DNA of 20,542 nucleotides from Candidatus Sigynarchaeum calidifontis (GCA_030587475.2 JAUQYZ020000187.1:1-20542), one strand, 5' to 3'. Positions 1 through 20,542 are shown, counted from the stretch's first letter. Made by a program: numbers and translations. The notes: generated by a model not told the origin, from the letters alone.

Positions 1-41
1 ATGAGTTGATTTATTCAAATAGTGCCTAAAAAAACGTGATT

Positions 42-425
42 TTACTCGATGCCGAAGCGCTTGGTAACTTTCACGATCAAGAATATGACGAACGCCACGA
101 TGATGAACGTGATCAGCGCGCTCAAGAAATCCCCGATGAGAAATTCTTGCGTTAGCACGGAAACCTTCAAGCTTGCCAGGTCCGAAAGGCCAGGGATAAG
201 CAGCCCGATCAAGGGCAACAACAAATCCTTGACAAGGGCCTGGACAAGGCCACCAAGGTAGAGCCCGATGATGAAGGCGACCGCGAGCCCCAAGACCTTG
301 TAATTCTTCAAGAAATCCTTAAACTCGAGCATCAAGTTTTTCGGCGGGGATGGCGGTGCCGGGGGCTTCGGTTCGAGCAATTTCTTGATCTGGCGCAACT
401 CTTCGACGATTGCTTCTTCGCTCAT
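42..425 (-). CDS. mscL: Large-conductance mechanosensitive channel MscL family protein (127 aa)
   Basis: S1 helix LMLEFKDFL, TM1 VLGLAVAFIIGLYLGGLVQALVKDLLLPLIG and TM2 IGDFLSALITFIIVAFVIFLIVK match the MscL pattern. Start placed at ATG 425 because AGGTG lies 6 nt upstream; the ORF-track GTG at 434 is part of that RBS. Confidence 0.9.
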   Translation of the reverse strand: MSEEAIVEELRQIKKLLEPKPPAPPSPPKNLMLEFKDFLKNYKVLGLAVAFIIGLYLGGLVQALVKDLLLPLIGLLIPGLSDLASLKVSVLTQEFLIGDFLSALITFIIVAFVIFLIVKVTKRFGIE

Positions 426-453
426 GTCGTGCACCTATAACCTCATCTGGTGC

Positions 454-466
454 ATATATATAAAAA
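454..466 (-). promoter_or_regulatory. Putative archaeal TATA box for mscL
   Basis: The minus strand reads TTTTTTATATATA about 30 nt upstream of the mscL ATG. Confidence 0.55.
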
Positions 467-532
467 ATTGATCCAAGCCACCAATTTGTGCGCGCGTGCA
501 CGTTCGAGATTAAAACATTTAAAGGGATTATG

Positions 533-545
533 GAAACAAAAAAAA
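533..545 (-). terminator. Putative oligo-T terminator of htpG
   Basis: A T8-containing run lies on the minus strand about 16 nt after the htpG stop. Confidence 0.45.
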
Positions 546-561
546 TGTTCTAAACCGGCAT

Positions 562-2919
562 TTATCCGGATTTCGCAGCATCTACCTTATCCTTGTCTTT
601 TATTTCCTTGGGAGCGGGTTTCTGCTCGTTCGTGCTCCCGGTTGCGTTTATCGCAGGATCCACCTTGTCCTTCTCTTCTATTTCCTTGGGAGCGGGGTTC
701 TGCTCGTCCGTGCTCCCGGTTGCGGCACCTTTTGCCTCAGGCTCGGCCTTCGTTTCTTGTGCTTGCGGGAGGTCGTCCACCGGGTTTTTCACGTCGTCGC
801 GGCGCCGCACGAGCATCTCGAGTAACTGGTTCATGCGCGGCACCATCGAGGCAGGATCGGGTAGATCCCCTTCGGCGAGCAAGCACGTGTCGAGTATTTG
901 TAGCAGGACAGGCTTGATGCGGCCGTTGTTAGGATCCTTGTCGCAGAGATCGATAAGTTCTTGGATCATGGGGTGATCCTTGTTGAACTCGAGTATCTTG
1001 CGGGGAATCTCGAACTCCTTGTCGTGCATCTTGCGCGTCCAGTACCGCATCACTCGCTGCATTGACGAGGTCATCCCGCCCGCGGGGTTGGCCAGCCGGT
1101 AGGGGCTATCGTAGAGCTTGTCCGATACCTTGGCATCGAGGATCTTGTCCCCAAGAACCGCCTTGACCCGATCCAGGAACTTCTTGATGGCGGGTGGGAG
1201 CTCGGGCTCCTTCTTGTCCGCCTCTTTATCCGCTTTCTTCTCGCCTTCCTTCTCTTCCTTTCCTTCATCGTGTTCGTGCTTCAAGTCAGCCTCGGTCGTG
1301 TCGATCGGCACGAAGTGGTATGCCTCCTCCTTCTTGGCATCGCCCTCGCCGGTCGTGACCTTGTACTCGTGCAGGTTCATCATGAGGAAGTTGTCCACGG
1401 GCTCGTTGAAAAAGATGACTTCGAGACCCTCCTTGTTGAACCGGCCCATGTGGGGCGACAATCGCATGGTTGGCAAGTTTTCACCGATGAGATAGTAGAT
1501 CTCCTTTTTTGCCTTCTGCGCGTCCGGCATGCCCTTGACATAGTCGTCGAGCCCCTTCAACTCGTCGTCGCGGGTTTTCGACGTGGGGAATCGAAGGAGT
1601 TTAACCAGCAAATCCTTGTGCGAATGGTCGGTGACCATGCCCTCCTTGAAAAAATACGCGTATTCCTTCCAGAGTGACTTGTACTTCGACGCGTCTTTTT
1701 CCGCGATGGACGAGACCTCGCTGATGAATTTCTTCACGATCAAGTCGTTGATCTTCATGACGATCCGGTTGTTCTGGATCGTGTCGCGGGACACGTTGAG
1801 CGGGATGTCCTCCGTGTCCACGACGCCCGACACGAACCGCATCCACTTGGGGATGAGGTCCTTGCAGCGCGGGATGATGAGCACTTTTTTCGTGTAGAGC
1901 GTGAGGCCGTAATCGACGTCCTCGCGGAGCACGTCCCGGCTTACCGATTCAGGGATGTAGAATATGGAGTTGAAGATGACCTGCCCCTCGACGTTGTAAT
2001 GTACCACGTGCGCGTAATCGTCCCATCTTTTCGAAATGAAATGATAGAACTTCTTGTATTCCTCGGGGGTGATTTCCTGGGGTTTTCTTTTCCAGATGGG
2101 AACGAGCTCATTAACGGGTTTGCGTTCCTCTTTCTTTTCTTCCTTCTTTTCTTCTTTCTCTTCCTTCTTTTCCTCGCCGGCCTTTACCTCCCCCTCCTTC
2201 GCTTCTGGCTCTTTTTTCTCGCCTTCCTTCTTGTCTTCCTCTAAACTAACGTCAACCTCCTTTTTAGCCTCGTCTTTCACGAAGATGGGGAATGGAATGT
2301 AATTCGAATATTTCCGGATGATCTCTTGAAGTTTATACTTGCTCAAGTACTCGTCGGCATCCTCGTCGCGCAAATACACGGTGATCTCGGTACCGCGCGT
2401 GGCTTTCTCCGCGGGGGTCACCGTGAACTCTCCAGACCCGTCGGATTCCCACAAGTGCGCGGGCTCGCCCTTCTTGTAGGATTTCGAGAGAACCTTGACG
2501 TTCTTGGCGACCATGAACACGGAATAGAAACCAACACCAAATTGACCGATGATATCCATGTCGGCGAGCTTGTCCTTGTTTTCTGTTGCCTCTTTCAGCG
2601 ATTTCAAGAACTTTTCGGAATCGCTACTGGCAATCGTGCCGAGGTTGTCGATCAATTCTTGCTTGGTCATGCCCACGCCGGTATCTCGTACCATCAATGT
2701 TTTTTCCTTCTGGTCGAACGAAACTTCTATTTCAAGCGGTAGATCCTCCACCTCCTTGTCTTGCAGCTGGATGAACCGCATTTTCGACAAGGCATCCGAT
2801 GCGTTGCTGATGAGTTCCCGGAGGAAGACATCTTGATGTTGGTAGAGGGATTTTGACAAGATGCTGAGCAATTTCTTTATCTCGGCCTTGAACTCGAATT
2901 TCGTGCTCGATCCGGACAT
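562..2919 (-). CDS. htpG: Molecular chaperone HtpG/Hsp90 (785 aa)
   Basis: GHKL motifs FLRELISNASDAL, DTGVGMT, IIGQFGVGFYS and GTEI; middle-domain catalytic loop PLNVSR; C-terminal ILEFNxxHP. Confidence 0.97.
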   Translation of the reverse strand: MSGSSTKFEFKAEIKKLLSILSKSLYQHQDVFLRELISNASDALSKMRFIQLQDKEVEDLPLEIEVSFDQKEKTLMVRDTGVGMTKQELIDNLGTIASSDSEKFLKSLKEATENKDKLADMDIIGQFGVGFYSVFMVAKNVKVLSKSYKKGEPAHLWESDGSGEFTVTPAEKATRGTEITVYLRDEDADEYLSKYKLQEIIRKYSNYIPFPIFVKDEAKKEVDVSLEEDKKEGEKKEPEAKEGEVKAGEEKKEEKEEKKEEKKEERKPVNELVPIWKRKPQEITPEEYKKFYHFISKRWDDYAHVVHYNVEGQVIFNSIFYIPESVSRDVLREDVDYGLTLYTKKVLIIPRCKDLIPKWMRFVSGVVDTEDIPLNVSRDTIQNNRIVMKINDLIVKKFISEVSSIAEKDASKYKSLWKEYAYFFKEGMVTDHSHKDLLVKLLRFPTSKTRDDELKGLDDYVKGMPDAQKAKKEIYYLIGENLPTMRLSPHMGRFNKEGLEVIFFNEPVDNFLMMNLHEYKVTTGEGDAKKEEAYHFVPIDTTEADLKHEHDEGKEEKEGEKKADKEADKKEPELPPAIKKFLDRVKAVLGDKILDAKVSDKLYDSPYRLANPAGGMTSSMQRVMRYWTRKMHDKEFEIPRKILEFNKDHPMIQELIDLCDKDPNNGRIKPVLLQILDTCLLAEGDLPDPASMVPRMNQLLEMLVRRRDDVKNPVDDLPQAQETKAEPEAKGAATGSTDEQNPAPKEIEEKDKVDPAINATGSTNEQKPAPKEIKDKDKVDAAKSG
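573..724. repeat. Two imperfect direct repeats, period 78 bp, in the htpG 3' end
   Basis: 573-646 and 651-724 align without gaps. They encode ATGST(D/N)EQ(N/K)PAPKEI(E/K)(E/D)KDKVD twice. Confidence 0.95.
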
Positions 2920-2997
2920 TGTTCGTTACCCGCTGGTTTGTATTGGTTGCAGCTACATTGGAAACGGATCGAGAAAAAAATTTCCGGCATGGACTTC

Positions 2998-3005
2998 TAT
3001 AAAAA
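2998..3005 (-). promoter_or_regulatory. Putative TATA box for htpG
   Basis: TTTTTATA on the minus strand about 80 nt upstream of the htpG ATG. Confidence 0.45.
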
Positions 3006-3093
3006 GCAAGGTTTGGCAAGCCTTTATTCAAGCTCGAAAAGGCGCGGGGCGGATCTTCAAGCGTCGATGGTGGAACGCTTGCTAAGAATGCAT

Positions 3094-3387
3094 TCAGATC
3101 TCGTCCTCTTCATCATCATCGTTTTCGATATCCTCGTCATCGATGTCATCATCGTCATCGTCGGGATAATATCTGAGGAATTTCCCGCGTATTTCCCTCT
3201 CGACCTCGACGTCGAATAACATCGTGGTTATCTCGTCAAGGACATCATAAACCGCCTCTGCTGTCTTGATATCAATGTCTGCAGCCCGTGCGATGTCTTC
3301 CAAGAAAAGCTTTGTCTTCGGTCTCTCCAGGAGGGCGTCCTTGATGCGACCGATGATCGCCTTGAACTCGTCAAACGAGATCGACAT
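3094..3387 (-). CDS. Small hypothetical protein (97 aa), winged-HTH-like core with Asp/Glu-rich C-terminal tail
   Basis: From ATG 3387: MSISFDEFK...LFLEDIARAADIDIKTAEAVYDVL (HTH-like), a beta-hairpin-like EVEREIRGKFLRYYP, then DDDDDDIDDEDIENDDDEEDEI. The upstream extension to 3627 in the ORF track looks non-coding. Confidence 0.75.
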   Translation of the reverse strand: MSISFDEFKAIIGRIKDALLERPKTKLFLEDIARAADIDIKTAEAVYDVLDEITTMLFDVEVEREIRGKFLRYYPDDDDDDIDDEDIENDDDEEDEI

Positions 3388-3468
3388 GCTTGATCCATTC
3401 CCTTCAAATGAATAAATAGCTCGAGGAAATGGATCGATGGCGACGCAGTCACGCAGCGGGAGGCGACC

Positions 3469-3651
3469 GTGGCACGCGATGCCTTCACGGATGCCGCAGG
3501 GAAGGTCACCATCAAGGGCGTGCAGACCGACTCGTTCTGGGATCCGCTGGGGAACAAGGACGATTTTGCAAAGGACGGTGCCGGCAAGGGGTATTCGATC
3601 GCGTTGGATAGTGAGAGGATCCAGCAAGTTATTGTATTTTGCCCACGCTAG
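3469..3651 (+). CDS. Possible small protein or gene remnant (60 aa)
   Basis: GGGAGG at 3458-3463 precedes GTG 3469. The composition is protein-like (KVTIKGVQTDSFWDPLGNKDDFAKDG), but I recognise no family. Confidence 0.3.
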   Translation: MARDAFTDAAGKVTIKGVQTDSFWDPLGNKDDFAKDGAGKGYSIALDSERIQQVIVFCPR

Positions 3652-3842
3652 CCTACGTTCTGAGGCTCGAAATCAAGGAATGACATTTAATGGCCAGATA
3701 TCGTCTTCGAGAATCAAGCGATCTGTATTGATTTCCATCGTTGTTTTCGTTAAGTCGGAACTTGTAATTATGAACTTTGAATTGATGCTGGGGAAAAAAG
3801 AGAGATTGAAAGGAAAAAACATGAAACGTGGAATGTTTTGTT

Positions 3843-4328
3843 TTAAACCTTGGGAGGATAGGGGAGATTCTTGCGCTCTTCCTTTAACACCCGCTTTGCA
3901 GCGATCTCCTGAACATTACCACCAATATTGGCTTTCACGACGATTTCATGCTCGCCTGGAGGCAAGCCGCCGGGCATCTCGTACATGATGACGAGCTTGC
4001 CGCCGACGGGGATCGTGACGCCCGCTGCATCCTTCAAGTTGGCCAGGGTGACCTCCTTGTCCTCGTATCGGAGGGTGAGCTTCTTGATGTCGAACGCCAT
4101 CTCCTTGCCATCGACGCTGAGATTGATCAATTTCGAGAGATCGTCGACGCCGGCAAGCTTGGCAAGCTCCTTGGGGTCACTGGGGATCTCCGCGGGGACG
4201 GTCAAGGGGGAGATAACGTTGACGATGTAGAAGCCGAAGTGCGTTGGTTGACCACCCGTTTTGCTCGTGTTGAAGAACGAGTCCTCGGGAATCATGCGTT
4301 TTAATATGTACTTGGGTATATAGGACAT
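3843..4328 (-). CDS. Hypothetical protein (161 aa), probable beta-sandwich
   Basis: Start MSYIPKYILKRM at ATG 4328 with GTGAG upstream. Alternating beta-strand patterns and a LPPGEHEIVV motif; followed by a T-rich tract. Confidence 0.85.
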   Translation of the reverse strand: MSYIPKYILKRMIPEDSFFNTSKTGGQPTHFGFYIVNVISPLTVPAEIPSDPKELAKLAGVDDLSKLINLSVDGKEMAFDIKKLTLRYEDKEVTLANLKDAAGVTIPVGGKLVIMYEMPGGLPPGEHEIVVKANIGGNVQEIAAKRVLKEERKNLPYPPKV

Positions 4329-4667
4329 TTGACTCACTCTGTGTTTTATACTCACTCTTAGTTTCAACACTACCTTGTAGGTAGGGTCTGATCAAGTGTT
4401 GGTAAGGTTCATTAAAAGTGTATCTACCAAAAATAGAATATTCGTGCGTGTGAAGGCGCGAAAGGCGAGCCTTGTTCGCTTGCACAGATCTACGAACGCG
4501 CGAGGATTGACAACTTGTGAATTTTCGTGTTTGAATCAATCCCCATCGTTCACTTGCCAGGATTCCTTGTACAAGTACGCTGAGAAATGAGCCTTGATCA
4601 TCACGAAGGGTCTTGCCACGGCCCGCGTGTACTGGGTTGAAAGGCCTATCGCTTCGATTCAAGAAAT

Positions 4668-4694
4668 GAAAAAAGAGTTCTCATAAAAAAAAAG
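4668..4694 (-). terminator. Putative oligo-T terminator of the GTPase/longin-wHTH unit
   Basis: T9 and T6 runs immediately follow the TGA at 4696 on the minus strand. Confidence 0.55.
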
Positions 4695-4695
4695 T

Positions 4696-5268
4696 TCAGG
4701 TTAGGGTCCACAGCACGGAGCGGCCGTCCTTGCCCGCGCGCTTGACGAGCCCGTCATGCTCCAGGTTGCTCATGATAGCCCATATCTCCGAGCTTGTCAA
4801 TTGGAAGTGCTTGCGGATCTCGGGCGTCGCCAGCGTGTTCTTGCGGAGCATGTTGCAGATGATGCGCTCGATCTCCTTGGTGTTATCGTTTTCGTCGGAT
4901 TTCGCGGCCGGGTTCTCCAGCTCGTCGGTGACCTCTTGCATCTCCATCTGGGCGGAGATATCATCGGCCAACGCTTTCAGGCGGGCCATGTTCTCGAGCC
5001 CCTTCGTGTTCTTGAGGAACAAACAGACGAGATCTAAACCCTTCTGGAAGCCCACGACGCTGAACGAGTCGTAAACGATGGCTTGCGGGACAGGCCCGAT
5101 CTCGTTCCCACCCTTGAAGGCAAGGTAGGTCGCCAGGGCAAAATGATCGTAATCCAACTTCACGCTGTTTTTCAAGTCAATTTCTTTTTTCCAGCGCACC
5201 ATCGGGCCGGAGATCATGTCGAAACCGATCGACATCGCGCTGGAGACATCATCCATGGTACTGGTCAT
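4696..5268 (-). CDS. Putative longin/uDENN-like domain + C-terminal winged helix-turn-helix protein (190 aa)
   Basis: N-terminal SIGFDMISGPMVRW resembles the uDENN/NPR2-type FxxxxGP strand-turn-strand. An acidic linker follows, then IERIICNMLRKNTLATPEIRKHFQLTSSEIWAIMSNLEHDGLVKR...VLWTL, a classic wHTH. AGGTGA RBS lies 8 nt before ATG 5268. Confidence 0.75.
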   Translation of the reverse strand: MTSTMDDVSSAMSIGFDMISGPMVRWKKEIDLKNSVKLDYDHFALATYLAFKGGNEIGPVPQAIVYDSFSVVGFQKGLDLVCLFLKNTKGLENMARLKALADDISAQMEMQEVTDELENPAAKSDENDNTKEIERIICNMLRKNTLATPEIRKHFQLTSSEIWAIMSNLEHDGLVKRAGKDGRSVLWTLT

Positions 5269-5290
5269 GTTCGTTGTCACCTTCGATTGA

Positions 5291-5770
5291 TCATTTTCGC
5301 TTCAAGCATTGCTTCAAGATCGCGTACATCTTTTCCTGGTTGTCGGGATCCGTGGCAACCATGGGATATGCGGGGACGCCGAGCAAGTTGGCGACCCGTT
5401 CGGCAGACATCGCGTTCGGCAAGTCCTGCTTGTTGGCGACCGCGATGATCTTCGTGTCGTCGTCCTCGGTCAACCGCTTGGCCCACTCGATGAGCTGCTT
5501 GGTTTGCAGTACATTCACGGGGGTCGAATCCGTGACGACGACGATCACGTCCGAACCGAGGATGTATTGCCGCCAGAACTCGTAAAAGGCTGCTTGCCCA
5601 CCAAAATCCCACATGATGGCCTGGGCATTACGTCCCATCTTGATCGCGCCCCGGTCGAACCCTTGCGTGGGGATGTATTGGCCTGTAATTTCTTTTCCCT
5701 CCAGCAGCTTGAGTATCGTGGTCTTGCCAACTGCGGGGGCTCCTAATATGGCCGCTTTGCTCGTGTTCAT
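5291..5770 (-). CDS. Arf-like small GTPase (159 aa)
   Basis: G1 GAPAVGKT, G2 IPT, G3 WDFGGQ, switch II FWRQY, G4 NKQDL, G5-like MVA. There is no N-terminal amphipathic helix. Confidence 0.93.
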   Translation of the reverse strand: MNTSKAAILGAPAVGKTTILKLLEGKEITGQYIPTQGFDRGAIKMGRNAQAIMWDFGGQAAFYEFWRQYILGSDVIVVVTDSTPVNVLQTKQLIEWAKRLTEDDDTKIIAVANKQDLPNAMSAERVANLLGVPAYPMVATDPDNQEKMYAILKQCLKRK

Positions 5771-5969
5771 GTGAATCACGTTGCATCGCGATGGATGCGT
5801 CGTTGGAATGAACCCGCATGCCGGCGCTTATGTGCCTGGATGTCATCCCCGTATCACGCGGCGAAAGGCTATTATGGCCAGACGACGCGGATCAAGCCTA
5901 GCCATTGTCTTTGCATATCATTTGGATCAGTGTTCAAAATTGAGCCGTTCATTAGCATCGATCTTCGAC

Positions 5970-7481
5970 ATGGTCGACAAGAATCCTATCGTCTACGACA
6001 TATTGTTGCCAGATTTCATCCCGAAGATCATGGATCTCCCTCACGGCTATGCATTGCTTATTAAGGGAGACGCGGGCACGGGCAAGTCCACTTTTGCCAT
6101 GGAAATCTGCATGCAATATGCCGACCAGTCCAGCATCATCTTCGTCTCGACGCGAACCAATCTCGAAGATCTTGGAACCCAGTACGCCACGTTCATCCAG
6201 AAAGTGGGAAAAAGCAGCATCAAGGATCTTGCCACGGTCGGAATGTCTGACGAAAGGCTGAAATTGCTCGATGTCGCAACAGAATCATTCCTCAATTTAT
6301 TCCTTGATTTCGAGAAGATCCTCAAGGAGATTTCGGAAAAGAATCGTCTTTTGGTCGAAAAAGGGGGCACGCCACGCAAGACCATCGTCATCATCGATTC
6401 CATCGAGAAGATGATCGAGTCTATTCGGAGAAGGAAGGCCGCGACCACGGATTCGATGGTTTACGAGACGCTGATCGAGTACGCACGGAAATTCTCGTTG
6501 AAGCTATTCATCGTCGCTGAGACCGCCCAAAAAACACCGAACGATTACTTGGTTGATGGAATCATCACTTTATATAGGGACATCCAGTCTGTTCCTGATC
6601 GCATCGTGCGAACCATGGAGATCCAGAAATTACGTAACATGAGCATTGATCAGCAGATGATCGTGTTTACGTTGTATCAAGGTCGTTTCCGCGCGATTCC
6701 AAATCTCAAGCCACGCATAACCATCTTGCCGATCGACCAGCAAGCCCACGCGCTCCACGGCCTCATGGAAGGAAACCAGTTGAGCCAGCTCTTTTTCATC
6801 AACCTGTTCCAAGCGAAGAACCTCTACGTGGACATCGATGCCTTTGGCAGCTCGATGCTGACCATGTGGCAAGTCATATGCACGGTCGTGGCCTTGTTGA
6901 ACAAGATCCCGGTGCTCTTCATCGCGCCAGTGGAGGTGAACCTCCAGCGGTACGTGAAGGCCCTCAGTGGTGCCTTCGGGGAGCAATACATCCGCAAGTA
7001 CTTCAAGATCGGGTTCGTACCCAAGCCACGCGTGGCCGCGGACTGGACGCCCGATTACTTGCTCGTGTCACAATCCAACGATTTCCTCGAGGAAATCCGC
7101 GCCGTGCGAAACGAGCTCCAAACCATGCGGGGGATTTCGAGCAGCAAGGCCGTCCTAGCCATCATCCCGCTCGAGTCGGTCTTCTTAAACTACCAGCACG
7201 AGACATTGCCCACGGTTTTCCAGCACATCCGGGATGGTATCTTCACGGAGGCCGACACGATCTTGTGGACGAACCTATCCCACGAGGAAACCGATCCGCT
7301 TTACGCGCGCTTCGTCGACAGCGTTTTTTCCCGCGTCATATTCGCCATGAAGGGAGTACAAATTGCCAAGACGCAGATCCTCTACTGGATGAAGATGCCT
7401 CGCCCGGCATACACGCTCGTCCCGAAATTCGAGGACAAGCCCTTCAAGCTCCTCAAGCTCGACATCATCCCGCTCATGTAG
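5970..7481 (+). CDS. GvpD/KaiC/RAD55-like RecA-superfamily ATPase (about 503 aa) with a degenerate second domain
   Basis: Walker A GDAGTGKST, Walker B IVIIDS, DYLVDGIITL, RTMEIQKLRN and FTLYQGRF (GvpD/KaiC-type motifs). The C-terminal half has no Walker A. Start placed at MVDKNP (5970); the upstream extension is atypical. Confidence 0.8.
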   Translation: MVDKNPIVYDILLPDFIPKIMDLPHGYALLIKGDAGTGKSTFAMEICMQYADQSSIIFVSTRTNLEDLGTQYATFIQKVGKSSIKDLATVGMSDERLKLLDVATESFLNLFLDFEKILKEISEKNRLLVEKGGTPRKTIVIIDSIEKMIESIRRRKAATTDSMVYETLIEYARKFSLKLFIVAETAQKTPNDYLVDGIITLYRDIQSVPDRIVRTMEIQKLRNMSIDQQMIVFTLYQGRFRAIPNLKPRITILPIDQQAHALHGLMEGNQLSQLFFINLFQAKNLYVDIDAFGSSMLTMWQVICTVVALLNKIPVLFIAPVEVNLQRYVKALSGAFGEQYIRKYFKIGFVPKPRVAADWTPDYLLVSQSNDFLEEIRAVRNELQTMRGISSSKAVLAIIPLESVFLNYQHETLPTVFQHIRDGIFTEADTILWTNLSHEETDPLYARFVDSVFSRVIFAMKGVQIAKTQILYWMKMPRPAYTLVPKFEDKPFKLLKLDIIPLM

Positions 7482-7611
7482 TATCGTCTCGGCTAGTACC
7501 CTTTACGACTTGATATTCAGTAAAGAGCCCATCGTTTTTTTAACTCCTTGGGCGATCCTTGTATCTAACAGAGACACGTTAAATGACGAAAATGAGGGCA
7601 TCAACACGATA

Positions 7612-9618
7612 ATGTCTGAGAAAAAAAGAAATCCGGTCACCATCGTGCGCTTCTTGCTCGACTCGGCTCGCAAATACGCCGAGCTCGATTGCATGCGCTA
7701 TTTGAAGCGTGGTGAGTACGTCGGTATTACCTGGGAAGAAGTACTCGATGTCACTCGCTTGTTTTCGCTCGGTTTCCAGGCACTCGGTTTGCAAAAGCAC
7801 GGCCGCGTCGCGCTCATGTCCCACACGCGTTACGAGTGGCGGCTGGTCGACTACGGCATCATGTTCGCGGGCGGCACGACCGTCACCATATATCCTTCGC
7901 TCACATCGAGCCAGGTCGAATACATCATCAACGACTCGCAGAGCGGCATCATCGTGGTCGATAACGAGTCGAATCTCAAGAAAGCACTGAAAGCCAAGCC
8001 CAACTGTCCCGGTTTAAAGGCAATTATCATGATCGAGCCGGTGCCAGACGAGGCAAAAACACAAGGCGTGTTGTCACTCGACGACCTCGTCGCCCGCGGC
8101 GAGGACCTCGCGAGCCGGTCGCATCCGGTTCCCGTCCCCATGCAGAAGGAGATGACGCTTCTCAAGCGGCGGATAGCGAAGGGCAAGGGGGAGAAGGACT
8201 TGGACGGCATGCTGGCGCGCATGCATCATCTCGACCAGGAAATCGCGGGCGCGACTGGCGATCCATTCATCACCCGGTACCTCAGCGTGGAAGAAAAGGA
8301 CATCGCCACGATCGTGTACACGTCAGGCACGACGGGTGTACCGAAAGGGGCGCTCCTCACCCACTACAACATGGCATACAACTCGGTACAGACCGCGAAG
8401 GCCATCCCGATACAACAGCACGACATCACCTTGTCGTTTTTACCCCTTTCCCACGTGCTCGAGCGGCAAGTGAGCCAGTTCCTCGCGACCTATATCGGCT
8501 TCACGGTCGCCTTCGCTCGCGACACGGACTCGGTCGTCGAAAACCTCGACCAGATCAAGCCCACCTTCATCACGAGCGTGCCGCGCATCTACGAGAAGCT
8601 CTACAACCGCATCATGGCCGACGTCGCCGATAGCGAGACCAAGAAGAAGATCTTCGACCACGCGACCGACTGGGGCTGGGAATACCAGACCGCGGTGCAA
8701 AAGGGGGAAGAAGTGTCGCTGATGCTTGCACTCAAGAACACGCTCGCGGACAAGCTCGTGTTCGGCAAGATACGCGACATTCTCGGCGGCCGGCTCCGGT
8801 TCATGTTCTCCGGCGGCGCGGCACTCAACCCCGTGCTCGCCAAGTTTTTTTTCGCCGCCGGCTTCAAGATCATGGAGGGTTACGGGCTCACGGAAACGTC
8901 GCCCGTCCTCACGGTGAATCGCATCGACTCCATCCACATCGGCACGGTCGGCAAGCCAATTCCCGACACCGAAGTCAAGATCGCCGCGGACGGCGAGATC
9001 ATTTGCAAAGGACCCCAGGTGTTCCCGGGCTACTGGAACAAGCCGCAAGAGACCGCCGACGCGTTCGACGCCGAGGGCTGGTACCACACGGGCGACCTCG
9101 GCAAATTCACTGATGAAGGCGACCTCGTCATCACGGGACGCAAGAAGATGATCATCGTCTTGCGCACTGGCAAGAAAGTATCGCCCGTGGTCGTTGAAGA
9201 CGCAATCACGCTTGATCGCCACGTGGCACATGCGTGCGTGCTCGGGGACGATATGAAGTATCTAATCGCCATCATCGAGCCGAACTTCGAGTACCTCGCC
9301 GAGTGGCTGGAAAAGAATGGCCTCACCAAGCTCAAGCCCGACGATTTCAAGGTCTACAAGGGCATGACGAAGGATGAATACCAGGCCGTCATTGAGCGCC
9401 GGCGGAAGGTCATCGAGATGCCGGAAGTGATCGCCTTTTACGACCAGATCCTCAAGCAAACGCAAGCCAACCTGAGCGAGTTCGAACAAGTCAAGCGGTT
9501 CACCCTCGTGCCCGAGGAATGGAACGAGTACAACGTTCTCACGCCCAGCTTGAAGATCAAGCGCAAGAGCATCCTGGAAACGTACAAGAACGAGATCGCG
9601 AAGACCTACGTGGACTAG
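7612..9618 (+). CDS. Long-chain fatty-acid--CoA ligase (AMP-dependent synthetase, FadD15/Faa1-like, 668 aa)
   Basis: YTSGTTGVPKG, FLPLSHVLER, SVPRIYEK, SGGAAL, EGYGLTE, WYHTGDLG and LTPSLKIKR motifs. Confidence 0.93.
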   Translation: MSEKKRNPVTIVRFLLDSARKYAELDCMRYLKRGEYVGITWEEVLDVTRLFSLGFQALGLQKHGRVALMSHTRYEWRLVDYGIMFAGGTTVTIYPSLTSSQVEYIINDSQSGIIVVDNESNLKKALKAKPNCPGLKAIIMIEPVPDEAKTQGVLSLDDLVARGEDLASRSHPVPVPMQKEMTLLKRRIAKGKGEKDLDGMLARMHHLDQEIAGATGDPFITRYLSVEEKDIATIVYTSGTTGVPKGALLTHYNMAYNSVQTAKAIPIQQHDITLSFLPLSHVLERQVSQFLATYIGFTVAFARDTDSVVENLDQIKPTFITSVPRIYEKLYNRIMADVADSETKKKIFDHATDWGWEYQTAVQKGEEVSLMLALKNTLADKLVFGKIRDILGGRLRFMFSGGAALNPVLAKFFFAAGFKIMEGYGLTETSPVLTVNRIDSIHIGTVGKPIPDTEVKIAADGEIICKGPQVFPGYWNKPQETADAFDAEGWYHTGDLGKFTDEGDLVITGRKKMIIVLRTGKKVSPVVVEDAITLDRHVAHACVLGDDMKYLIAIIEPNFEYLAEWLEKNGLTKLKPDDFKVYKGMTKDEYQAVIERRRKVIEMPEVIAFYDQILKQTQANLSEFEQVKRFTLVPEEWNEYNVLTPSLKIKRKSILETYKNEIAKTYVD

Positions 9619-9634
9619 GCGGGGTGCTGGATTC

Positions 9635-12562
9635 ATGGCGAATACCAATCCAATCGACGAGCAATACTGGCGCGAGATCTGGGTGCTCCATGACAGCGAG
9701 AAGCGGATCGGGGTGCACCTCAAGCGGGAGCACGGCTTGCAGCTCTTCAAGATCTTGTTGCTCGCGGCGGTGCTGCTACTTTTCTTCTCGGTGCCGTTGA
9801 TTCCCGGGGCGCTCGTGGACGTGGACCTCGGGGGCAAGACCTTGACCCCATGCGAGGCGCTCACGTTCGAGGCATTCCGGCTCGATCCCGACATCTTCAA
9901 AGATATCACGACCGTGCGATCCGTCGCCGTCGACATGTATTATCACTTGTGCCAGTTCATTTACAAGTGGCTTGGATATGGCGGGGCGGCGTGCCTCGTT
10001 TACTGGGTGCTCTTCATCGACCCTTACAAGAAACTCCGTGGACGAAGGGGCTACCGCGAATATATCCAAGAGGTGGTCTACGAGAACCCGAAAAGTGCCA
10101 TGGTGTTCCTCAAGAAAACCTTGTCGGACAACAAGTACCGCTGGGCAGGCTTCTTCTACACGTGGTGCGTGGGCTGCGCACTGTGCTTGCTATTCGAGGC
10201 GCCGCAATGGACGTGGATCGCCCAGCACCAGTATTACTGGTTCAGCGCATCGCCATCGATCGTGCCGGTCGCGCTGATCCTTCTCTTGTTCATCAACGTG
10301 GGATTCGGCCTGGTCATCGGCCTGGCGAGGCCAAGGAGCCGATCGGGCTCTCGTGTCAAGACCGCGGCGCTCGCGGCCATCGCGGCATGCCTGTTTTTCA
10401 CGATAATCGTCTCCATTTTGAACGCAGGTCTACTTCGCGATTACGTGGTGAACTGGAACGCGTATTCCATCGGTTATCCGGAGGACAAGGTGGTCAAGGA
10501 CTACTTTATCAATTACACCATGCTCTTCTGGGCCCTCGGGATCGCGTTCTCGGCGCTCGGCGCGTGGCTGATGCCGCTCTGCTGCACGACCTACCAGAAC
10601 GCGCGGTTTCGTCGCATCATCGACAACACGTATCACGCGGTGACCGAGCGGCACGAGAACGCGTGGGAATACGCCCCGATACGAAAGAAACACGAGAAGG
10701 AGCGGAAACTCCGTGCATTCGTCCGGCGATCCTCGGCTTTCGAGTTGGCGTTCTTTTTCGGGCTCACGCTGCTCATGTTGTGGGGCTTTTACTTTTACTG
10801 GGGCCAGCTCGCCGGGAACGACACGATGATGTACATCGGCATCGGCGTGATGGCTTTCGAGGTCATCTGGGCGCTCTTCTTGTCGCCCGTGGTGCACCAC
10901 AAGATCGAGAAAAACATCACCTACCAGGGAAAGGGCGTCGCGTGGGTGCTGACCGAGGACAGGGGCATCGGATCGTGGCAGAAGTACTGGAAGGCAGTCG
11001 GCTGGTTCGAGAGCAAGGGCATCCCGGACGACCAGATCGAGCGGAAAAAGGCGCTCGACATCACGAAGCACATGGTCGTGTTCTTCGTCATCTTTGCGGT
11101 CTGCCTTCTCGGCAGCTCCAGCATCCTTAGCGAAATCCTGGCTGATGCACTCGGCGGGGGAGCATACAACTTTCAAACGACATTCGCCGTGGTTTTCTTG
11201 ATCGTCTCGATCTTTTATCTCATCGAGTTCGGCAGGCTGCGAAAGAACATCAAGCTTCGCAAGCGGGGCTTCGAACAAAAACGCGGGTACAGCGCGATAC
11301 TCGTTATCGCGATGGTTTCGGCTGTCACGGGCATCCTGGCTTGCGCGGTGCTGGCGCTCGATGGAATCGAGGTCGCATTCAATAACACGGATGCGTTGAT
11401 CAACGATGCGATCTACCCGCTCGCCCTCGTCATCTTGTTATTAATACTATACTATACGCTCGTCTGGCCACTTTGTATCCGGTTCAGCCCCGTCGTGTCT
11501 GACAGGAAATTCTGGAAAAATTGGAAACGAAAGCATGTCGACCGGTTACCCCCGGAAGAAAGAGCGCGCATCGTCCCTATCCGAAGATTTGTCTTTGTTC
11601 TCAGCCTCATTTTCGCGCTGTGGGGCTGCGGGGAGGGGATGGGCGAGGCCGCCGTGTACAACGCCGTGGCCCGCGCCATAGGTGTTCATCCAGGCTTGGT
11701 CACGAGCGCCATGGCGATTCTCTACATGGCCATCGCCCCGCTGCTACTCGTTTACAGCGTCAGGATCCTCAAGTTTAACGACCCGAAGGATCCCGATCGC
11801 GGCAAGAAGCGCATGTATGCCGCTCTCTTCGAGCTGTTCGCGGCGGGGCTCGTTATCGGGATCGCCTTCATTTTCGGGACGACGATCGATCGCAGTGCCA
11901 AGCCCACCGATCCCTTGTTCGGCTGGACGCACGGCGATGCCATCGCGTTCATGCTCTCCCCGTCGAACGCCTTGCAAGCGATCATATCATTTGTTGTTTG
12001 TGCATTGCTCTTGCTCGGCGTGGTCTATGGCCTCGTCCTCGTGTGCTATCCCATCTTCGTGCGGATGGACGACTTGTTCAAATCCATCCCGGATCTGCTC
12101 AAGATCATGTTTTTCGGCGTGGTGTTGCTCAGCGTCTGGAACTACCTGTGCGAGTGGTTGTTCACGACGCCGAGACTGCACTGGTCGTGGACGGCCGGGT
12201 TGGATCCGGTCAAGATGCGGAACGATTTCCTCGTCGGAAACTTCCTTGCCGGGGTCGGAGGATATTTTTTCTGGGGCTGGGTACAAGAGCTCCTCTTCCT
12301 GGGATATTTCTGTTGGCTACTTTACAAGATCCAGCCAAACAGGTGGATAAACGCCGCGATCTCCGGACTCTTGTTCTGCATGTTCCATTGGGATAACATC
12401 GCTTTAATGGTCGGTACAGGCATTGGTGGCTTCATGTGGGCACTCTGGTTTGGCGAGCGCCGCAACCTATTCATCTACGCGTGGCAGCACGGCTGGAACG
12501 GCACGCTGGTGAGCAAGCTCATCCCCATGTCGATGACCGTCGGCCCCGGCGCGCACGATTGA
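9635..12562 (+). CDS. Large polytopic membrane protein (975 aa) with a C-terminal CPBP (CAAX protease/Abi)-like domain, variant motifs
   Basis: Many hydrophobic segments. C-terminal WVQELLFLG / LFCMFH / RNLF...QHGWNG map onto the CPBP motifs EExxxR, FxxxH and HxxxN. GGGGTG RBS; starts 16 nt after the ligase stop. Confidence 0.8.
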   Translation: MANTNPIDEQYWREIWVLHDSEKRIGVHLKREHGLQLFKILLLAAVLLLFFSVPLIPGALVDVDLGGKTLTPCEALTFEAFRLDPDIFKDITTVRSVAVDMYYHLCQFIYKWLGYGGAACLVYWVLFIDPYKKLRGRRGYREYIQEVVYENPKSAMVFLKKTLSDNKYRWAGFFYTWCVGCALCLLFEAPQWTWIAQHQYYWFSASPSIVPVALILLLFINVGFGLVIGLARPRSRSGSRVKTAALAAIAACLFFTIIVSILNAGLLRDYVVNWNAYSIGYPEDKVVKDYFINYTMLFWALGIAFSALGAWLMPLCCTTYQNARFRRIIDNTYHAVTERHENAWEYAPIRKKHEKERKLRAFVRRSSAFELAFFFGLTLLMLWGFYFYWGQLAGNDTMMYIGIGVMAFEVIWALFLSPVVHHKIEKNITYQGKGVAWVLTEDRGIGSWQKYWKAVGWFESKGIPDDQIERKKALDITKHMVVFFVIFAVCLLGSSSILSEILADALGGGAYNFQTTFAVVFLIVSIFYLIEFGRLRKNIKLRKRGFEQKRGYSAILVIAMVSAVTGILACAVLALDGIEVAFNNTDALINDAIYPLALVILLLILYYTLVWPLCIRFSPVVSDRKFWKNWKRKHVDRLPPEERARIVPIRRFVFVLSLIFALWGCGEGMGEAAVYNAVARAIGVHPGLVTSAMAILYMAIAPLLLVYSVRILKFNDPKDPDRGKKRMYAALFELFAAGLVIGIAFIFGTTIDRSAKPTDPLFGWTHGDAIAFMLSPSNALQAIISFVVCALLLLGVVYGLVLVCYPIFVRMDDLFKSIPDLLKIMFFGVVLLSVWNYLCEWLFTTPRLHWSWTAGLDPVKMRNDFLVGNFLAGVGGYFFWGWVQELLFLGYFCWLLYKIQPNRWINAAISGLLFCMFHWDNIALMVGTGIGGFMWALWFGERRNLFIYAWQHGWNGTLVSKLIPMSMTVGPGAHD

Positions 12563-12583
12563 GAAAAAGGATGGTGAACGAAA

Positions 12584-14950
12584 ATGACACTCGAACTCAA
12601 GCAAATCGAACAGAACCTCGAAGACGAGCTCGTCGACGAAATTGGCCTCAAGGATTTCGAGGTCGATCGCATCAAGGAGCGATCGCGCCGCTATCTCGAC
12701 TCTCGGACACTCGAGACCGACCTCGCCCGAAGCAGTCGCATCATGGACATGTTTCTCGTCGGGCTCTCGGTATTTGTCTTCATCATGTGCGTGGCCTTCT
12801 GCTGGCTCATCCTCGGCATCTACCAGTTCGTGCTCGTGTACGTGGGCACGCAAGTCTTGATCCTCGCGTGGCGGTTCGTCCTCTCGCCCTTGCGGCACCA
12901 TGGCTTCACGTCGAAAGAATTGCTCGTCAAGTACCGCTGCTACCTCGCGCAAGAGAAGCAAATGAAGGCGTTTCTCAAGGACAACTCGCATGCGATCCTC
13001 GCCGTCCTCTACTTCATGGTCGATGTAATGGTGTTCTTGTCGTTTTTCGACATGCCGCGCATGCTCGTCCACTTGAACAACATGATCTATAACAGGGGTG
13101 AATTCCCGCTGTCGCTCGTGACCAGCATCGCCCCGGCGCTCGTGATCATCGGCTTCGTCGTGAACGTGCTCGGCGCCGCCATCATCGCCAAGTACCAGCG
13201 GAAGGAACGGGGCACGGGCCGGGTTATCGAGAACAAGAAGGCGACCATCTTGCTATCTGTCGCGGTCGGGGCATCCATCGCCGTGTTATTTGCCATCGGC
13301 ATCGCGTTTTCTACCGAGTTCACGAAATTCAACGAACCCGCTCCAGGCATCAACAATTTCCTCTACTACTTCGATCCGAATCAACCGATGTTCCGCGCTC
13401 GCGTGGTCATCTACACCTACTACTTTCTCGTCTACGCGGGGGCGGCCGTGCTCGCGCTGCTCATCATCTGCGGCTTGTCCGTCATGGAAACCACGATCAT
13501 GCTCGGCAAGCTCAACGCGCACTGGGATCGCAGCCCGCCCGTCGAGCGGAACTGGGAGTTCAAGGTCACCGCCCTCCGCCACGAGGAGAACAGGAAACTC
13601 AAGATCCGCGCCCGGAAATTTTCCCTCGGCGAGCTCCTCGTTCTATGCTTGCTCGCCATCGTTGCCATGTGGGTCTGCCTCAAGTGGGGGGGCGAGATCA
13701 TGGACATCGAGTGGATGAACTACGTCGGCTATGGGTTGCTCGGCATCATCGTGATCTGGGGGTTTATCATTTCGCCCATCTACCATGCCAAGAACGACGG
13801 CCAGTTCCACTACCCGACATCACGACAGAACGTCGCCTACGCGATGTTCGACGAGCGGGGGCTAGGCTCGTTTAAATATTACTACAAGAAAGTCTTCAAC
13901 AAGCAGCGCAGCCTCGTCGCGTGGACGCTGTATTTCTTGCTCATGCTCACGGCCGTGTTCAATTTCGACGAGATCGGCCTTTCCATGATGAACTGGAAAG
14001 CCATGTTCGAAAACCCGGCAAAAGTACCCGGGGGCGTGATCGTCGATTTCGTGGAGATGATCTCGGGCACGCCCCACCCATACGAGACCGCCTTGAGCGT
14101 CGTGCTCTTTGCAACGGCATTGAGCCTCGTCGCGTTCGTCGGTGCCCTGGGAAAGAAGAAAGAGGACTTTGGCGGCAGCGGGGCATGGTGCGTGTTCTTC
14201 AAGGTCGTCGTCGGCCTCATCGTGCTCGGTTGCTTTTTCTGGGTCACGAAAATCCCGCAGGTGACAAGCGTGGTCAATCTCCTCTCGATGGATTTCTTCT
14301 TGTCGCTCGGCTTGGTCGTCATGTTCTTTGTCGTGGCCATGATCGTCATTTTATTCGTCGTGATGCCGTGGATCATCAAGTTCGACAACCTCGGCGCGAC
14401 GAAACGCAAGATTATCGAGATACTCGTCATGACCGTCGTCCTCCTCGGGATCATCATCGGCATCTTCCATTTCGTGCTGCCGATGACGGACACGAGCGGG
14501 GCGAACGTGATCTACGGGTACCCGTGGGATATCGGCCCTGAAAACGAAGTGAAGGCGAAGCTAGATGCATTCGACCTCGGCGTGTTTCTCATGGAATGGT
14601 GCGGCCGGTACATCGCCTGGGGCGGCGTGCAGCAGTTCCTCTTCATGTCGATCTTCCTCACGCTCTGGAAAAAGATATTCCCGCGATCGAAGGGATACAT
14701 CGTCGCGGTCGGCACGTCGTGCATATTCGGGGTAATCCACGCGATAGATTGGCCGTTGATGATCTTCACGTTTATAGCCGGCTTATTCTGGGCGAAAGGA
14801 TGGCACGCCGAGTATTACGACCCGAAGACCGGCCGCGTCGTGCACGGCAACAACTTGTTCCTCTGGGGTTTCGTTCATGGCTTCGGCGGCTCGCTGCTCG
14901 GCATGTTGGCACCGTTCTCGCTCGGCGTTGGCCCCTTCAACATGGGCTGA
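12584..14950 (+). CDS. Large polytopic membrane protein (788 aa), paralog of the upstream gene, with a C-terminal CPBP-like domain carrying a QQ motif
   Basis: GVQQFLFMS / IFGVIH / NNLF...VHGFGG. Shares W..SP..H and (E/D)RG.GS motifs and a C-terminal P.S..VGP with 9635..12562. GGTGA RBS; 21-nt gap. Confidence 0.8.
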   Translation: MTLELKQIEQNLEDELVDEIGLKDFEVDRIKERSRRYLDSRTLETDLARSSRIMDMFLVGLSVFVFIMCVAFCWLILGIYQFVLVYVGTQVLILAWRFVLSPLRHHGFTSKELLVKYRCYLAQEKQMKAFLKDNSHAILAVLYFMVDVMVFLSFFDMPRMLVHLNNMIYNRGEFPLSLVTSIAPALVIIGFVVNVLGAAIIAKYQRKERGTGRVIENKKATILLSVAVGASIAVLFAIGIAFSTEFTKFNEPAPGINNFLYYFDPNQPMFRARVVIYTYYFLVYAGAAVLALLIICGLSVMETTIMLGKLNAHWDRSPPVERNWEFKVTALRHEENRKLKIRARKFSLGELLVLCLLAIVAMWVCLKWGGEIMDIEWMNYVGYGLLGIIVIWGFIISPIYHAKNDGQFHYPTSRQNVAYAMFDERGLGSFKYYYKKVFNKQRSLVAWTLYFLLMLTAVFNFDEIGLSMMNWKAMFENPAKVPGGVIVDFVEMISGTPHPYETALSVVLFATALSLVAFVGALGKKKEDFGGSGAWCVFFKVVVGLIVLGCFFWVTKIPQVTSVVNLLSMDFFLSLGLVVMFFVVAMIVILFVVMPWIIKFDNLGATKRKIIEILVMTVVLLGIIIGIFHFVLPMTDTSGANVIYGYPWDIGPENEVKAKLDAFDLGVFLMEWCGRYIAWGGVQQFLFMSIFLTLWKKIFPRSKGYIVAVGTSCIFGVIHAIDWPLMIFTFIAGLFWAKGWHAEYYDPKTGRVVHGNNLFLWGFVHGFGGSLLGMLAPFSLGVGPFNMG

Positions 14951-15054
14951 ATTATCCCCTATTTACTTTCGTCTGGTAATTTCCCGATCACGGGCGATGC
15001 ATCAGCTTCAAATGAACAGCGAACGAAGGTAAAATTAAAACTCGTCGTGTCGAA

Positions 15055-16521
15055 ATGCAAAAGTTGGACTTGCTTTTCATCCATCCCCCGCGAAACTACG
15101 AATACTTGAAGGCGAACCTCAAGAAACGTAGTTCTTACATGCTCATCCCCATGGGGCTCGTCGGATTGGCTGACCTGGCCGAGCGTGAAGGGTTTTCGGC
15201 CAAGATCTTGAATTACCCGCTCGAAAAAGCGCTGGATAATAACTTTTCATTACGATCGTACTTGACCAACCATGACCCGGGAATCGTCGGTGTTGACCTC
15301 CACTGGGTCGTCCACAGCGCTGGGGCGATCGACACGCTCATGTACGTCAAGAAGCACTTCCCGAGCGCGTTCACGCTGCTCGGCGGCTATTCCGCGACGC
15401 TGTATGCCAGGGAAATCATGGACACTTGTGATTTCATCGATGGCATCATCCAGGGGGATGCAGAAGTCCCGGTCATCCAGCTGCTAAAACACAAGAAATC
15501 TTTGGAAAGGATACCGAACTTGATCTATCGAGACAATGGTAGAGTGAAGGACAACGGCATAACATACGTCGCAAAGGAGATCAACTCGCTGAATTTCGCC
15601 AGGGTCAAGTTCATCGAGCACTGGAAGGAATACATAGAGACGAGCTTCAAGGCCATCCGGAACCCGTTCTCGATCGAGGTGGCGCGTGGCTGCCCGTTCA
15701 ACTGCATCTTCTGCGGCGGCTCCAGGTACTGCTTGCACCGCATGGCCAAGCGTGACGAAGTGATCTTCAGGTCGCCGGGCAGGGTGGTCGACGACATCAA
15801 GGAATTTCTCGACGTTAGCCCGGTCAAGACCATCTTCTACGGCCACGGGGTATACCCCACGACGGAATCCTACTTCATGGCGATCAACGAGTTGATCCGG
15901 GCCGAGAAGATCGATGTCCAGGCGGAGCTGGAAGCGTGGCGGCTCCCCGTGAGCAAGAAATTCATCGAGGACTTCGCGAAGACCTACGACCGGACCCGGT
16001 CGCTTTTCTGGTTCAGCGTCCGGAACTTTTCTTCGACATACAGGAAGAAATTCACGACGATGTTTGGAAAATTCGACGATTCGCTCGGGTTCTCCGATCA
16101 CCAGTTAGATGCGTTTATCCGCGATTGCCAAGACAACGGGCTAATAAACCTCTTGTTCTGGGACATCGGGTATCCCCACGAGACCCCGTCCGACGCGTTC
16201 CGGAACTACGCCAAGGCCGTGAAATTCATTTTACACCACGTGGGGAAGAAAGACCGGGTCGGGATAATAACGGAACCCATGCTCGTGTCGCCAGGGTGCC
16301 CCGCGGACTTGTTCGACACGAAGATGGGGTTGCAAGTGCGGAACAAGACTTTCAAGGAGCAACTCGCACTGAACCGGAACACCGTGATGCGGATCTCACC
16401 ATGGGACGTCGTTTCCGACTACAGGACGACGCACTTCTCGACGACCGCGCTCTATCTCATCAACAAGATCACGTGGTTCACCTACGGGTTCACGTTCCTT
16501 CCAATGTTCTTTTTTCAGTAA
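15055..16521 (+). CDS. Cobalamin-binding radical SAM protein (488 aa), resembling the Ta0216-type family
   Basis: N-terminal B12-binding Rossmann domain (LLFIHPP, PMGL, GVDLHW, LGGYSAT, GDAE) and the CxxxCxxC motif RGCPFNCIFCGG. Confidence 0.9.
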   Translation: MQKLDLLFIHPPRNYEYLKANLKKRSSYMLIPMGLVGLADLAEREGFSAKILNYPLEKALDNNFSLRSYLTNHDPGIVGVDLHWVVHSAGAIDTLMYVKKHFPSAFTLLGGYSATLYAREIMDTCDFIDGIIQGDAEVPVIQLLKHKKSLERIPNLIYRDNGRVKDNGITYVAKEINSLNFARVKFIEHWKEYIETSFKAIRNPFSIEVARGCPFNCIFCGGSRYCLHRMAKRDEVIFRSPGRVVDDIKEFLDVSPVKTIFYGHGVYPTTESYFMAINELIRAEKIDVQAELEAWRLPVSKKFIEDFAKTYDRTRSLFWFSVRNFSSTYRKKFTTMFGKFDDSLGFSDHQLDAFIRDCQDNGLINLLFWDIGYPHETPSDAFRNYAKAVKFILHHVGKKDRVGIITEPMLVSPGCPADLFDTKMGLQVRNKTFKEQLALNRNTVMRISPWDVVSDYRTTHFSTTALYLINKITWFTYGFTFLPMFFFQ

Positions 16522-16697
16522 ATTTTTCGCCACGGGACGGGGTTTTTTGCAAGATCGTGCCTTTATCCTTCTGGACGGGATCCTTTCGCTTCGGCCATTG
16601 CCGCGCGGGAAATGAAATGCCGAATAGTTCCAACTCGACAATTTAAATGCGCGAAAGGTACAATGGAAAAGCAGATTGATCATTCTTAGAACGAGGC

Positions 16698-17540
16698 ATG
16701 ACGCACATGGAAACCGCAAAGCGCATCATGATCGCTGGATTCGTGTCGGTCGCTGTGTTCTCGGCCACCATGCTCATCATCGGCATAGTACGATGGTCTA
16801 CAGCCGGTTTTGGAATCCCGGAATTGGCTTCTGACCTGAACTATATTGGCTACATCGTCCTCATCTCCATGGCATATTTAACGGCGGTGCACTTGTGGTC
16901 GAGGGTGCCATCCCTCCCGGAAGGCCTCCCGATCAGGACCTTGTTCAAGATGATGGGGATCACGTTCCTGGTCATCGGGTTCATCTTCATCTACACGATG
17001 ATGGACACGCTGCTCAGGTGGGCAGGTTATCCCGCATTGTCGGACATGATCGACGTCGTCCCGGACATCAAGTTTAACCTGTTTGGCTTGACGAATGTAA
17101 CCATGCCGTTGAGCAGCATCGTGATGTTCTCGATCATCATGGTAGGCGTGGCGATCTTCATATTCCCGCTCGAGCGCTTCGTGAAAAACCGCCGGCCGTG
17201 GTTTACGATATCGATGGTGAGTAGCCTTTGCGTGATGCCATTCATGGTCCTCTTCATGGAAAATGACATCGCAATGATGATCGTCACCGTGGGCATCGTG
17301 CTCATCGTGCTCATCAATTTCATCTTCATGTTCTACCTTTACATATCGCTTGCCGTGAAGAGCGCGGGCAAGATGCGCATCGCCTCGGCGCTGGTTGCCA
17401 TTGGCTTGTTTTCGATGATATTCGTGTGGGTCGTTGGGCTCGGGTTGTTCGAAAAGGTTCTGCAATCCATCTTGCAATTCCTTATCGGCTTGACGAGTAT
17501 TATCCTGTTCAATGGAGGTTTCCGGATCATGCGGCCGTGA
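16698..17540 (+). CDS. Hypothetical polytopic membrane protein (about 8 TM, 280 aa)
   Basis: Repeated hydrophobic helices of about 20 aa separated by short basic loops. Alternative start at ATG 16707. Confidence 0.8.
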   Translation: MTHMETAKRIMIAGFVSVAVFSATMLIIGIVRWSTAGFGIPELASDLNYIGYIVLISMAYLTAVHLWSRVPSLPEGLPIRTLFKMMGITFLVIGFIFIYTMMDTLLRWAGYPALSDMIDVVPDIKFNLFGLTNVTMPLSSIVMFSIIMVGVAIFIFPLERFVKNRRPWFTISMVSSLCVMPFMVLFMENDIAMMIVTVGIVLIVLINFIFMFYLYISLAVKSAGKMRIASALVAIGLFSMIFVWVVGLGLFEKVLQSILQFLIGLTSIILFNGGFRIMRP

Positions 17541-17548
17541 TCCCGCCC

Positions 17549-17573
17549 TTATCGCTTTCTTTTTAATTCTTTG
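17549..17573 (+). terminator. Putative T-rich terminator
   Basis: TTATCGCTTTCTTTTTAATTCTTT directly follows the stop at 17540. Confidence 0.4.
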
Positions 17574-17620
17574 CGGCATCTCCCGAAGCGTTCAAATGGC
17601 CGTGGGCGTTCCCACCATAC

Positions 17621-18649
17621 ATGGCGACACGACGCGTCCCGCACGTGACGTGCATCTTGCTCAACCCCACCATCGACCACGTGCACGAAGTCGAACATTT
17701 CAAGGTTGGTGGCACGTATAAAGCGCGTGAAACCCGCGTGTTCCCCGTTGGCAAGGCGATCTCGGTAGCGCTCGGCTTGCGCACGCTGGGCGACGAGCCT
17801 TCGGTCATCTCGTTGATCGGCAAGGATGAAATGCGCATCTACCGTGCATCGCTCGATTCGATGGACATTTCCGCCATCCTCGTCCCCGTGGAGGGCCGCA
17901 CCCGCCGCAACGTGACTATCATCGACACCGCCGAGCACACGGTCACGCACGTGCGGGAATCCGGGTTCACCGCTGGCGAGGAACATCTCGATGCCATCGA
18001 ATCGGCGATCGATAGCTTGCCGCGCGTCGACCAGCGCTGGATCGTCCTTTCGGGCAGCATCCCGCAAGGCTTGCCAGACAACACTATAGCCCGATTGATA
18101 GCGCGATGTGAAAGGCACGGGTTCAAGGTATTCCTCGATTCATCAGGTCCGCCTCTCAAGGAGGCAATGTCCCGGTGCAAGCCATGGGTGCTCAAGATCA
18201 ACGAGGCCGAGCTTGGCTATCTCGTGGGTACGCGGGACAACGACGTGGAGCGTGGGACGGGCGAGACTGAGGTCCGGCCACTCAAGACCGCCCATGATGA
18301 CTGCAATAGCCGTATCGGTCATAAAGCGAGGGAGTTGCTCGGTGGTGGGCTGGAGGTCGCCACCATCACGATGGGCGCGGCGGGCGCGATTCTCGCGCGC
18401 GAGGATGGCACGTGGTACGGCGTGCTTGATGGCTCATCTGAATTGAAGGTGGTCGATTCGGTCGGCGCGGGCGACGCGTTCCTCGCGGGCATGATCCACG
18501 CGATGGCGGGCGGCCTCGATGTCCCCGGCATTCTCGTAGAAGCCATCTCTTGCGCGACGGCCAAGATTCTAGTGCAAGGGGCGGGCACGTTTGCTTTTGC
18601 CGATCAACAACGGTTCCGGCCGCGGGTGCACGTGCGTTGCCTCGAATGA
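17621..18649 (+). CDS. PfkB-family carbohydrate kinase, 1-phosphofructokinase/tagatose-6-phosphate kinase type (342 aa)
   Basis: LNPTID, GKAISVA, TRRNVTI, LSGSIPQG, DSSG, KINEAE and the PfkB signature DSVGAGDAFLAG. Confidence 0.92.
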   Translation: MATRRVPHVTCILLNPTIDHVHEVEHFKVGGTYKARETRVFPVGKAISVALGLRTLGDEPSVISLIGKDEMRIYRASLDSMDISAILVPVEGRTRRNVTIIDTAEHTVTHVRESGFTAGEEHLDAIESAIDSLPRVDQRWIVLSGSIPQGLPDNTIARLIARCERHGFKVFLDSSGPPLKEAMSRCKPWVLKINEAELGYLVGTRDNDVERGTGETEVRPLKTAHDDCNSRIGHKARELLGGGLEVATITMGAAGAILAREDGTWYGVLDGSSELKVVDSVGAGDAFLAGMIHAMAGGLDVPGILVEAISCATAKILVQGAGTFAFADQQRFRPRVHVRCLE

Positions 18650-18724
18650 CCCGTCCGACTGATCTCGACCTTAAAGGTTTATGGCGCGAACGCGTTCCTC
18701 TGATCGATCGTGCCGGTGATGTTC

Positions 18725-19390
18725 ATGAAACTTCGACCCTCCAAGGCTGCAAAGGCCGCCAAGGTTCCTAAGCGCGCCTTTCTGCCTGTCTGGCCGAAGC
18801 ACAAGGGCAACATCATCTGCCTCGCGCTCACGGCAGGCATCTGCATCGTGATTATCGTTGCATTCCAGGGAATCACTAATGACCCCACCATCGGCATCGT
18901 TCTCGCGGTGTTGATCGTGATCACCGCCGTGCTGCTCAAGCTTGCGACACCCTACTTGAGGGTACGTGCCGAAGACAAGAAGATAGCCAAGATCAAGACG
19001 ATGCAGGGAAAATCGCGGGTACCGAGCACGCCAGCTGCTAGCAGCCAAGCCATAGAGTCCGTGTTCCATCCAATCGACGCGAGTCAATTGAAACCCACCG
19101 ATGGCTTCGTTCTTATGCACATGTCTCCACCGGAAGTCATAGATCTGGACCTGTCTCGACGTCGCGAGAAGCGCACGAAGGTGGAACTCGATGGCCACAC
19201 GCTGGAAGATCAGAAAAATGAAGCACTCGCGAAGGCGGTCGAGTTTGATGACAACGGTGCCGTCGAAAAAGCCATCGCGGAGTACAAGAAAGCATCAGTT
19301 CTGGCACGCCAGCTAGGACGTGATGACGAGGCCACTTCTTTCGAGAACCGGATCAAGCAATTAAAGCAGGAAAAAGAAGGTAGTCCGTGA
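18725..19390 (+). CDS. Hypothetical 2-TM protein with a C-terminal MIT/TPR-like helical domain (221 aa)
   Basis: Two hydrophobic helices near the N-terminus; C-terminal ALAKAVEFDDNGAVEKAIAEYKKAS...FENRIKQLK. GGTGA RBS precedes ATG 18725. Confidence 0.75.
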   Translation: MKLRPSKAAKAAKVPKRAFLPVWPKHKGNIICLALTAGICIVIIVAFQGITNDPTIGIVLAVLIVITAVLLKLATPYLRVRAEDKKIAKIKTMQGKSRVPSTPAASSQAIESVFHPIDASQLKPTDGFVLMHMSPPEVIDLDLSRRREKRTKVELDGHTLEDQKNEALAKAVEFDDNGAVEKAIAEYKKASVLARQLGRDDEATSFENRIKQLKQEKEGSP

Positions 19391-19422
19391 AAAGAATCGT
19401 GAACGTGGCTTTTGAGGCCGGT

Positions 19423-20208
19423 TCACTTCTCTTTTTGTTCTTTTGATTCTTTCGGTTCTTTCGATTTCGCGTCCTTGGCGGCATCTTTCCCGGCAGCGGC
19501 GAGGACAGCTTTTCGTGCATCGGCATCCAAGAGCGTGAATTCCTTGTTTTTTGTTGAAATCACGCCGATCTCGATCGTCTCGGGGGTTAGCTCGTCGTCG
19601 ACGAACTTGATCAGCACCTTCACGGAAAATGTCTTGACTTGTTCCAATGATTTGAGTTCTGTGTAATTGTCCTTCAAGTAATCCTGGCACTCGTCGCTCT
19701 TGAAACCGATGGCCTTGGCGATCCATGAAAAATAGGTGCCCGACGGGGAGGTCGTGAAGACTTGCGGGCCCTGGTCGTCGATGCCGACGAACATGAGCGA
19801 CGCGCCGAACGGCCGCACGCCCCCGTGCTGGCTATAAGCCTGCGAAATGTCGCAAATTTTCTTCACCAGGGTCTCGACCGGCACGTCCTCGTCATAATTG
19901 AGCCGATGGATCGCTGCTTGGATGCGGGCTTGATCGGTGAGGATGCGAGCGTCCGCGTGCAAGCCGGAGATAGCCACGCCGACGTGCTTGTCCACGAGGT
20001 AAACTTTGTGGATCTGGCTTGGATCCATGAGTTTCGTCGTGATTTTCTTGTGCACGACGAGTACCGCCCCGTCCTTCGCTTTAAAGGCGATGGCAAGCGT
20101 GCCGCGCTTTACTGCTTCAAGTGCATACTCGACCTGGTAAAGACGACCTTCCGGGCTGAACATCGTAAGCCCACGGTCGTAACCCATTTCACTTCCTCCT
20201 TTCATCAT
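19423..20208 (-). CDS. psmA: Proteasome alpha subunit (261 aa)
   Basis: GYDRGLTMFSPEGRLYQVEYALEAV alpha-subunit signature, SGLHADAR, YSQHGGVRPFG and AKAIG. GGTGA lies 9 nt before ATG 20208; alternative start at 20187. Confidence 0.97.
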   Translation of the reverse strand: MMKGGSEMGYDRGLTMFSPEGRLYQVEYALEAVKRGTLAIAFKAKDGAVLVVHKKITTKLMDPSQIHKVYLVDKHVGVAISGLHADARILTDQARIQAAIHRLNYDEDVPVETLVKKICDISQAYSQHGGVRPFGASLMFVGIDDQGPQVFTTSPSGTYFSWIAKAIGFKSDECQDYLKDNYTELKSLEQVKTFSVKVLIKFVDDELTPETIEIGVISTKNKEFTLLDADARKAVLAAAGKDAAKDAKSKEPKESKEQKEK

Positions 20209-20542
20209 TGTATTTTTTCACCGGCTTTTTGATTGCATTAATTTTAGCCTCGATCAGGCTTCGAGCGATATGGATTTACCGATAGGATCTGATTCGAGGG
20301 CTTTCTCTGTTAAAAACGAGGCCGACCAAACATAAAACCATTACGATTAGCGTTCATGCGAAAAGAATGAAAAGGAGGAGGACCGGTTCTCTCCACATGT
20401 GAGAAATGAGCCTTTAGTCACTCATTAGATTTTTCCCTATTTCTTCGACAAAAGAAAATGTTATCTCTAAGAAATGAAGGAACAACGTGAGCAGGCATGG
20501 TTCCATTGCATGCCAAGGTTTCCTTCGCACGAAGGGATGTCA

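Follow-up and report, generated by a model that had tools for sequence, protein, structure and literature searches.

Our analysis of a 20,542-nt stretch of Candidatus Sigynarchaeum calidifontis DNA (GCA_030587475.2 JAUQYZ020000187.1:1-20542; hereafter, the window) revealed a locus in which an acyl-CoA ligase gene is followed by genes for two giant, paralogous membrane proteins, here called memA and memB. Both have a glutamine where Rce1-type intramembrane proteases of the CPBP superfamily carry their catalytic glutamate. Two conclusions stand out. First, the view of memA and memB as a ligase-coupled membrane pair that does not act as a glutamate-dependent protease is well supported. Second, the two proteins are enlarged representatives of a branch of the CPBP/Rce1-like superfamily that had not been characterised before and that we term QQ-type. 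The three genes are kept together as a module in a small Sigynarchaeum-like group of Asgard archaea; more tentatively, we propose that in this module an acyl-handling membrane pair is fed by the ligase.

Organization of the locus

The three genes, and all of the features described within them, lie on the + strand. The ligase (7612..9618; ATG at 7612, stop ending at 9618; 668 aa) is separated by a 16-nt spacer (9619..9634) from memA (9635..12562; ATG at 9635), which encodes a 975-aa polytopic membrane protein of QE type within the CPBP superfamily, and a 21-nt spacer (12563..12583) precedes memB (12584..14950; ATG at 12584), its 788-aa, QQ-type paralog. Each spacer carries a GGTG-type Shine-Dalgarno-like string 6–8 nt upstream of the ATG (GGGGTG at 9621-9626 and GGATGGTGA at 12569-12577), and neither has a promoter-like gap. 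The gene spacing, ribosome-binding sites, and motif coordinates given in a preliminary description of this DNA are exact. A scan for bacterial promoters and terminators gave counts at shuffle level and is uninformative for an archaeal host.

The first gene encodes an AMP-forming ligase of the ACSL/FadD type (PF00501, E 2.8e-72; PF23562, E 1.1e-10). It has the characters of ANL adenylate-forming enzymes and long-chain acyl-CoA synthetases, namely an AMP-binding domain, intact core motifs (YTSGTTGVPKG, GYGLTE, and TGD in the translation), and an ACSL-type C-terminal domain. The enzyme belongs to a generic long-chain class, and the same genome encodes paralogs of it at other loci; its best NCBIfam match, FadD11, falls under that model's cut-off, and no NCBIfam equivalog cut-off was reached.

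Paralogous membrane proteins with a CPBP fold

The preliminary description held memA and memB to be paralogs of unusual size, and both points stand: they share ~22% identity as collinear proteins in a full-length alignment (A2) and two collinear BLASTP segments (E 1e-14 and 2e-13), and each is 3–4 times the size of Rce1. Their relation to the CPBP fold, on which that description had let its reading stand or fall, was recovered from both sequence and structure. Residues 870-955 of memA match PF02517 (E 1.1e-5; 26.1 bits against a Pfam cut-off of 22.4), as does the memA ortholog of locus G019 (31.2 bits); memB alone has no Pfam match. AlphaFold2 models of the two proteins were confident (pLDDT 89.3 and 94.7), and in a VIA-align search of 48,161 chains, for which the memA query was a C-terminal model, SpdC and Rce1 occupied ranks 1 and 2 for both. 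Specifically, memB matched SpdC (6u0o_A) at Z 12.0 (197 aligned) and Rce1 (4cad_C) at Z 10.4 (204 aligned), with the third match at Z 7.6, while the memA model matched SpdC at Z 11.7 and Rce1 at Z 7.8 over 140 residues. These predicted structures show a CPBP/Rce1-type multi-TM fold in both proteins.

Other searches returned less. Foldseek against the PDB gave nothing at E<=1e-3 for either model, with SpdC at rank 42 for the memA model; no NCBIfam model matches memA or memB; and an ESM Atlas search was uninformative (scores <=0.83, TM <=0.18). Presenilin (with a 300-residue gap), YidC, and GPCRs, returned by a profile search of PDB sequences, were rejected as spurious hydrophobic-bias matches. 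APH-1, the parallel first suggested for these proteins, was missing from that search and, for both models, from the 50 best structural rows, the closest solved structure being SpdC, followed by Rce1; memA and memB gave no Pfam match to PF06105 (APH-1) at E<=0.1, a result compatible with distant superfamily kinship.

The CPBP domain had also been placed at the C-terminal end of each protein, which is correct as to fold but too narrow as to extent. In memB, residues 342..779 align to SpdC 6..226 and 346..779 to Rce1 8..241, giving a complete CPBP fold that, insertions included, is ~440 residues long (residues 342-779; 13607..14920). The N-terminal ~330 aa, about one third of the protein, is a partial internal duplication, in which an extension at residues 85-301 (12836..13486) repeats the first TMs of the core unit (against residues 379-594: hhalign probability 87%, E 3.8e-6, 185 columns). 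In memA, the TM1-TM2 hairpin of the fold (10742..10897) contains E370 (10742) and H421 (10895), which are invariant in the ortholog alignment (A1) and homologous to E350 and H401 of memB, inside the structurally aligned CPBP range of the latter. An insertion of ~185 aa with 4 TM (11000..11554) occurs only in the 950-975-aa memA orthologs and is missing from those of 774-808 aa (A1). For memB, with ~16 TM, the positive-inside rule gives an N-in/C-in topology (K/R 48 in "in" loops versus 10 in "out" loops), and this charge bias shows E350 (13631), H401 (13784), and R425-G-x-G-S (13856), all invariant in A2 (13631..13858), to lie on the predicted cytoplasmic side.

An altered site that defines a branch

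In glutamic-type CPBP proteases, the first Glu of motif 1 (EExxxR) is the general base, motif 2 is FxxxH, and motif 3 (HxxxN/D) provides the oxyanion hole (PMC13692083, from which we take the roles of the motifs). The corresponding sites span 12284..12499 in memA (Q884-E885, F914xxxH918, N944, H952-G-W-N955) and 14630..14878 in memB (Q683-Q684, F715xxxH719, N757, H765-G-F-G-G). Motif 1 has become QELLFL in memA (from 12284) and QQFLFM in memB (from 14630), with the Q invariant across all orthologs. Motif 2 is retained, as F914/H918 (H918 at 12386) and F715/H719 (H719 at 14738). Motif 3 keeps its His (H952 at 12488; H765 at 14876) and has Asn at +3 in memA (HGWNG) and no Asn in memB (HGFGG). 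The loss of the motif-1 Glu, the survival of both His, and the conversion of HxxxN, each noted at the outset, are thus borne out in the translations.

The Glu-less motif was first taken as a peculiarity of the giant proteins, and here the loss holds while the peculiarity does not. A profile search matched 698 representative clusters at E<=1e-3, and in the best 150, for which motif columns were inspected, Q always occupied the catalytic-Glu column (QQ in 117, QE in 28); the branch includes ~200-aa proteins, at least one of them bacterial. Judged from the alignments, Gln for Glu is a family signature of a large conserved branch of PF02517 and not a local decay. We define the QQ-type signature as TM1 Glu...S-x-x-x-H...Y-x-x-W-G-x-x-Q-Q/E...F-x-x-x-H...N-x7-H-G...V-G-P at the C-terminus, every element of which is present in both memA and memB; its motif 3 has the consensus H-G-x-x-G, with a conserved Asn at -8 instead. 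Among 133 distant members, the F and H of motif 2 are conserved in 100%, and N757 and H765 in 95% each. The TM1 Glu (memB E350) is found in 20/23 mid-size and 30/37 short relatives, and 50 of the 60 QQ-type relatives have it with a Trp 13 residues later. The other PF02517 paralogs in the same genome are canonical (EExxFRG / FxxxH / HxxxN-D), so the substitution is, within that genome, specific to memA and memB.

How this site should be read bears on two alternatives. One is that memA and memB form a non-catalytic scaffold that only tethers, orients, or regulates the ligase at the membrane, in the manner of SpdC, LnsB, Abx1/CflP, and APH-1. The catalytic Glu is gone, the top structural match is the non-catalytic SpdC, and several non-catalytic CPBP proteins are documented, among them LnsB, whose motif residues are dispensable (PMC13559823, PMC13692083). 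However, motifs decay variably in known scaffolds, whereas the Q/H/N/H set and the TM1 Glu are near-invariant in both paralogs and even in very remote QQ-type proteins, a pattern expected of a working site rather than a relic. We therefore consider a pure scaffold somewhat unlikely. The invariance of the Gln across the branch, small proteins included, points to a site that is altered but probably functional, unlike an APH-1-like relic, and the near-invariant polar residues argue for a putative different chemistry rather than decay.

Alternatively, the pair could still be an intramembrane hydrolase or protease in which another residue now serves as general base, the TM1 Glu (memA E370, memB E350) being one example, or in which His acts alone, with the ligase supplying the lipid modification of the substrate or acting on it. 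The wide retention of the TM1 Glu and its Trp, the presence of both His, and an entire fold intact at high model confidence are all compatible with this. Yet by helix position E350 is only ~4 residues away from the cytoplasmic edge of the membrane, with Q683, H719, and H765 at a depth of 10-14 residues; the oxyanion Asn of motif 3 is displaced, and lost in memB; and no substrate gene (for a CAAX or sorting-signal protein) is linked to the locus. Hydrolysis of either kind is, on balance, unlikely. A CPBP fold with an invariant Gln for the catalytic Glu would, from sequence, probably indicate lipid or acyl handling rather than peptide cutting.

Conservation of the linkage

The preliminary description would have been refuted by a ligase linkage that no relative shared. 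Instead, all full loci that were recovered have it, even where memA identity drops to 37-50%. The three genes stand side by side in the window and G001, in L026/L027 (88-94% identity), in L028 (memA 55%), and in G019, from another family (memA 37-50%); contig ends cut the trio in L026 and in both G001 contigs, and a scan of genome contigs recovered the G001 contig only. The genes memA and memB always neighbour each other, and in the tree each has a clade of its own with 100/100 support, such that their duplication predates the lineages carrying the pair. Ligase orthologs (60-94% identity) are confined to genomes or contigs with the giant genes; genomes with only short QQ-type relatives have ligase paralogs at 40-46% identity. 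A B12-radical-SAM gene (15055-16521) was rejected as a member of the module: it follows memB in just two places, the window and G001, and neither L028 nor G019 has it.

That the linkage lacks functional meaning, with a ligase of ordinary fatty-acid catabolism and an unrelated membrane pair (envelope maintenance, signalling) persisting side by side in a narrow clade, is very unlikely: the module is rare (giant forms in 4/154 genomes of the order, with all loci from that one order), and upstream KaiC-like and downstream pfkB genes are syntenic within the family, so that part of the conservation is plain shared ancestry, but the trio survives changes of flank (AIR-synthase-like and RadA genes downstream in G019; no radical-SAM gene in L028), its spacers are short, and the ligase orthologs track the giant genes phyletically.

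Outside the giants, the association was not observed. Longer QQ-type relatives carry only FG-GAP fusions or unannotated extensions, with no AMP-binding fusion, and no ligase-CPBP fusion was found among relatives of 536-1707 aa. Short and mid-size relatives have no ligase neighbour, nor any conserved neighbour at all, so the branch may have started out with a function other than acyl handling.

A possible role in acyl handling

Under the acyl-handling reading that we tentatively favour, the cytoplasmic ligase would convert a carboxylic acid, fatty or otherwise, into acyl-AMP/acyl-CoA and would be co-expressed with the ancient paralogs memA and memB, which would pair in the membrane. In each, a polar cavity midway through the membrane, accessible from the cytoplasm and derived from the lipid-binding cavity of Rce1, would take the acyl chain from the ligase and hand it on. 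Either the acyl group would be transferred to an acceptor in the membrane, or its uptake would be coupled to activation; neither protein would perform Glu-dependent peptide hydrolysis. Here, we infer the heterodimer, the orientation of the cavity, the acyl substrate, and the transfer chemistry. A bolder proposal, that the QQ-type branch forms a novel class of intramembrane transferase using a His/His/Asn/Gln site on the Rce1 lipid-binding cavity for acyl chemistry, with the Asgard heterodimer, supplied directly by its dedicated ligase, attaching fatty-acyl groups to a lipid or protein of the membrane, strikes us as distinctly unlikely.

Few uncharacterised membrane proteins of prokaryotes are as abundant as those of the CPBP/Abi family, and there is growing evidence that many of the latter are not proteases. 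This locus points to a coherent and conserved Glu-to-Gln branch among them, for which the ligase, its only conserved genomic partner so far, provides a concrete hypothesis. If the pair is indeed a ligase-fed acylating heterodimer, fatty-acyl membrane chemistry would be documented in an archaeon, where isoprenoid ethers are the expected membrane lipids. With an Asgard host, any modification of lipid or protein by fatty-acyl groups would also matter for the debated transition from archaeal to eukaryotic membranes.

Relation to known systems

Rce1 (type II CAAX prenyl endopeptidase, PF02517; MmRce1, 4CAD) shares with memA and memB the multi-TM fold, with FxxxH and the motif-3 His in the same helices. 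They differ from it in having Gln for the first, catalytic Glu, in lacking the motif-1 Arg, and in the motif-3 Asn (+4), which is missing in memB and moved to +3 in memA, with the extra conserved Asn at -8; further, they are a much larger, ligase-linked paralog pair with insertions and an N-terminal partial duplication. SpdC/LyrA of Staphylococcus aureus (6U0O), the best structural match of both models, likewise lacks catalytic residues and acts through a partner enzyme, the glucosaminidase SagB, but identity is just 12-14% and that partner is a peptidoglycan hydrolase rather than an adenylate-forming ligase.

In vectorial acylation (FadL/FATP with FadD/ACSL) and in Aas/LplT-type systems, which offer an analogy, an ACSL/FadD-type ligase works in functional coupling with membrane proteins that either bring it the acyl chain or take the chain over; memA and memB are not homologous to those membrane components, and we infer the coupling here from gene linkage alone. 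APH-1 is a CPBP-derived, non-proteolytic membrane subunit in which, as far as the literature cited in PMC7387801 describes it, two His are said to be retained; the memA/memB locus differs in having no presenilin-like partner.

CPBP proteins acting without proteolysis have further precedent (PMC13692083), and a non-catalytic CPBP partner in lipid acylation is already known, which makes the concept of an acylation-linked, non-catalytic CPBP protein less novel than the preliminary description implied. Specifically, LnsB, of LnsAB, is a CPBP-fold protein with diverged motifs that is needed, with a second enzyme, for lipid acyl transfer/lipoprotein N-acylation (PMC7387801, PMC13559823). By its published description, the partner of LnsB is an extracellular NlpC/P60 Cys-His acyltransferase, the donor is phosphatidylglycerol, and the genes are non-contiguous, whereas memA and memB are partnered with an ATP-dependent ligase of the cytoplasm, and their motif positions, none of which is essential in LnsB (PMC13559823, PMC13692083), are strongly conserved.

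Organization of the ligase-memA-memB locus

Three same-strand open reading frames fill positions 7612-14950 (+): an acyl-CoA ligase gene (668 aa; ATG at 7612 to stop at 9618, +), memA (975 aa; 9635-12562, +) and memB (788 aa; 12584-14950, +), the latter two encoding very large membrane proteins related to the CAAX-protease/Rce1-like (CPBP) superfamily (PF02517). As the preliminary description had it, spacers of only 16 nt (ligase/memA) and 21 nt (memA/memB) separate the genes and each downstream gene has its own ribosome-binding site, specifically a GGTG-type Shine-Dalgarno-like string lying 6-8 nt 5' of the ATG in both spacers; its motif coordinates in memA and memB were each exact on re-reading. 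The three genes are probably co-transcribed. A longer ligase start, the TTG at 7510, is not supported, since alignments with orthologs already begin within residues 1-6 of the ATG-initiated protein.

The ligase matches PF00501 (E 2.8e-72), carries an ACSL-type C-terminal domain (PF23562) and retains intact adenylation core motifs, with FadD11 as its top NCBIfam model, below the equivalog cut-off. A charged insertion of ~55 aa (residues ~190-253; window 8180-8370), just N-terminal to the YTSGTTG adenylation motif, may serve as a contact element for a partner or the membrane. The host belongs with the Sigynarchaeum-like Asgard archaea; the closest named ortholog (88%) comes from Candidatus Sigynarchaeum springense, and the completeness of the host assembly is 89%.

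Fold and paralogy of the membrane proteins

AlphaFold2 produced a memB model with a mean pLDDT of 89.3 and a pTM of 0.63 (60-row alignment) and a model of memA residues 640-975 with values of 94.7 and 0.90 (85-row alignment). Foldseek found no match for either model. In an exhaustive structural search with VIA-align over 48,161 representative chains, two CPBP structures, SpdC and Rce1, ranked first and second for both: memB gave Z 12.0 with SpdC (6u0o_A; 197 aligned, rmsd 4.3) and Z 10.4 with Rce1 (4cad_C; 204 aligned), the next row down having Z 7.6, and memA gave Z 11.7 over 147 and Z 7.8 over 140 aligned residues, respectively, all in the range below ~13 that helical bundles can reach as such. 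Since one pair of homologous targets heads the lists of two independent models, and since memA, in the HMM comparison proposed earlier, exceeds the PF02517 gathering threshold, the predicted CPBP fold can be regarded as secure. The preliminary description had placed this fold in a C-terminal end domain; the fold is present, but memB 342-779 aligns with nearly the full length of SpdC and Rce1, and it is therefore a ~440-residue unit with insertions, more than the last 100 residues.

That memA and memB are paralogs, as first described, is borne out by two collinear BLASTP segments (E 1e-14 and 2e-13) and by collinearity across the whole shared core of ~790 aa at ~22% identity in the combined memA and memB alignment (A2; 18 sequences). 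A maximum-likelihood tree built from the C-terminal region recovers memA and memB as separate clades, each supported at 100/100, and both are nested among relatives of 350-600 aa, some of them labelled Lokiarchaeia at source; the duplication is therefore older than the lineages carrying the pair. The giant family sample is small, at about 30 sequences. Within it, the alignment of orthologs reveals a memA insertion of ~185 aa with four TMs (residues 456-640; window 11000-11554, +), which is limited to the 950-975-aa orthologs of the Sigynarchaeum-like clade and is missing from the 774-808-aa orthologs. Judged by profile comparison, the ~330 residues ahead of the CPBP unit in memB represent an internal, partial duplicate of the unit's first TMs: memB 85-301 aligns with 379-594, the SPxxH hairpin included, with an hhalign probability of 87% (E 3.8e-6, 185 columns), a score possibly flattered by TM composition bias.

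A conserved branch with an altered CPBP site

The canonical CPBP motifs are EExxxR, FxxxH and HxxxN/D. According to PMC13692083, which cites the Rce1 structure, the catalytic dyad of Rce1 pairs the first Glu of EExxxR with the motif-2 His, the second Glu is salt-bridged to the Arg of motif 1, and the oxyanion hole is made by the His and Asn of motif 3. The first Glu is replaced by Gln in all memA and memB orthologs. Further, the A2 profile, searched against 1.84 billion representative proteins, returned 698 matches at E<=1e-3, 29 of them with E<=1e-30; when the best 150 of the 698 were aligned to the profile, all but two aligned sequences had Gln at the catalytic-Glu column (with the next residue, QQ in 117, QE in 28 and Q followed by something else in 10). 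Both histidines are kept in memA and memB, as initially noticed. Among 133 members outside the giant clades (memB numbering), F715 and H719 are conserved in 100%, Q683 in 98%, L725 in 97%, Y676 in 96%, G733, N757 and H765 each in 95%, W679 in 91%, and the C-terminal G783 and P784 in 100% and 97%, while the consensus C-terminal to the second His is G-x-x-G, unlike x-x-x-N/D.

Many of these relatives are of ordinary size (200-260 aa) and above the PF02517 threshold; one is bacterial (Rhodohalobacter), others belong to Lokiarchaeia, and all bear the automatic name "CPBP family glutamic-type intramembrane protease". Five other PF02517 paralogs of the same genome have EExxFRG and FxxxH (5/5) and HxxxN/D (4/5). 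We read memA and memB, from these alignments, as members of a distinct, conserved branch, here called QQ-type, whose polar site appears to have been remodelled and kept under selection, with no decay. It is well supported that both are CPBP-fold membrane proteins unable to use the canonical Glu-His dyad, and equally so that they carry a conserved alternative polar site. Some QQ-type relatives in the representative library (P0134, P0153) have FG-GAP beta-propeller repeats fused at the C-terminus, which points, in those lineages, to a binding function outside the cytoplasm.

The AlphaFold2 helices give memB ~16 TMs. Its "in" loops hold 48 K/R per 235 residues and its "out" loops 10 per 170, and we therefore place both termini inside. 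In this predicted topology, E325, E350, H401 and the R425-G-x-G-S loop lie on the cytoplasmic face, and Q683, H719 and H765 sit 10-14 residues deep in their helices when counted from that side, that is, mid-membrane. The Rce1 site is at the top of a cavity that opens to the cytosol (4CAD), a position that the modelled depth of these three residues would match.

Genomic linkage and distribution

The order ligase-memA-memB was met at five levels of divergence: in the window, in two metagenome contigs (L026, L027; 88-94% identity), in a genome of the same genus (G001; memA 79%, genes split over small contigs), in locus L028 (memA 55%, memB 57%, ligase 79%) and in a genome of a different family (G019; memA 37-50%, memB 40%, ligase 67%). 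The flanks vary among these loci. A B12-binding radical SAM gene (15055-16521, +; closest to TIGR04190, the Ta0216 family, below cut-off) lies 3' of memB in the window and G001, and was rejected as a module member because it is missing there in L028, where pfkB is directly next, and in G019, which has AIR-synthase-like and RadA genes. Elsewhere in the window are a full-length Hsp90/HtpG homolog (785 aa; 562-2919, -; PF00183 E 3e-115) and, between the radical SAM and pfkB kinase genes, a 280-aa ORF (16698-17540, +) for which neither Pfam nor NCBIfam gave a match. Immediately upstream of the ligase, a gene for a 566-aa KaiC/GvpD-like P-loop ATPase (5781-7481, +) is syntenic in L026/L027 and L028, and in G002 such a gene lies ~1 kb from a 384-aa QQ-type CPBP gene, without a ligase; this synteny could reflect shared ancestry or a functional link.

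Giant forms were found in 4 of the 154 genomes of the order, and a 301-genome phylum sample yielded no further genome. Ligase orthologs of at least 60% identity are confined to G001, G003 and G019, all of which carry giant-type genes; where a genome has only short relatives, its ligase paralogs are at 40-46%. Around the short and mid-size relatives (380-520 aa) of G002, G023, G027, G198 and G305, we found neither a ligase nor any conserved neighbour. In G003, of the same family, memB is represented only by residues 263-787 (the first ~260 missing) and the ligase only by residues 1-348, ~1.2 Mb separate the two homologs (on C1, about 2012044-2013660, L017, and 3243749-3244789, L039), and a search for memA found none, so that the module may have decayed jointly. 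Co-inheritance of the three genes as a unit is well supported.

Possible functions and known precedents

We tentatively favour a non-proteolytic CPBP pair engaged in acyl or lipid handling and fed by the ligase, in which memA and memB would pair and the ligase product would be their substrate. A pure scaffold, like LnsB, SpdC or CflP, seems rather unlikely for proteins with a conserved alternative polar site. Less likely still is a hydrolase whose base has moved, the obvious candidate being a conserved first-TM Glu (memB E350, memA E370) that recurs, along with a Trp 13 positions further on, in 20 of the 23 mid-size and 30 of the 37 short relatives. Linkage without functional meaning is improbable, the neighbourhood survey suggested at the outset having found the ligase association kept from the window to a different family.

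Our literature search found no published description of a ligase-memA-memB module. Apparently new are the recognition of a conserved QQ-type branch, the giant, partially duplicated paralog-pair architecture and the link of the QQ-type pair to a ligase. The conceptual novelty is lower because precedents are known, SpdC-SagB and APH-1 as well as LnsB and Abx1/CflP. LnsB is a CPBP precedent in lipoprotein N-acylation (PMC7387801, PMC13559823), and Abx1/CflP is described in PMC13692083.
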